In this document: piece by piece, positions 1 to 64,000 of the stretch
Layout of the letters: each line of letters begins with the position of its first letter
Position numbering within the stretch: the first letter of the stretch is position 1
DNA from: Escherichia phage PBECO4
Strand: one strand, 5' to 3'
DNA: 64,000 bases
Sequence record: KC295538
Program-made: the position numbers and the translations under genes
The notes under the pieces: model-generated
Seen by the model: only the letters and a program-made list of their open reading frames with translations
Told to the model about the DNA's origin: nothing
Databases searched by the model: none

Positions 1-181
1 TAGGATAATAAACCATATCTTCCTTGAACCTATGGTATTGATCCATCGGTAAGTGACCTTCAACTTCAATTACTTCAGCACTTCGAACAAGTTTGTCAAG
101 CTTGTACTTTATCTCAGCAAGATATTCTTCATCATTCAGACGAGTTAATAAATCTGCTGCACGTGTTGTATCAAGGCTCAT
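1..181 (-). CDS. hypothetical protein, partial (C-terminus beyond window start)
   Basis: ATG at 179-181 on minus strand; frame stays open to window edge (60 codons, N-term MSLDTTRAADLL). Confidence 0.35.
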   Translation of the reverse strand, partial: MSLDTTRAADLLTRLNDEEYLAEIKYKLDKLVRSAEVIEVEGHLPMDQYHRFKEDMVYYP

Positions 182-183
182 TG

Positions 184-429
184 TTATTCTCCATGAATTA
201 CGGAAGTGTTGATTCGTGTTTTACCGCTAGTGTATCCAGTACTTGTATTTGCATTAGGACAGTACACAGTGTATAAAGTCGCACCAGCACCATCTTGTTG
301 CATACGATAAATCTTACACCCTGCTTCTTTTAATTCAGCAGGTAGAACAAAATCACTTGTACGTTCTTTGGTAGAAGCATCACATGCAGTGAGTAGAAAT
401 GCGACGAGTACTGCTACGATATATTTCAT
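184..429 (-). CDS. putative lipoprotein
   Basis: 81-aa ORF; hydrophobic N-terminus followed by lipobox-like LLTAC. Confidence 0.5.
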   Translation of the reverse strand: MKYIVAVLVAFLLTACDASTKERTSDFVLPAELKEAGCKIYRMQQDGAGATLYTVYCPNANTSTGYTSGKTRINTSVIHGE

Positions 430-737
430 TAACGAACCTCCACTTCTTGAGAAAGAGCATGAGTCAGTGCATTTGAATTCGAACTATTCATTTCACGCTG
501 ACATACAAACATAATGGCATCTTGTACTGAACCTGCGATTTCATACTCACGACCTTCTGGATCAGTTACCAGATGTTCAACGATACAACCACCACGCAGT
601 ACAGAAGCACCAGTACTTACACTAATTCTGTAACCTAAGAAATCAAACTGCATACATGCGTCAGTAGGTTTCATCCAATAACCGCTGTTTTTATTCAAAT
701 CGATGATTACAAAACCTTGAGTGTTAGTTTGAAACAT
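429..737 (-). CDS. hypothetical protein
   Basis: 102-aa ORF; sigma70-like promoter upstream at 832-860. Confidence 0.5.
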   Translation of the reverse strand: MFQTNTQGFVIIDLNKNSGYWMKPTDACMQFDFLGYRISVSTGASVLRGGCIVEHLVTDPEGREYEIAGSVQDAIMFVCQREMNSSNSNALTHALSQEVEVR

Positions 738-831
738 AGTTAATTCCTCATTTAATTTAAAAGGGCGGGAACGCAGTGACGAGTACGATTATGCTGTCTT
801 TCCTTTCACTGCATTCCCTTTTATATAAAAC

Positions 832-860
832 ATAATACTGCTATTATTCAGTACTGTCAA
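832..860 (-). promoter_or_regulatory. sigma70-like promoter TTGACA-N17-TATTAT (CAGTACTG overlaps -35)
   Basis: minus-strand reading ttgacagtactgaataatagcagtattat; upstream of ORF 429..737. Confidence 0.45.
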
Positions 861-1150
861 TCGATATAAGTACCTTTTTTAACATCACAGACTTCTTCCA
901 TCCAATGTGGATTTTCGTTTTTATCAGTGAAGATTTGTTCTGCTTCTTCTTTTGTTTCAGCTAGGACAATACGATCCCCTTCATCCAAATCACGGATACG
1001 ATACACTTTCAGTTCTTGTTTCTTCTCAAGAATATTACACAGTTCACGTGCTTTTTCTTCATCGCACTTCCCTTCATTAGCATAAAACCAAATTGCTTTT
1101 TTAATAAGGTCACGTTCTTCTTTAGAAAAAGACATAATATTTCCTATCAT
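857..1150 (-). CDS. hypothetical protein
   Basis: 97-aa ORF; consensus promoter upstream at 1181-1208. Confidence 0.5.
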   Translation of the reverse strand: MIGNIMSFSKEERDLIKKAIWFYANEGKCDEEKARELCNILEKKQELKVYRIRDLDEGDRIVLAETKEEAEQIFTDKNENPHWMEEVCDVKKGTYID

Positions 1151-1180
1151 TTGTTAAAGTGGATTTCGTTTGATATAAAC

Positions 1181-1208
1181 ATTATACAGTACTGATATCT
1201 TATGTCAA
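1181..1208 (-). promoter_or_regulatory. sigma70-consensus promoter TTGACA-N16-TATAAT with CAGTACTG abutting -10
   Basis: minus-strand reading ttgacataagatatcagtactgtataat. Confidence 0.55.
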
Positions 1209-1304
1209 GTATTAATCACCAAAAATCATCAGATACCCAAACCAACCCACACAGACGACTAAGCTAACAATACCAAAGACAATCTCTAAAGTCATGTTGT
1301 ATCC

Positions 1305-1523
1305 TTAATCAATGATTTTATATTCACGATGACCATAGAATCCAGCCTCAAGGATGCGATTGCCATCAGCATCTTCCAAGTCCCAACCACGGGATGTTTC
1401 GGCAATAATAGTCATGATGTGACCTCTTGGGAAAATCCCACTCAGAGTGGATACATCCTCAAGTAATTGAACTTTCTTTCCAACATTGGAATTCGGTTTA
1501 AACATTTTATGGCCCTTATTCAT
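1305..1523 (-). CDS. hypothetical protein
   Basis: 72-aa ORF. Confidence 0.4.
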   Translation of the reverse strand: MNKGHKMFKPNSNVGKKVQLLEDVSTLSGIFPRGHIMTIIAETSRGWDLEDADGNRILEAGFYGHREYKIID

Positions 1524-1698
1524 TGATCACATCAAGTACTTTATCCAGCTTTTTACCAATGCTTTCCTTTGGTTTCTCACCATTCTGGAATACATCAGAA
1601 CTGCAATACTCAGGACGCGTATTAGGAAACTTCTCGTTCATCCAGGAGTGACCGTAAACACCCAGCATGATGCCAACGATAAGAATGATAATTTGCAT
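1516..1698 (-). CDS. small membrane protein
   Basis: 60-aa ORF with N-terminal hydrophobic helix (IIILIVGIMLGVY). Confidence 0.35.
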   Translation of the reverse strand: MQIIILIVGIMLGVYGHSWMNEKFPNTRPEYCSSDVFQNGEKPKESIGKKLDKVLDVINE

Positions 1699-1713
1699 GA
1701 TAATTTCCTCTGA

Positions 1714-2502
1714 TTAAATGTTAGTAGTATAGTACTTGATTTCGTTTTGAATTGCAAGTTCTATTTGTTTATTGAAAAGAATTCCAAACTCTTTGATTGA
1801 TTCACAATCGAATTCAATAGAAAAAGTATACTCTGGTATACGTACATTGTCAATACCCAAATACTCTTTTATGTAAATTTTAATGAGTTCACATAGTGCA
1901 GTACTAAGACATTGAATTTCAAAATGTTTTGCACCTTTGTCAAAATACTTGAATGCATCAATATCACCTACAATAAAACTATTCTTTAATGTAGTGAATA
2001 GGTTCTCAGGAAACACGGTAATAGGTGACATTGATTTAAGAATGTATGTATCTTTGGCATTCTTAATGTACTCAATGAAGCAGTAGTTAACGTCAGGCTC
2101 GATTGAACGATCCGCGTTATGATACCAGTGTTTAAACTCACTGTATTCAGCAAACTTATGCTGGCGTAATGCGTTACAATCTTCACACAGTGCAGTCATG
2201 TTCTCTTTATCATTACCGCCCTGAAGACAGTCAAGTACATTATGGTCTAACGTCATGCGTACAAGGCGTTTCCCTTTAAGTACATAAGGTCTGAATTTAT
2301 AACGTTCTTTAGTACTGTGCTTATGTAAAGTGAATACCACATTGGATTCACCACAACAATCACATTTAAAGCCATCACGTGACATTACATGAATGAGTTT
2401 TCGAGTATTTGGACCAAACTCTGATTTGGTAATGTTACCTACAATTTCTGATGGTTTGTAGTATTTTGAATTCCGGCGAATCAATTCATCTATAGTGCTC
2501 AT
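1714..2502 (-). CDS. HNH-family endonuclease (possible homing endonuclease)
   Basis: 262-aa ORF; Cys cluster CDCCGES then HNH-like motif DHNVLDCLQGGNDKENMTALCEDCN. Confidence 0.6.
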   Translation of the reverse strand: MSTIDELIRRNSKYYKPSEIVGNITKSEFGPNTRKLIHVMSRDGFKCDCCGESNVVFTLHKHSTKERYKFRPYVLKGKRLVRMTLDHNVLDCLQGGNDKENMTALCEDCNALRQHKFAEYSEFKHWYHNADRSIEPDVNYCFIEYIKNAKDTYILKSMSPITVFPENLFTTLKNSFIVGDIDAFKYFDKGAKHFEIQCLSTALCELIKIYIKEYLGIDNVRIPEYTFSIEFDCESIKEFGILFNKQIELAIQNEIKYYTTNI

Positions 2503-2503
2503 T

Positions 2504-2734
2504 TTATATTATTCCTTCTTTGTTACAACCTATAATTATTTTTGTAACTTCGATAACTCGTACCAAATGATATCCGTGAAAAAAGTTAAAACCATACATT
2601 TGTGCTAATGCATCGGCTTCAGATTTTGCACGGATACATGATAGATATAATTCTCGTATATCACCATCTAATGATGCTTGTTTCTCGTCATTGATAACAA
2701 TAGCACGAATCTCAAAACGAACACCATAACTCAT
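2504..2734 (-). CDS. hypothetical protein
   Basis: 76-aa ORF. Confidence 0.4.
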   Translation of the reverse strand: MSYGVRFEIRAIVINDEKQASLDGDIRELYLSCIRAKSEADALAQMYGFNFFHGYHLVRVIEVTKIIIGCNKEGII

Positions 2735-2940
2735 TTAGTTTGACCCACAATAAGTTTCTCTTTAGTATTACTATTGTAACACCACATTTGTTCTTTACTA
2801 ACTGTAATCCAAATATCTTTGTTTACTTGTTCGTATGTACTATCACGTAATGCAATGCATTGATTCATGGAATTCATTGGGGTTATTTGTACACCGGAAT
2901 TAACAGAAAAAGCTATTACTAAAAAGATTACTGAATTCAT
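2731..2940 (-). CDS. hypothetical secreted/membrane protein
   Basis: 69-aa ORF; hydrophobic N-terminus. Confidence 0.4.
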   Translation of the reverse strand: MNSVIFLVIAFSVNSGVQITPMNSMNQCIALRDSTYEQVNKDIWITVSKEQMWCYNSNTKEKLIVGQTK

Positions 2941-3557
2941 TGGATATTCCTTAATGGTTAATCATCCATCTCTTCGAGATGTCTGTTCGCTTCTAATACT
3001 ACGTATTCTACGCGAATGATTAATAACTGTCAAGGACTTTTAATATTGACGGGATTTGAGGAAGGGATTTTTCTTCCCCCCCACAAGGAGGGAAATTTGA
3101 CGCTGATGGTATCAGAGCTATTGCATTGAAGATTACTCATAACGAGTGCGAAAGCGGGTCATCCTGTTTCTCTCTACTTCAGTTTCATATGACGGTCTAC
3201 ACTTTTAAACATAGTGTATCTTCATTAAGTATCTATGCAATCAAATACTTAATGTGAGTACTCAAATTCTGGACGCAACTTTCCTGTACAAAATTTGATA
3301 ACTCTCCCTTAGATAATTCGTAAGGTGTTATCCTTATATGTCTATCAAGGAACCACCAGCTATCCTAACGTGGTTCTTTATACAGCCGCATTGCCGTGAG
3401 GGGTTCAAACTATGCCCACATCTAACGGGTTTCTTTTGCTGTTCGCACTGTCGGACTGCTCAACTGCCCTCTACGTTTTCGAGTGGATCAGGTACATGAA
3501 TATCATGCCAACAGAATTGTACAAGATAATTATATCACAAACTTTTACTTCATCCCA
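2941..3557. other. ORF-poor, locally GC-richer region; candidate structured RNA or regulatory region
   Basis: about 620 nt with no convincing ORF on the coding (minus) strand; composition visibly GC-richer than flanks; several short hairpins (e.g. gaaccac...gtggttc at 3347-3375). Confidence 0.3.
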
Positions 3558-3590
3558 TAAAAAAAGGTTGGCTTATGCCAACCTTTTTTC
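3558..3590. terminator. bidirectional intrinsic terminator hairpin
   Basis: aaggttggc-ttat-gccaacctt flanked by A-run and T-run; immediately 3' of sigma-factor gene. Confidence 0.6.
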
Positions 3591-3591
3591 T

Positions 3592-4557
3592 TTAGAAATC
3601 TTCGTATTCGTACCCTTTTGCAAGTACTAGCTTCTTAAGCTTTTGCATAGCTTCACTGTACTTTCGGTGTATTGATGAACGGGATTTAACATATTTTCCA
3701 TTATCATCAACAAAACCATTATCAGCAATCTCACGAAGCGTTTCAGGTTCATATTCACCTAGACCATGAACACGCTGGATAATCTCACGTTCTTTAGTAC
3801 TCAATTCGTTGGTCAGTTCATTGATAGCATAACGCAAAGGTGCACGGATACTATCAACATTGAGGTTAAAATCAGAAGCAGGTGAATGAATAATGTCACC
3901 TAATGTACCATCTGTAACACCGTCTAATGGTGCATCCAGCGAAGTGTATTCGCTTTGAAATAACAAACAATTATTAACATGCTGAATCTCAATCCCAGTA
4001 CCCTCTGAGATTATTTCAGGAGTTGGGCGAACACCATGTTTACGCATATATTCCTGACAGAATCTTTTTACTTTGATCTTATGAACACTCATATAACGTG
4101 GGAAGTGTACCATATAGTTAGCGTCAGAACTTTCGTTATAGACTGTCATGTAAATACTAGAAGAAGCATAGGTAATGAACTTAACATTCTTATTAAGATC
4201 AAAGGTTTTTAGTGCTCTCATGAACCCCTCAACACCATATGAAATCTTATCTTCAAATGGGATATAACAAGTACATTTACTTGCTACATCAATAATCAGT
4301 CCATAATTGTAACGAACTAACAGTTCAGTGTTTTTCTTTACATTGATACCAGCTTGAATATCACGAATTAGATCTTCATTGGAAACATTTGGTGGTCGCT
4401 TAAGTGTAATATTATATTTGAAACTGCTTTGTACTTTACCTTCATTTTCATCTTTATCTTCAACGAAATCTAAGGCTTCTAGTGTGTTGACTTCTTCATT
4501 AGCAAAACATTCATCCAGAACTTCTTCGGCAATTGTATTTAAATCAAGCTTTTTCAC
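3592..4557 (-). CDS. sigma-70 family RNA polymerase sigma factor
   Basis: 321 aa; region-2-like GVEGFMRALKTFDLNKNVKFITYASSSI and region-4-like HTH EREIIQRVHGLGEYEPETLREIADNGF...SRSSIHRKYSEAMQKL. Confidence 0.8.
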   Translation of the reverse strand: MKKLDLNTIAEEVLDECFANEEVNTLEALDFVEDKDENEGKVQSSFKYNITLKRPPNVSNEDLIRDIQAGINVKKNTELLVRYNYGLIIDVASKCTCYIPFEDKISYGVEGFMRALKTFDLNKNVKFITYASSSIYMTVYNESSDANYMVHFPRYMSVHKIKVKRFCQEYMRKHGVRPTPEIISEGTGIEIQHVNNCLLFQSEYTSLDAPLDGVTDGTLGDIIHSPASDFNLNVDSIRAPLRYAINELTNELSTKEREIIQRVHGLGEYEPETLREIADNGFVDDNGKYVKSRSSIHRKYSEAMQKLKKLVLAKGYEYEDF

Positions 4558-4578
4558 TTACATCTCCTAATGACGAAA

Positions 4579-5076
4579 TCAAAATCGATATACATTAATA
4601 TTATCATCTGTGAAGCAATCATGGTTGTGCACATCCATGAAAGTACTAAACACTTTATCATATAAAGTTGTATGTTCTTCATGAATAGCAGCATCTAGCA
4701 TGTATTCTCCACCACTTCCCATAAAGAAAGTGTAGTCTTCATGTAGATATTCAAGTTTTTTAATAAACTTTCCTTTAGTTAAAATCATATGAATAACATA
4801 ATCTTTAGAAAGAAGCACACAATGGCAACTTAACTTTCTGTCAGGTATAACTGGTACTTTATTAATTAACCAATCCAGTACTTTATCAATTTCACTTACT
4901 ACCCCACTAGCACTGAATAAACGGTCATGTACATATAAAGTTTTTTGATTAACAACTCCATATTGATATTTTGGTCTTAGTGGGAAAAAACCAAATAAGT
5001 TTCGTGGTATAGTTGACGTAACTCTAGAATCGGTAATCAATAAATTTAATCGTTTATCAATATAAACAGTTGTCAT
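4579..5076 (-). CDS. hypothetical protein
   Basis: 165-aa ORF. Confidence 0.5.
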   Translation of the reverse strand: MTTVYIDKRLNLLITDSRVTSTIPRNLFGFFPLRPKYQYGVVNQKTLYVHDRLFSASGVVSEIDKVLDWLINKVPVIPDRKLSCHCVLLSKDYVIHMILTKGKFIKKLEYLHEDYTFFMGSGGEYMLDAAIHEEHTTLYDKVFSTFMDVHNHDCFTDDNINVYRF

Positions 5077-5077
5077 A

Positions 5078-5497
5078 TTAAACCTTATCTAAGAATTTAT
5101 CGTATATATAAAATTCTTTATCGGTGAATACATTAATTCTAGTATCGAATCTTTGCATTGTGTTCATATACAATGAACTTTTTAAATAAAAATACAAAGC
5201 AACAAATTCTGATATATGCATATTCTTTTTATTGTTACATAAATTCTTAAGCATTTTGATGCTATCAAATTCTTTTTCATCAAATCTGTATTGGTAAAAA
5301 TTGTATCTATTGGAACGGCACTCATAGATACGAAGTGCCATTATATCAATACATGCTTTAGATTTACAGTACTTATTCAATACGTCATAATCACCCGTAC
5401 ATAATGCTACAAAGATTTTATGTGCGAGTGTAGCTTTGCCTTCAATCGTATAATAGCCAAAAAATTTAATGATTAAGTACTGAATGAATGTAATCAT
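5078..5497 (-). CDS. hypothetical protein
   Basis: 139-aa ORF. Confidence 0.5.
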   Translation of the reverse strand: MITFIQYLIIKFFGYYTIEGKATLAHKIFVALCTGDYDVLNKYCKSKACIDIMALRIYECRSNRYNFYQYRFDEKEFDSIKMLKNLCNNKKNMHISEFVALYFYLKSSLYMNTMQRFDTRINVFTDKEFYIYDKFLDKV

Positions 5498-5502
5498 TTG
5501 AT

Positions 5503-5763
5503 TTAGAATTTCTCCGAAATTACTAGAGTGTCATCATAATCTTCTGCAATATCATGAAGAACTTTTAAGTTACTTTCACCAGAAACGCTTTTTACTTCGT
5601 TCAAAAGATAGTTTAGATCAACTTTAGTTACTTTTTCTGAATCAAACACACAGAAAGTTAATTCAGCGTTTGGACAGATCTTCTTCAGATTATCAGCAAC
5701 AACTTGTTTGAAGTTGAAAGATGGGGAAGCAACCAGGTTAACTGCAACGAGAATAGATTTCAT
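5503..5763 (-). CDS. hypothetical protein
   Basis: 86-aa ORF. Confidence 0.45.
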   Translation of the reverse strand: MKSILVAVNLVASPSFNFKQVVADNLKKICPNAELTFCVFDSEKVTKVDLNYLLNEVKSVSGESNLKVLHDIAEDYDDTLVISEKF

Positions 5764-5837
5764 AATGTTTTCCTTTTTAGCTGATAATTAAATTAGGAGC
5801 ACATTGTACTCCATATTATTTGTTATGTCAAATACTT

Positions 5838-6089
5838 TTAGATACCAAGTGCAGTAGATAACTCTTTACGTTTGTTATATGAATCAGATTCAATCTTACT
5901 TTTCTTGTTGAAAAGGGATTCGATATCCTTATAGATTGCTTCGATAGATTTAGTTACTACCCATTCTGATTCTTGAAGCATACATTGGAGTCGTGTGTAC
6001 TCAACTTTGATAGTACTGCGAAGTTCTTCACAAACTTCTTCATTCTTAATTAGTGCAGCACTAAGTTCTTTGACCTTATCGATGTTCAT
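5838..6089 (-). CDS. hypothetical protein
   Basis: 83-aa ORF. Confidence 0.45.
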   Translation of the reverse strand: MNIDKVKELSAALIKNEEVCEELRSTIKVEYTRLQCMLQESEWVVTKSIEAIYKDIESLFNKKSKIESDSYNKRKELSTALGI

Positions 6090-6148
6090 AAGTTCCTTAC
6101 TCTAATTTGTTTTTAACAAAATAATTATATATAACATACTAAATTATG

Positions 6149-6574
6149 TCAAGTATTTTTAGTACCTTCTTCTGCCATTTTTGTGATATACCAATTAAGT
6201 ACTGATTTGTGTACCATAAAAAATGTGAATGCAAATATAGCAATAGCTGCTGATGTAACACTATTAGATAATGACCCAAGTTGGATGTTAGTACCTAAAA
6301 TAACAATAAATGGATACAACACAATCAATCTACTGTAAGGTTCGTCTCCAGTATCACGGAGAAATCCAAGCCTTTCATGATCAGTATCCATAGTGACAAT
6401 TGGACAGAACATAAGTGCAGACATAAGAGCAATACCAATTTGTGCTACATTGGAAATTGTAAACCACAAAGGATTTAAACCATATGAAATATTATTTTCT
6501 GTACAGTAGTAACCAAACGAATTGAATGCACAAACTAAAAATACAAAAATACAAATCTTATTATAGCCTCTCAT
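6149..6574 (-). CDS. hypothetical membrane protein
   Basis: 141-aa ORF; multiple hydrophobic segments. Confidence 0.5.
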   Translation of the reverse strand: MRGYNKICIFVFLVCAFNSFGYYCTENNISYGLNPLWFTISNVAQIGIALMSALMFCPIVTMDTDHERLGFLRDTGDEPYSRLIVLYPFIVILGTNIQLGSLSNSVTSAAIAIFAFTFFMVHKSVLNWYITKMAEEGTKNT

Positions 6575-6993
6575 TTGTTTAGCTCCGTTAATTTTCGTTT
6601 AACTTCTAGATCATGAAACTCATCGGCATATGAGTTTTGAACAGTTCTGATGTATTCCAACATAACAAACATAGTTCCACATACCCATAGATATGTATAG
6701 TAATCAAATACAAATGCATATAACATACACGGTACTAAAATGAAAGTGTAAACAAAACTATATCGTGTAGTTCCAAATACTTTCAGATATAACAAACGTC
6801 GATAATCACGGGCAAATGTATTGATGCACACTGAAAATGTAATTAATGTATACCATGAAATACCCTGAATTAAACCTGAAACATTTAAAAGTTTATGTTC
6901 ATCGGAAAACCCCAGTGCATTTAGCACTGGAGCCATAACCCAACCAATAATACTAATAAGAAAAAGATATTTTGCATTACTTAGTGTGAACAT
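6571..6993 (-). CDS. hypothetical membrane protein
   Basis: 140-aa ORF; multiple hydrophobic segments; 4-nt overlap with downstream gene. Confidence 0.5.
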   Translation of the reverse strand: MFTLSNAKYLFLISIIGWVMAPVLNALGFSDEHKLLNVSGLIQGISWYTLITFSVCINTFARDYRRLLYLKVFGTTRYSFVYTFILVPCMLYAFVFDYYTYLWVCGTMFVMLEYIRTVQNSYADEFHDLEVKRKLTELNK

Positions 6994-6994
6994 A

Positions 6995-7453
6995 TTACTT
7001 TAGTCCCCATGCTTTTTTGATTGCATCAACAGAGTTTTGGTCCACTACTTCCTTTTTTTCTGATGTAGTTTGAAGTTTATTAATTACATATTCCTTTGCA
7101 TCTTTTTCTATCATAAATTTACCATCAACCAACACACCAAAAACTTTAGAATTTCGGGCTGGATATGGATTAATTTCATCAAGAGTACGGACTTTCTTAT
7201 CAACTATAATGGCTTTGATGTAACCAGTTTCAAGTACTGTTGTAATCACAGTCATTTCAATTGCAACTGGTGAATCTTCCCAATACGCAATCCATTTAGT
7301 AAAGCTACGATCAGGTGAATCTTTTGTGCATTTTAATTTAATTGCACTATTAAAAATGTATTGTTTAAAATTGTCATCGACAACTTCACTAATACTAAAA
7401 TAACCTTCACGCTCTTCAACATTACGTTTGAAATTTGTAGCTAATACATCCAT
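6995..7453 (-). CDS. hypothetical protein
   Basis: 152-aa ORF. Confidence 0.5.
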   Translation of the reverse strand: MDVLATNFKRNVEEREGYFSISEVVDDNFKQYIFNSAIKLKCTKDSPDRSFTKWIAYWEDSPVAIEMTVITTVLETGYIKAIIVDKKVRTLDEINPYPARNSKVFGVLVDGKFMIEKDAKEYVINKLQTTSEKKEVVDQNSVDAIKKAWGLK

Positions 7454-7494
7454 TTTCCATCCCCCTTGGGTTACTTGGTGTGTTAATTATAATA

Positions 7495-7971
7495 CTAAGA
7501 ATCTTTGTTGTCAAACTTTTCCCTCAAATATTTTTCTATTAATCTAATTTGTGTTGGTGGTAAGATAAAGTAATCGTACATAGATTTACTACCATGTATC
7601 GAACAACCTACACTAATACTATAATCATATGGATATAAGTATATTGGATCTTGTATATCAGGTATGAAAACTATTCTTGATATATTACCATTTCCTATTC
7701 TTACTTGGACGTTATCATTATTATTAAGATAATTTCTTATACAGTACTCAATTATACCATTTACTTTAGAATCATAACCATAATTTTTATATTCAGGAAA
7801 AATGAAATAGCGTTCATGGTATAGATATGAGCATAGTAATGCTGGGAAAAAATTCCAAAAACCTTCATGCTTTGCAATTGTTTGTGCATATTTAAAATGA
7901 TTAGCATTACTAAAAATATTATACAGCACAAAATACACAAATGGACTTACCAATAACACTATTGTTAACAT
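7495..7971 (-). CDS. hypothetical membrane protein
   Basis: 158-aa ORF; N-terminal hydrophobic helix. Confidence 0.5.
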   Translation of the reverse strand: MLTIVLLVSPFVYFVLYNIFSNANHFKYAQTIAKHEGFWNFFPALLCSYLYHERYFIFPEYKNYGYDSKVNGIIEYCIRNYLNNNDNVQVRIGNGNISRIVFIPDIQDPIYLYPYDYSISVGCSIHGSKSMYDYFILPPTQIRLIEKYLREKFDNKDS

Positions 7972-8432
7972 CAGAAGCCTCTGTATTTTTCATACACTTC
8001 AACGCATTCCATGATTTTGTCATCGTCCATCATATCATAGCCTTGTAGAAATTCTTCTTTATCAACCTTCCCTGCCATCATATCTGTGTCAGAAATTCTG
8101 GAGTCATAGAAGAAATACATATCTTTATAGTACTGGTTTTTGTGCTGCTCAATCTTTACTTTAGCATATCCAGCACAAAATGAAGGAGATTTAACAACTT
8201 CCCATTTATGCTTCTTGATGGGTTTATCATTAGCATGTTTTTCCCTGTATGTCTGACGATAACGTTCACGCATTTCAGGCATGTATTCTTCAGCAGTACG
8301 TTTAGGGGGAGTTTTACCAGTCCCAATAGTTTTAATAGTTTGACGTTGTTCTTCTGCGTGTACTGGGGAAATAAAACATGATGTACCAAACAGTACTGCT
8401 ACGATAACCATAAAATTCTTAAACATAATCAA
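7971..8432 (-). CDS. hypothetical secreted protein
   Basis: 153-aa ORF; signal-peptide-like N-terminus ending VHA. Confidence 0.5.
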   Translation of the reverse strand: MIMFKNFMVIVAVLFGTSCFISPVHAEEQRQTIKTIGTGKTPPKRTAEEYMPEMRERYRQTYREKHANDKPIKKHKWEVVKSPSFCAGYAKVKIEQHKNQYYKDMYFFYDSRISDTDMMAGKVDKEEFLQGYDMMDDDKIMECVEVYEKYRGF

Positions 8433-8656
8433 ACCTCTTTTACAATAATATCGATTGATACTGGAATTGCAATTTCACTATTACATGAATATACATCAGC
8501 ACAGTACTCAATATCTAGAACTTTATAATATTTCTCAAACCCACAAATGGTAAGATTCAACGTTGACCCAACTACTGGGAGTACAGGAAATGATAAGAAC
8601 GCAATTTTAGAATGAAATTCTTCATTGATATCTTGATATAGAGTTGCAGTAATCAC
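8429..8656 (-). CDS. hypothetical protein
   Basis: 75-aa ORF. Confidence 0.4.
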   Translation of the reverse strand: MITATLYQDINEEFHSKIAFLSFPVLPVVGSTLNLTICGFEKYYKVLDIEYCADVYSCNSEIAIPVSIDIIVKEV

Positions 8657-9237
8657 AATGGTAACTCCTGTAGTGGTTTCATAATACCGAGTACTGGGTG
8701 ATTTTCAATCATTGGTCGCCCTGGTACACCAGTGAGGATAACTGGGATAGAACTAATATCTTTTACATAGTTGAATCCCTCAAACGTGAACTCTTGTTTT
8801 TTCTCATTATACAATACCCATAGTATTACGTCAGCTTTTTTCTGGATATTTTTTAACTGTCGAGTACTAACACATGGTCCAAAGTCAGTCCATGATTTAT
8901 ACTTGATACCTTTTACTTCAATACGAAGGTTGTTTACCTTAATATCACATTCACCGTCACGTGCTTCATTTTGGAATGCTGGATCGATATTAAGTTTAAT
9001 ACCAGTATTGTTTTCAATTTCATTAAAAAGTACTAAAGATGCGTGCTCACACACCATACCAACAAAATGACTATGTGCATGATTAAAACCATATGGCGAT
9101 TTACTTGCTGGAGCCAAAAGTTTATATCGTTCTGATTTTTCAATCGCTTTTGCCATAAAAGAATCAGCTTCATCTTTATATAACTTAACAGTCATTTTTC
9201 CATTTTTCAGTACTAATCTATTATCAATAACATTCAT
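8653..9237 (-). CDS. hypothetical protein
   Basis: 194-aa ORF. Confidence 0.5.
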   Translation of the reverse strand: MNVIDNRLVLKNGKMTVKLYKDEADSFMAKAIEKSERYKLLAPASKSPYGFNHAHSHFVGMVCEHASLVLFNEIENNTGIKLNIDPAFQNEARDGECDIKVNNLRIEVKGIKYKSWTDFGPCVSTRQLKNIQKKADVILWVLYNEKKQEFTFEGFNYVKDISSIPVILTGVPGRPMIENHPVLGIMKPLQELPL

Positions 9238-9353
9238 AAAAACACCTCATTATTCATTCACTACATGATAACACCAAATCATACACCAGTCAAGCTCATT
9301 TTTTGGATATGCATAATAAATACGTTATAATAATTATACCAATGGAGGGATAA

Positions 9354-10508
9354 ATGTCAAGGTCAATTGCTGCGGCTGGACGCTATAAGTTTGGTGAATG
9401 TGGTTATGTTGTTGATGGTGCAATCCTCAATGATGGAACTAGACTAAAAAATATTAGAATCTATCGCCAAAGAAGCCATAGATTATATGATTTAGTTGAT
9501 CCAAGAACTAATATAATATATCGTAAAGTACAAATAACAACTAAAGATAATAAAGGTTATCTATTAAATTACAATAAAACTAATGACCAACTATTAAGTG
9601 AAATTAATAAAAATTGTTTCTTTGTTCGTGGATATTCTGAAGAGCCACAAGAAACTGATACTGGATTTGTATATAAATTCATGCTACATAAAACAATTTT
9701 AGGTAGTTCACAAACCTTGTATCATATGTATACACCTGAATGTGGTATTATAGATCGTGATATAGATAATATTCTCATTTCACCAGTATTTGTTGGTAAT
9801 GACTCAATTAGTGGTAAATTATTCAATACTGGTTCAGAAATTGATACTAACGGTATGGTAATAACAATCGTATTACCAGACGGAACAGAATACTTTACTA
9901 CCCAATTTGTTAATGATGCATTTACAATTCCAGTTGATGTTATCACACAATCAGGAAAAGGTACTGCTACACTCACTTCTCCATATTATAACACTAAAGT
10001 GGTGGAATTTGATGTTCTTGAAAGTGGTGAGGATATTGATTTTGTTACATCAGTTCTTCTATCCCAATTTGAACCTGTTTCGGAAGGTGTATTTTCTGCG
10101 GTTGTTCCATTTGATGTTCATGATCGTGGACAGTACTTAGCACTTCAAGCATACAGTGGTGACTTATATCAAGTTGGTGTAGATCTTTCTGTAGACGCAG
10201 AAGGTAATATTACTGTGTATCAAACTGATAATTTACCTGTTTCTTTGAGTATAATCGGAAAAACACTGCATACTACTCCTTTCCATAAAGAATATACTTT
10301 AAGTGAGTGGGTTCTCGGTGAAGACTCTATGTACTCTATCTCGGTTCCAGTAACTGAACATGGTAAAGCACTACCACAAGTTCAATTATATTCTTCAGAC
10401 AATCATGTAGTTCATAGTGAAATACAAGTGGATGAAGATGATAATGTAATTCTTAAAGTAGTAGAACCGCTTGACTGCTCAGTCGTAATAGTTGGTTACA
10501 ACGCATAA
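9354..10508 (+). CDS. hypothetical protein (lone plus-strand gene)
   Basis: 384-aa ORF; GGAGGG RBS 6 nt upstream; terminator hairpin immediately downstream. Confidence 0.6.
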   Translation: MSRSIAAAGRYKFGECGYVVDGAILNDGTRLKNIRIYRQRSHRLYDLVDPRTNIIYRKVQITTKDNKGYLLNYNKTNDQLLSEINKNCFFVRGYSEEPQETDTGFVYKFMLHKTILGSSQTLYHMYTPECGIIDRDIDNILISPVFVGNDSISGKLFNTGSEIDTNGMVITIVLPDGTEYFTTQFVNDAFTIPVDVITQSGKGTATLTSPYYNTKVVEFDVLESGEDIDFVTSVLLSQFEPVSEGVFSAVVPFDVHDRGQYLALQAYSGDLYQVGVDLSVDAEGNITVYQTDNLPVSLSIIGKTLHTTPFHKEYTLSEWVLGEDSMYSISVPVTEHGKALPQVQLYSSDNHVVHSEIQVDEDDNVILKVVEPLDCSVVIVGYNA

Positions 10509-10545
10509 TAAAAAAGCCACTACATTGTAGTGGCTTTAATTTTAT
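10509..10545. terminator. bidirectional intrinsic terminator
   Basis: aaagccactaca-ttg-tagtggcttt hairpin with flanking A/T runs between convergent genes. Confidence 0.65.
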
Positions 10546-10549
10546 CTAA

Positions 10550-11362
10550 TTATTTGAAATTGTCACGTAGAACTTCTTCAAGTGTTTTATCTGGATTGCT
10601 AATGGCTACATTATAAATCAATTCTTTAAATGCAGTTAGTGCCTGTTCAGTTGCTTCTGGACCAAAGTTCTCACTAATGCTTTTAAACATACTTTGTGCA
10701 CGTTCTGATTTGATACAACTAGTTACAAACTTGTCAATTTCATTACGAAGCTGCTTAGTTGTCATGTCACCAATGAGCATCTCACTAATTTCTTTTGGTT
10801 CATCTGCACTTGTTCGGACATTCGTAAAACCAAACACATCATCACCTGAGCCAAAGCTACGTTTTTCTTTTTTAGTTTCTTTTACTGGTTCTTCTTCAAC
10901 TTCTTGTTCGTATTCTTTAGTAAAGAGATGAGATAGTACATCATCAAGATTTTTAACCATACCGTCAATACGAGATTCAGCATTCTTGGATACATGTTTG
11001 AATGCTTGCTCTAGTGCTTTTTCTTGAATCTGGTCACGAACATTATTAACTACATTACGAAGTTTTTCATTACAGTTGTCTAAAATTTCTAATACTTCAC
11101 CAGTTTTGATTTTTTCCAAAAGTACATCTAAATCAGATTTTACATGTTGTTTTTGACTTACTTCACCATTAAGAATTGAATTCAATTCTTTAGCACCTTC
11201 AACTGCTTCTTCATGTGTTTTAAATTCAACTGGTACGTCAACACCATCCAGTACAATATTAAGCACTTTACCATCAACGTAGGCGTAGGAGTAAGATGCT
11301 TTTTTGAAAGAAATAGTTTTGAAGAAAATGTTGCTCATATTGATATACTCCTTAATGCCCAC
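10550..11362 (-). CDS. hypothetical protein
   Basis: 270-aa ORF. Confidence 0.55.
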   Translation of the reverse strand: MGIKEYINMSNIFFKTISFKKASYSYAYVDGKVLNIVLDGVDVPVEFKTHEEAVEGAKELNSILNGEVSQKQHVKSDLDVLLEKIKTGEVLEILDNCNEKLRNVVNNVRDQIQEKALEQAFKHVSKNAESRIDGMVKNLDDVLSHLFTKEYEQEVEEEPVKETKKEKRSFGSGDDVFGFTNVRTSADEPKEISEMLIGDMTTKQLRNEIDKFVTSCIKSERAQSMFKSISENFGPEATEQALTAFKELIYNVAISNPDKTLEEVLRDNFK

Positions 11363-11693
11363 TAGCTGGGAAGGTTTTAAACATATAGTGACATTGTACT
11401 AAATCATCGAACTTCAAGCCGAAGTCTTTAGTACCCATCAGTGTGTGGTAAAAATAATGCGAAATTGTATTAGTTTCAGCGTCTTTAATATAGATACCAA
11501 ATTCGGTACAGCAAAACTGGACAACTTCATTATAACTTTCTAACTTGGAAATTACAAGTACTTGATCATAAGAATTTTTATCAAATCCAATGATGTACAT
11601 TTCCTCTGTTTCTGGGTGTACAATCATCCCACCGCGAGAAATAATTTTCTCGAAGTTACTGCTCAAGTACTGAATTGTTGAACTTAAGTTCAT
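11352..11693 (-). CDS. hypothetical protein
   Basis: 113-aa ORF. Confidence 0.5.
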   Translation of the reverse strand: MNLSSTIQYLSSNFEKIISRGGMIVHPETEEMYIIGFDKNSYDQVLVISKLESYNEVVQFCCTEFGIYIKDAETNTISHYFYHTLMGTKDFGLKFDDLVQCHYMFKTFPASGH

Positions 11694-11906
11694 TTACAAC
11701 TCCTTACGTATTACTCGTCCGGTAAGATGTTCATCTGTACAGAACTTCATTATAAATGCTTTTAGATGGAAGTCTTCTAAAATTCTATATGCTTGCTTTT
11801 TCATAACGACTTCCTTCTTCTCCACATCAACAATTATATCATGTTTCTCGTGAAGTTCCTGGATCATTTGATATGAATTCAAACTTAGTACGCTCATAAC
11901 CACCAA
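11694..11906 (-). CDS. hypothetical protein (start probably at an internal Met)
   Basis: 70-aa ORF; overlaps upstream gene in another frame. Confidence 0.35.
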   Translation of the reverse strand: MVVMSVLSLNSYQMIQELHEKHDIIVDVEKKEVVMKKQAYRILEDFHLKAFIMKFCTDEHLTGRVIRKEL

Positions 11907-12213
11907 TGTCCTCCATCTCCCACAAAATTTGAACTGCCACTTCTAATTCGTGGTGAATTTGAAAATAACCATTACTTGCAGTATAGATGTAGCCATTTTT
12001 AGTAATTGCATAACCCCACTTTTTACTTTGAGAATGCATCTCACGTTTCAACCCATAAGGTGATGGTGGCTTCTTGACTGGTTCTGGTTCTCGGTTTTCG
12101 TTGTAAATCTCTTGTTCGATTCGCAACGCTTTATGATATGAGTATACATGAATCAGGCGACAAAGTACAATAGTAATGCAACAAATAATTGTAAATGTTA
12201 TCAAGCTCATCAA
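11839..12213 (-). CDS. hypothetical membrane-anchored protein
   Basis: 124-aa ORF; N-terminal hydrophobic helix. Confidence 0.5.
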   Translation of the reverse strand: MMSLITFTIICCITIVLCRLIHVYSYHKALRIEQEIYNENREPEPVKKPPSPYGLKREMHSQSKKWGYAITKNGYIYTASNGYFQIHHELEVAVQILWEMEDIGGYERTKFEFISNDPGTSRET

Positions 12214-12629
12214 TTTGCCCTCTGCCTAGATACATATTCATTAATTGCATCTTCCAAATCATACCCTGACATTTTTACATTATCAATTGAAACATGATAT
12301 TTTTTCAGCACTTTTTGTCCAGCAGTGTTCTCCCATATAGACCCATCAGGCTCAATATGAACTTTATGGTTCAGGATGAAATCGAACATTTCTTCTTTTG
12401 ATAAGTTTGCTTTACGGGTTTCAATGTGATTGGTATTAAGTAATTCACGAGTATGTTTAATGCCATATTCAGTGTGCACACCAACACTACGATGCAAAAC
12501 TTTTAACTGCTCGGAAGCAGTCTCTTCATCATAAACATGAATAGTTTCAGTACTATATAAAATATCCTGAATATTACCAGTACTTACTTCTGTCCAAGTG
12601 TCTTTGAAATGAATTTTGATTGTTTTCAT
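12210..12629 (-). CDS. hypothetical protein
   Basis: 139-aa ORF. Confidence 0.5.
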   Translation of the reverse strand: MKTIKIHFKDTWTEVSTGNIQDILYSTETIHVYDEETASEQLKVLHRSVGVHTEYGIKHTRELLNTNHIETRKANLSKEEMFDFILNHKVHIEPDGSIWENTAGQKVLKKYHVSIDNVKMSGYDLEDAINEYVSRQRAN

Positions 12630-12640
12630 GGAAGCTCGTA

Positions 12641-13087
12641 TTAGTTATATGCTGTGAATAGGTCAATGTTTTTATCATCTACACTGATTAATTTACCAGT
12701 TGAACTAACAAACACAATATTACCACCAGGGGTGATTTGAACACGCTGGTTTACTGAATATTGATCACTAAGGTTATAATTAGCCCATTCAACTACATAA
12801 CGCTGTTCAACACCGTTAGTATCATATAGATAAACGTGTGTAACGTCACGCATTTTTAAACGGTCTAACAGTGTAGAGTTGTCCATGAAATCCGATGGTG
12901 TATTGCTGCGTAATGCAATACCGAACTCACCGATAACAGTACTAATTGTCAGTCCGTTTGAAAAACGGCTACAAAGAGTTTTCTCATCAGCAATATGCAT
13001 CCATAAAACATTCTTTACATCAATATCAACAAATTCACAGTTTTCAAAAACTAAACCTACTTTGGAAACTTTACCATTAAATTGCAT
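12641..13087 (-). CDS. hypothetical protein
   Basis: 148-aa ORF. Confidence 0.5.
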   Translation of the reverse strand: MQFNGKVSKVGLVFENCEFVDIDVKNVLWMHIADEKTLCSRFSNGLTISTVIGEFGIALRSNTPSDFMDNSTLLDRLKMRDVTHVYLYDTNGVEQRYVVEWANYNLSDQYSVNQRVQITPGGNIVFVSSTGKLISVDDKNIDLFTAYN

Positions 13088-13532
13088 TAGTAACTCCTAT
13101 TTTTTTATATTTTAAAATTAAATCACTCACGGCTTTCATTAGCTTATATGGAATAGCTAACTCTTGAACAGTACTTTCCATAAAATGTTCTTCTTCTGTA
13201 TCATAAAATGTTGAACTATAGTGTTCACAATCATCTATACTATCATAAAAAGAAGACGTAAGTTTATCAACAATGACAGTGATTTGTTTGTCAGTTTTGG
13301 CACATCCTACCTGAACGGTTAATCCAATATCATCAGCCTCTACACGAATTATAAACGAATTATTAGTATAGTTCAGCCAACAATCTTCACCAAAGTATAC
13401 AACACTGTGTTTCTTCTGAAATGAAGTTGCGGTGTTAAGAACACCAATAACAACATCAACTGTTTTTTCATTTAAAATATTAGACATTTTTATTCCTGCT
13501 TCGTATGTTTCGTGAAATCTCAAATATTCCAT
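13077..13532 (-). CDS. EExxFxQxST-motif family paralog
   Basis: C-terminal TEEEHFMESTVQE. Confidence 0.55.
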   Translation of the reverse strand: MEYLRFHETYEAGIKMSNILNEKTVDVVIGVLNTATSFQKKHSVVYFGEDCWLNYTNNSFIIRVEADDIGLTVQVGCAKTDKQITVIVDKLTSSFYDSIDDCEHYSSTFYDTEEEHFMESTVQELAIPYKLMKAVSDLILKYKKIGVTNAI

Positions 13533-13908
13533 TCAACTGCTCAACAGTTAAACCCTGTAAATCGTAAACTGTTGATAGTTGAAAGAACATCTCTGAATCT
13601 ATAGTATCATGTTCAATTGGAAGACTCAAGAGGTCTTTATTAATAAAATAATCATATGTTCGAATTGTCAAAGAATCACCAAAGATATCAATGTAAAATT
13701 TCGGAACATTATGTAACGAAACATCTATTAATATGTTTTCAGCATATCTACACGAAATTTTAGAATTATTTTTATAAGATTGGTATGAAAAATTATAAGG
13801 TTCATCGACCAATGTGTATGATGAGGTATCACCTTCGGAAAATATTACACCACATTCAATAAGATGTGTTAACGACTTAGGTGGAATTTTTAACATTTCA
13901 CTTCCCAT
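13480..13908 (-). CDS. EExxFxQxST-motif family paralog
   Basis: C-terminal DSEMFFQLSTVYDLQGLTVEQL. Confidence 0.55.
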   Translation of the reverse strand: MGSEMLKIPPKSLTHLIECGVIFSEGDTSSYTLVDEPYNFSYQSYKNNSKISCRYAENILIDVSLHNVPKFYIDIFGDSLTIRTYDYFINKDLLSLPIEHDTIDSEMFFQLSTVYDLQGLTVEQLNGIFEISRNIRSRNKNV

Positions 13909-14326
13909 CCTTACTCATATTACTACGGATCACCCCACTAAGAAAACATATTTTCCTTAATGTATCATAACTGATATTTGTAAGATCATGTACAAAATTC
14001 AACTGCAAGTACATTTCTTCAGTTAATTGATTAAATGTATCATCAACATGAATGTTAGTATGTTCCGTTATATCTATTTCTATATTATTTTCCCAAATAT
14101 CAATGCTAACAGCATAGTCTGATGTATGTCTGGATTGAACTGAAATAAAAATATTATTACTGTTGTATAATGTCTCTGTGTATCCATTCAAAAATGATCC
14201 AACGACAACATCAAAAATGCCATCTCTAATTGGGTTTTTTGTTTCAAACGTATCACTACAAACTTGACGGTATACAATGTCAACATACTTATCAATTAAA
14301 GTAAACAAATAACTCATTGCATTCAC
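13898..14326 (-). CDS. EExxFxQxST-motif family paralog (diverged)
   Basis: C-terminal LTEEMYLQLNFVHDLTNISYDTL. Confidence 0.5.
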   Translation of the reverse strand: MNAMSYLFTLIDKYVDIVYRQVCSDTFETKNPIRDGIFDVVVGSFLNGYTETLYNSNNIFISVQSRHTSDYAVSIDIWENNIEIDITEHTNIHVDDTFNQLTEEMYLQLNFVHDLTNISYDTLRKICFLSGVIRSNMSKDGK

Positions 14327-14334
14327 CTATATAA

Positions 14335-14366
14335 GAAAAAAGGCCGATTCATCGAATCAGCCTTAA
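14335..14366 (-). terminator. intrinsic terminator-like hairpin
   Basis: ggccgattc-atc-gaatcagcc (one mismatch) followed by T-run on minus strand; lies 9 nt upstream of next gene start. Confidence 0.45.
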
Positions 14367-14551
14367 GTATAACACAGTAGAAGTTAAAAAGTCAACTTCT
14401 AAATTACAGCATCCAAGAGGAATAAAAAGATACTGTTAGAGGGTAACGAATATAATGAATTTGAGGGTAATATCATTATACGTAAAAAAGTGATAGCTTC
14501 TATACATAAGGAGGAATCAGTACTGACTAGAAGCTATCGGGTTAAACGATT

Positions 14552-14836
14552 TCAGTACTGAGTGTTTAGTTTAGGATGAGTATTTCCATCTTCGATTTGT
14601 TTTATAATCGAGTCACGAATTTCTACTGCCCCTTGATAACTATATTTATCTTTTGGGAACACCCATGTATATTCGCCATCAGTGGTTTTAAAATCAATAC
14701 ATGGATTATCCCTGTATTCAGATGCAATGATTGCAATAACATGTAATGAATTCAATGAATGATTTGTATAAGGATAATTATTATTATCTCTGAACGTGAA
14801 TGTTTTAAGTTCATCAGGTGCAACAATGAATTCCAT
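14552..14836 (-). CDS. hypothetical protein
   Basis: 94-aa ORF. Confidence 0.5.
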   Translation of the reverse strand: MEFIVAPDELKTFTFRDNNNYPYTNHSLNSLHVIAIIASEYRDNPCIDFKTTDGEYTWVFPKDKYSYQGAVEIRDSIIKQIEDGNTHPKLNTQY

Positions 14837-15027
14837 TATTCATCCTCGTACTTCTTGAATGGTGGAACATCTACCTTGAAGTCTTTGCACATCTTAGTTG
14901 TACGAACTTCAGTATTGTTGTGATAATTTTTCTTAAATTCATAAGAAACATAATTACGAATACCAGGTGTATGAATAATAGCAAGAACCAATGTACGACC
15001 AAACAAGCATAATAAATTCCAGAACAT
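14836..15027 (-). CDS. hypothetical small membrane protein
   Basis: 63-aa ORF; hydrophobic N-terminus. Confidence 0.4.
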   Translation of the reverse strand: MFWNLLCLFGRTLVLAIIHTPGIRNYVSYEFKKNYHNNTEVRTTKMCKDFKVDVPPFKKYEDE

Positions 15028-15036
15028 ATGAATCTC

Positions 15037-15402
15037 CTAATTGTGGGTTTTAACCAAACGTGAGACAGCTAGTATAGCATTAACCTCATCCAATGTCAAC
15101 CCACCAATGTCATTAATCATTGAGTACTGAAATAGTGATTCTTCAGTGTAATGGTAATCATGAGAAGCAATAAAGATTGCTGGTTTAGAGGCATCCAAAA
15201 TTATCTTTGTCATTGTACTATATATATCAAATTGATATAATAGATTTTCACCTGTATATGCTACGTAGATATTATTTGAATAGGCTGGATGTACCATTGT
15301 AAAACCATCATAACATAATATTTTTATGTTCGGATCGTCAAAATTGCCTGTATAAAGGTTATTACAAACATCTTGCATTATACGTACTATTAGACTAGTC
15401 AT
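15037..15402 (-). CDS. EExxFxQxST-motif family paralog
   Basis: C-terminal YTEESLFQYSMINDIGGLTLDEV. Confidence 0.55.
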   Translation of the reverse strand: MTSLIVRIMQDVCNNLYTGNFDDPNIKILCYDGFTMVHPAYSNNIYVAYTGENLLYQFDIYSTMTKIILDASKPAIFIASHDYHYTEESLFQYSMINDIGGLTLDEVNAILAVSRLVKTHN

Positions 15403-15820
15403 TTAATGGATTTAGTACCTCTTCTGGAATCAACTTTTGAACTTTAAGTATAGCTTTAATGTCCTCAAATGTTAATCCTAATGTGTCGTTAAGGAGGCAG
15501 TACTGGAAGAATTTTTCTTCAGTATCAATATCGTTAACATTCAATTCAATTGATTCATCATCATAATCATAATCTTCATTATCACATTCATAACTTCTGA
15601 ATATAACTTTTTCAAAATACACATCAAATGAATAAAAATGATTATTGAATTCATAACCAAGAAAAATATTAAAACATTTACTCAAATCTGTGGTTTGATT
15701 CAAATCTGGATCATAGCAAAATACTCTAACTTCACCAATATCTTCTAATTGTACATCATGCAGTGACCATGCGTTGTTTTTTAATACATAGTTCACCATT
15801 TTAACAATGTTGTATGTCAT
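15395..15820 (-). CDS. EExxFxQxST-motif family paralog
   Basis: C-terminal DTEEKFFQYCLLNDTLGLTFEDI. Confidence 0.55.
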   Translation of the reverse strand: MTYNIVKMVNYVLKNNAWSLHDVQLEDIGEVRVFCYDPDLNQTTDLSKCFNIFLGYEFNNHFYSFDVYFEKVIFRSYECDNEDYDYDDESIELNVNDIDTEEKFFQYCLLNDTLGLTFEDIKAILKVQKLIPEEVLNPLND

Positions 15821-15826
15821 AGTGTA

Positions 15827-15916
<90 letters not shown>

Positions 15917-15928
15917 AGAAGTAAGATA

Positions 15929-16029
<101 letters not shown>

Positions 16030-16165
16030 GCCAAGAGTCGGCATAGGTGCAGCACTACAAAGTTCTTCAAGCTGCTTGGCAGTTTCTTCACTTACTTTCA
16101 TATTGACCTCGTTAGATTAAAACCCCCAGTTTTCTTCTTGAACCATAATACACCCCATTCAATGA

Positions 16166-16204
<39 letters not shown>

Positions 16205-16261
16205 GTATTCTACAGCGACCATTTTAGCTAAAGGTGAACTGAGCATACTCGAAGTACCTCT

Positions 16262-16929
<668 letters not shown>

Positions 16930-16944
16930 TTATACCTCGCATTG

Positions 16945-17104
<160 letters not shown>

Positions 17105-17107
17105 GTA

Positions 17108-17233
<126 letters not shown>

Positions 17234-17242
17234 GTAGTATTT

Positions 17243-17602
17243 TCAGAAAAAAACCTTATTCAACACTTTAATTATCACAGAATTTAATTCATGTGGGAAC
17301 ACATTTTCATATACTGTGCGTTTCTGAAATTCATCTTCTTCATCAGCACTTAGCTGGAAGGTAATGTATTGAGCATTTATACTATTTATTATATCACGTA
17401 AAGTGTTATTTGTCCTTTTTATTTCTTCAAATGATTCAAAAACAATTACATCGTCATTTATAATAAATGATTCACCATATTCATTGAAAATGCGAATTCC
17501 AGGATTATCTTTACACCAGTTATTGGTATGGTCTGTTGTTAATTTTGAATTCAAAAATGATTTAAGAAACTCTTCATACTTTGAAATGTCTTTAACACTC
17601 AT
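17243..17602 (-). CDS. EExxFxQxST-motif family paralog
   Basis: C-terminal SADEEDEFQKRTVYENVF. Confidence 0.5.
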   Translation of the reverse strand: MSVKDISKYEEFLKSFLNSKLTTDHTNNWCKDNPGIRIFNEYGESFIINDDVIVFESFEEIKRTNNTLRDIINSINAQYITFQLSADEEDEFQKRTVYENVFPHELNSVIIKVLNKVFF

Positions 17603-17964
17603 ATCACCAACTTTAATTAAAAAAATGGATGGTGACGCTTTTAAACGCCGCTGTTAATTCAGCTTTATAACCACCCGTTTTAACTTACCTTTCGGCTACC
17701 TTGACGTGGGGCGTACAGGCTACTAAAAGCAACTTCTGTAAACATATTTCCACGCCTTACCCTTTTAAATAAAAGTCCATCCGGTTTTCCAGTTTGGTGA
17801 AGGACTTTCACCTCTAGTTTCAACCTGCTAGTCAAGTAATAATTGCCTATCGTCCAATTATCAAACCCGTCTAGGTTAACATTCACCACTTCCTAGAGTA
17901 CCAGAGATCTTGTTCTGGTTAGCATCGACGTAACTTACACCATATACGTCTGATTGTGGAATTC
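17603..17964 (-). ncRNA. candidate structured RNA or long 5' leader (alternative: 69-aa GTG-initiated ORF 17680..17889)
   Basis: GC-richer than flanks, directly downstream of consensus promoter 17965-17993; hairpin ggtgaa-agtcc-ttcacc; only ORF needs a GTG start with an RBS-like AGGAA abutting it. Confidence 0.3.
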
Positions 17965-18002
<38 letters not shown>

Positions 18003-18035
18003 ACAAATCTGGACGTTCATCTTTAAACATATTAA

Positions 18036-18059
18036 TATCCTCAGTACTGAATTATTTAG

Positions 18060-18063
<4 letters not shown>
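18036..18063 (-). repeat. 23-nt promoter-repeat copy 2 (poor -10)
   Basis: plus-strand cagtactgaattatttagtcaag; TTGACT present but no good -10 at 16-18 nt spacing. Confidence 0.45.
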
Positions 18064-18473
<410 letters not shown>

Positions 18474-18481
18474 CTTTTTTT

Positions 18482-18645
<164 letters not shown>

Positions 18646-18649
<4 letters not shown>

Positions 18650-18810
18650 GTTCGTACCATTATTTCAATAAAGAACCACGGATACGCTTCATGGTTTATA
18701 AGTTTATCGTATTCTGCTGGGTCTGACATGATTTCCCAATGATACTTTCTCCAGTTACCGAAACCTGCATATCTAAAATTAATGTCATTCATCCATTCTT
18801 CATGCGTCAT
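18646..18810 (-). CDS. MTHEEW-family small protein (copy a)
   Basis: 54-aa ORF by manual translation; MTHEEWMNDINFRYAGFGNW...WFFIEI; AAAGG RBS upstream. Confidence 0.45.
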
Positions 18811-18814
18811 GGTT

Positions 18815-18916
<102 letters not shown>

Positions 18917-18920
18917 ATTT

Positions 18921-19036
<116 letters not shown>

Positions 19037-19053
19037 ATGTGATGTCCCATTAT

Positions 19054-19326
19054 TTATGATTCAGTTTGAGGATTAAATTTGATAAATTCATCTTTATGTT
19101 CATCTTCAAACGCAATATCTTCTACGTATTCAGGCCAAATCGTAGTGTCTCCTTGATAAAAGCGATAATTATCAAATACTGCACTACGCGTTCTTCCCTG
19201 TTCCCAGCCAATCGTACAGTCATGATATACATCCCCACTACTTGTACGAATACTAATGGTGTCTTGAGTTTCATAAAGAACTTCAATGCGTGTGTTACGA
19301 TTTACGTTGAATTTTTCAAAATGCAT
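19054..19326 (-). CDS. hypothetical protein
   Basis: 90-aa ORF. Confidence 0.45.
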   Translation of the reverse strand: MHFEKFNVNRNTRIEVLYETQDTISIRTSSGDVYHDCTIGWEQGRTRSAVFDNYRFYQGDTTIWPEYVEDIAFEDEHKDEFIKFNPQTES

Positions 19327-19379
19327 AATATTATCCTCATCTAGAACCAGTGATAATCATTATATAATGAATTAATGAT

Positions 19380-19706
19380 TTATGCAAGTGTTTTAGATAC
19401 ACCGACACCAATAATTCCAGTGATATCGATATGGATATTGGCAAGTTGATTACTATCATATGGGTTTGTTTCTGTAATAACCAATGTTGTATCATTGACT
19501 AAAACCACAGTACCTTTTACACGATAACCATGTAGTAGTACTTGAACCTCATCTTCAGGTTTTAATGATTGAATAACTTCAAATAAAGTTGTTTCCATTT
19601 TTTGTATTCCTTGTTTAGTTTTGATTATTTGACTTTCTAAATGCCAGTTCGCATATAAACCAGGGTTTTCTGGTATCCAAAACATATGACCTGAAAAGAT
19701 TTTCAT
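19380..19706 (-). CDS. hypothetical protein (true start may be internal Met near 19598)
   Basis: 108-aa ORF; 5' part overlaps MTHEEW copy c in another frame. Confidence 0.4.
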   Translation of the reverse strand: MKIFSGHMFWIPENPGLYANWHLESQIIKTKQGIQKMETTLFEVIQSLKPEDEVQVLLHGYRVKGTVVLVNDTTLVITETNPYDSNQLANIHIDITGIIGVGVSKTLA

Positions 19707-19815
19707 CTCTTAATATATCATAATGTACCTGACGAATGCCATTCCCAAAGCAGTCATGTTCTTTATGCTGTTTGGACATCCATTCTTCGTGTGTCATTTT
19801 ATGTATCCAGTACAA
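19615..19815 (-). CDS. MTHEEW-family small protein (copy c)
   Basis: MYWIHKMTHEEWMSKQHKEHDCFGNGIRQVHYDILRDENLFRSYVLD...WFICELAFR. Confidence 0.55.
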   Translation of the reverse strand: MYWIHKMTHEEWMSKQHKEHDCFGNGIRQVHYDILRDENLFRSYVLDTRKPWFICELAFRKSNNQN

Positions 19816-20014
19816 TTAAGTGCTGCATCTCTTCTTTTGTAAAGAAAGCACTGTCATGAACAATAGAACCAGTCTTATCAACTACATAGTACAGGTTTCC
19901 ATATTGTTGAACATCAATTCCGTCAATTTCAATTCGTGGAAAATTTTGGACAATACAGTCTGCACCGAAAACCTCACCAAAAAAGTTTCCTGCTGGATTG
20001 ATAATGACTTTCAT
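19799..20014 (-). CDS. hypothetical protein
   Basis: 71-aa ORF. Confidence 0.45.
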   Translation of the reverse strand: MKVIINPAGNFFGEVFGADCIVQNFPRIEIDGIDVQQYGNLYYVVDKTGSIVHDSAFFTKEEMQHLIVLDT

Positions 20015-20032
20015 ATTAAATCACCTTTATTG

Positions 20033-20114
<82 letters not shown>

Positions 20115-20138
20115 GTAATAACTATTATATTTATCTTA

Positions 20139-20333
20139 CTATTTTTTGTCTCTAATAGCAAGCTCGTAGATGAACCAGTGGTTGGAATCTTCGTCCAAAA
20201 CCAATGATTCGAACGTTTTTTTATCGTTCAAAACATCATAATGGCCTTGGCGTATACCAAATCCAAAATGATCATGTTTATATTTTAGTGACTCTATCCA
20301 TTCTTCATGTGTCATTTTATGTATCCAGTTCAA
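20139..20333 (-). CDS. MTHEEW-family small protein (copy d)
   Basis: MNWIHKMTHEEWIESLKYKHDHFGFGIRQGHYDVLNDKKTFESLVLDEDSNHWFIYELAIRDKK. Confidence 0.55.
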   Translation of the reverse strand: MNWIHKMTHEEWIESLKYKHDHFGFGIRQGHYDVLNDKKTFESLVLDEDSNHWFIYELAIRDKK

Positions 20334-20393
20334 TTAAGTGTTTCATTTATTCTTCTGTAAAGAAAGCATTGCAATGGACAATGGAAAAGGTTA

Positions 20394-20573
20394 TTATATT
20401 TTTTTGTCTCTAACCGCAAGCTCATAGATGAACCAACGATTTCCATTCTCATCTAGTACATATGATTCGAACTTATATTTGTCTCGTAAAATATCGAAAT
20501 GACCATCAATAAATCCATTTCCAAACTGGTCATAACGTTTTTTCATCATTGCCATCCATTCTTCATGTGTCAT
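20394..20573 (-). CDS. MTHEEW-family small protein (copy e)
   Basis: 59-aa ORF by manual translation: MTHEEWMAMMKKRYDQFGNGFIDGHFDILRDKYKFESYVLDENGNRWFIYELAVRDKKI; ATGA overlap with upstream ORF. Confidence 0.5.
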   Translation of the reverse strand: MTHEEWMAMMKKRYDQFGNGFIDGHFDILRDKYKFESYVLDENGNRWFIYELAVRDKKI

Positions 20574-20755
20574 CTCTTAATATCCATAACGGCTATACTA
20601 AAATATGTACCAAAATCATCACAATTGATAATGTTGTTATAGTACTCAATTGGGTTACGCAATGATATATACAATTCAAGCTTAAAATAGTATATATCTG
20701 CTGCATTTATATTATAGTGTAGATTAAACCACTCATCAAATGTCTTAGGCTGCAT
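20570..20755 (-). CDS. hypothetical protein
   Basis: 61-aa ORF. Confidence 0.4.
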   Translation of the reverse strand: MQPKTFDEWFNLHYNINAADIYYFKLELYISLRNPIEYYNNIINCDDFGTYFSIAVMDIKR

Positions 20756-21149
20756 TATATTTATCTTTATAAAAATCCATGATTTTAGTCAACAGTACTG
20801 CAATCGTATAATCTAAATCAGGATAAAGTAAATTGTACTGAAATTCTTCCTCAACACTATAGTTAGTGGTACAGTACTGGTAATCTTTATAACCTATTGA
20901 AAAATAATTCGGATACAATGTACAACGGAAGCGATAAGCTTCATCTGTCATATAATCATTGTATTCAACACAGAAGTATAGTGATTTTGAATTTAATTCG
21001 ATAAGCTCCACGAAACCATCTGGTAATGAATGGTTATAAATTACTGAATCTTCATTAAACCATTCATAGTATTTTTCCAAAAAATCACTAATGGATACAT
21101 CCAGACTTTGTATAGGTGGAGTTATGATAATTTGAACTTCTTTATTCAT
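20745..21149 (-). CDS. EExxFxQxST-motif family paralog (diverged)
   Basis: C-terminal YSVEEEFQYNLLYPDLDYT. Confidence 0.5.
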   Translation of the reverse strand: MNKEVQIIITPPIQSLDVSISDFLEKYYEWFNEDSVIYNHSLPDGFVELIELNSKSLYFCVEYNDYMTDEAYRFRCTLYPNYFSIGYKDYQYCTTNYSVEEEFQYNLLYPDLDYTIAVLLTKIMDFYKDKYNAA

Positions 21150-21649
21150 TTCGACCCCTTACTATATTTCACGTATGGGCTATCATACAGATCATAACTT
21201 TTTTGTGCACGTTCTTTTCGGCGTTCATACATGATTCTATCATACTCTTTAGCTTTCTGATTTGCTTCATTATACAATTTTAAAATTAGCAAAAATGCAT
21301 CAAGATCGGGATAGTTTGCTGGATTGATAGTACTCAGCATAAATCGTTCTTCTTCAGTTCTAGCTAAGTCAAATTCATACTTAATAGTTTTATACCCACT
21401 CCATTTATATATATGCGTTACTTTATTAGTAAGTACATTATATTCAACGAAGTCAGTACTACCATCAAGTACACGAGTAATCTTAATAGATGTACCAATG
21501 ACAATCTGCACAGAACTCATTTCTGAAGTTTTAAAGTAATAAATGTTATTACGGCGAAGATTAACTTCTCGATCTCCAATGCGAACATGCTTAATAACTT
21601 CCATTAATGGTTCTGGGACACCACGAATCGGCATGTTAGTATTCCTCAA
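21146..21649 (-). CDS. EExxFxQxST-motif family paralog
   Basis: ARTEEERFMLSTINPANYPDLDAF followed by a longer C-terminal tail. Confidence 0.5.
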   Translation of the reverse strand: MRNTNMPIRGVPEPLMEVIKHVRIGDREVNLRRNNIYYFKTSEMSSVQIVIGTSIKITRVLDGSTDFVEYNVLTNKVTHIYKWSGYKTIKYEFDLARTEEERFMLSTINPANYPDLDAFLLILKLYNEANQKAKEYDRIMYERRKERAQKSYDLYDSPYVKYSKGSK

Positions 21650-22205
21650 TAACGGTTAGGAATCTATCCCAACCAGTATAAGTGAAATGATCAAAGTATT
21701 GTTTTTCGCCACCTACCATATATACTTCAATTAAACCGTGGTCGAAATAATTTTTTGGTTTTTTAACTTCAGTTACGATTGCTTTATGTCTGAAACCATT
21801 ATAATCAGTATATGTTACAATATCGTGAATTTTGATATTATCAGGTGTATAAGTGTTGGCGTTATTATTGAGAACATGAAGATGATGGTCTACGATTTCT
21901 TTACTGGAAATTACTCCAAATATGTTACCAGAAAATACTTTATTACCATTACAGGTCAATGCCCAGCCATCACCAACTTCAATAGATTCAAATACATAAT
22001 GTGTGCAAATTTTAGATACATCTGACGTATCCCAGTAATCACCATCAAGATTGGTGAATTTATAAACAGTTTTGAGTTTTTCGCCATCAAATGAAAGCAA
22101 TGATACTCCGATAACAACCGTTCCGTCTTTAAGAATAATATTAAATTTATTATTTGTATTAAAGTATGCTTCTGACTCATATGTGTTGAATTTAATAAAG
22201 TTCAT
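21636..22205 (-). CDS. hypothetical protein
   Basis: 189-aa ORF. Confidence 0.5.
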   Translation of the reverse strand: MNFIKFNTYESEAYFNTNNKFNIILKDGTVVIGVSLLSFDGEKLKTVYKFTNLDGDYWDTSDVSKICTHYVFESIEVGDGWALTCNGNKVFSGNIFGVISSKEIVDHHLHVLNNNANTYTPDNIKIHDIVTYTDYNGFRHKAIVTEVKKPKNYFDHGLIEVYMVGGEKQYFDHFTYTGWDRFLTVIEEY

Positions 22206-22252
22206 ATGTTCTCCTTAGTAAGTCATAGTATTATATCAGAGTTTCATTGCAC

Positions 22253-22645
22253 TTACCAGCATGTTTTCATAACTTCTGTGATGTAAATCATTTTATCTTT
22301 TAGTGTGTAAGGGATGCAAATTTCACCTGGGCTTAACGTTGTGTTCTTTTGAAACTCATCTTCTTCGGAATCAGCCAGGTAAAATGGGTGTGTCACAAAG
22401 GTATCATCAACTGGACGATTATGTGGTTTCATTAATGCATCATGATTGACAAAATAATAAGCATCAATATCAGGACGGAAATACAAACAATCAACCTTAA
22501 TGCACGGGTGTAACCATAAGGACAAAGAATATGTTATTTGGTTACCAATTTGTCTTGGGCCTGATGCAATTGTATTGATGTTATTTTTATCTTGTACCAT
22601 TTCATAAATGAAATCTATCATTTCGTGTAGTTCTGATTCAGTCAT
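22253..22645 (-). CDS. EExxFxQxST-motif family paralog (diverged)
   Basis: C-terminal ADSEEDEFQKNTTLSPGEI. Confidence 0.5.
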   Translation of the reverse strand: MTESELHEMIDFIYEMVQDKNNINTIASGPRQIGNQITYSLSLWLHPCIKVDCLYFRPDIDAYYFVNHDALMKPHNRPVDDTFVTHPFYLADSEEDEFQKNTTLSPGEICIPYTLKDKMIYITEVMKTCW

Positions 22646-22655
22646 TTTATTTCCT

Positions 22656-22684
22656 TAAAAAAATACCCAGTACTTGACTGGGTA
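22656..22684 (-). terminator. terminator-like hairpin
   Basis: atacccagt-acttg-actgggtat followed by T-run on minus strand; about 10 nt upstream of gene 22253..22645. Confidence 0.45.
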
Positions 22685-22871
22685 TTTACAAAGTAACGTT
22701 TAATCAGATTTCTTTTCGTAATCTGTAAAAACTGTCAGGATTGTTGCACATAGTGAATCAACTACTGATGCACGTGTGTTATCAAGGTCTTTAGCTAGTG
22801 CTTGAATCTCTTGAAGTTTTACTACTAAGTCGATTTTTTGATTACTCATTACTTCTCCTATTGGATGTTTT

Positions 22872-23162
22872 TTAGATATTAATTTTTATACCACTAAGGT
22901 CTAGAACTTTTTTATTAGATACTGTTTCTGATTCTAATTTAGTTTCTTTTACCTCAGTGTTAATATTTACGTCATCTTTGAGAATATCAGGGATAATACC
23001 ATGTTGAATATCATCGTACATAGAAACAACGGTTTCGGCACAAGATAACATTTCACGAACTTTGTACTGATAACCCTGTGGTAACTCATTGATGATTTCC
23101 ATAATATCTAGTAATTTAGTTTGGACATCAATAAGAATTTTTCTTGATTTTTCTGGTTCCAT
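22872..23162 (-). CDS. hypothetical protein
   Basis: 96-aa ORF. Confidence 0.5.
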   Translation of the reverse strand: MEPEKSRKILIDVQTKLLDIMEIINELPQGYQYKVREMLSCAETVVSMYDDIQHGIIPDILKDDVNINTEVKETKLESETVSNKKVLDLSGIKINI

Positions 23163-23668
23163 TACTCCAACTCCACAACATTACTTTTTTTGGATTTAAT
23201 CACTGATGGTGGCTCATTAACGCTTGTTTGACCACGAAGTGATTTTTCCAACGCAATGATGCGTTTTAAAGTTTTTATTGATGGTCGCTTCTTCGTCAAC
23301 TCAGCTTTTGCTTCTGAATAATATTTTCTTACATATCCATAGGCATAATATTTTGAACCAATGAAAATTTCAGCAACTACTGGATTTGAGTATTGTGTAT
23401 CAATTCCATCTAGATCCGTGTCTACCGAGTAGAATGAAATATTTGTATCACATGCTGAAATTTTAGCCACCAAAAGATTTGCATCGAACTTATCTAAAAT
23501 TAGAGAAATTGTTTTTTCGGCATCAGCACTATATGGCATAGCAGACATTAAAAGTTGGAATGTCTTAAAGTACTTACTTCCACTAATCATGGTATTGAAA
23601 ATCAATCCAATGGTGATTAATGCAAGTGTACCAATACACACAAACAAAAACCAATATTCAACACTCAT
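23162..23668 (-). CDS. hypothetical membrane-anchored protein
   Basis: 168-aa ORF; N-terminal TM helix. Confidence 0.5.
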   Translation of the reverse strand: MSVEYWFLFVCIGTLALITIGLIFNTMISGSKYFKTFQLLMSAMPYSADAEKTISLILDKFDANLLVAKISACDTNISFYSVDTDLDGIDTQYSNPVVAEIFIGSKYYAYGYVRKYYSEAKAELTKKRPSIKTLKRIIALEKSLRGQTSVNEPPSVIKSKKSNVVELE

Positions 23669-23733
23669 TTATAAATCCTCTTACTTTATATGATTAAAAT
23701 GCCCCATCAAAAATGATGAGGCGGTAAGATAAA

Positions 23734-23943
23734 TTACTTACGATTTGCTTTACGCAGTTCAGATAGTTCTTCTTGAAGACTTTTCTTCCATGCAATCAAG
23801 TGAGCAAAACGGATTGGCCTTGCACCAGTACCGTGGAATACTGCTAGAGCTTCTTCTGCTTGATGAATCTGGAATTGAATGTAGTTCACAGTGCGGTCGA
23901 AGTCGGTGATATCTAGTACTTGTGCGTTAGTTTCTTTAGCCAT
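23734..23943 (-). CDS. hypothetical protein
   Basis: 69-aa ORF. Confidence 0.45.
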   Translation of the reverse strand: MAKETNAQVLDITDFDRTVNYIQFQIHQAEEALAVFHGTGARPIRFAHLIAWKKSLQEELSELRKANRK

Positions 23944-24058
23944 TTTAATACCCTTTTATTTCTTTTTTATGAAAAACCCTCATCATTGAGGAATGGTTTG
24001 CATTTTAATATCTGCCGATAACAAACATTATATCACAATATCTGTTCTTGTCCAATTT

Positions 24059-24418
24059 TTAATTATTAGAAAGAACAATTTTTGAAACTGGTAAATCTGT
24101 ATCATTTACACGTTGTTCATTATATCCATTCTGTACAAGAATGTCAATAACTTTAGACTTATCAATTGTAAATGATTCTAACATATCATATCGGTAATAA
24201 CCAATAGTCTGACTGAACTCATATTTTCCTGGCTGTTGACGACAACACGTATTTGTTTCAGCCATAATCTTATTGATTAGGTAATATGTTTCAGTACTAT
24301 CAATATTTGGAATATAGATCTTATCATCAAAATGAATTACTTCATGTTTATTCATAGAGTGATTCAATCTCCGCTTTAAGAATGGAAATGATCTCTTTCT
24401 GAAGGCCAGTAATTTCAC
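24059..24418 (-). CDS. hypothetical protein
   Basis: 119-aa ORF (start may be internal Met). Confidence 0.45.
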   Translation of the reverse strand: MKLLAFRKRSFPFLKRRLNHSMNKHEVIHFDDKIYIPNIDSTETYYLINKIMAETNTCCRQQPGKYEFSQTIGYYRYDMLESFTIDKSKVIDILVQNGYNEQRVNDTDLPVSKIVLSNN

Positions 24419-24617
24419 TGTTCAAAGATGATAGTCGCTTCGATAATGCCATGAATTGCTTTGCATCTTCTTTAGAACGGTCATTTCGTACTTTATCAGA
24501 ACTCCAGTTAGCATATGATTGCTCATCTTTCCTGTTAAGGATATCCCAGTCTAAACGTACTAGTTTACGTTCTTTCTTCAGTTCGCTTAAGCGAGATTTC
24601 ATTTCGTCTTTAGTCAT
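24348..24617 (-). CDS. hypothetical protein
   Basis: 89-aa ORF; charged/coiled-coil-like. Confidence 0.45.
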   Translation of the reverse strand: MTKDEMKSRLSELKKERKLVRLDWDILNRKDEQSYANWSSDKVRNDRSKEDAKQFMALSKRLSSLNSEITGLQKEIISILKAEIESLYE

Positions 24618-24907
24618 TAGATTGTTCCTTTCATGAAGTCTGGAATAACGATTACGATAGGAGGATTATACTCTACATAACCATTTTTTGTCAATAGACT
24701 TTTAATATCTGAAATCACATTATCATGCTGTTCAATATCTTTATCACAAAAGATTTCTAATTCTTTCTGAAACGGTTTTTTAACCGAGATGTTTTGAGTC
24801 AGTGTTTGGATTCTCTGTAACATATCAATTGGATCTGGACTGAACTCATTACCAACATAAAGAGTACCAGATGCATCTTTTTCTAGCAAGACTTCTAAAA
24901 TTTTCAT
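24617..24907 (-). CDS. hypothetical protein
   Basis: 96-aa ORF. Confidence 0.45.
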   Translation of the reverse strand: MKILEVLLEKDASGTLYVGNEFSPDPIDMLQRIQTLTQNISVKKPFQKELEIFCDKDIEQHDNVISDIKSLLTKNGYVEYNPPIVIVIPDFMKGTI

Positions 24908-25740
24908 TTCGTATCCTTCAATTTACTAAAGTTTTCTCGTGTAAATCCAGGAACTGGAAAATATACATCACAGTCAACATCAGGATTCATAATTACCATG
25001 TCATTACATATTATATCACGAATTTTACTGCCGTCCACGATTTTTTGCATTAAATCATTCCATTTTTTACGAGAAATAACGAATGTACTAATTATACATA
25101 AATCATGTCCACGTTTTGAAATATATCCTAGTACTTCATTATCGTAAACAACACGTATGGTAACTTTTCCAATTGTAACCCCTCTTACTGGATTAATACT
25201 AGTATCTTCAAAAATTAATTCTAATTTAAGTTTACCATTCGAAATAAGTGATGAAGTATATTTAGAAACCATTTTATCAATTTCTTGAGTCAAATCATCT
25301 CTACCTAGATATTCAAATACAGAATAAGTTAATTCGTCTGCACCTAGCTGTTGGATAGTTGGAAGCTGTGCAACCATATCTAAAGATACAGGTTCGATAT
25401 ATATTCTTTCAATATCAGAAGATTGTACAAATAGACAACCATCAGGTGTCGTATCTCTAACAATTTCGGCATAATATGTATAAAGATAAAAAACATTAGA
25501 CTCGGATGAGTCAGTTTCTACCCAAATCTCAGATTGTTTCATTTCATCTTTATGAAGAATTCGTTGAGTAAATCCTATGTAAAAACCAAGATATAAATCA
25601 TCATCAGTTTCAAACGGATTAAACATCAAATACGGATATTTGTCAAGGTACTCATTGAACTTACGCTGTACATCTCTATCACAATCCATGATATACTTTC
25701 GGAATTCAGAAATGATTATTTTTTCTAATGACATAATCAA
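24904..25740 (-). CDS. hypothetical protein
   Basis: 278-aa ORF. Confidence 0.55.
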   Translation of the reverse strand: MIMSLEKIIISEFRKYIMDCDRDVQRKFNEYLDKYPYLMFNPFETDDDLYLGFYIGFTQRILHKDEMKQSEIWVETDSSESNVFYLYTYYAEIVRDTTPDGCLFVQSSDIERIYIEPVSLDMVAQLPTIQQLGADELTYSVFEYLGRDDLTQEIDKMVSKYTSSLISNGKLKLELIFEDTSINPVRGVTIGKVTIRVVYDNEVLGYISKRGHDLCIISTFVISRKKWNDLMQKIVDGSKIRDIICNDMVIMNPDVDCDVYFPVPGFTRENFSKLKDTK

Positions 25741-25934
25741 TCCTCAAGATGCATGTAGTACATAAACATCGCCAACCATATAAAAAACCCGAAACAACGA
25801 AGTAAAATATCAATTGTTGGATCTGTCCCACCATTAACTTGGTAAACGATTACTGGGATTGAAGAAATAGCAATAGACACTGTACATAAGATGAATGCAA
25901 CAAACACCTCAAACATAAACTTAATCGTTTCCAT
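25737..25934 (-). CDS. small membrane protein (two predicted TM helices)
   Basis: 65-aa ORF. Confidence 0.45.
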   Translation of the reverse strand: METIKFMFEVFVAFILCTVSIAISSIPVIVYQVNGGTDPTIDILLRCFGFFIWLAMFMYYMHLED

Positions 25935-26493
25935 TATTATCCTTCAATGTGTAGTGTAGTACATCTAAAAAGTTATACATTGATTCATTACGCACAACCT
26001 TGATTGTTAAATTACGACAACCCAACATACGTTTGAGGCGACGCTTCACCGCAGTTAAATCATGTGTACTATTCGTATACAGACCATTAACCTGACCTGG
26101 AACAGTTGGCACATGAAGAATGTAATCATAATTCATTAGTAAGCGTTGATTATATTTCTTTAATGCTTGCTTGTATTCTGAAATATTTTCAAAGAATGTA
26201 CAATAACGGTCGTAACGATTCATTTTATTCAAAATTGAAATACGAAAAGCGTTACCACTATTCCAATCATCTTCAGTTGGGTTTGGGTTGATATGTGCCA
26301 TGTTAGCTGTACTGTACCCACCACTTGTGAAAACTTCAGAATATCCATTCTCAAAAACATACAATGTTGCTTTGTGGCCTCTGAATTTTTTACGGTACTT
26401 TGACAGTACTTGAATGTGATTACGCTTGGACTTGTACATCTCGTAACCTTCATAATCTGAACTGAATTCACAAATTTTATCAACACCAGCCAT
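25921..26493 (-). CDS. hypothetical protein
   Basis: 190-aa ORF. Confidence 0.5.
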   Translation of the reverse strand: MAGVDKICEFSSDYEGYEMYKSKRNHIQVLSKYRKKFRGHKATLYVFENGYSEVFTSGGYSTANMAHINPNPTEDDWNSGNAFRISILNKMNRYDRYCTFFENISEYKQALKKYNQRLLMNYDYILHVPTVPGQVNGLYTNSTHDLTAVKRRLKRMLGCRNLTIKVVRNESMYNFLDVLHYTLKDNNGND

Positions 26494-26693
26494 TTCGTAT
26501 ATCCTCGTTTAATTAATATAGGAGTATTATACATACTCCATTTTCATGTGTCAAGCTTTATAATACGGAAGACTTTTTACTAAAGATTCAGACGTATTAT
26601 TTTTTACCCATGTACTACCGTTGTCATTAGATACGTATCCAGTACCATTAATAAATTTACGCATAATACCAGTAAAAATATTAGTATACACCA

Positions 26694-26891
26694 TTACTCA
26701 GTATCCTTTGGTTTAGAATGTAAACCATACTTTTCATCATAACGATCATAGGTAGTACCATTAGTACTAGCTTTGATGCTTTCAGTACGATTGATTGGTT
26801 CAATCTTAACACCACGATAACCAATCTCTTCTTTAAATTGTTCCCATGATTCACGTAGACTCATTTTAGCCCCTTTTGTTATTTCATACAC
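26694..26891 (-). CDS. hypothetical protein
   Basis: 65-aa ORF. Confidence 0.4.
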   Translation of the reverse strand: MYEITKGAKMSLRESWEQFKEEIGYRGVKIEPINRTESIKASTNGTTYDRYDEKYGLHSKPKDTE

Positions 26892-27024
26892 TCACGTAGG
26901 TCAATCTTTTCTACTGACCCACCGAGCACTAGATAGTGAAAATTAGAATCTTTGTTTGCCATATTCAAAAGATCTGCTTTCTGTTGAAGCGTAAAGCGTG
27001 AAGTACTGTTACGTACTGGCATAG

Positions 27025-27468
27025 TTACTCCTTAAAGTAGATATCACGAATTTGTTTAATCATCTCTAACTCTTGAAGTCCTATCATACCAAAGTCTTCT
27101 TGTATTGTCAACTGCTGAAAGTACATTTCTTCTAAATTATTGTACGGAATCTCAACAAGATTCAAAGGCTCACTTTCCACACGATAAATTGTATCTTGTA
27201 CATCATGTTTTTCGATATGAATACTAAATGTATCTTTTTGAATTCTAAATTTATAAAATGTTTGATTTGTTGTAAACAAACCAACTTTAGGATGGAATCC
27301 CATTTGAATACACAAACAATCTTCATCCTTATATTTCAAGTATATAGCTTTTGACGTTGCTAGTACTTTAGATTTTGGGAAATAAAAATCACCCATCAGC
27401 TTCTGACGTTTCCAGTCCTCATATACAACTGGATGCTTAACCTTCTTCAATTGGTGCAGTACTGTCAT
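27025..27468 (-). CDS. EExxFxQxST-motif family paralog
   Basis: C-terminal NNLEEMYFQQLTIQEDFGMIGLQEL. Confidence 0.55.
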   Translation of the reverse strand: MTVLHQLKKVKHPVVYEDWKRQKLMGDFYFPKSKVLATSKAIYLKYKDEDCLCIQMGFHPKVGLFTTNQTFYKFRIQKDTFSIHIEKHDVQDTIYRVESEPLNLVEIPYNNLEEMYFQQLTIQEDFGMIGLQELEMIKQIRDIYFKE

Positions 27469-27848
27469 AGTTTTTTCCAGTCCAATGAATCGAAATCGAT
27501 TTGTTCAGGATTATCAACAGCGACAACTCGTGCATTATGAAGAGTTTCAAAGTAGCCGTTCCACGGTGTACGTACTGGAATTTTTTCATCTCCAATTTTT
27601 ACAAAGAAAGAGAATTCACATGACATTGGATCAAACCATTCTTTATGTTTGGCTTCATCGATTATTGTCGCACGTTCGTTACTATATGCATCATCGAGTT
27701 TCTTAAAGAATACCCAATGCTCTTTCAAAGACTGTAATGCTACAACTGCCTCATCCTTTGATTCCCATTGAACATCCAATGTATTGGTAACTGAATCTTC
27801 AGTTTCAGTGTCCCCTGTAGTGTAATGTACTTCAATGCTGTATTTCAT
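27465..27848 (-). CDS. hypothetical protein
   Basis: 127-aa ORF. Confidence 0.5.
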   Translation of the reverse strand: MKYSIEVHYTTGDTETEDSVTNTLDVQWESKDEAVVALQSLKEHWVFFKKLDDAYSNERATIIDEAKHKEWFDPMSCEFSFFVKIGDEKIPVRTPWNGYFETLHNARVVAVDNPEQIDFDSLDWKKL

Positions 27849-28303
27849 TAATCATCGCCTTTTAGTAATTTACAAATTTCAATCATATGATAATAACATG
27901 TATTCCAAAATTGTCCATTAGTACTTCCAACATCATGCACAGTACTTTGTTGGAAAACATATTCATCGTTGAACATCATTTTAATATCATCAATGTAAAA
28001 TTCTGGTTTTGAATCATTATTGTATTCAATACTCGTTTCACCATCTGGATCAAGTGAAATTGATGATATGTCGTGAATTCCTCTCGGATTTGTTGGATAA
28101 ATTCTCAACGTAAGAGGATAGAAGTCTGGATCGGTTTCATAAGTATATTCGATTATGTAATAACCATCACCAGTAATTGATTGATATTTAAATGTAGTTT
28201 CAATTGAATTTGAGATGTTAAATCCCAGTTTCTTTATCTCATCTACATGAGATAATATTTTATGTAAAGTTCCTAAAACATGAATCAAATTATCAATTTT
28301 CAT
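27848..28303 (-). CDS. EExxFxQxST-motif family paralog
   Basis: C-terminal FNDEYVFQQSTVHDVGSTNGQF. Confidence 0.55.
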   Translation of the reverse strand: MKIDNLIHVLGTLHKILSHVDEIKKLGFNISNSIETTFKYQSITGDGYYIIEYTYETDPDFYPLTLRIYPTNPRGIHDISSISLDPDGETSIEYNNDSKPEFYIDDIKMMFNDEYVFQQSTVHDVGSTNGQFWNTCYYHMIEICKLLKGDD

Positions 28304-28842
28304 TTACGAACCTTTGAAAAGTTTAGTTTAAAAGATTTACCAAATTCCATTGTAGCTTTACCCAGATTGTTAATATTTTCCTTTAACATTTCTTGCATCT
28401 TATTCATACTTTCAATCCAAGCTTCTTCTTCGATACGAAGAATTGGTCGCAATCGTTCCTGAATATCGATAAAACGTGTATTGAGTTCTACTAATGATTC
28501 ATATGTGAAATCTTTCATGTCGATAATAGTACTTCGTTGAAAGAATTCTTCTTCGGATAAATTACTTAAAATGATTTTATCACGACCAATAGATAATGTC
28601 AATTCATCATCTTTATTTTTTTTAATTACAATACTAACAGGTGTTTTTAATGTAATGCAAATATCATGATTATTAAATGTTTCAGTTTGGTTTGACATTC
28701 TGAATTGAAGTTTCCCAGATAAAGCATGTACTGGTGATGGTTTCTTTTTACCAGTAATAACATCTTCCCATGAATCGAGAATATTATTAATAATTTTAAC
28801 ATAAGGAATTGGCATATATGCACCTATGAAAAATCCACGCAA
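28300..28842 (-). CDS. EExxFxQxST-motif family paralog with C-terminal extension
   Basis: LSEEEFFQRSTIIDMKDFTYESL then about 60-aa tail. Confidence 0.55.
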   Translation of the reverse strand: MRGFFIGAYMPIPYVKIINNILDSWEDVITGKKKPSPVHALSGKLQFRMSNQTETFNNHDICITLKTPVSIVIKKNKDDELTLSIGRDKIILSNLSEEEFFQRSTIIDMKDFTYESLVELNTRFIDIQERLRPILRIEEEAWIESMNKMQEMLKENINNLGKATMEFGKSFKLNFSKVRK

Positions 28843-28857
28843 TGCGTGGATTTGTAA

Positions 28858-29388
28858 TTATTCAAGTATAGTAATTTCAATTAAACGAATTTCGATAAAC
28901 TCGTTTTCAGTTTCCCATGACGTGCCAAATTTCTTTTCAAGTTCAGATTTCACATCACTTTTAAATTTTCCCATAGTATTAGGAATAATTTGTTTGGTTA
29001 ATTTGTCGTAACCACAATAAAACATAGGTTTCTCCCTTCGAGATATTAGCTGAACAAAATCTTTTGGATATGCAGGTATGTTATGCATCACTTCATGAAT
29101 ACACTCAGTACTTGAATCTTGTACTTTGTACATTACATTAAGTTTACCTCTGAAATTTGCGGTCATATCAACAATAGTTCCTTTACCCGATTTAAGTAAA
29201 GTTCCATTCTTTGAATGAGAGCAATAAAATACCTCATCACCAATATTAGGATAATACAAATTAAATTCTAATTCAGATTTTACAGCCAGCCGTTTGAAAC
29301 TTTCTGTACGTTTTATATAAGTTTGGTATTTGTTTATGTTCAAAAGAATATCTCTCTTAGTAAATGTGATATAACTGGCATAGTCCAT
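28858..29388 (-). CDS. hypothetical protein
   Basis: 176-aa ORF. Confidence 0.5.
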   Translation of the reverse strand: MDYASYITFTKRDILLNINKYQTYIKRTESFKRLAVKSELEFNLYYPNIGDEVFYCSHSKNGTLLKSGKGTIVDMTANFRGKLNVMYKVQDSSTECIHEVMHNIPAYPKDFVQLISRREKPMFYCGYDKLTKQIIPNTMGKFKSDVKSELEKKFGTSWETENEFIEIRLIEITILE

Positions 29389-30200
29389 CCATTCCCAAGC
29401 ATTTTGTATGCTTGTGTCTTACTAGACACTTTAAAGAAATCTTCAGGAACACCCTGTAATTTACAACATTCTACTACACTTAAGTGTCTATAGTCAATAT
29501 TTCTTTTGCCATTCTCTAATAGATATTGACGACTGATCACTGGGTCACGAAACACCAATTGTCGTCTGGATTTATTAAAGTACTGGTTACAATCACCACC
29601 TTTAAAATAGTTAGCATCTATACAGTACGAAGCGGTTCTGTCAGTGTACCAACCATCTTCAATAATATCTTGAAGTTTAGGTGCATTGGATAATGCAGGT
29701 GGTATAAAAAGCTTATCAGTACTGTACCAGTAATATCTCTGCCTGAAGTGAGGCGTATAATGCTGGGAGTTTATCAGTACTGGCGTGATTCCTAAAATAC
29801 TATTAATGTATTCTTTGAAATCTTCTTTCATTTTAACATTTTCAAACAGAAATTTCAAGTTAGGATTAAGACTTTTGATATGATCAAAAATTTCAACCAT
29901 TACTAAAAATAACTGCCCACGTATATCATTTAAACCACCCTGTTTACCTGCTACTGACCAGGCTTGGCATGGGAAACCACCCATTAATAAATCTATTTTG
30001 TCCCACTCAATATCCCATTCTCTCCACTTAGTTACATCACCCAATTGGATAATATCAGGAAAGTTAGATTGAGATTCAGCTATTGCGTACTTATCAATTT
30101 CGGATGAATAATATTTTTCAACTGGGATACCAGCATCTTGCAATGCCATATATCCCACACTCATTCCATTAAAAAGAGAAAGTACTCGGATAGGTTTCAT
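29340..30200 (-). CDS. DNA (cytosine-5)-methyltransferase
   Basis: 286 aa; motif I LSLFNGMSVG, motif IV GGFPCQAWS, ENV motif LFENVK, QxRxR-like FRQRYYW. Confidence 0.85.
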   Translation of the reverse strand: MKPIRVLSLFNGMSVGYMALQDAGIPVEKYYSSEIDKYAIAESQSNFPDIIQLGDVTKWREWDIEWDKIDLLMGGFPCQAWSVAGKQGGLNDIRGQLFLVMVEIFDHIKSLNPNLKFLFENVKMKEDFKEYINSILGITPVLINSQHYTPHFRQRYYWYSTDKLFIPPALSNAPKLQDIIEDGWYTDRTASYCIDANYFKGGDCNQYFNKSRRQLVFRDPVISRQYLLENGKRNIDYRHLSVVECCKLQGVPEDFFKVSSKTQAYKMLGNGWTMPVISHLLREIFF

Positions 30201-30252
30201 ATAAAATCCTTTTTATATTGTTAAGGTACTATAATATATTATAGCATCTTAT

Positions 30253-30543
30253 TTAGAAATCTTCCAAACTTTTTTCATCACACCATCGTGATGTACAGAT
30301 GATTGCAGATGCCAGAATTGAAGCACTTGCACGTCCTCCACCGAGTAAGTACTGGCTAATTACGCCAATCATATTGAACACTTTATCATACTCGGTTAGT
30401 TGTTCAAAACCTTTCTTCCAATGCTGATATTCTTCTTCTGTGACATTAAACTCACCATCAAGTTCCTTTAAAATCTTTTTAAGCACAGCACTATGTTCAC
30501 TCATCATCATCTCCATATCGTTCGTCATAAAAATCATCATCAC
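30253..30543 (-). CDS. hypothetical protein
   Basis: 96-aa ORF. Confidence 0.45.
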   Translation of the reverse strand: MMMIFMTNDMEMMMSEHSAVLKKILKELDGEFNVTEEEYQHWKKGFEQLTEYDKVFNMIGVISQYLLGGGRASASILASAIICTSRWCDEKSLEDF

Positions 30544-30582
30544 GATCTAATGGTTCTTTTGGCTTTTCAGACATATATTTCC

Positions 30583-30843
30583 TCACATGGTAAAGGTATT
30601 ATCACCATCCATATCTTCATCAGTTGCTTCAGCTAATGTCTTGATTGTAAGTAATCCACGCTTCACGTACAACATGAAGACCTTTTCATAATTACCAAAC
30701 ATAATCTCAGGTGACATGTAATTCTCTGTTACAATGACGATTGGACGGCCCTGTGAAAGCATACGAAACATAGTACGATATTTGTCAAATGTGCGAAATT
30801 CATCCATGTTCATCATGTGGCGTTTACGAACTACTTTAGTCAT
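30583..30843 (-). CDS. hypothetical protein
   Basis: 86-aa ORF. Confidence 0.45.
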   Translation of the reverse strand: MTKVVRKRHMMNMDEFRTFDKYRTMFRMLSQGRPIVIVTENYMSPEIMFGNYEKVFMLYVKRGLLTIKTLAEATDEDMDGDNTFTM

Positions 30844-30857
30844 CTTAATACCTTTAG

Positions 30858-31298
30858 TTAATTGAACTCTACTTCTGGATAATGATTATAGAACATCTCA
30901 CGAACTGCGTCAAGATGTTCTTGAAATTGTTTTATATCTTCTAATGATGGTGCATCAATAACAGTGCTAAGTTGAAACAACGATTCTTCTGTGTTATATA
31001 GTGACATATCAAATGAGTTATTGTTGTCATCAGTTATGATATTATCACAAATTTCGTATGTGTCAATACAAACATCATCAAGTGTTGTATTATCATATAC
31101 AGTGTATACGAATACAAAAATAAAAGAAGAATGTTCTTTACCATAACGCGGTGGGTCATATGTCACATAGCATTTGTGGTCAAATGTATCGAGTTCCATA
31201 GACACCACCCCAGCTTCACGATATTCATTAGTTTCACTGGTAAGATCCGGTATTGATGTTATCGAAAGTAAGTGGAGAAATTTACTTGGATTTAGCAT
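30858..31298 (-). CDS. EExxFxQxST-motif family paralog
   Basis: C-terminal YNTEESLFQLSTVIDAPSLEDI. Confidence 0.55.
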   Translation of the reverse strand: MLNPSKFLHLLSITSIPDLTSETNEYREAGVVSMELDTFDHKCYVTYDPPRYGKEHSSFIFVFVYTVYDNTTLDDVCIDTYEICDNIITDDNNNSFDMSLYNTEESLFQLSTVIDAPSLEDIKQFQEHLDAVREMFYNHYPEVEFN

Positions 31299-31753
31299 TT
31301 CACCACCATTGGATTTTGCGACTGTATATTAAAAAGGGATAATACAAAAGTACTCAATTTTTCGAAACAATCTATTAATACATTTAACTCATCATAACTA
31401 ACACCAATTTCACGAATAAGCGATTGTTGAAAGAATCCTTCTTCGGTTAACGTTAAACTACTAACCTCAGTTATGTTATAATAACTTTGGGATGTTGTGG
31501 TTGATATTATTTGTATTGCAATCGTATCTGATGTTGTGTTGTACAGATATAAATATTTTGTTTTTCTTTCCAATGGATCTATACATGAAAGATCGATCAT
31601 GTCATAGGTTTTTCCAATAAAAATATTACAATCATCTGACAATTCACAACAAATGCGTATATGTTCTTTCGGGTCATGAACACGTTGTGTGTCAAATTCA
31701 CATGACATTGCAATTTCAAAATGATTTTTTATTTCGTCAACATTCATCTGCAC
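31292..31753 (-). CDS. EExxFxQxST-motif family paralog
   Basis: C-terminal LTEEGFFQQSLIREIGVSYDEL. Confidence 0.55.
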   Translation of the reverse strand: MQMNVDEIKNHFEIAMSCEFDTQRVHDPKEHIRICCELSDDCNIFIGKTYDMIDLSCIDPLERKTKYLYLYNTTSDTIAIQIISTTTSQSYYNITEVSSLTLTEEGFFQQSLIREIGVSYDELNVLIDCFEKLSTFVLSLFNIQSQNPMVVKC

Positions 31754-32121
31754 CCACCATTAATTCTTATATTTGTATAGTTTAATGCTTTTTTAATAAT
31801 ACCAATTTCTGTAATTCCTATTACATTTTTCTCAATCAATGACAATTGGAATAGTTCCTCTTCGGAAATATCAATACTGTGAATTCTTGTACAATAATCG
31901 TTGAAGTCATATACATATCGTATTGTATAGTCGTTTATAGAAACTGATACAATTGCAATCCCATCATGGATGTAAGTTAGTTCATTTGAGTATCTATTAA
32001 AAATTAACCTATCTGGTGAACCTAATGGTAGTTGAAATGTATTTCTAGTATCTTGAACAATAACAAAATCATCATCTATATTTTTACTCAGAACACCCAA
32101 AATATCATATATAGTAGTCAT
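31744..32121 (-). CDS. EExxFxQxST-motif family paralog
   Basis: C-terminal ISEEELFQLSLIEKNVIGITEI. Confidence 0.55.
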   Translation of the reverse strand: MTTIYDILGVLSKNIDDDFVIVQDTRNTFQLPLGSPDRLIFNRYSNELTYIHDGIAIVSVSINDYTIRYVYDFNDYCTRIHSIDISEEELFQLSLIEKNVIGITEIGIIKKALNYTNIRINGGCR

Positions 32122-32122
32122 G

Positions 32123-32527
32123 TTATTCTTTACCTTCAGCAGTTCTGATAATTTTCATAACTTCTCTGGATAGTGCGTATATTTTTTTATAGTACTCAAA
32201 TGTAACTGAACCAAAATCATTAATAGTACTAGCCATGAAGAACGATTCTTCTGTATATAGTTCATTTGACAAAGCAACCAGTTCTTGGTGAAATTTTGCG
32301 TCCTTCCAATAACGAAATTCAAAAACAAATTGTCCGTCATGACCGACTCTACAACATTCAGAACGATCACTGTCTACACAGCTAAACACAATATCCCTTT
32401 CAGAGTCGTACCAGATATTTCCAATATTTGTTTCAATAACAGCATAATCAATTTTTTTAGAATTTGGAATTAAACCTTTTTTCACCAGCACTAAACTGGT
32501 ATTGTCAATATCTAGTAAACTTACCAT
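32123..32527 (-). CDS. EExxFxQxST-motif family paralog
   Basis: C-terminal YTEESFFMASTINDFGSVTFEY. Confidence 0.55.
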   Translation of the reverse strand: MVSLLDIDNTSLVLVKKGLIPNSKKIDYAVIETNIGNIWYDSERDIVFSCVDSDRSECCRVGHDGQFVFEFRYWKDAKFHQELVALSNELYTEESFFMASTINDFGSVTFEYYKKIYALSREVMKIIRTAEGKE

Positions 32528-32528
32528 A

Positions 32529-32939
32529 TCAATTCCTCATTACTAAAGTGTTTTTAATCTCTAACAATTCACTATACATCTTCTTGAATTGTAATATATC
32601 TTCAAAAGTAATACCACCAAGATCATCAACTAATGAACGTTGGAATAAAGATTCACTTGTTTGTAATGTATCTAAATCGGTGATTTTTAATAAAGAACTT
32701 GGATTAAGTGTTTCGACTAGTAGTATGTTTTTGTATGGTACATATGTGATCTTGATGTTCTTTTTATAATTAATCTTATAAAATCGCATAATTGACGATT
32801 CATCACTTAGTTGGATAATTGGGTCGTCTTGATCATTAGACCACCATACAGTACTAGTCATATGATTGACGTGGTGGTTCAATTCTGATATGTCCAAATC
32901 TAAAAAATATTTTAGTTCATTGTGTAAATCTAAACTCAT
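32529..32939 (-). CDS. EExxFxQxST-motif family paralog
   Basis: C-terminal QTSESLFQRSLVDDLGGITFEDI. Confidence 0.55.
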   Translation of the reverse strand: MSLDLHNELKYFLDLDISELNHHVNHMTSTVWWSNDQDDPIIQLSDESSIMRFYKINYKKNIKITYVPYKNILLVETLNPSSLLKITDLDTLQTSESLFQRSLVDDLGGITFEDILQFKKMYSELLEIKNTLVMRN

Positions 32940-32993
32940 AATTTATCCTCAATGCAGCATCATCATGTATTGTAGGATAAACCCACAATAATG

Positions 32994-33389
32994 TCAAGAT
33001 GTGAAATAATTATACCAGTAATATAGTTCTTTTAATTCTTCAGTACTGAACAATACTTCTTCTATTGTAGATTGTTGAAAGTGATATTCATCATTTAGAT
33101 ACATAGAAATATTACTATATACTTTCCTATTGTATTGACATAAAAAAGAAGTTTTTTGATTAATGTATTCAGTAAATGTTAATTTATCTAACTCAATATC
33201 GAATGATAATTTAATAATATGAGTATTATCATTTACATACATTAGTTTCTTTGAAAAATGATCAATTGTAATATATTCTTTATGAGAGAACTGAAATATA
33301 TTATTAAATTTATTACCATTTGTGCTTCTAAATTTTTCAAGGTAATAAGAAAGTGGTTTAATTATTGAAGTTCCAATATTGTTCTTCAT
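32994..33389 (-). CDS. EExxFxQxST-motif family paralog
   Basis: C-terminal NDEYHFQQSTIEEVLFSTEEL. Confidence 0.55.
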   Translation of the reverse strand: MKNNIGTSIIKPLSYYLEKFRSTNGNKFNNIFQFSHKEYITIDHFSKKLMYVNDNTHIIKLSFDIELDKLTFTEYINQKTSFLCQYNRKVYSNISMYLNDEYHFQQSTIEEVLFSTEELKELYYWYNYFTS

Positions 33390-33408
33390 ATATCCTCAAT
33401 TTTAGATA

Positions 33409-33433
33409 AGAAAAATGCCCCGAAGATCGGGGC
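33409..33433 (-). terminator. intrinsic terminator-like hairpin
   Basis: gccccg-aagat-cggggc preceded on plus strand by A-run (T-run on minus). Confidence 0.45.
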
Positions 33434-33549
33434 AGTACTAAAATGATTTTGTACCAAAAGGGGAATAAGAACAAAATGAAAATATAATAACGCATCATTA
33501 TTATGTAAGGGAGGAAAGTAACATGATATGTTAACCATTTCTGGTATAT

Positions 33550-34101
33550 TTATTTATCATTTAATTCTTTAAGTTGGGTTTGTATATCTTTAGTTATATT
33601 TCGAATTTTCTTAAAGCAATAAACACTATCGTCCAATTCGATTTTAAGTTCATGTGTAAATGCATACAGAAGTTCAGCAAATACTAAATCTTGACGCATC
33701 CAGTTTCCATCTTTATATAAAGTCATTACACAATATGGGCATTCACTATTAGAAGTTTGCTTTCCAATAAAAACACTTTGAATTGATTCATGCTTAAAGC
33801 CAATAAAACTTTCATTTATTTTTTTAATTTCAGTACTGATATCGAATTTAGCACTGGTGTTGATTGCAAAAATTTTATTCCCACTTTCATCAGTATTGAT
33901 ATTGAGTTCAATATCACTACCTAGTTTACGTACTGCTAGAGTATAAAGAAGTAATTCATACATGTCGTAACTTGTTACATTACCATTTGGTGCAATTACA
34001 TCAACACTAACACCGTGCATTTTTACTTCTGTATTAAATCCATCTTTATCAGAAAGAAAATCAGTGATTTGCTTTGTAAGGATTTTAATTTGGTCTATCA
34101 T
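33550..34101 (-). CDS. hypothetical protein
   Basis: 183-aa ORF. Confidence 0.5.
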   Translation of the reverse strand: MIDQIKILTKQITDFLSDKDGFNTEVKMHGVSVDVIAPNGNVTSYDMYELLLYTLAVRKLGSDIELNINTDESGNKIFAINTSAKFDISTEIKKINESFIGFKHESIQSVFIGKQTSNSECPYCVMTLYKDGNWMRQDLVFAELLYAFTHELKIELDDSVYCFKKIRNITKDIQTQLKELNDK

Positions 34102-34121
34102 ATTTCATTTCCTTATGTGAT

Positions 34122-34147
34122 AAAAGCCTCCATTATGGAGGCTTTTG
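34122..34147. terminator. intrinsic terminator hairpin (possibly bidirectional)
   Basis: aaagcctcc-attat-ggaggcttt with flanking A/T runs. Confidence 0.55.
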
Positions 34148-34154
34148 TATTTAC

Positions 34155-34583
34155 TTAGAGAGATTCTTCGTATTCAGCAACAATCCCAACCATTTCATTA
34201 ATGAACTTGATGTGAGAATGTGTCACTGTACGGAAGTCGTAAACAAGTGACTGTTGGAAAAATACATCTTCATCAAGAGAACCATCAAAGTTCAAATCAA
34301 TGTTTTCATCGTCATTGCTTGGTGCAACTTTAATATTCAGAAGATTTTCATCAACTGCAAGTTTTACAACACAACCCAGTGCAATGGCAAGAACATATGC
34401 TGGTTTCTTAGCTTTTTCATTACGGAATGGTGCACGTAGAGCACAAAAAGTACTGCTAATCTCATCATTTGGTTCTTTGTATTTAACATTGACCATTAGT
34501 TCTTCGATTTTGACGCTCTCAATAACACGACCAGTTTCTGGAGCGAAGAAAGAATGTTCACGGATAGTTTGTTCGATATTCAT
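34155..34583 (-). CDS. EExxFxQxST-motif family paralog
   Basis: C-terminal SLDEDVFFQQSLVYDFRTVTHSHI. Confidence 0.55.
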   Translation of the reverse strand: MNIEQTIREHSFFAPETGRVIESVKIEELMVNVKYKEPNDEISSTFCALRAPFRNEKAKKPAYVLAIALGCVVKLAVDENLLNIKVAPSNDDENIDLNFDGSLDEDVFFQQSLVYDFRTVTHSHIKFINEMVGIVAEYEESL

Positions 34584-34586
34584 ATA

Positions 34587-34781
34587 TTATTCCTTATTTA
34601 GATTGCTAAAAATACGAAGATTGCGGTTTGCTTTAAACTGTTTCAAATCACCAAATCTATCATCAACGATGAAAGTTGCTGATTTCTTTGACTGACATAT
34701 TGTACAAATCAACATACCTTGTATTGTATACTCAGTTGAGCAATTTGTACAGTACTTTTTTTCATAAAGTTCAGTACTCAT
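34587..34781 (-). CDS. small zinc-ribbon protein
   Basis: 64 aa; CTNC...CTIC two CxxC pairs. Confidence 0.45.
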   Translation of the reverse strand: MSTELYEKKYCTNCSTEYTIQGMLICTICQSKKSATFIVDDRFGDLKQFKANRNLRIFSNLNKE

Positions 34782-35113
34782 AAAACCTTCACATCAGTAC
34801 GTTTTTCTCTTTGTTCTTTTTTAACCTCATCAGTTCTAGTATCTTCTAATTGTAACACAACTTCTTTTAGAATGTCAACATCAATTGTTGCTTCTACATA
34901 TTGATAGTCGTTTACACCAAAAACATACTTTACTGCAACCCATACACGGTTATACCATTTTAAAAAAGGATTTAAACGCATACTTATCAGACATTGACCA
35001 AGTTTATCATCTCCATATTCCTCTGTCAAGTCAAATTGTGCAATGTGAACGCAATGCTCCATTTTATCGCCACAAGAACAACGTAAAATATACTCTTTAC
35101 TATCTTCACTCAT
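34778..35113 (-). CDS. hypothetical Cys-rich protein
   Basis: 111-aa ORF; CSCGD...HC motif. Confidence 0.45.
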   Translation of the reverse strand: MSEDSKEYILRCSCGDKMEHCVHIAQFDLTEEYGDDKLGQCLISMRLNPFLKWYNRVWVAVKYVFGVNDYQYVEATIDVDILKEVVLQLEDTRTDEVKKEQREKRTDVKVL

Positions 35114-35532
35114 ACTGGATAAGCCTTTAAAAATTGTTTAAGAACTCCAAACTTAGATGAATCGTAATCGTATTGATAGTTAAGCTCTCGCTTATCATTC
35201 ATACGATACACCATATGAAAATTTGGATAACCAATTCTAACAGGTTTTTTAGGATTAGCAAGTAAAATTGCCCATTCTTTTACTGGAAATACGTTTTCAG
35301 TCAGCATTTTGATATTTGTTTCAAAATACTTCATGGCTTGCTTTCCGTGTTTGTAATCTTCTTCACTAATCTCTTGACAATCAATTCTATGTGTTTCGGT
35401 ATCTAACACCCATTGTTGATCTTCGGTATATAAATCAATTACATCATCAATAGTATAACTATCAGGTAAATCATAAAATACCCAATGAGATAAACCAGAA
35501 CTTACACCAATTCGAATTTTAAAGAACTTCAT
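35110..35532 (-). CDS. hypothetical protein
   Basis: 140-aa ORF. Confidence 0.5.
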   Translation of the reverse strand: MKFFKIRIGVSSGLSHWVFYDLPDSYTIDDVIDLYTEDQQWVLDTETHRIDCQEISEEDYKHGKQAMKYFETNIKMLTENVFPVKEWAILLANPKKPVRIGYPNFHMVYRMNDKRELNYQYDYDSSKFGVLKQFLKAYPV

Positions 35533-35691
35533 TCTTTATCACCTTTTACATAATTATAACACACGACACAGTGAATTACAAGAAGAATTATTTCCACAAT
35601 GTTAAGAGACAATACATGACTCTGCGGTGTGAAAAGTGCCAATAACAACATTATAGCAGGTATTGTGAATATTTTCCAAGTTTTTTTCATT

Positions 35692-35922
35692 TTATTCCTT
35701 TGTATATGCATATGGTAAAAATAAAACCTCTGCATTAGGAATGCATTGTGCCAATCCTTCAACAATAGATTTGTTTTTATTACATTGCCAAACTTTAGTA
35801 ATTTTATGTCTAAATACTTTTTTATCAACGACAATCCAGTACATGTCCATTTTAACAGTACTGTTATCAGATGGTGTTAGTAAAGTATCGATGTCATATG
35901 TATCAAAGATTTTGTCGTTCAT
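35692..35922 (-). CDS. hypothetical protein
   Basis: 76-aa ORF; competes with overlapping 35529..35834 frame whose C-terminal half looks like a small membrane protein. Confidence 0.4.
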   Translation of the reverse strand: MNDKIFDTYDIDTLLTPSDNSTVKMDMYWIVVDKKVFRHKITKVWQCNKNKSIVEGLAQCIPNAEVLFLPYAYTKE

Positions 35923-36181
35923 ATAATCTCCTAATAAAATATTCTCGATTCTCTCTTATATACCCAGATACACAGTTAGTTGTGGCTTGGTTAGTGAATG
36001 AAATCTCACTATTGGACACGCCATTTGCATCACACAAAGGACATATTCCCATGTACTTGGGGGTCGGGTAGGTGTCCAATTTGTATTTTTCATTACACAC
36101 CATGTACTGCTGTGGCAATACATCTAATATTATTTCATATTCTTCATCAAACACCTTGAAGCATACCCAACATTTACCCAT
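35903..36181 (-). CDS. small zinc-finger protein
   Basis: 92 aa; CWVC...CPLC. Confidence 0.45.
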   Translation of the reverse strand: MGKCWVCFKVFDEEYEIILDVLPQQYMVCNEKYKLDTYPTPKYMGICPLCDANGVSNSEISFTNQATTNCVSGYIRENREYFIRRLYERQNL

Positions 36182-36665
36182 TATAGTTTTCCTTTAACAC
36201 CGTTCTTATATATTCGAATGTTTTAACAAACCAATCATGTTCGTCGGATACATCTACAACTTTACCACCATATACATAGTAATGGTAAAAAGGTAACTTG
36301 CTTTTTCTTAATCTTTCGGCTAACTCTGGATTTTGAATTATCTTAGCACAAATAGCATCTTGAATAATAGAAATACAATCATCCGTCATTTCAATTCGAT
36401 CATGCATATATTTGTTAGCGGCTGCTTTTGCTGCTGCACCAGATACTTTTCTAAGGTCATCATGTTTTTGCCCAGTTAAAAACCAAAAGTAAAATGTTTC
36501 AACTGAAGGGAACCAACCATATGGTTCAAGTGTGAAGCTATGCGAAGAAAAGTTAGATAGATCTCTACCTAACTTAGTTCTAGCTTTACTATAAATGTTA
36601 ATGTGTCGGTATCCATCATCAGTAGGGTCAATAAAGTCAAATGACTCTTCTGGGAACTCAAACAT
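36174..36665 (-). CDS. NADAR/YbiA-like (DUF1768-type) protein
   Basis: 163 aa; alignable by eye to E. coli YbiA: INIYS...LSNFS...PSVETFYFW, later GAAAKAAANK and YVYGG. Confidence 0.7.
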   Translation of the reverse strand: MFEFPEESFDFIDPTDDGYRHINIYSKARTKLGRDLSNFSSHSFTLEPYGWFPSVETFYFWFLTGQKHDDLRKVSGAAAKAAANKYMHDRIEMTDDCISIIQDAICAKIIQNPELAERLRKSKLPFYHYYVYGGKVVDVSDEHDWFVKTFEYIRTVLKENYNG

Positions 36666-36667
36666 AA

Positions 36668-37021
36668 TTATTCTTCTTCTCCTGAAGGAGTTCCACGTAG
36701 TTTGTCAAAATCAACCCAAATACCATGCTGATTTTTAAATCTACATTTCTCATAGTACCAGCTATAGTCAGTTTCAACACCTTGTGATATAGATCTAACA
36801 CTACAATCATACATATTATATAAATGATCCCTGACAATATACGTATTAATCAGAATAACAAACAATACAATAATACCACAGACTTTAGGATGATCCATAA
36901 TCAAATCTAGAACGGAACTCGTTTCAGTACTGTCAATTTTACTACGACCGATGGCAACAGCTTTCAGTACTGCTAATGATACCAGTAATGAAATAACAAG
37001 AACACTCAAATAAATTAGCAT
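36668..37021 (-). CDS. hypothetical membrane protein
   Basis: 117-aa ORF; two hydrophobic helices. Confidence 0.5.
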   Translation of the reverse strand: MLIYLSVLVISLLVSLAVLKAVAIGRSKIDSTETSSVLDLIMDHPKVCGIIVLFVILINTYIVRDHLYNMYDCSVRSISQGVETDYSWYYEKCRFKNQHGIWVDFDKLRGTPSGEEE

Positions 37022-37023
37022 AA

Positions 37024-37605
37024 TTAGACTCCTACACCAAAACGTAAAAGGATGTTATTAACAAACACAAAATCAAATGGAGACTTTGGTTCAGATACCG
37101 AGTACTGAAAAGTTTCAGCGGAGAAACTTTCCCTATTGTGCCATGTTGATGAATCGATTAGTAATTGTTTATCACCAATTGACGTTGAATGTAATGGAAC
37201 GTGTGCTGATGAATTTATGGAATACGCATTTAGTTTTCCTTGTTCATCTAATGTGATACTAAGATAATATTTTTTCTCAATATCAGGAATAAGTTCTTTT
37301 GTATACGAATAGATTGAATCAACCCATTCATCATGTACATTTTCTGCACCAATCAGGTGTCCGAATGATAAATTACGTTTAACTGGCTTTGATCCTGGTC
37401 GAGTTAGAATGAATTGTTTTGTTAAGTAAAAATTATTATGTTTTACTTCAATATTAACATTTTTAAAATTCACAACTTTATCATATACATTTCGAAAAAC
37501 TGTTATATCCCAAGTACTAATTTCATCCATAATACTTATCACCAGTTCTTCTAGTTCTTGGATAAATGGCAAATCATCCTGATGAAATCTAGTCATGGTT
37601 TTCAT
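37024..37605 (-). CDS. hypothetical protein
   Basis: 193-aa ORF. Confidence 0.5.
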   Translation of the reverse strand: MKTMTRFHQDDLPFIQELEELVISIMDEISTWDITVFRNVYDKVVNFKNVNIEVKHNNFYLTKQFILTRPGSKPVKRNLSFGHLIGAENVHDEWVDSIYSYTKELIPDIEKKYYLSITLDEQGKLNAYSINSSAHVPLHSTSIGDKQLLIDSSTWHNRESFSAETFQYSVSEPKSPFDFVFVNNILLRFGVGV

Positions 37606-38203
37606 ATACCTTTTTCAAATTCATAATTTCTAGAATGCTGTATTCTTTATCACCAATCAAATCTTCAGTGAATGCAGTGGGGTCGGCATCGCTATACAAC
37701 TTACCATTGATGATAACACAACCATTACTAAGATACAATGCACTCATGATCTGTTGTCCTTCTTTCACATTTTGTGCTAGACCTGTATTTGTTACTACAA
37801 ATCCATTTGTTGCTAATGATGATGTTAGTTCTGACCATTCAACTGATATTAAGTCGCGATAGTCCTTAGATACTTTTATATTCACAATACAAGCAACTCG
37901 TTTAATAGGTGGAGTGCTAATCGTGTACATTTGTGGTTGTTGGTAATTAGAGTTGTATGTTTGTGGTGTTTTAACAGCAGTTCCTGAATTTTGAGTTGAT
38001 TTGGTAATTACTGGTTCTACACTGGGGACTGTTGTTCTTAGTGATATAATACGTCCAGTTTCATCCAATTTAAGGACTAAACGATGAGTTTCATCCTCAG
38101 AGTAATAGGGAAACAAGCCACCGGAATTCATATTTTGAAGCATTTTAATTAATTCATAAGTATTTTTTAAAAACATAGTACACCCCATAGAAAAGGGGAG
38201 CAC
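37589..38203 (-). CDS. hypothetical protein
   Basis: 204-aa ORF. Confidence 0.5.
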   Translation of the reverse strand: MLPFSMGCTMFLKNTYELIKMLQNMNSGGLFPYYSEDETHRLVLKLDETGRIISLRTTVPSVEPVITKSTQNSGTAVKTPQTYNSNYQQPQMYTISTPPIKRVACIVNIKVSKDYRDLISVEWSELTSSLATNGFVVTNTGLAQNVKEGQQIMSALYLSNGCVIINGKLYSDADPTAFTEDLIGDKEYSILEIMNLKKVYENHD

Positions 38204-38223
38204 AAAGTACTCCCAACATTTAA

Positions 38224-38778
38224 TTATAGTTTAATTGATTCTTGAATACCAGTATCCATTGCTTTCTTGGTACGTGTATCAGATACTACTGTACAAAGGT
38301 GTTCAATATTTTCACTTGGAAACGTATTCGAATCAAGAATTTTGGAATTCCAGAAGCCTTTGCGGAACTTAGCATAATCAGTACACTGGTCAATTTTCAT
38401 TTTCTGAAGATTGTTGAACTTTGTACGTCCTGCTTCAATTGTCACCATCAATTCCTGATAAATTTTAGGATCAAGATTTGGAACCTGTTGTTGAATCTGT
38501 GACATTACAAACTTCTGGTCAACACCTTCACGCCCTTTAAAGTATGACTCAATCGTTTCTTTCAACGCATTTTTGTACTTATCTGCTACTTGAACCTTAT
38601 CTTGAATAGTAAGAGTATAATTGCTAAGTTGACTTTCAGATGCATCATAGTACTTTTTAATGTTTCCTTCAAACTCAACTGCACGATCATGTGCACCAAC
38701 ATACATACTAATAGAACCAAACACCATTAGTACAATAACTACCAAAATACCAATTAACGCAAGGAGTTTACCATTCAT
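38224..38778 (-). CDS. membrane-anchored protein (tentatively LemA-like)
   Basis: 184 aa; single N-terminal TM helix then soluble helical domain; family assignment not verified. Confidence 0.45.
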   Translation of the reverse strand: MNGKLLALIGILVVIVLMVFGSISMYVGAHDRAVEFEGNIKKYYDASESQLSNYTLTIQDKVQVADKYKNALKETIESYFKGREGVDQKFVMSQIQQQVPNLDPKIYQELMVTIEAGRTKFNNLQKMKIDQCTDYAKFRKGFWNSKILDSNTFPSENIEHLCTVVSDTRTKKAMDTGIQESIKL

Positions 38779-39869
38779 AAATCGTTATCCCTCATATAAA
38801 GGCCAATGAAAATAGACAGAATCAACAAAACAATGGAAGCACCGATAAGAACATCTTTTCTAGGTTCCATTTTTACTGACAAGTACTCAAACTCTTTATT
38901 AGAGAGTCTCTCAAACTGTGTGTCAATATTATGTACTTCTTTAACTAGTAAGTCAAGAGTTAATTTTTCATTTAATGCATCAATACGCATCTTTGCATGT
39001 AACTCTTCATTCTTCATTCCTTGTGCAAATGATGTACTGTAAAATTTGACAACGTTACCATCATTGTCAATACCAAAGAACATAATAACATCATTCTTCT
39101 TACCACCACGCCACGATGCAAGGGTAGCATCAACAAAATCCACATCTTTGTAATCATAAACTAGTACTTGGATGTTTACCTGCTTTCGTGCACCCATCGT
39201 TTTTAGCTCATTACGAAGGTATTCATCGTAACCATCAACGTTGTAATTTGTAGTGTTAATTACGTGATGTGTTTTGTAATAATCAACTACACTTGGGTAT
39301 TCTGGAATAGTACTAAGATACTTTTCATCATACATGTTGTGTAGTTCTTCAGGACTAAACAATGAGTTCTTATCAGCAAATAGATAGTTGATATATGAAC
39401 TCTCTGCGGCGGCATAGTCACCAATCATAACTTGCTGCCAACGTGGTGGTGTCATTGTACCTTGACGGTTCACACGTTCAATCTCAAACTCACCTACTGT
39501 ACTTTTCACATACCAATCAACTTCATATGAGTAATCAAAAACCTTATATGATTCACACTCACGATGTGATTTACCTTTACTATCATATCGCGTATGGCAC
39601 TTCTCATGCCATGTATAGTGCTTACATGAACTAGATTGTGTGCAATATTCTTTGTGGCTGTATTTTGAAGTTACTTGACCATTCAGAATCTCAACATCAT
39701 AAAGCTGGCTATAGTTGATTGCGTATGAAATACCAAGAACAAGAGCCGCACCAACCAGACAACAACCAATATGAATCAATAGTTCTTTAGTACTGATATG
39801 CTTATCGTACATGTATTTCATAACGAATACAACGATAAGAGCAGGTATTAACAGAATAATGAAATTCAT
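38775..39869 (-). CDS. membrane protein with N- and C-terminal TM helices and Cys/His-rich core
   Basis: 364 aa; TM at both ends; CTQSSSCKHYTWHEKCH...HRECESY. Confidence 0.5.
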   Translation of the reverse strand: MNFIILLIPALIVVFVMKYMYDKHISTKELLIHIGCCLVGAALVLGISYAINYSQLYDVEILNGQVTSKYSHKEYCTQSSSCKHYTWHEKCHTRYDSKGKSHRECESYKVFDYSYEVDWYVKSTVGEFEIERVNRQGTMTPPRWQQVMIGDYAAAESSYINYLFADKNSLFSPEELHNMYDEKYLSTIPEYPSVVDYYKTHHVINTTNYNVDGYDEYLRNELKTMGARKQVNIQVLVYDYKDVDFVDATLASWRGGKKNDVIMFFGIDNDGNVVKFYSTSFAQGMKNEELHAKMRIDALNEKLTLDLLVKEVHNIDTQFERLSNKEFEYLSVKMEPRKDVLIGASIVLLILSIFIGLYMRDNDL

Positions 39870-39872
39870 GTA

Positions 39873-40562
39873 TTAATCCATTTTAAGCTTGTTTAGACAG
39901 AATGAAATCTGGATTGCTTCACGTGCTGCATCAAACAGTGGGTGATGTAACTCCAACCCATTAATCCCACACGTATTTACATATGTGATAAATTTATCCA
40001 ACTGTACCGAAACGATTTCATCCATTTCAATACGAGCTTCTTCATTCAATAAACGTTTCAATGTGCGTGCATTTTCAGGTGCATCATACTTCCACAACTC
40101 ACCAGCGTTCATTAGTTTTAAATGGTTTGCTTGTAAAATGCTACAATCGAAGTTACATCCGTTACCCCAGACTGAATGAGGAACTTCTTCACCATAATCA
40201 TTGTAACGTAATTCTTTCCAGAAATCAACAATACTACTGTATGCAAAAAATCGTCGTGATTGACCATTCGGTCCATACAGTTCAGGTGCTTTGAGTTTCA
40301 TAGTACTGGCAACTTCAGCATATGCATTAGGGTATTCTTTCTGACATGTATTCATCCAAAAATCCATTGCACCTGCGTCTGATTTTAAACCAGTAGCAAC
40401 TTGATCCTGGTATGGTAATTTAATATATAAGAACTGACGAATGTCATTTTCAGGTTTACTTGGAACTACTACTGCTGCGTAATTTGGGATAATAATATCA
40501 TAACCGGAAAGTTCAGGTGTTCCAAGAGCTTCAATATCAACACTAATATGACGACGTTTCAT
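39873..40562 (-). CDS. DEDDh 3'-5' exonuclease (DexA-like)
   Basis: 229 aa; Exo I SVDIEALG, Exo II VWGNGCNFDCSIL, Exo III HHPLFDA. Confidence 0.7.
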   Translation of the reverse strand: MKRRHISVDIEALGTPELSGYDIIIPNYAAVVVPSKPENDIRQFLYIKLPYQDQVATGLKSDAGAMDFWMNTCQKEYPNAYAEVASTMKLKAPELYGPNGQSRRFFAYSSIVDFWKELRYNDYGEEVPHSVWGNGCNFDCSILQANHLKLMNAGELWKYDAPENARTLKRLLNEEARIEMDEIVSVQLDKFITYVNTCGINGLELHHPLFDAAREAIQISFCLNKLKMD

Positions 40563-40641
40563 AAGTTAGTTCCTTATCTGTACATTAAAAAGAGTGCGTT
40601 TTCAATAAGATTATATTAAAAACGCACTCATATGTCAACTA

Positions 40642-41778
40642 TTACTTGTTAGCTTTTTCGGCAATTTCACGAAGAGTGTCTTCCAGTTCATAGGAAAGTT
40701 GTGCAATTTCCTGTTTAGCACGTTCACGTTCCAATTTACCTTTTTTCTCTTCTTCAATAACTGCTTCAATACTGTCAATCATCGTTTTATGTACATTACG
40801 CAAGGTTTTAATATCCACAATACCACGGTTGTTTGCCTTTGCTGCGTCCAACATATTTGCTGCAACCATTTTAGAGTTAGTTTCCAAAAGACGGTTTGTC
40901 TCATTATCAATTAGATTGCCTAGTTCATTATCCTTACGTTGACGCTCGGAAATTAACTGTTCAGCCAATTGAGACTTCCATGCTGGAATAACAACAGATT
41001 TTAAATCTTCAAACTTAGAAACAGTGTTCAAGTTTACTTTTTTCATACTCATCAAACGTGGACCACTTAGCTCGCACATCATGATAAGACGACGAATCTT
41101 ATCTTCTTGTTTAGAAAGTGCTTCACAAATCATCTTTTGCTCTTGAATAGCAAAAGAGTCTACATTTTTGTCTGCTTGCATTTCTAATAATAATGCATCT
41201 TGTGTTTTAGTTACTTCTTCTAAACCAACTAATGTATCACGTAATTCAAACAAATATTCTTTGTTTTCATTATATGCTTTATCAAGCCATTCACATTCTC
41301 CGTGCTGGCGATTAATACCAGTTTGAAGAGTTTTCATAATTTCGTCAATTTGCTCTTTACTGTTTTTGTACTGATCACCTACTTTCTGTTGAGCATTAAC
41401 AAAGAATTTCTTAATACGACCAACAATTGATTTATCTTCTTGAAGACTGTCAATATCAACTGCACGAGTCAACGTAAGAATTGTGGTGATTGATTTACCA
41501 AACTCGGTATTGTCATCCGTTACATTAACTTTAGACATAATTTCATCAGCCAAACGCCCAACAGCAGCACCAGCAGTTGTACCAACAGTATTGATGTTTT
41601 GAACTGTTAGAGACATAGTATTTCCCTTAACATCTTTCAGTACTGGTAGTGATTTTGTAGTTTGGTTAAAAATATCACTTGCATCAATTGTATGACCTTT
41701 AGACGCAGTTTTAGTAGTGCGTTTTGCTGATTTAGCTGCGGTGGATGCTTTTTTAGGATTGATTTCTTTCTCGGACAT
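40642..41778 (-). CDS. hypothetical protein (helical, charged)
   Basis: 378-aa ORF. Confidence 0.55.
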   Translation of the reverse strand: MSEKEINPKKASTAAKSAKRTTKTASKGHTIDASDIFNQTTKSLPVLKDVKGNTMSLTVQNINTVGTTAGAAVGRLADEIMSKVNVTDDNTEFGKSITTILTLTRAVDIDSLQEDKSIVGRIKKFFVNAQQKVGDQYKNSKEQIDEIMKTLQTGINRQHGECEWLDKAYNENKEYLFELRDTLVGLEEVTKTQDALLLEMQADKNVDSFAIQEQKMICEALSKQEDKIRRLIMMCELSGPRLMSMKKVNLNTVSKFEDLKSVVIPAWKSQLAEQLISERQRKDNELGNLIDNETNRLLETNSKMVAANMLDAAKANNRGIVDIKTLRNVHKTMIDSIEAVIEEEKKGKLERERAKQEIAQLSYELEDTLREIAEKANK

Positions 41779-41863
41779 TTAGTATTCCTCGTTTAATTTA
41801 ATATGATGTGCTGCTCTGTGATAAACATTATACGGGCAGCACGTATGATAGTCAAGTATTTTT

Positions 41864-42991
41864 TTACTCTTTGTTACCATATGCCAGATTACGAATAATT
41901 TCTACAGTACTCTCATCCACAGCTTTACCTGTCTGTGATTGTAAACGATTGATAATCAAAGGAATAGTAATAGTTTGAATATCTACCATACGATTCATAT
42001 CAACTTGATATTGCTTACTTGTTGCAATAATGCTCGTTTCAGTCATGGAGGTGGTGATTCCCATTTTCATAATACGTTCTAATGTTAATTCATATTCAAA
42101 CGCATCATCCACACAACGTAGTGCGTATTCACAACCCAACTTACCATATTCAAGTTCATTTTTGATTTCATTAACTTCGTTTCTAAGTTCTGAAAACATC
42201 GTACTAAGACCACTAAACTTATTAGTGTCATACTTAACTGCTTCATTTAGTGCTTTCATCACTTTTGGCAAATCTGATGGTTGCACTTTGATATCAGTTT
42301 TACCAAACAATTTCTGTGTAAAGGTCGGCTTCAATGGGAACAACGTCTCCAACGCAACAGTAAGGTTATTCATAAGCATTCTAATATAATCACTATGCTG
42401 TTGTAATGCTGAGTTAAGATCCAATTGACGTTCTGAAATTTGTTGAATCTTAGTTCCAATTTCTTGTGCACAAACTGGTAAGTTTACAAACCAGTCTAGT
42501 ACTTTTACTGAATTCTTTTCAATAGTACTAGGGAATTCAACCCATCTTTCAATGTCATCAATTCTGCTATCGTCTGGGTTGATAGGTTTTTTCTTAAGAA
42601 CAATAGGTGCAGGTACATCTGGTGATGTTTGTACCAAGTCTAAACGTGGTTTGGCACGACCTTCTTTCCATTCACGATATTCACGCTCTAATGGCGGTAC
42701 TGGCATGTTAGGATCAATTCTAATATTACTAAAATGAATTTTATCCTTCATTAAATCAAGAACTTTCAGACGTTTATTATCAAAATAGATTTCATCTAAT
42801 GACAGAGTTTTTACATCAAATAACGGATTACCCAGCGAGTCATAGGTGCGACGTACAATTACATTGTAAATGTATTTTTTGTTTGATGAACGGTCATATT
42901 GTTTCAATAAAGAGTTCAGTACATAATTATAGTTAAATTCTTGAATCTCAACTTCTTTGCCATTTTCAATGAAAAAATATTTACCTTTCAT
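41864..42991 (-). CDS. hypothetical protein
   Basis: 375-aa ORF. Confidence 0.55.
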   Translation of the reverse strand: MKGKYFFIENGKEVEIQEFNYNYVLNSLLKQYDRSSNKKYIYNVIVRRTYDSLGNPLFDVKTLSLDEIYFDNKRLKVLDLMKDKIHFSNIRIDPNMPVPPLEREYREWKEGRAKPRLDLVQTSPDVPAPIVLKKKPINPDDSRIDDIERWVEFPSTIEKNSVKVLDWFVNLPVCAQEIGTKIQQISERQLDLNSALQQHSDYIRMLMNNLTVALETLFPLKPTFTQKLFGKTDIKVQPSDLPKVMKALNEAVKYDTNKFSGLSTMFSELRNEVNEIKNELEYGKLGCEYALRCVDDAFEYELTLERIMKMGITTSMTETSIIATSKQYQVDMNRMVDIQTITIPLIINRLQSQTGKAVDESTVEIIRNLAYGNKE

Positions 42992-43087
42992 TATAAAACC
43001 TCATAATCAATTAAAATTTACGCTATGGTGATATTGTACATACTTCGACTACACATGTCAACACCTGAAAAGAAAAAAGGACGCACC

Positions 43088-43906
43088 TTAGTGCATCCTT
43101 TTGTTACTTTTATCCTTGTACCATACAAATGTCTTGACAGGTGGATATTTTTCATTCTTTGGTGGTTCAGGCATGTCGTATACAGTTGCATTTCTAAACT
43201 TAAGAATGTATGTGTCCATTAAACGGATTATACAATAGTTTAAACATTTTTGTGCTCTTTCTTTCCAAAAATGTTTATATGGTTCTGGACAACCAAGATA
43301 ATCAAGTTTATACATACTCATAGCAACTTGCATAAATCTTTGGGCCGAGAATTTTCGCTTATCAATCTTACTTGCTCTGTGTTGGTCACATGTCCAACTT
43401 GATACACCAGGCAAGTGACAAAACAAATCAAAACTAACCATACTATCAAAGTATTTGTTATGACCATGTAACTCACCATAAAATACAGCTTCTGACACAG
43501 TATCATATAATGAGAAATTTGAATGTATATGTTCATTATCAAAAATACTTTTTAAATCTTTATAAGTTTCTGGAACAGGTGGCTCAGGTAATACTTCACC
43601 GAATACTTCAACACACCATATCTTCCATAAACCTTTTGTAAATTTATTTTCTAATTCTCTATCACTATCAATATAAAAAGTTTTTTCATTTATGAAAACT
43701 TTTCTAGCCATGTATGCTTTAAAAATTGCATCTGGATCAATGTCTTCACGATTTACATCATCCCAGCCTTTACCAATTCTTGAAATTTCAAATCTACGCA
43801 TATACATACGACATGCTAAATCTTTAGTAAGGCTGCGACGATACTTTTCATCCTGATGTAATTTGGTTGTTTCGTGAAGAGATTTAAGCATATTTAAAAT
43901 TCTCAT
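43088..43906 (-). CDS. hypothetical protein
   Basis: 272-aa ORF. Confidence 0.55.
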   Translation of the reverse strand: MRILNMLKSLHETTKLHQDEKYRRSLTKDLACRMYMRRFEISRIGKGWDDVNREDIDPDAIFKAYMARKVFINEKTFYIDSDRELENKFTKGLWKIWCVEVFGEVLPEPPVPETYKDLKSIFDNEHIHSNFSLYDTVSEAVFYGELHGHNKYFDSMVSFDLFCHLPGVSSWTCDQHRASKIDKRKFSAQRFMQVAMSMYKLDYLGCPEPYKHFWKERAQKCLNYCIIRLMDTYILKFRNATVYDMPEPPKNEKYPPVKTFVWYKDKSNKRMH

Positions 43907-44583
43907 CGCAACACCAAATATTTCCCGTTTCTTCCAATTACATATTGATCACCACTTCGTAGTACTGTATAGCTTTCCCCTAGTATGGAACTAAGACGCG
44001 AAGTGTCTAATTGTGTATCATTCTTTAATAACTTTTTCACATATGTTTCTGAAACAAAACCGCTTCCAGTACTGTAATGTAATTTACCATATGCTGTTTT
44101 TAATGTCAACATGTTTCCTTCTTTGATTACTGAAACACCAGCATAATCAAGGAACTCACTAATTGAACTAGGAATACCCAAATCAATTCTCTGCTGTATT
44201 TCTTCAAAATCAACATCGATTGGGTCATTAACACCATATAGTTGTATTTTCCAACCTGGGTCTGGACAAATATTTTCAATAGTTTTAATTAAACGTAAAA
44301 GTTTTTCAGGGAATTCAGCATTTCGTTCCATTTCAACATAAACTTGATATCGACCATCTAAATTTGGTGTTTCTGCTGCTTCTGTATCAGCTACATCAAT
44401 AGGTGATTTTTCAATAAAAGAAGATAAATCATATGCTGCATCAAAATTGTTAAGTACCTGAAACATAATAACAATATTACTATCTTCAATTTTAGGAGTA
44501 TATTCATCAACACTAATGATAGGATGAATCAAATCTTTGAGAACTTGCGGACGTAAGCCTTGTTCATTTAATTTCTTTTTCAT
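43903..44583 (-). CDS. hypothetical protein
   Basis: 226-aa ORF; 4-nt overlap with upstream gene. Confidence 0.55.
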   Translation of the reverse strand: MKKKLNEQGLRPQVLKDLIHPIISVDEYTPKIEDSNIVIMFQVLNNFDAAYDLSSFIEKSPIDVADTEAAETPNLDGRYQVYVEMERNAEFPEKLLRLIKTIENICPDPGWKIQLYGVNDPIDVDFEEIQQRIDLGIPSSISEFLDYAGVSVIKEGNMLTLKTAYGKLHYSTGSGFVSETYVKKLLKNDTQLDTSRLSSILGESYTVLRSGDQYVIGRNGKYLVLR

Positions 44584-45146
44584 TACATTCCACCTTCTTG
44601 TGTCTCATCCGTTACTTCTACATCTAAATCCACATCATCACCAGTTACAGGTTCTTCAATATTCTCAGGAGAATTCATTGGATTACTATTGAATTCTGCT
44701 GCCATTAGTTTATATTCATCAAAACTTTCTGGATTAATCAAGTTTCGTGGAATCTGCACTCTAACCAATAGTACTGGGATTCTTTCATTTTTTGGTATAC
44801 GTACAGAGCCAGATTGTGTCGCTACACTTTTCATGTCAGCTTGACGATTTGGTTCTTTAATAGGAGTTATTTCATAATCAGCTTTAACATATACTTTAGT
44901 TCCATGTTTCTCTAAAATAGAGAATGCGGTAGGATCGGGAAAATTTTCACGATAGTATTTAAATGTAACAGTACACCAATACTTACTTACAATTGGCCCC
45001 TCTACCAACTCACCCTCAATAATTCCTTTATACGCATATAAATCATTATCATCGAAATATTTCTCTACAGCAAGAAGTATATCTAACATACCACTGTTAT
45101 CATACAACTGCTGAATAGCATTATCTGTATAATCTAAATCGTCCAT
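44583..45146 (-). CDS. hypothetical acidic protein
   Basis: 187-aa ORF; acidic C-terminal tail. Confidence 0.5.
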   Translation of the reverse strand: MDDLDYTDNAIQQLYDNSGMLDILLAVEKYFDDNDLYAYKGIIEGELVEGPIVSKYWCTVTFKYYRENFPDPTAFSILEKHGTKVYVKADYEITPIKEPNRQADMKSVATQSGSVRIPKNERIPVLLVRVQIPRNLINPESFDEYKLMAAEFNSNPMNSPENIEEPVTGDDVDLDVEVTDETQEGGM

Positions 45147-45204
45147 ATTTTATATTATCCTTAAAAACTAGCACATATAATACTATTTACTACTTTTAAA
45201 ATAC

Positions 45205-45230
45205 AACAAAAGGGGTTTGAATCAAACCCC
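45205..45230 (-). terminator. intrinsic terminator-like hairpin
   Basis: ggggtttga-atc-aaacccc with A-run on plus side (T-run on minus). Confidence 0.5.
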
Positions 45231-45242
45231 AATTTAAAAGTT

Positions 45243-45887
45243 TTATTTGTAATATTTACCTAGTACTGAATAAATTTTCAGTCTAAGTTCTGTCCAGTTT
45301 TCGATATATTCAAAACCACTATGATTCTTATACATAGTATTATGAGAACATCCCATCATAACTGATGGAATACCAAGACCCATAGCAGTTTCAATATTAT
45401 TGATATAATCATCAATCATTAGTTTTACATCATATCGTGTTTGTAAATCCTCTAATGCTTCTTTCTTTGATTCATTCATTTCTATGATAATAATCTCATC
45501 AAAGCAGTTTTCACCAAATTCACGCATTAGATTTACATTTCGTAAAACTTCACCATAGCCTTTTTTACCACATTTTGTGAGTACTACGAATTTTTCTTTA
45601 TGAAAACGATCACGTAGCTCTTGTACAATATCAACTGTATTTGGTTCGACTGGCTTTAACAACCCAAACAAATATGATTGTTGGTTGAACTGTTCAAGAA
45701 TCTTTTTAACTTCAGGTTGAGGAACACCCAACCAGTCTGATAAATCATATTCTAATGGGTATGGTGTTGATGGTGTGATATTATAAGTTTGTTTTACAAA
45801 CTCAGAAAGCATACCCATATGGTCCAATAGAACTTCATCACAATCAAAAACTATACAACGTGGTTTCATTACATGTTCCCCGAACAA
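45243..45887 (-). CDS. HAD-superfamily hydrolase (possible nucleotidase/phosphatase)
   Basis: 214 aa; motif I VFDCDEVLLD near N-terminus, motif IV-like MIDDY. Confidence 0.5.
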   Translation of the reverse strand: MFGEHVMKPRCIVFDCDEVLLDHMGMLSEFVKQTYNITPSTPYPLEYDLSDWLGVPQPEVKKILEQFNQQSYLFGLLKPVEPNTVDIVQELRDRFHKEKFVVLTKCGKKGYGEVLRNVNLMREFGENCFDEIIIIEMNESKKEALEDLQTRYDVKLMIDDYINNIETAMGLGIPSVMMGCSHNTMYKNHSGFEYIENWTELRLKIYSVLGKYYK

Positions 45888-46858
45888 ATTAGGTCAATCT
45901 CACACAGTAAAGCACTAAGATTCATTTCACGGTCTGATACTGTTGCTTGCTTAACAACTGCATCACGAATTTTAACTTTAATCTTCATCAGTGTGATTTC
46001 ATCAGTACTGAACATTTCAGCATTTCTGTACAAGTAAGAGAAAAATGCATCCATCTCATCATCAGGGATATTTTGTACAATTTGTTCACGCATTTGGCGA
46101 ATGTTGCCTGCCTTTAATGCTTCAACAATTGCAGTACGATACCCTGCTGAATTTTCAATACTATCTTCAAGTTTTACTAGCTTACCATCAACAACTGAAC
46201 TTTGCAATACGTTTAGTGTTTTACGGAAATCAGGATAGGAAGCATTGATGTACTTTTGAACTTGTTCAACACTATCATCACTACTCAAATCAACACCTTC
46301 TGCTAGAAGAATATTATAAATTCGAGTCATGAATTGTTCCATATCATGCTTTTCGATTGTAATAACTTGAACACGAGAAATGATAGGTTTTTGAATTTTA
46401 TGTGGTTCGTTACTTGTTAAAATAAAGCGAGCATTTTCATGATAGTCTTCCATTACACGTTTCAAACTACCTTGTGCTTTGTGGTTCATCTGCTCCATTT
46501 CTTCAAGAACAAAAATACGATATCTACCAAAACATGATAGCTTTGCTGCGGCATCGATTTTGTCACGAACAGCATCAATGCCTTCATCGGACATGTTAAG
46601 CGTGGTCACATCACTTGGATCAAGGTGTCCATTTTGAACTAGTCCATTAATTAGTACTTTGATCGCAGATGTTTTACCAGTTCCTGCTGGGCCAAAAAAC
46701 CCAATATGTGGAATGTCACCAGTCTTAATCCATTCTTCCATTTTCTGGCGTAGTGCATCGTTTTTTGATACATAATCTTCCATTGATTGTGGGCGATATT
46801 TTTCAGTCCATAGTGTGGTCATTTGTATTTCCTTATGTGTACGTGTTATAGAATCCAA
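45869..46858 (-). CDS. clamp-loader AAA+ ATPase (T4 gp44-like)
   Basis: 329 aa; EKYRPQ, Walker A GPAGTGKTS, Walker B-like FVLEEM, SRV sensor; alignable to T4 gp44 from memory. Confidence 0.8.
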   Translation of the reverse strand: MDSITRTHKEIQMTTLWTEKYRPQSMEDYVSKNDALRQKMEEWIKTGDIPHIGFFGPAGTGKTSAIKVLINGLVQNGHLDPSDVTTLNMSDEGIDAVRDKIDAAAKLSCFGRYRIFVLEEMEQMNHKAQGSLKRVMEDYHENARFILTSNEPHKIQKPIISRVQVITIEKHDMEQFMTRIYNILLAEGVDLSSDDSVEQVQKYINASYPDFRKTLNVLQSSVVDGKLVKLEDSIENSAGYRTAIVEALKAGNIRQMREQIVQNIPDDEMDAFFSYLYRNAEMFSTDEITLMKIKVKIRDAVVKQATVSDREMNLSALLCEIDLICSGNM

Positions 46859-47118
46859 TCGGCTGAATTATATAATAAAGCCGTGAAAAGTTCTTCTGTC
46901 ATTTCCAATTGATTTAATAAAAAATTAAAAGAATTTGCCTTATTTTTAATCCCAGTACTTTCAGCTTGGGCTGATGCAACTAATAAAACTTTAAACATAT
47001 CATGTGAAACTTCATATACATATTTGGTATTTTTTCTATCTTCAAACATGAATCTTCCGTTTTTAGATACTAATGTTACATCCTTGAAACTAAATTTTCC
47101 ATCATCAGTTATCATCAA
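46846..47118 (-). CDS. hypothetical protein
   Basis: 90-aa ORF. Confidence 0.45.
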   Translation of the reverse strand: MMITDDGKFSFKDVTLVSKNGRFMFEDRKNTKYVYEVSHDMFKVLLVASAQAESTGIKNKANSFNFLLNQLEMTEELFTALLYNSADWIL

Positions 47119-47171
47119 AATCTGTCCAAATAAAAAGCCCAGATATTCATCCGAGCTTTAATTATATTTTA

Positions 47172-47498
47172 TTAACGACCAAAGGTTAGCATTTTAGTTC
47201 GTGGATCTTCATCTGAAACTAAACTAACTGCGGCTGGATAATCAACCAAGTTTAATTCAATACCATCAACTTCAATAGTTCTTGACCATCGACCATGATC
47301 AATTAAAATCCATTGACCTTCTTTAATATCAGTAATGTCTTCGCCTACAGAATAAACTTTTGCCCAGCGAGAACGAATACCTCTAATTTTACCGTCATCG
47401 TTTGTTAAAACGATACCACCTGCTGTTTTGCGTTCACCATGTTCCAGTTCAGTTACCAGTACTTTACCTTTACATGCAGTCATTACTTTATTAGTCAT
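47172..47498 (-). CDS. GroES-like co-chaperonin (T4 gp31 analogue)
   Basis: 108 aa; ERKTAGGIVLT matches the GroES ETKSAGGIVLT segment; overall GroES-like layout. Confidence 0.7.
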   Translation of the reverse strand: MTNKVMTACKGKVLVTELEHGERKTAGGIVLTNDDGKIRGIRSRWAKVYSVGEDITDIKEGQWILIDHGRWSRTIEVDGIELNLVDYPAAVSLVSDEDPRTKMLTFGR

Positions 47499-47506
47499 TT
47501 AATATA

Positions 47507-47851
47507 TTACTCCTGATCTTTGGTTCTAGCTCGACGTGGTGCTTTCTTCTCTTCAGAAACCTCAGCTTCTTGTTCTTCGGGCTTAACTTCAAAACTCTCA
47601 TCATCCCATACTTCATCCGTACCATGTTCAGTACTATGAAGTTGATGTTCAGGGATATAATCAGGAATTTGCATTTCTCGTTCTTTTTCTTGAATCAACT
47701 CTTCACGAGTTTTAATAATTGTTCCACCTGAACCGATTTTATCACCACGTGCGTTTAAATTAGCATTACCTAATGCTACCTGATGTTGATTTTGGTACTT
47801 GAGCATATCCATGTCAATTGTTGTACCACGATAAGTTGTATGTTTAGACAT
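47507..47851 (-). CDS. hypothetical protein
   Basis: 114-aa ORF; acidic C-terminus. Confidence 0.5.
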   Translation of the reverse strand: MSKHTTYRGTTIDMDMLKYQNQHQVALGNANLNARGDKIGSGGTIIKTREELIQEKEREMQIPDYIPEHQLHSTEHGTDEVWDDESFEVKPEEQEAEVSEEKKAPRRARTKDQE

Positions 47852-47914
47852 ATCAAAATCCTTTTATTGTATGTGTGATATAAGCCTACAATAAACATTA
47901 TATCACATGTTTTT

Positions 47915-48433
47915 CTACCATTTCAAAAATTCGTTAACATCAAGTTCGTACTTCAATGAATCTACCATATGTAGTCCAATCAAAAACAAACAGTATGATG
48001 CAACAGAGCTTCCACGACCTAGACCCCAAAAGATCTCATTTTCTTCCATATAATCAACAAGCCATATCATACATCTTAGTAGCTTTGTCATATTATAATA
48101 TTCATATAAATCAAGTTCATACTCAACACGTTTTCGTGCTTCATCGGATGTGCATTTTTGTAAGAAAAAGTCACGCAGATTTATATTGTCGTATACTGGA
48201 TCATATCGCCACAGTTCATGATTTTTATCATGCTCAATTGTATAATCCAGCATACGTTGTTCTAAGCCAAATTTTTTACAGTTATCATTGAATTTCAACC
48301 TTTCAGGTTCATCAATTTCCTGCAATTGTAAGTACTGGATATCTGCACCGCAATTGATTGCATAAACAACTGCGTTAAGATTACATTTCACATCACCATT
48401 GGGACTTATAAATCTGTTTCCTTGTACTTTCAT
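47915..48433 (-). CDS. hypothetical protein with DnaE (Pol III alpha)-like segment
   Basis: 172 aa; C-terminal IWLVDYMEENEIFWGLGRGSSVASYCLFLIGLHMVDSLKYELDVNEFL resembles the DnaE segment ...GPGRGSGAGSLVAYAL.ITD.DPLEFDLLFERFL. Confidence 0.45.
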   Translation of the reverse strand: MKVQGNRFISPNGDVKCNLNAVVYAINCGADIQYLQLQEIDEPERLKFNDNCKKFGLEQRMLDYTIEHDKNHELWRYDPVYDNINLRDFFLQKCTSDEARKRVEYELDLYEYYNMTKLLRCMIWLVDYMEENEIFWGLGRGSSVASYCLFLIGLHMVDSLKYELDVNEFLKW

Positions 48434-48704
48434 TTTTCTTCTTCTGGGCCTCTTCGTTGTCAGTTAGATATGAATCCATATCGAAGATACATGGGTCTTC
48501 TTCGTCATAAACAGTTTTTTCTTTTTGTCCTTGGCGAAGTTCTAGTTCAGCATAACATTGATTTAAGACAGTTTGCATATTACCAATAATCATGTCGCTT
48601 AGGCCAGCAGCACGAGCAGAAGTTAAACGCATTGACTGTTCATTAATTTTTAACTGTAGTTCTTTTTCCGTCATTCCAGACGGGTCAAAAAACGGATTAA
48701 ACAT
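48393..48704 (-). CDS. hypothetical protein
   Basis: 103-aa ORF. Confidence 0.45.
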   Translation of the reverse strand: MFNPFFDPSGMTEKELQLKINEQSMRLTSARAAGLSDMIIGNMQTVLNQCYAELELRQGQKEKTVYDEEDPCIFDMDSYLTDNEEAQKKKNESTRKQIYKSQW

Positions 48705-48705
48705 A

Positions 48706-51126
48706 TTAACCTCCTATGTTATTGTTTTGCAATGTAATCAAAAATGTATCTGAAACATAATTCACTGATTCATGCGAAAAGTATCCGAATTCAACCGATG
48801 TGATTTCGAACTCTACACCTACCATTGTACCATGTTCATTGTTCTGAAGTAAAGTGTTGAAAAATGCTTCACCTTTGCCTGGTTGACAATATGCAACTGG
48901 AATGATAGGCATGAATTTTTTCTGTATACCATCTTCAATGTATGGGTGATTCATAAATCTTGGGACCGTATCAAGCATTTCATCACTGATACTTGGTATC
49001 GCATCAACGTATAGACCACGATTTTGTAAATCGGTTGGGTCTTTTACTAAGTTGGTTGTGTCTTCACCAATAGCCTGAAAAATATTTTGTCGTAAACCAA
49101 ATAATTCACCAAGCTGACCGTTGTCGATTTGAGTATATTGACGTGGATTTTTGGATACAGATACTAAAGAACCTTCAGGTAAAACCTCTCTATATAATAG
49201 ATCATATTGTAAGTTACCTTGATTGTCAAGTGCTGATATTATTTTATAATTACCCATTACCATTTTAAATTTTCCATTTGGAATAGTAGTTCCATTTGGG
49301 TTAATTATACTATTTCTCAATACTTTCTTGATATCAGAAAGGTTAGTATATGGATACGTTTGACTTAGGAAGTTTTCTTTCAATAACATCTTCGGTATTT
49401 TCTGAAGACCATATCTATTGTCAGATTGTCGGAAAAATAGTTGATTAGTGAATGATGAAGTACTTATACATTTAAACCATTCTCTCTCAAATGCAACCGA
49501 AGGTAATACATGTGCACTCAAATAATTCTGTCCGAATCCTCTTACAATCTTAAGGTTAAATATTTTTCTTGCTTCACCACCTTCAGTACTAAATGCTTTA
49601 ACATAAAACGATAATTTAATATCATCATTTTCACTAAAATCAATACTTTTGGCATATGCAGTTCCTACAAGATATCCATCTGGTGTCAAATCTATCCCAT
49701 ACTTTCTAATGTCATCACCACCATCTAAAACATACGAAACTTGATTAGAGCTATCAGTTTCAATTTTAGGATATATACTGTCTCCAAAATATTCACCAAC
49801 ATGTATGGTTCCTAAATCACTATCAGTAATAAAGTTTATATTATTACCTTCTTCTGCGTTTATCAAAACCCTGAACATTTTTTGCATACCAATGATATTA
49901 TCACCAAGAGTAGAGTCATAATATCCTAAATCAATCCAATCACTACTATCATAAACGGGCTTAATTGTTCCATTATCGTATTCACCACTAATTACGTATG
50001 GATACACAACATTATCTTTTAATTGATATAAATGATTGGGTAGTGGTTTTTCTGAAATAGAATATATAGTATCTATGTCTTCAGGACAAACCCACATTTG
50101 ATATGCTTTATATCGTTGATTGATAGCAAACCTTTCACTTTCTTCGGTGTATGTACTTAATATATCAACAATCTCAACTTTAAAATATGCATCACAAGCA
50201 TCTGAGTCATATAAAAATGTTTGCAATAATTGCCCATTTGGGTTGAACACCATTCCAGTGTCAATTAAATTACCATTTCTATTTTGAATATTAACTTTTA
50301 CTTCTTTGTTTATACCAGAAATAGGCCATGTTGATTGTGCTGGCTTGAATACTGCGAAATCATTCGTAATATGTTTATCTGGAACTTCAGAAATATCCAT
50401 GTCAATCAAACGATATGCTGGAAAAAAGACACGAGGTGTAATATCAGTAGTCATGTCAGTACCCAAAATGAAAGGTCGTCTTCTTCCAAATCCTTGAACG
50501 AACAATGTACTGTTGGAGCCATACTCAACATCACCAATACAATAAAGCTTTTTGTCATCACCAATCTCAACTCCGGGTGTAACCCAAACTTCTTGACTAT
50601 CATATGTTATTGATGTATCAGTTAATCCTAGAACACCACTTGGTGAAATATTTCCAAAATACATAACATTTACTGCTTGTAAATAAAAATTTATAATTTC
50701 TGTATTATTATAGGTTCCATCATTTTTACAATGAATTTTTATAAAATAAACATCTTCACTATTAGTACTTGCAGATAAGTTAAATTCATTTTTGCTGATT
50801 TTACACTTATGCTTACCATTTACTAATTTATTACCAGTTGTACCATCTGAAATAGGAACAAAAGTATTTTCGTCATTACCAACATAAAAAGTATAATGTG
50901 GTTCTGGATCAAATACAGCACCTGAACTATCCAAGCATTGTATGTTAAGAATCATTTCTAAGTATTCATCTTCATTTAATACATAGCTATCATCCGTTGT
51001 GCTTTCTTTATTGATACTCAAACGCACAAGAATGTCTTGTCCTTCTTGTATATATCGAGCATCGGCTTTTATATCCCATCGTGGGGTAAAAGTTGTCATT
51101 ATAATTCTCCATAGCCAAGCTGCCAT
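48706..51126 (-). CDS. large hypothetical protein
   Basis: 806-aa ORF (start may be the internal Met at MTTFTPRW); no recognisable motifs. Confidence 0.6.
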   Translation of the reverse strand: MAAWLWRIIMTTFTPRWDIKADARYIQEGQDILVRLSINKESTTDDSYVLNEDEYLEMILNIQCLDSSGAVFDPEPHYTFYVGNDENTFVPISDGTTGNKLVNGKHKCKISKNEFNLSASTNSEDVYFIKIHCKNDGTYNNTEIINFYLQAVNVMYFGNISPSGVLGLTDTSITYDSQEVWVTPGVEIGDDKKLYCIGDVEYGSNSTLFVQGFGRRRPFILGTDMTTDITPRVFFPAYRLIDMDISEVPDKHITNDFAVFKPAQSTWPISGINKEVKVNIQNRNGNLIDTGMVFNPNGQLLQTFLYDSDACDAYFKVEIVDILSTYTEESERFAINQRYKAYQMWVCPEDIDTIYSISEKPLPNHLYQLKDNVVYPYVISGEYDNGTIKPVYDSSDWIDLGYYDSTLGDNIIGMQKMFRVLINAEEGNNINFITDSDLGTIHVGEYFGDSIYPKIETDSSNQVSYVLDGGDDIRKYGIDLTPDGYLVGTAYAKSIDFSENDDIKLSFYVKAFSTEGGEARKIFNLKIVRGFGQNYLSAHVLPSVAFEREWFKCISTSSFTNQLFFRQSDNRYGLQKIPKMLLKENFLSQTYPYTNLSDIKKVLRNSIINPNGTTIPNGKFKMVMGNYKIISALDNQGNLQYDLLYREVLPEGSLVSVSKNPRQYTQIDNGQLGELFGLRQNIFQAIGEDTTNLVKDPTDLQNRGLYVDAIPSISDEMLDTVPRFMNHPYIEDGIQKKFMPIIPVAYCQPGKGEAFFNTLLQNNEHGTMVGVEFEITSVEFGYFSHESVNYVSDTFLITLQNNNIGG

Positions 51127-51186
51127 TATCTATAGATTATTTATATAAAGGACAAGGAAGACCCATAAGGTCTTCCATTAAATATA

Positions 51187-52599
51187 TCAATTGTCTGATT
51201 TAGGAGTAAAGTCAATCTTTCTTAGTTCTTTTAGTTCAGATTTATAAATGTCCCAAATTAAGTCATGATTAGATAACAGTTCATTGTACTTATCCATCAA
51301 ATCAAGATTATCTTGAATATCTTGTAGTACTGATTGATAATTATCTTGCGTCCAGCGATATGAAGGGAAGTTTACAATGCTTTGAATATTCTCTTCCGTT
51401 GCTTCAATTTCGGTATTTAACGATTTAACGAATTCAACCATTTCAGCACGGTTTGCAAATCCTTTTACCTTAGCAATCATATCATTATCGAAACATTCTT
51501 TAATTAGAATTTTATAACGAACTTCAGCAGCACAATCATCAAGTTTCTTTTCATAACGCTTGATGTAATATTTGAAACGGAAATCAACGAAGTCTTTAAT
51601 CAAATCCATCGTAGTATCGTAAACTTTCACTTTGCCATTTTCACCTAGAACAGTTAAATGTTGAGTCATTTTTTTGTTAATGCCAAAATACTCAATAACA
51701 TCCATCTCTGTCCATTTAGCTGACGTTCCACGTGGAAGTTTAATGGTAATATCAATTACATCAGTACTATCATTGTCATAATCACGAATCTCACCATCAT
51801 CACTCATTTTGATTAGTTTTTCGATGAATTTCTCAATACTGTAATTAGGTGGTAAGCCTGTTACTTTAACAGTGCTTGCATCAATAACCTCAGCTTTACC
51901 ATAGAATTCATACTTATTTTCATCAAGCTTAGTCACAACATCACTTGCACCACATGAAACATAATATGGGGTCATTTCTTTTAGTGGTTTTTTATCAATA
52001 GCACGAATGCAATTATCAATAATATCTTCAATTTTATGTGGTAGAATTGTACTCTTATAACCAACTGACATACTATCATTACCAAACAATGATAATGGAA
52101 TAATAGGCAAGAAATGAACAGGTTCATATGTTGTCCCGTCATAGTTCTCTTTCATTGGTATAATATCAGCATCACGCAAAACAAGCATCTCAGTACTCTT
52201 ATTCTTTTTAACATAAGTGTAACGAGCAGATGCTGGTGTACTGTTTACTTGTGTACCAAAACCACCACGTTTTCCAATAAGAGGATAGTTGTTAGCTACT
52301 GGAGATGCTAGATTTTGAAGTGTTCCTGATGCTGACGTGTCCCCATGAAGATAGATACCATCACTAATCATTTTTCCAGCACATGATACTGTTTTAATTT
52401 CCCCACTAATTTTAGATAATGTGAAGATTGCTTTACGTTGTGAACTCTTTAGACCATCAATTCCAGGAATAGCACGGTCTAGTGTATACATCGAATATTC
52501 TAGTGATGTTGTATTCACATAATCAGAACTGTTATAATCTAGTAGAGTTAGTGTTTGGTTATCGATATTATGATTTTCTGTTTTTTTACTTTTAGCCAT
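51187..52599 (-). CDS. DNA topoisomerase II medium subunit (T4 gp52-like, GyrA-type)
   Basis: 470 aa; N-terminal YSMYTLDRAIPGIDGLKSSQRKAIF typical of GyrA/ParC/gp52. Confidence 0.8.
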   Translation of the reverse strand: MAKSKKTENHNIDNQTLTLLDYNSSDYVNTTSLEYSMYTLDRAIPGIDGLKSSQRKAIFTLSKISGEIKTVSCAGKMISDGIYLHGDTSASGTLQNLASPVANNYPLIGKRGGFGTQVNSTPASARYTYVKKNKSTEMLVLRDADIIPMKENYDGTTYEPVHFLPIIPLSLFGNDSMSVGYKSTILPHKIEDIIDNCIRAIDKKPLKEMTPYYVSCGASDVVTKLDENKYEFYGKAEVIDASTVKVTGLPPNYSIEKFIEKLIKMSDDGEIRDYDNDSTDVIDITIKLPRGTSAKWTEMDVIEYFGINKKMTQHLTVLGENGKVKVYDTTMDLIKDFVDFRFKYYIKRYEKKLDDCAAEVRYKILIKECFDNDMIAKVKGFANRAEMVEFVKSLNTEIEATEENIQSIVNFPSYRWTQDNYQSVLQDIQDNLDLMDKYNELLSNHDLIWDIYKSELKELRKIDFTPKSDN

Positions 52600-52649
52600 T
52601 CCATTGTCTCTTGGTAAAAGGGGAACACCATGTTCCCCATTAGTCTATA

Positions 52650-54614
52650 TTATTCCATCCAGTTCTTACGATCATCTGCACGTTTCTTGTTGAAAATCAA
52701 ATCAAGAGTTTCTCCAAGACGTCCATCATCGGTGATCGCTACTGCAACACTATTAGTGAATGCATCACGGAAGTTTGCTTTTTCTAAAGTTCCTAAACCT
52801 TTTGCACGCGTTGCTTTCCAGCCTTTCCAATCATCTGGGTTATATTCATGCACATTATGACCATAGTAGTATTTTGATTCTTTACCTTTCTCAAGAATGA
52901 TAAATGGTGTTTTGAATACATACACAAATGGATTTTCTGGGTCTTGAAACAATTCAGGCCAGAATTTAAATAAGAAGTTACACACTAGAGCACCAATGTT
53001 CTTCCCATCTTCATCTTCATCAGCACAGATGTAAAGCTTACCATAGTTTAGTTCAGAACGTTCTGCTTTAACACCTGGAACTAAGTTGATACTAGCCATT
53101 ATATCATGTAAAGCCATTGAATCCATTAATTCTTTGGTTTTCTCAGTACCACTGACGTTCATAATTTTCCCACGCAATGGTAGAATACCATGAATACTTG
53201 GTATACGAGCACTAGCCATGTTGGAAATTGCAGAGTCACCTTCTGCAATCAATAGAATACACTGTGAACGGTCTGTTCCAGTACTATCCAATAGTTTTGC
53301 AACTTTACCTTTTAGAAGTTTCTTTGCTAGGCGACGATCTTCTTCTGCATCTTTCTTATTTGTACGGGCAGCACAACGTTCGAAGATTTCATCAACCCAT
53401 TCTTTGTTCTTCTTAACTAATTCATCAAACCATTCGGTACTCATAGCTTGTTGAATTGGACGGATTACGTTTTCATTAGTTAGTTTAGATTTAATCTGTG
53501 AGTTGAATGAAGGTGCTTTCATAGTTGTGACATTATAAATCAACAAACCTTCTTCAATATCAGAACGATTAGGTTTCATCCTACGTTTCTTAGATTCTTT
53601 CTCTAGTGCAGTTCCTACACCGAGTGAGAAGAATTTCTTGAATGTATCAAGATGTGTACCACCATCAAATGCAGGAGCATTGTTAACCAACCCATGCATA
53701 TGGAAATTCGTGTTCATGCCAGCTACTGCATTAGGAACAATATAAAAAGTACTGTTAAAATTGAATGAATCATCTTTAACATTCAACTGCATTAATTTAG
53801 ATGCATTGAAGAGTGCTTTTTCAGTGTTTCCTTTAATAGCAATACGTTTCCCGTTCAGAAAGATTTTATAAGTTGGGTTAGCTGCTGCCATTTCTTTAAG
53901 AATACTATAAAGTAATTCGGTTGGTAGTTTTCTGTTTGGAAAAACTTCTTTACTCAAAGTAAAACGAATTGTTGTTCCAGTTTTATCGGTTTGTACCTTT
54001 CTAATAGTAGGTTCGTGTACATGAAGCTCAGGGAACATAATAGTTCCTTCCTCAAACTTCTGATTGAACTTATAAAACCCATCATAACCATCATTACTAC
54101 TTTGTGTTTTATACGGACGACCTTGGCGATGAATTTCTAACTCTGCCTTAGAACTGACAATCATTGCAACAGAACCACCTAAACCATTCTGACCAATCGT
54201 TTCATCACGTTTTGAATCGTCAAAGTTACGGCCTGTTTTTGTTTCAGTCATTACCATAGTACACAAGTTTTTCTGATACTCTGGAACATAATCAATTGGA
54301 ATACCACGTCCATTGTCACTAATTTCAAATGATAGTTCTTCTTCATTGAAATCAACTTTCAAAACAGGTTCTTTGGTTCCAGCTTTTTTAAATTCATCTA
54401 AGCTGTTATCAATAATTTCACGTGTAGCAGTAAGAATTGCAGGAACCCATTCTACGTTCTTAACCTCATAACCTGATTCACCAAAAATCAGTACTTGACT
54501 TTCATGCACTGAACGAGAACCAAGATACATCTCGGTACGCAAACGAGCATGTTGATAATCATTTAGTCGTTGAACATCATGTTCCTGTAGAACAGCACTT
54601 TCTTTCTTAGCCAT
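52650..54614 (-). CDS. DNA topoisomerase II large subunit (T4 gp39-like, GyrB-type ATPase + Toprim)
   Basis: 654 aa; GHKL motifs EIIDNSLDE and ISDNGRGIP; GLGG; Toprim-like LLIAEGDSA and CADEDEDG. Confidence 0.85.
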   Translation of the reverse strand: MAKKESAVLQEHDVQRLNDYQHARLRTEMYLGSRSVHESQVLIFGESGYEVKNVEWVPAILTATREIIDNSLDEFKKAGTKEPVLKVDFNEEELSFEISDNGRGIPIDYVPEYQKNLCTMVMTETKTGRNFDDSKRDETIGQNGLGGSVAMIVSSKAELEIHRQGRPYKTQSSNDGYDGFYKFNQKFEEGTIMFPELHVHEPTIRKVQTDKTGTTIRFTLSKEVFPNRKLPTELLYSILKEMAAANPTYKIFLNGKRIAIKGNTEKALFNASKLMQLNVKDDSFNFNSTFYIVPNAVAGMNTNFHMHGLVNNAPAFDGGTHLDTFKKFFSLGVGTALEKESKKRRMKPNRSDIEEGLLIYNVTTMKAPSFNSQIKSKLTNENVIRPIQQAMSTEWFDELVKKNKEWVDEIFERCAARTNKKDAEEDRRLAKKLLKGKVAKLLDSTGTDRSQCILLIAEGDSAISNMASARIPSIHGILPLRGKIMNVSGTEKTKELMDSMALHDIMASINLVPGVKAERSELNYGKLYICADEDEDGKNIGALVCNFLFKFWPELFQDPENPFVYVFKTPFIILEKGKESKYYYGHNVHEYNPDDWKGWKATRAKGLGTLEKANFRDAFTNSVAVAITDDGRLGETLDLIFNKKRADDRKNWME

Positions 54615-54667
54615 TTGAATTCCTTATCATGTCTCTTTGTCATAAAACATTGTATCACCAATGTTTT

Positions 54668-54706
54668 GTTTGTCTCAAAAAAAAAATATCGGAACAATTT
54701 GTCCCG
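54668..54706 (-). terminator. terminator-like hairpin
   Basis: 10-nt A-run (plus) then tatcggaac-aatttg-gtcccgata (one mismatch). Confidence 0.45.
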
Positions 54707-54714
54707 ATATATTA

Positions 54715-55505
54715 TTATTTTACTAACATAAGTTGAAGTTCGGCACTTGGACTTGATTCATCATCACTCCAGTACTTATGAACCTTATCTGGACTCGCCT
54801 TTGCAAGTACTTCACCACCACCAACAATATAAACTTGATGGGAACCAATTAAACGGGTCCAGAATTTAATTGCATCATCAGTATGCAGACTATCACTCAG
54901 AACTTTAATACCATGTGATATCATATCCATAAAAATATTATAAATTATACCTTTAGTTCCAGTTTTAGATGCAGTTGCGGCAATTTCAAAAACGTTTTGA
55001 ACACCAAGTACTGCATCATTGGATAAATGCCCACTAACTATAGCAAGCTGTTTACCAGACTTATCGTAAGCGATAAATCCAGTACCGTTTTTGTTCATAT
55101 ATACATCATAGTCTTTATGTTCTGCGAACTTAACCATGTTGTGCTTACCTGTCATTTCGGCAGTTTTATCGACAAACTCGTCTCGGTCTTGACCTTGAAA
55201 ACTATCGAAACGTTGTGGCATTTCATCCAACTTATCTTTGTCGTCTTCACATGAATCCATTATATCACAAGTTCTGTCGTCTGTATCAGCTAATTCTGCA
55301 TCTTGTACAATATCGACTAAACTACGCATACTTGCTTCTTTTACTTTATTAGGAAGTTTAGAACTTTTTTTAAGATTTCCTTCCTTTTCATCAGCGGCAT
55401 TCCATTCTTTAGCAGCACTTTGTGAAATTCCAGCTTTCTTTGCAAATTCTGGATTGTGTGCGGCGGCTGCGAAGAATTTAGCCTGACTTTTACTCTTACT
55501 TGGCA

Positions 55506-55506
<1 letters not shown>
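54715..55506 (-). CDS. hypothetical protein
   Basis: 263-aa ORF. Confidence 0.55.
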
Positions 55507-57649
<2,143 letters not shown>

Positions 57650-57683
57650 ATATATCTAATCTTGGAGTTTTTAAGTCTATATT

Positions 57684-58746
<1,063 letters not shown>

Positions 58747-58815
58747 GTAATAAAAGCTCCAATATGATTTTAATGTTTTGTTCGATAGTAATTATAGGAT
58801 AGAACATTAGTTCTG

Positions 58816-59010
58816 TCAAGCACTATCATTGTGTTTTTTAATTGCTTCACAGATTGCTTGAACTTGAACAAGATAAGTTTTTGCAAATTCTGCTTGGGTT
58901 CGCACACGGGGGTTCGGTGCGTCTTTGATCATAAGTTCTAGGTCATAAACTACCTTATCAAAAACTCCCTTGTCTTCAATAATACGATCATAAAATGTTT
59001 TGTCAGTCAT
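58816..59010 (-). CDS. hypothetical protein
   Basis: 64-aa ORF. Confidence 0.4.
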   Translation of the reverse strand: MTDKTFYDRIIEDKGVFDKVVYDLELMIKDAPNPRVRTQAEFAKTYLVQVQAICEAIKKHNDSA

Positions 59011-59033
59011 GTCAAGAACTCCATGTTATAAAA

Positions 59034-59624
59034 TTATAATTTAACGTAAGATACTACAGATGCATCAGAAACAGAAGGAACATTAAGATACACGTTCTCA
59101 TACTCAATAAAATCAACAGTACTCGTAGTAAGAGCATTCTTGATACGTTGTATGGTTTTTTGTACAGTAATTTCTTCATTTTCTAGTGCATTAGTGCCAT
59201 TACCTTTCAATGAATCATTGATTAGTGTTTGGATAATCTCAGCAGCTTTTGCTGTTTTCATATCTTCAGTAGTTAGTGCTGCTTGTTCTGCAACACTCAA
59301 AGTACTAAGAAAAGGTTGATAACTAATATATCCAACGGTGATTGTTGCACCAGTTGGAATCGTTTTTGCAGTTCCTGGTGTAGCAAATTCAACATTGCTA
59401 TAAACTGGTACTGAATAAGTTGAAAGCAAACGAGAAAGTTGTAGGTAACGCAAAAGTGCAATTGACTTATCAATAGTTTGCTGGTCAGTCGGTGCGGTTG
59501 TTGGGGAAGATGAATCATAATCACCATACATATAATATGGGATATTATCTAGGTTCGTCCCTGCAACTTCAATTTTAAATACTTGTAGTAAATTGTTCAT
59601 TGTATATTCTTCTCCATAATACAA
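59034..59624 (-). CDS. hypothetical protein
   Basis: 196-aa ORF. Confidence 0.5.
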   Translation of the reverse strand: MYYGEEYTMNNLLQVFKIEVAGTNLDNIPYYMYGDYDSSSPTTAPTDQQTIDKSIALLRYLQLSRLLSTYSVPVYSNVEFATPGTAKTIPTGATITVGYISYQPFLSTLSVAEQAALTTEDMKTAKAAEIIQTLINDSLKGNGTNALENEEITVQKTIQRIKNALTTSTVDFIEYENVYLNVPSVSDASVVSYVKL

Positions 59625-59683
59625 AACACTTTTGATTATTTATTATTAAAAATCAAAAATATTTACGTATAACATTTAGTCTT

Positions 59684-61048
59684 TTAGAATCGTGCATTTT
59701 GCCTCAACATAACACTATAGCGTGGGCGTGTCATGGCAGTGTATAAAATTCTACACTTAGTATCATTTGTACCAATACGTTCAATAAAATCAGTATCAAA
59801 CCAAATGTTATCAAAAGTACTTCCTTGTGATTTATGAACAGTGGTTGCATAAGGATAATTGATGATATGTAATTTGTTCTTAATTACATAGTAATCCTGC
59901 CACATATATGGTTTCTTTGTCAATGGATTTATTTCTTTTTTCTCAATATCCTTAACAAGTTTATCAAGTTTTTCGTCCATTGCAATTCTTGTTTCTGGTC
60001 CTACACCTAAAATATAACTACCATTAGGTAAACGGAATTGCCAACAATCTATTCCCATGAAACTTTCACGTTTTACTTCAGGACATTGTATAATTTGTTG
60101 TACTACATATGGACTATTCTCAGTTATGCTTTCAAAAACAATTGGCTCACCTTTAGTAAATTCATCTGGTACTTCAAATAGTTGACTTCTAATGTAGATA
60201 TTAGCCAAATTAACTCTATAGTTAGTATATGCTAAGATTTTATTTTCATTTACGAAATCAAATATTTTTTTAGATGACCCCTTGTTTTCCATAATGAATT
60301 CACGATAAACATTCAAAAACAAATCTTCATCATCAATAGGTGTAATAGTGCTTAAACCATATGTTTGGTGCATAATATCAAATGGATTTTTACTAGTTCC
60401 AATACACTCACGAATAGCAGTTGCAACTGCCAGAATCGGATTATCTAATGCTTGTCGTAAAACCTCAGTTAACTCATATTGAACAGGTACATCAAACGTA
60501 GGAGACAATTTAGTCTCGCCCATTGTTCCTTCTGACTCAACTGGAGGCAATTGACAACGATCACCAATGAATAAAACTGCTCGACGGACACGCCACAATT
60601 GGTCTTGTATGTGCTGGAATAGTTCATCTGAAATCATACTACACTCATCAACAATAAGAATGTCAACGTTAGTATTACTAACTTTACTTTGTGGATCATG
60701 CTTCAGTACTTGACGATTCTTTTCATATACTAATTTTAATCCTAAAAAAGAGTGTATAGTACTAACTTGTGCATCTTCCTTAGTAAGACCAGCATTATTA
60801 ATTAGCATATTACGAATAACAGCATTGGCTTTATGTGTAGGTGAAGTTACTGCAATATTATAATTTTTACATAGTGCTTTTACAATCTCAGCAGTAGTGA
60901 ATGTTTTTCCAGTTCCTGCTGGTGCAGATAAAACTGAAATTGTTTTACCTGCATAGTTGTAAACACGATCTATAAAATCATCAAAGATTTCTTGTTGCTT
61001 ATCCGTAAGCTTAATTTTACTCATCATTCCCTCGACTGATTTATACAT
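59684..61048 (-). CDS. dda: Dda-like SF1B DNA helicase
   Basis: 454 aa; Walker A APAGTGKTF, SPTHKA, STIHSFLG, Walker B IVDECSM, motif V TVHKSQGSTFD. Confidence 0.85.
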   Translation of the reverse strand: MYKSVEGMMSKIKLTDKQQEIFDDFIDRVYNYAGKTISVLSAPAGTGKTFTTAEIVKALCKNYNIAVTSPTHKANAVIRNMLINNAGLTKEDAQVSTIHSFLGLKLVYEKNRQVLKHDPQSKVSNTNVDILIVDECSMISDELFQHIQDQLWRVRRAVLFIGDRCQLPPVESEGTMGETKLSPTFDVPVQYELTEVLRQALDNPILAVATAIRECIGTSKNPFDIMHQTYGLSTITPIDDEDLFLNVYREFIMENKGSSKKIFDFVNENKILAYTNYRVNLANIYIRSQLFEVPDEFTKGEPIVFESITENSPYVVQQIIQCPEVKRESFMGIDCWQFRLPNGSYILGVGPETRIAMDEKLDKLVKDIEKKEINPLTKKPYMWQDYYVIKNKLHIINYPYATTVHKSQGSTFDNIWFDTDFIERIGTNDTKCRILYTAMTRPRYSVMLRQNARF

Positions 61049-61054
61049 TTCAAG

Positions 61055-62357
<1,303 letters not shown>

Positions 62358-62442
62358 ATTACTTCTTTCTCCATATAAACTATGTAAAACGTAAAATTGG
62401 GTAAATACTTTATAAAAATAACAATAAGATTGGAGATTAACA

Positions 62443-63845
<1,403 letters not shown>

Positions 63846-63847
63846 AA

Positions 63848-63880
63848 TAAAAGGAGCAACATTTTGTTGCTCCTTTTTTA
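63848..63880. terminator. bidirectional intrinsic terminator
   Basis: ggagcaaca-tttt-gttgctcc flanked by A-run and T-run between convergent genes. Confidence 0.6.

Positions 63881-64000
<120 letters not shown>

Follow-up and report, generated by a model that had tools for sequence, protein, structure and literature searches.

Phage NADAR proteins were only recently shown to counter DNA ADP-ribosylation by DarT1, and few lineages have been assayed (PMC11825919). One of them is gp30.3 of phage T4, also named AdfN (PF08010), which is, like the protein analysed here, a stand-alone protein of ~150-165 aa carried by large lytic myoviruses. T4 AdfN, AdfN-Bas32 and AdfN-Bas60 remove guanine-ADPr from DNA and defeat DarTG1, and full AdfN activity needs the C-terminal helix (PMC11825919). 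The orphan NADARs AdfN-Bas32 and AdfN-Bas60 come from phages other than the T-evens (T5-like, Vequintavirinae); independent phage NADAR lineages can thus neutralise DarT1 (PMC11825919). They appear to be canonical NADAR-domain proteins, since they were found by DELTA-BLAST conserved-domain searches and placed with archaeal and bacterial NADAR clades (PMC11825919). All tested NADARs hydrolyse G-ADPr on DNA or RNA (PMC11543638, PMC11125620, PMC11833690).

Three other groups are relevant for comparison. DarG1 (BC4488 family; E. coli C7, G. lovleyi 8bat) has an adjoining darT1 gene. YbiA (PF08719), encoded by a chromosomal housekeeping or SOS-operon gene, cleaves riboflavin intermediates as an N-glycosidase and also acts on G- and C-ADPr. 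These proteins differ by the residue found in the last beta-strand: His in phage NADARs, Glu in YbiA and Asp in DarG1/BC4488 (PMC11543638, PMC11125620). The third group consists of viral fusions combining NADAR, SLOG, Macro and DUF4326 domains, described by Iyer, Burroughs and Aravind (PMC7824862, PMC9503650). From SLOG, Macro and DUF4326 fusions, one of these surveys argues that the NADARs of phages act mostly on soluble ADPr derivatives and not on macromolecular adducts (PMC9503650). The two surveys contain no biochemical data and, in their accessible text, do not name the phage group considered here (PMC7824862, PMC9503650).

The gene and its relationship to NADAR proteins

The window, i.e. 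the whole stretch of 64 kb that was analysed, comes from an Asteriusvirus-type E. coli jumbo phage. The preliminary description had reported a 163-aa ORF at 36174-36665. An ATG-to-TAA frame of 163 codons spans exactly this interval; it lies on the minus strand, which had been left unstated, and is tightly packed inside a long co-directional gene array. The elements of this region, all on the minus strand, are the following:

36174..36665 (-), coding sequence of 163 aa plus TAA stop, stand-alone protein assigned to a divergent NADAR fold (PHROG 652/11222 family)
36668..37021 (-), next gene upstream, product of 117 aa containing two hydrophobic segments; its stop is 2 nt before the ATG of the NADAR-like gene
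35903..36181 (-), downstream neighbour, 92-aa CxxC...CxxC protein; its ATG overlaps the stop of the NADAR-like gene by 8 nt
40610..40638 (-), promoter-like site with the perfect sigma-70 consensus TTGACA-17-TATAAT, the sole 12/12 match
33416..33434 (-), GC-rich hairpin followed by a T-tract, located downstream of the gene block and a candidate for an intrinsic terminator

Comparison with the orthologue of Klebsiella phage K64-1 gave a pN of 0.18 against a pS of 0.74 and a dN/dS of ~0.07 (dS being saturated), so that the ORF is a selected coding gene. No paralogue was found when the family HMM was run against all six-frame ORFs of the window, the gene itself being the only match.

Single-sequence searches of Pfam, NCBIfam and the PDB (phmmer) with the 163-aa protein gave zero matches. 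In Pfam, neither PF08719 (NADAR, at E<=10) nor PF08010 (Phage_30_3) matched it, and a PADLOC search returned nothing. BLASTP against E. coli YbiA gave a non-significant match (E=0.18, 18% identity), and against T4 gp30.3 no match. It therefore takes profiles and structure to detect the NADAR relationship. A profile built from 28 homologues matched only two PDB entries, PnNADAR 8bau (E 1.2e-4) and YbiA 2b3w (E 5e-4). With hhalign, the family aligned to YbiA over residues 20-125 (90.6% probability, E 1.3e-6). Comparison of the 175-sequence family with the 108-sequence gp30.3 family gave 98.0% in local mode (E 1.5e-13) and 98.7% over the full length in global mode (query 19-157 vs T4 1-152). Relatives also reach the Pfam models below threshold: PF08719 weakly in 5 of the 28 profile homologues (best E 0.024) and PF08010 with a best E of 5e-7, the relative P0029 scoring 20.4 bits where the gathering threshold is 36 bits and T4 gp30.3 itself scores 237 bits. 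The NADAR assignment initially made by eye thus holds with the family profile and in profile-profile comparison, whereas the Pfam model PF08719 misses the protein. The resemblance to YbiA on which it was based is real at the profile level but invisible in pairwise comparison, and gp30.3/AdfN is closer than YbiA.

The AlphaFold2 (AF2) model of the protein has a pLDDT of 89 and a pTM of 0.82; residues 1-9 are of low confidence (pLDDT < 50), and a beta-strand is predicted at residues 129-132. A Foldseek search of the PDB with this model returned three structures and nothing else. In a structure search of BFVD, family members came at the top, followed by giant-virus and phage proteins named 'NADAR domain'. 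We consider it almost certain that the protein has the NADAR fold and belongs to the NADAR superfamily.

Motifs and active site

The conservation of each motif was counted in alignment columns over 175 family representatives:

36585..36617 (-), DGYRHINIYSK, codons D17-K27, family-specific N-terminal motif; D17, G18, H21 and N23 near-invariant
36549..36557 (-), S37-N38-F39, SNF motif common to all NADARs; conserved in 158-172/175
36498..36500 (-), E56, equivalent of the catalytic Glu; invariant, 175/175
36477..36479 (-), L63, position of the catalytic/phosphate-binding Lys in other NADARs; alignment register E+7
36411..36440 (-), GAAAKAAANK, codons G76-K85, corresponding to the 'AKKLGR' diphosphate loop of NADARs; 8bau has AVAKKLGR at the aligned site
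36276..36284 (-), H128-Y129-Y130, His in the region of the last beta-strand, the hallmark of 'phage-type' (gp30.3) NADARs; H in 173/175
36204..36233 (-), W145-R154, start of the C-terminal helix; W145 in 172/175, R154 in 153/175

Several of these features are shared with T4 gp30.3/AdfN: the SNF motif, a G-x-x-A-K loop, the catalytic Glu (E56/E36), the last-strand His (H128/H123) and an Arg of the C-terminal helix (R154/R149). The SNF motif aligns with FSNF of YbiA, FLSNF of 8bau and LSNF of gp30.3. E56 pairs with E36 of T4 AdfN, E43 of PnNADAR and E88 of the E. coli C7 NADAR, and in profile alignments also with the YbiA Glu; the catalytic role of this NADAR residue is documented (PMC11543638, PMC11825919). 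H128 aligns with H123 of the gp30.3 family, itself invariant (108/108), and R154 aligns in global hhalign with T4 R149, which is conserved in 105 of 108 sequences.

There are also differences from gp30.3. The protein has no Lys equivalent to K43, and it carries three features that gp30.3 does not: an additional conserved N-terminal segment (D-G-x-x-H-I-N-I-Y-S-K), an aromatic W-Y-W cluster following the Glu, and a two-strand hairpin (129-138) where gp30.3 has a loop. The D-G-x-x-H-I-N motif (D in 169, G in 174, H in 169 and N in all 175 representatives) is the family's own; it is absent from gp30.3 and partial in YbiA (INFYS). In other NADARs the Lys replaced here by L63 (T4 K43, Pn K50, EcC7 K95) contacts the diphosphate and adenine. 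It is essential for efficient G-ADPr hydrolysis by the E. coli C7 NADAR, and the K43A substitution weakens AdfN-T4 (PMC11543638, PMC11825919). This column contains K or R in 15 of 175 members of the family (S 43, L 40, G 40, K 14) vs K in 104 of 108 members of the gp30.3 family. Column 67 is semi-conserved as basic (K 44, R 16 among the 175), with K67 in the window protein. In the diphosphate loop, G76 (175/175), K80 (173/175), G83 (163/175) and K/R84 (127/175) are the family norm. The reference loop has the form A-K-x-x-G-R, with K75, G78 and R79 in PnNADAR, and K80 maps onto Pn K75. In the clade of the window protein, A83 and N84 replace the usual Gly and Arg or Lys, with K85 adjoining in the window protein: the loop reads AKVLGRK in Salmonella phage Munch and AKAAA(E/N)K in K64-1 and the window protein.

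Among the motif pairings with YbiA proposed in the preliminary description, hhalign reproduced INIYS/INFYS, LSNF/FSNF and FPSVE/WPTSEHYF, while the 'G-rich loop' and the 'YWG-like' motif found no support. No confident alignment to YbiA was obtained by hhalign past residue ~125. An equivalence between YVYGG and the YbiA YWGDGG was rejected; it is seen just in a forced global alignment of low confidence. The register anchored on gp30.3, which is better supported, assigns H128 in HYYVYGG to the catalytic site of the last strand and not to the YWG loop. YbiA has a last-strand Glu, a D-x-x-W-G-D-G loop and the canonical Lys, whereas the window protein has HYYVYGGK. DarG1 differs by its last-strand Asp, where the window protein has His, and by the canonical Lys K95 and an N-terminal extension, neither of which is present in the window protein (~16 residues precede its NADAR core).

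Family distribution and gene context

The family comprises ~2,100 clusters at 50% identity and is absent from the Pfam and NCBIfam models. It was matched in 545 phage genome records; the annotation is 'hypothetical' in 59 of the 60 listed among them, and one phage homologue is annotated 'N-glycosidase'. Outside phage records, a pattern-limited scan gave 11 loci in 185,579 species genomes, and the family is almost confined to phages. By its sequence features, the window protein belongs to a large, phage-borne branch, not modelled in Pfam, that would be sister to the gp30.3/AdfN 'histidine-type' NADARs. It escapes Pfam and NCBIfam, whereas AdfN-Bas32 and AdfN-Bas60, judged by their published description, appear to be canonical.

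The PHROG 652 and 11222 profiles include extra regions, either ~115 aa at the N-terminus or ~145 aa at the C-terminus. In 87 multidomain relatives, the partners were DUF4326 (25), YAcAr SLOG (18), Macro (6), DUF488-N3a (6) and NADAR (1). Such architectures are the same as those of the published viral fusions (PMC7824862, PMC9503650); the window protein, unlike these fusions, is a bare domain. Since relatives have exactly these architectures, the jumbo-phage NADARs that the two surveys counted very probably include this branch. Neighbouring genes of relatives are of the same kind. In Salmonella phage Munch, an ARH gene lies ~600 nt downstream of the relative (ADP_ribosyl_GH, E 2.7e-66); in a 117-kb phage-like contig, the relative adjoins an ADP-ribosyltransferase gene (ADPrib_exo_Tox); at other loci the neighbours are Macro, DUF488, NADAR and AAA_28 genes. 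Fusions and neighbours of the family point to ADP-ribose biology.

In the window itself, no ART, DarT, Macro, SLOG or Nudix family was found among the 25 of 39 Pfam families listed (118 ORFs). DarG1 has darT1 next to it, whereas here no ART family appears among these 25 of 39, nor in the immediate neighbours. A phmmer search of the window with all fusion extensions (DUF4326, SLOG, Macro and others) found no real partner, the one weak match (4e-4) being a Rv2179c-like exonuclease ORF. The genes around the NADAR-like gene include ones for nucleotide metabolism and for replication (DHFR, NT5C, topoisomerase, RNase H). The upstream 117-aa gene is syntenic in K64-1 and Munch, and its product has no significant match in Pfam; the RefSeq label 'WWE domain-containing protein' given to its K64-1 orthologue was dropped, as Pfam confirms it for neither protein. 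The downstream 92-aa protein has no Pfam match, and the 8-nt overlap between its ATG and the stop of the NADAR-like gene suggests translational coupling. Promoter-like sites in the window are in total not above shuffles, the site at 40610-40638 alone being notable. Located ~4 kb upstream on the same strand, it is a possible early promoter of the gene block, which the NADAR-like gene may use.

The structural-proteome paper makes no mention, in its main text, of gp139c, the orthologue in phage phAPEC6, and virion packaging is neither supported nor opposed by this. The orthologue of phage G17 carries an apparent frameshift, which may not be real.

Function and alternative explanations

The protein is likely an ADP-ribose-linked hydrolase with an altered active site, and we judge it quite probable that this activity is used in phage-host conflict. 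By analogy with characterised NADARs, which cut ADP-ribose off DNA bases, it probably helps the phage to undo or evade host ADP-ribose-based immunity. The anti-defence role put forward in the preliminary description is reasonable, and T4 gp30.3/AdfN, which was not cited there, is its direct precedent. That the reaction is nucleic-acid base de-ADP-ribosylation of the AdfN type is a tentative reading, plausible but somewhat short of probable. The protein would then be an N-glycosidase that binds the ADP-ribosyl moiety and cuts the ribose-C1''-to-nitrogen bond. E56 and H128, both conserved, correspond to the Glu and His flanking the distal ribose in characterised NADARs and would act on that ribose. 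The diphosphate would be gripped by K80 plus other basic residues (K27, R34, K67 or K85), replacing the missing canonical Lys. Its gene block would be an early or accessory one, and the enzyme would strip ADP-ribose off guanines that host DarT1-like toxins had modified on phage DNA (or RNA), letting replication proceed. Several points would argue against the AdfN-type reading: the substitutions, i.e. the canonical Lys not conserved (L63) and the Gly-Arg lost in the window clade, the ADPr partner genes unseen in the 64-kb window among the Pfam families listed, and the SLOG, Macro and DUF4326 fusions, from which the processing of soluble derivatives has been argued (PMC9503650).

Because the branch lacks the canonical Lys and has a new invariant D-G-x-x-H-I-N motif, and because the diphosphate loop is altered in the window clade, the substrate of the branch might differ from guanine-ADPr. 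Judged from these residues, a branch functionally distinct from characterised NADARs is nevertheless a doubtful proposition; its substrate could be another ADPr linkage (adenine, thymine, cytosine, RNA) or a soluble ADPr-derived immune signal. The latter, in which a low-molecular-weight ADP-ribose derivative and not a nucleic-acid adduct is hydrolysed by a signal-destroying counter-defence enzyme, is rather unlikely. Candidate substrates would be TIR, SIR2 or ART immune signals or toxins (cADPR isomers, ADPr-1''P), or by-products of NAD-dependent RNA repair. The fusions of relatives to SLOG (YAcAr/DprA-like), Macro, DUF4326 and DUF488-N3a and their adjacency to Macro, DUF488, NADAR and AAA_28 genes are consistent with it, the same associations having been read as soluble-ADPr processing in phages in the two surveys (PMC9503650, PMC7824862); altered diphosphate-binding residues would also fit a different ligand geometry. 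However, the window protein is stand-alone and partner domains were not found in the window. Moreover, each assayed NADAR acts on base-linked ADPr of DNA or RNA (PMC11543638, PMC11125620, PMC11833690, PMC12945103), and none of the cited NADAR studies reports action on a soluble immune signal.

Other explanations were given much less weight. Adjacency of one relative to an ART gene (ADPrib_exo_Tox) in the 117-kb phage-like contig, the position of T4 30.3 ~3 kb from alt, and the NADAR/ART co-expression in T4-like phages for which writer/eraser 'toggles' are proposed (PMC9503650) could indicate an eraser of marks made by the phage's own ADP-ribosyltransferase, limiting or timing the modification of host or phage macromolecules and not countering a host toxin. 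We regard this as very unlikely: ART adjacency occurs in just one context examined, no ART was found in the 64-kb window among the Pfam families listed, and the demonstrated role of T4 AdfN is against host DarT1 (PMC11825919). It is highly improbable that the protein is a weak or inactive NADAR-fold binder, which would sequester an ADPr-containing ligand or block a host protein without hydrolysis. Sponges and toxin-binding counter-defence are well known, AdfA and AdfB binding DarT (PMC11825919, PMC11481870), and the canonical Lys is lost family-wide, with the Gly-Arg lost in the window clade. But the near-invariant E56 and H128, together with the polar D17, H21, N23, K80, K108 and R154 (~175 representatives), resemble an enzyme active site. 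Finally, a housekeeping N-glycosidase of the YbiA type, with riboflavin-pathway intermediates or some other nucleotide metabolite as substrate and no link to defence, is scarcely credible. The DHFR, NT5C, topoisomerase and RNase H neighbours and the single 'N-glycosidase' annotation would be compatible with it, but there is neither a YbiA-type last-strand Glu nor a D-x-x-W-G motif, gp30.3 is the closer relative, the family is almost phage-confined (545 records vs 11 loci in the pattern-limited scan), and riboflavin genes were not seen nearby.

The gene is thus a very divergent member of a known family, phage NADAR counter-defence being already known. What the analysis provides is a fold and a probable activity for a large, mostly 'hypothetical' phage gene family, whose annotation can be corrected; some of the phages that carry it are considered for therapy. 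If the protein is active on DNA adducts, AdfN-type counter-defence would reach jumbo coliphages, Ackermannviridae-type phages and many Vibrio, Erwinia and Klebsiella phages. Should the altered active site mean a different substrate, the protein would represent an enzymatic anti-defence activity that is new and common to many jumbo and Ackermannviridae-type phages, and it might bring to light a new immune signal or modification based on ADP-ribose, together with its eraser.

Detection of the NADAR relationship

The NADAR-like gene is an ATG-to-TAA frame of 163 codons located exactly at 36174-36665, as the preliminary description had it, and lies on the minus strand. The likeness to E. coli YbiA noticed there by eye is not significant in pairwise comparison (BLASTP E=0.18), and single-sequence searches of Pfam, NCBIfam and PDB with the protein were empty; profile and hhalign comparisons show nevertheless that it is real. 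Against all PDB sequences, the profile built from 28 homologues (A1) matched only 8bau (PnNADAR of P. nicotianae, E 1.2e-4) and 2b3w (YbiA, E 5e-4), and hhalign aligned A1 to YbiA over residues 20-125 with 90.6% probability. The N-terminal pairings proposed by eye (INIYS/INFYS, LSNF/FSNF and PSVE/PTSEHYF) were recovered in this alignment, while the C-terminal ones (G-rich loop, YWG) find no support in hhalign alignments. As for the suggested NADAR profile check, the protein reaches the curated Pfam cutoff neither for PF08719 (NADAR) nor for PF08010 (the T4 gp30.3 family), but family-profile and profile-profile searches do match NADARs.

The AlphaFold2 model obtained with A1 has a mean pLDDT of 89 and a pTM of 0.82, low confidence (pLDDT < 50) being limited to residues 1-9. 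Foldseek comparison of the model with PDB gave three matches, none other being of meaningful probability. In BFVD, family members rank first, one of them a "DprA-like" fusion from an Erwinia phage; the next matches are giant-virus and phage proteins labelled "NADAR domain". On the strength of the model and of these matches in both databases, we consider the predicted NADAR fold secure.

Predicted active site and placement near gp30.3/AdfN

In PHROGs the protein belongs to phrog_652 (E 6e-45) and phrog_11222, both labelled "unknown function". Sub-threshold Pfam matches in some relatives concern Phage_30_3 (PF08010, best 5e-7) more often than NADAR; the T4 gene 30.3 product itself scores 237 bits against PF08010. 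Comparison by hhalign of 175 domains of the family with 108 gp30.3-family sequences gave 98.0% (E 1.5e-13) in local mode and 98.7% (E 3.7e-15) in global mode, query 19-157 being aligned to T4 1-152. T4 gp30.3, or AdfN, is a DNA ADP-ribosylglycohydrolase which enables T-even replication on DarTG1 hosts; its E36A, K43A and C-terminal truncation variants each rescue RB69 only partially on such hosts (PMC11825919). Residue conservation was counted over the 175 representatives.

Conserved residues (residue, occurrence in the family, equivalents)
E56, 175/175, T4 E36, Pn E43 and EcC7 (E. coli C7 NADAR) E88
H128, 173/175, T4 H123 (108/108 in the gp30.3 family)
K80, 173/175, Pn K75 and EcC7 K115
R154, 153/175, T4 R149
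S37-N38-F39, 158-172/175, the universal SNF motif

What defines "phage NADARs (gp30.3 proteins)" is a last-strand His, a position held by Glu in YbiA and by Asp in DarT1-linked NADARs (PMC11543638, PMC11125620). The protein is similar in type to gp30.3/AdfN, and has the structure and the core catalytic Glu and His of the NADAR superfamily. Unlike DarG1, it has no darT neighbour, no Asp and no N-terminal extension. It is neither a DarG1 nor a YbiA-type enzyme, and represents a new and divergent member of the known NADAR kind rather than a separate kind.

In three respects it departs from the known families. Other NADARs carry, seven positions after the Glu, a Lys (T4 K43, Pn K50, EcC7 K95) which binds the diphosphate and adenine and on which efficient hydrolysis depends; here the residue is L63. 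K/R occupy this column in only 15 of the 175 representatives, whereas Lys is found in 104/108 of the gp30.3 family. The diphosphate-binding loop, A-K-x-x-G-R in the family, has become A-K-A-A-A-N-K in the group formed by the window, Asteriusvirus and phage K64-1, the orthologue of Salmonella phage Munch retaining the G-R. K27, R34, K67 and K85 are candidate replacements for the missing Lys. The third departure is proper to the family: a near-invariant N-terminal motif, D17-G18-x-x-H21-I-N23-I-Y-S-K, together with a W-Y-W cluster that follows the Glu.

Genomic setting and distribution

The K64-1 orthologue shares 72% aa identity with the protein; between the two genes pN amounts to 0.18 and pS to 0.74, for a dN/dS of ~0.07 with dS saturated, and on this ratio the gene is under purifying selection. 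The elements around it are as follows:

40638-40610, minus strand, promoter-like site with the perfect sigma-70 consensus TTGACA-17-TATAAT (12/12), ~4 kb upstream
36668-37021, minus strand, upstream neighbour of 117 aa, ending 2 nt ahead of the NADAR-like start
35903-36181, minus strand, downstream 92-aa ORF whose ATG at 36181 overlaps the NADAR-like stop by 8 nt
33434-33416, minus strand, strong hairpin, candidate terminator, downstream

Promoter and terminator would fit early transcription of this block by host RNAP. A 16-bp hairpin with a T-tract behind it overlaps the consensus site (40592-40638, minus strand), between the TelA-like and exonuclease genes; together they may form a terminator and early-promoter junction at the head of the block.

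Two hydrophobic segments are present in the upstream protein, which ends in a short tail rich in W/Y, and its gene keeps its place in K64-1 (L005 2598-2960) and Munch (L006 2614-2991). The K64-1 copy carries the RefSeq name "WWE domain-containing protein"; eukaryotic WWE domains are ADP-ribose binders. A Pfam scan for WWE was negative for both the window and K64-1 proteins. The downstream ORF shows a zinc-ribbon-like CxxC...CxxC spacing, without family match. The minus strand carries about 110 of the window's ~118 ORFs, whose products include topoisomerase II, clamp loader, RNase H, DHFR, a C5-methylase, TelA, a sigma-factor-like protein and a translation initiation factor IF3 homologue (58243-58746, minus strand; Pfam IF3_N and IF3_C; phmmer 8.5e-20 against E. 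coli InfC). Besides TelA, DHFR and the C5 cytosine methylase, the window encodes a nucleotidase (NT5C) and a sigma-70 region-3 protein.

Escherichia phages ECO103 4-12-1 and EC22.5-2 match the 3 kb around the gene at 100% identity; slurp01, Sharanji, E9.1 and further ~350-kb phages match it at 99.6-99.9%, among them G17, whose record assigns the genus Asteriusvirus. On this evidence the window belongs to a jumbo coliphage of the PBECO4/121Q type. A 98%-identical protein (P0001) is entered at NCBI under Escherichia coli (AU458_RS01190); its 335,553-bp contig very probably represents an entire jumbo-phage genome inside a bacterial assembly. The G17 orthologue (MK327931, 1172-1662) is annotated as two ORFs of 71 and 92 aa, split by a single-base T-run deletion (ATATATTTG to ATATA-TTG) at residues 84/85 (window equivalent ~36411-36413). 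This frameshift, possibly the mark of a genuine pseudogene and possibly an artefact of sequencing, resembles that in adfN of RB69, the cause of RB69's DarTG1 sensitivity. Fragment entries of 92 aa and 45 aa, with 91% identity, are also present in BFVD.

Profile search over 50%-identity clusters gave 2,088 family representatives with a cutoff of E<=1e-3, and 1,648 with one of E<=1e-10. By tblastn, the family is present in 545 phage records, grouped by first word of organism name: Salmonella 196, Vibrio 72, Escherichia 65, Klebsiella 61, Erwinia 48, and others. Carriers include Det7/SFP10-type phages of ~155-160 kb and many jumbo phages. Among the phage-record matches listed, 59 of 60 have no functional name (mostly "hypothetical", one "virion structural protein", a few unannotated) and only one is called "N-glycosidase". 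In prokaryotes, a pattern-limited scan of one genome for each of 185,579 species found only 11 loci, situated within phage-like arrays of small co-directional genes.

ADP-ribose associations and proposed activity

The best-supported reading is that the protein would act as an ADP-ribosyl N-glycohydrolase. In this scheme the distal ribose would lie between E56 and H128, as it does between E43 and E125 in the PnNADAR-ADP-ribose structure (PMC11543638), and the diphosphate would be held by K80 plus other basic residues. The likeliest role would be to strip ADP-ribose from phage DNA or RNA bases modified by host toxins, by analogy with AdfN-T4, AdfN-Bas32 and AdfN-Bas60, which all undo guanine ADP-ribosylation by DarT1 (PMC11825919). 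G-ADPr in both DNA and RNA is a substrate of every NADAR assayed (PMC11125620, PMC11833690); C-ADPr is cleaved in addition by the YbiA-type and certain other NADARs (PMC12945103).

The chief alternative, hydrolysis of soluble ADP-ribose-derived signals or toxins instead of base adducts, is based on the altered diphosphate-binding residues and the SLOG, Macro and DUF4326 associations. More generally, the fusions and neighbours of the family speak for ADP-ribose biology. Among the best 174 representatives, 103 stand alone and 71 have extensions; Pfam partners in 87 multidomain members are DUF4326 (25), YAcAr SLOG (18), DprA-like (10), Macro (6), DUF488-N3a (6), a second NADAR (1) and Rv2179c-like exonuclease (1). 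Surveys of viral NADARs by Iyer, Aravind and colleagues describe these architectures (PMC7824862, PMC9503650). Neighbours in the prokaryotic loci include Macro (2), DUF488-N3a (2), NADAR (1) and AAA_28 (2). Within the 64-kb window, fusion-extension phmmer, Pfam scans of the neighbours and the Pfam matches listed for ORFs gave no ADP-ribose-linked partner gene. That the active-site differences reflect a different substrate seems unlikely. Less favoured are an eraser for phage-encoded ADP-ribosyltransferases (in a phage-like contig of 117 kb, such a gene directly adjoins a homologue), a binder without catalysis and a housekeeping glycosidase similar to YbiA.

Munch encodes an ARH/DraG-type ADP-ribosylglycohydrolase (PF03747, E 2.7e-66; L006 4111-5076) ~600 nt downstream of the orthologue; no equivalent was found among the window ORFs searched, so that related jumbo phages differ in their set of ADP-ribose-removing enzymes. 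In P0155, a distant member of 333 aa, the NADAR-like domain is joined to an Rv2179c-like one, which weakly matches (phmmer 4e-4) an Rv2179c-like 3'-5' exonuclease ORF located 3.2 kb upstream of the gene on the same strand (39873-40562, minus strand). This single "Rosetta-stone" sign hints at a functional link.

Jumbo-phage NADARs and their fusions were already known from computation, and phage NADAR counter-defence from experiment; in the literature we found no paper naming the protein from PBECO4-type phages or assaying this branch. What is new lies in the active-site differences. The assignment to NADAR by fold and family is supported, the function by analogy being plausible but unproven, and a widespread "hypothetical" phage family gains a solid annotation.

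Follow-up and report, generated by a model that had tools for sequence, protein, structure and literature searches.

Bacterial DnaE and PolC (PF07733 and PF17657; PDB 2HNH, 2HPI, 5FKU and 3F2B) are built on a Pol-beta-like palm with a GS motif, and carry three catalytic aspartates together with RPG and KSHxxxY finger motifs. In the phage system considered here, these features are split over two genes. One product, the N-unit, has the palm and the GS motif in common with the bacterial enzymes. The other, the C-unit, has the aspartates and the finger motifs in the same linear order. While DnaE holds the GS motif and the three aspartates in a single polypeptide of about 1160 aa, the phage module amounts to about 384 aa in two polypeptides and is devoid of the PHP, thumb, clamp-binding, HhH and OB regions and of most of the fingers. 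Some of the dNTP-contact residues of bacterial DnaE are not conserved in it either. Cyanobacteria likewise use two distant genes for DnaE, which is interrupted in the fingers, and a split intein ligates the halves. In the phages, the interruption sits within the palm, after the GS motif and before the DxD strand, and no intein accompanies it.

The phage system was described as a split 'minimal' Pol III alpha of group 2.2 jumbo phages by Iyer, Anantharaman, Krishnan, Burroughs and Aravind (2021, Viruses 13:63, PMC7824862), with an N-terminal NTP-binding unit and a C-terminal Mg2+/template-binding unit encoded by distant genes. According to these authors, the split Pol III alpha accompanies a family B polymerase and may cooperate with it, and an active polymerase formed from the two units is their prediction as well (PMC7824862). 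In the CBB genome paper, the 172-aa protein CBB_328 is a "truncated" Pol III alpha, and in the Atu_ph07 paper gp316 is a Pol III alpha. The main text of the PA5oct omics paper mentions neither unit, and our literature search found no post-2021 paper on, or experimental study of, the split polymerase.

Here, we analyse an N-unit gene in a window of Escherichia phage PBECO4 (KC295538), by which we mean the whole 64,000-nucleotide stretch of DNA. The gene belongs to the same family and the same phage group as the system of Iyer et al., and every feature described by them was independently reproduced. The family was thus already known, and the finding, of low novelty, rediscovers in a previously sequenced phage what had been predicted in print. 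What we add is a residue map onto E. coli DnaE, a fusion test with its control, structure-based confirmation, selection statistics, the exclusion of an intein and the finding that each unit has a conserved neighbourhood of its own.

The N-unit gene and its DnaE homology

The N-unit is carried by a jumbo phage of group 2.2 (RaK2/121Q-like, T4-core-bearing) that encodes a family B polymerase of its own. Over its whole length, the window aligns at 89-99% identity, in reverse orientation, with positions 28,688-93,819 of phage 121Q, a RaK2-like member of the genus Asteriusvirus with a jumbo genome of about 350 kb. Gene 610 of 121Q encodes the family B polymerase, which is T4 gp43-like, and T4 core homologues are catalogued in the CBB genome paper. 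A 2.5-kb stretch around the N-unit matches Escherichia phage SHEFM2K at 100% identity and is nearly the same in SP27, G17 and others, and the N-unit region is 93.6% identical to 121Q. The N-unit protein is 100% identical to those of 121Q, SHEFM2K and SP27. Its counterparts are named gp56 in 121Q, CBB_328 in CBB and ORF162 in RaK2. The features of the locus are as follows.

45869..46858, minus strand: T4 gp44-like clamp-loader AAA+ ATPase (annotations of relatives; conserved N-unit neighbourhood)
47172..47498, minus strand: GroES-like co-chaperonin (annotations of relatives; conserved N-unit neighbourhood)
47507..47851, minus strand: 114-aa ORF, phrog_14844, without a Pfam match (synteny directly downstream of the N-unit)
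47915..48433, minus strand: N-unit of the split minimal DNA Pol III alpha (ORF list; phrog_11127)
47921..48160, minus strand: palm segment, N-unit residues 92-171 (PF07733 profile positions 16-95 of 260)
48005..48019, minus strand: GRGSS, N-unit residues 139-143 (GS motif, equivalent to E. coli G361-G365)

The N-unit ORF starts with ATG, encodes 172 aa and ends with a TAG stop codon at 47917-47915, two residues past "EFL". Its palm segment corresponds to about residues 288/323-393 of E. coli alpha. Within it, GRGSS139-143 (codons GGT CGT GGA AGC TCT) maps onto GRGSG361-365 of E. coli DnaE and represents the GS, or triphosphate-binding, motif of the Pol-beta-like nucleotidyltransferase fold. 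This motif is unchanged in 34 N-unit homologues, down to 31% identity, and together with its flanks it comprises the best-conserved residues of the protein. EFL168-170 maps onto RFL390-392, with a near-invariant Glu in N-units at the position of E. coli R390. Ahead of the palm match lie 91 residues, and a Pfam search at E<=10 found no PHP domain in the N-unit. Family alignments and the PDB profile search found no DnaE sequence counterpart for the N-terminal 90 residues.

The sequence-only reading had picked out residues 123-170 of this ORF as DnaE-like, with the proviso that profile searches might return no DnaE similarity. Pfam DNA_pol3_alpha (PF07733) matches the N-unit with E=1.9e-9 and 37.9 bits (gathering cut-off 23.9 bits), and phrog_11127 covers it in full (171/171, E=3e-87). 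Searched against all PDB sequences, a profile of 19 N-units retrieved nine Pol III alpha chains and one unrelated match (E=0.61); the best match (E=0.0026) falls onto E. coli residues 288-393. In line with this, hhalign aligned the N-unit with E. coli DnaE over residues 323-395 at a probability of 87%. A phmmer search of PDB sequences with the single N-unit protein was uninformative, reaching DnaE at E=1.7, and the match emerged with the family profile. The AlphaFold2 model of the N-unit, computed from a 34-sequence alignment, has a pLDDT of 87.8, and its top eight Foldseek matches in the PDB are all Pol III alpha, with probabilities of up to 0.94. With PF07733, the PDB profile, hhalign and the fold search all matching DnaE, the resemblance is confirmed as real.

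The size and end point of the protein are conserved. All 120 homologues listed from a search of 5.8 billion proteins have the same domain and nearly all measure 171-187 aa, the few shorter ones lying mostly on short contigs. An HMM search of 1.84 billion cluster representatives gave 479 matches at E<=1e-30 and roughly 2,600 more between 1e-30 and 1e-3. The best 150 of the 479 are 156-196 aa long, with the HMM match reaching the C-terminus. In alignments down to 31% identity, the homologues end within a few residues of "EFLK". Between this N-unit gene and that of 121Q, 20 of 20 nucleotide differences are synonymous (dN/dS 0), and dN/dS is 0.01 against fEgEco12 and 0.06 against RaK2. The gene is under strong purifying selection, and the ORF is not a broken gene.

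A distant partner gene, the C-unit

Downstream of the N-unit, all frames of the 64-kb window are free of further DnaE-like sequence, and neither E. coli DnaE nor the C-unit matched the window in tblastn. This is explained by the divergence of the sequences and by the location of the C-unit gene, which according to the 121Q alignment lies about 14.8 kb past window position 64000. The gene was thus out of sight of the sequence-only reading, which had correctly reported that the neighbouring ORFs hold no continuation. We verified the C-unit, at its distant locus, in the near-identical genomes of 121Q, SP27, JP4 and BAU.Micro_ELP-22, all of which encode the same N-unit protein as the window.

In 121Q, the C-unit is gene 16 (13,282..13,920; 212 aa; phrog_11778), which both RefSeq and phrog_11778 label "DNA polymerase" and which adjoins a primase and a gp41-like helicase. 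The protein opens with MQDSTDSKHYRKARTDIDIDF and carries the catalytic DxD motif, TDIDIDF, near its start. Mapped onto E. coli DnaE, D16 and D18 of the C-unit correspond to D401 and D403, HNSG48-51 to HAGG511-514, K80 and D82 to K553 and D555 (the third catalytic Asp), IRPGK148-152 to FRPGP638-642 and KKPH187-190 to NKSH757-760. In E. coli alpha, D401, D403 and D555 serve as the catalytic carboxylates. Across 41 homologues, down to 41% identity, the invariant residues are D16, D18, D20, H48, G51, K80, D82, R149, P150, K152, K187, H190 and Y194. The finger motifs are reduced to IRPxK and FKKxHxxxY. By its motif spacing, the C-unit has lost about 78 residues (thumb) and about 80 finger residues relative to E. 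coli DnaE, and its C-terminus corresponds roughly to E. coli residue 782.

In a profile search of the PDB, Pol III alpha (of M. tuberculosis and E. coli) was the only family matched by the C-unit, with E=0.01 and four collinear segments. The fingers family PF17657 gave a sub-threshold match in 11 of 17 C-unit members; the other sub-threshold Pfam match, SipL, is attributed to chance. PF07733 did not match the C-unit alone in three distant phages. Against the lone E. coli DnaE sequence, a template without an alignment, hhalign gave a probability of 2.6%, which we regard as uninformative for want of that alignment; the region aligned does span the third Asp and the RPG motif. The AlphaFold model has a pLDDT of 93.3, and its top 12 Foldseek matches in the PDB are all Pol III alpha, the top eight with probabilities of 0.99-1.00. 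Since the sequence statistics of the C-unit alone are modest, its assignment leans jointly on the motifs, the fold search and the fusion test described below.

Two further observations concern the surroundings and the annotation of the C-unit. In 121Q, gene 9, located 4.3 kb upstream, encodes a DnaQ/RNase T-type 3'-5' exonuclease (L005 8128..8946; PF00929, E=6.7e-15). The Atu_ph07 paper describes this exonuclease as conserved among RaK2-like phages. It is a candidate proofreading partner of the mini-Pol III, although the latter lacks the PHP domain to which epsilon binds in bacteria. In Atu_ph07 (NC_042013.1), the RefSeq CDS of the C-unit (FDI40_gp074) starts at locus position 4067 and drops the catalytic DIDIDF. 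The open frame runs from an ATG at 3986 (L013 3986..4561; MKNIPDIDIDF...), suggesting that the RefSeq start codon is likely mis-annotated.

Proposed pairing of the two units and rival explanations

A tblastn search placed the N-unit in 92 phage records and the C-unit in 94, and the records of both are spread almost identically over the genera. The two genes are never adjacent, and lie 31 kb apart in 121Q, 34 kb in RaK2, 44 kb in PA5oct, 116 kb in SCTP-2 and 182 kb in Atu_ph07. Each has a conserved neighbourhood of its own. The N-unit block keeps the order N-unit, small ORF, GroES, clamp loader and phosphatase in 121Q, RaK2, fEgEco12, Phosso, XacN1, PA5oct and Atu_ph07. The C-unit block comprises the C-unit, a small antisense ORF, a structural protein, the primase and the replicative helicase (121Q, PA5oct and Atu_ph07).

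When the two units were fused in silico and scored with PF07733, the end of the profile match moved from position 94-95 to 110-112, across the junction and into the DxD strand. The score rose from 37.9 to 45.0 bits in Asteriusvirus (+7.1), from 36.9 to 48.8 bits in PA5oct (+11.9) and from 36.7 to 52.9 bits in Atu_ph07 (+16.2). In the control, fusion of the N-unit with the adjacent 114-aa ORF changed the score by +1.0, +4.0 and -0.3 bits, the last value being that of Atu_ph07. The break between the units falls inside one structural domain, the palm. Both halves are homologous to DnaE, collinear at the break, co-occurring, conserved and under selection.

Taken together, we propose that the N-unit is one half of a two-gene mini C-family polymerase, whose halves come together around a composite active site and serve as an accessory enzyme; we give this reading a probability of roughly 85%. 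Here, the N-unit would supply the first part of the Pol-beta-like palm and GRGSS, that is, the nucleotide-triphosphate-binding half, and would stop where the strand with the catalytic aspartates should start. The C-unit, opening with that strand, would contribute the DxD motif, the third catalytic Asp and the reduced fingers. As there is no intein at the break, any reconstitution must be non-covalent, and the two proteins may associate in this way to rebuild a single composite active site. The heterodimer would then be an accessory nucleotidyl-transferase or DNA polymerase beside the T4 gp43-like family B replicase, with a role in, perhaps, repair, strand-specific synthesis or another process.

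R390 and R709/R710 of E. coli DnaE are among the residues with which the bacterial enzyme contacts the incoming dNTP. The fingers segment LRRAMGKK, which holds R709/R710, is absent from the C-unit. With R390 replaced by Glu, R709/R710 missing and no thumb, clamp-binding or OB regions, processive templated synthesis is not assured. An unlikely alternative is that, in place of a conventional templated DNA polymerase, the mini-Pol III is a heterodimeric nucleotidyl-transferase of the Pol-beta fold with another job, perhaps with regulated assembly and the 114-aa protein as a third partner. Such a job could be gap-filling or repair, primer handling near the primase and helicase, or the making of a non-DNA product. 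The 114-aa protein, with a loose mimic of the DxD strand at its N-terminus, would possibly act as a competing or modulating partner of the N-unit.

Other explanations treat the N-unit as something other than half of an enzyme, give it a different second half or join the halves covalently. The sequence-only reading had offered three, a gene fragment, a domain recruited for another function and one piece of a split gene, of which the last holds up, with the DxD motif, third Asp and fingers encoded about 31 kb away and outside the window. That the ORF is a decayed remnant, a pseudogene or a sequencing frameshift of a full-length dnaE may be suggested by its abrupt stop after about 80 recognisable DnaE residues and by the 'truncated' label in the CBB genome paper. 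We regard this as extremely unlikely. Homologues with as little as about 31% identity, and the best 150 of the 479 metagenomic-family representatives, share the size of the protein and the position of its stop. Every one of the 20 substitutions relative to 121Q is silent, more distant phages give dN/dS values of 0.01-0.06, and the window lacks downstream DnaE-like sequence in any frame. With hundreds of diverse homologues sharing one end point under purifying selection, the suspected frameshift, for which re-sequencing of the locus had been suggested, is refuted. A stand-alone domain that functions independently of the C-unit, in nucleotide binding, in regulation or in docking on the replication and chaperone proteins encoded next to it, would account for a gene that never lies beside the C-unit and is always linked to the small ORF, GroES and clamp loader, and for an N-terminus of 90 residues that has no DnaE sequence counterpart. 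Against this stand the catalytic-site GS motif and its flanks as the best-conserved residues, record counts and a genus distribution closely matching those of the catalytic half, a break within a single structural domain and pieces that are collinear with the Pfam model. The recruited-domain option is thus disfavoured and, in our view, distinctly improbable.

If the continuation were instead encoded next door, the 114-aa ORF would be the obvious place. It directly follows the N-unit in all genomes that we examined, among them the very distant Phosso, XacN1, PA5oct and Atu_ph07, phrog_14844 occurs in 82 phage records, and the loosely DxD-like motif in its N-terminal 'RGTTIDMDM', at about the right distance, could provide the DxD strand. 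Fusion also stretches the PF07733 match slightly in two of the three phages. We nevertheless rejected this ORF as the continuation of DnaE and consider it very unlikely to be one, since fusion adds far less to the score than with the true C-unit and even lowers it in Atu_ph07, since the acidic motif varies (VNME in Phosso, VDVE in Atu_ph07) and since the ORF has neither a Pfam match nor the third Asp or finger motifs, its remainder being charged and of low complexity. A split intein that ligates the halves by protein trans-splicing, as in cyanobacterial DnaE, would suit two distant genes, the arrangement also found for cyanobacterial dnaE. In the phages, 1-15 residues follow EFL in 34 N-units and 1-18 residues precede DxDxD in 41 C-units, against about 100 aa for IntN and about 35 aa for IntC, and scans of the N-unit, the C-unit and the fusion found no intein Pfam match. 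The flanks are too short for IntN and IntC, which excludes trans-splicing and leaves this explanation a next to negligible probability.

If the two-gene polymerase that we favour is indeed active, it would be the smallest known C-family polymerase core, at about 380 aa, and a second polymerase in phages that already have a T4-type replicase. In this case, it would also offer a natural minimal model for the working and evolution of the bacterial replicase's Pol-beta-like active site, as Iyer et al. argue. For annotation, the labels 'DNA polymerase III alpha subunit' or 'truncated' for the 172-aa gene, and 'hypothetical' or 'membrane protein' for its partner, should give way to paired N-unit and C-unit labels.

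Minor features of the locus and its relatives

The 114-aa ORF carries a conserved N-terminal 'S.RG..[VI][DN].[DE]' motif and 'NARGD', followed by a charged low-complexity tail. The phage has two GroES-like co-chaperonin genes, one at 47172..47498 on the minus strand and the other corresponding to 121Q gene 615 (345,999..346,298), near the family B polymerase. Between about 16,600 and 20,600, the window aligns with 121Q in short blocks of 89-96% identity with gaps, at a tRNA-gene cluster (about 72-76 kb in 121Q), while the remainder of the window aligns in long blocks of 95-99% identity. This region appears to be a local mosaic or an indel hotspot.

The start of the N-unit gene (48393..48433) shares 41 nt with the end of an upstream hypothetical ORF of 103 aa (48393..48704, minus strand). 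The same overlap is annotated in 121Q and RaK2, and its recurrence suggests translational coupling. Near the gene, no intrinsic terminator was found, and promoter-like sites are no commoner than in shuffled sequences. In the 63 nt that separate the N-unit stop codon from the next gene lies a perfect 10-bp inverted repeat, TGTGATATAA / TTATATCACA, at 47874-47883 and 47898-47907 with a 14-nt spacer. The repeat overlaps a strong sigma-70-like site on the minus strand (47926->47897; TTGAAA-18-TATAAT with an upstream TG, 11/12 matches). This element could be a promoter, an operator or an RNA hairpin.
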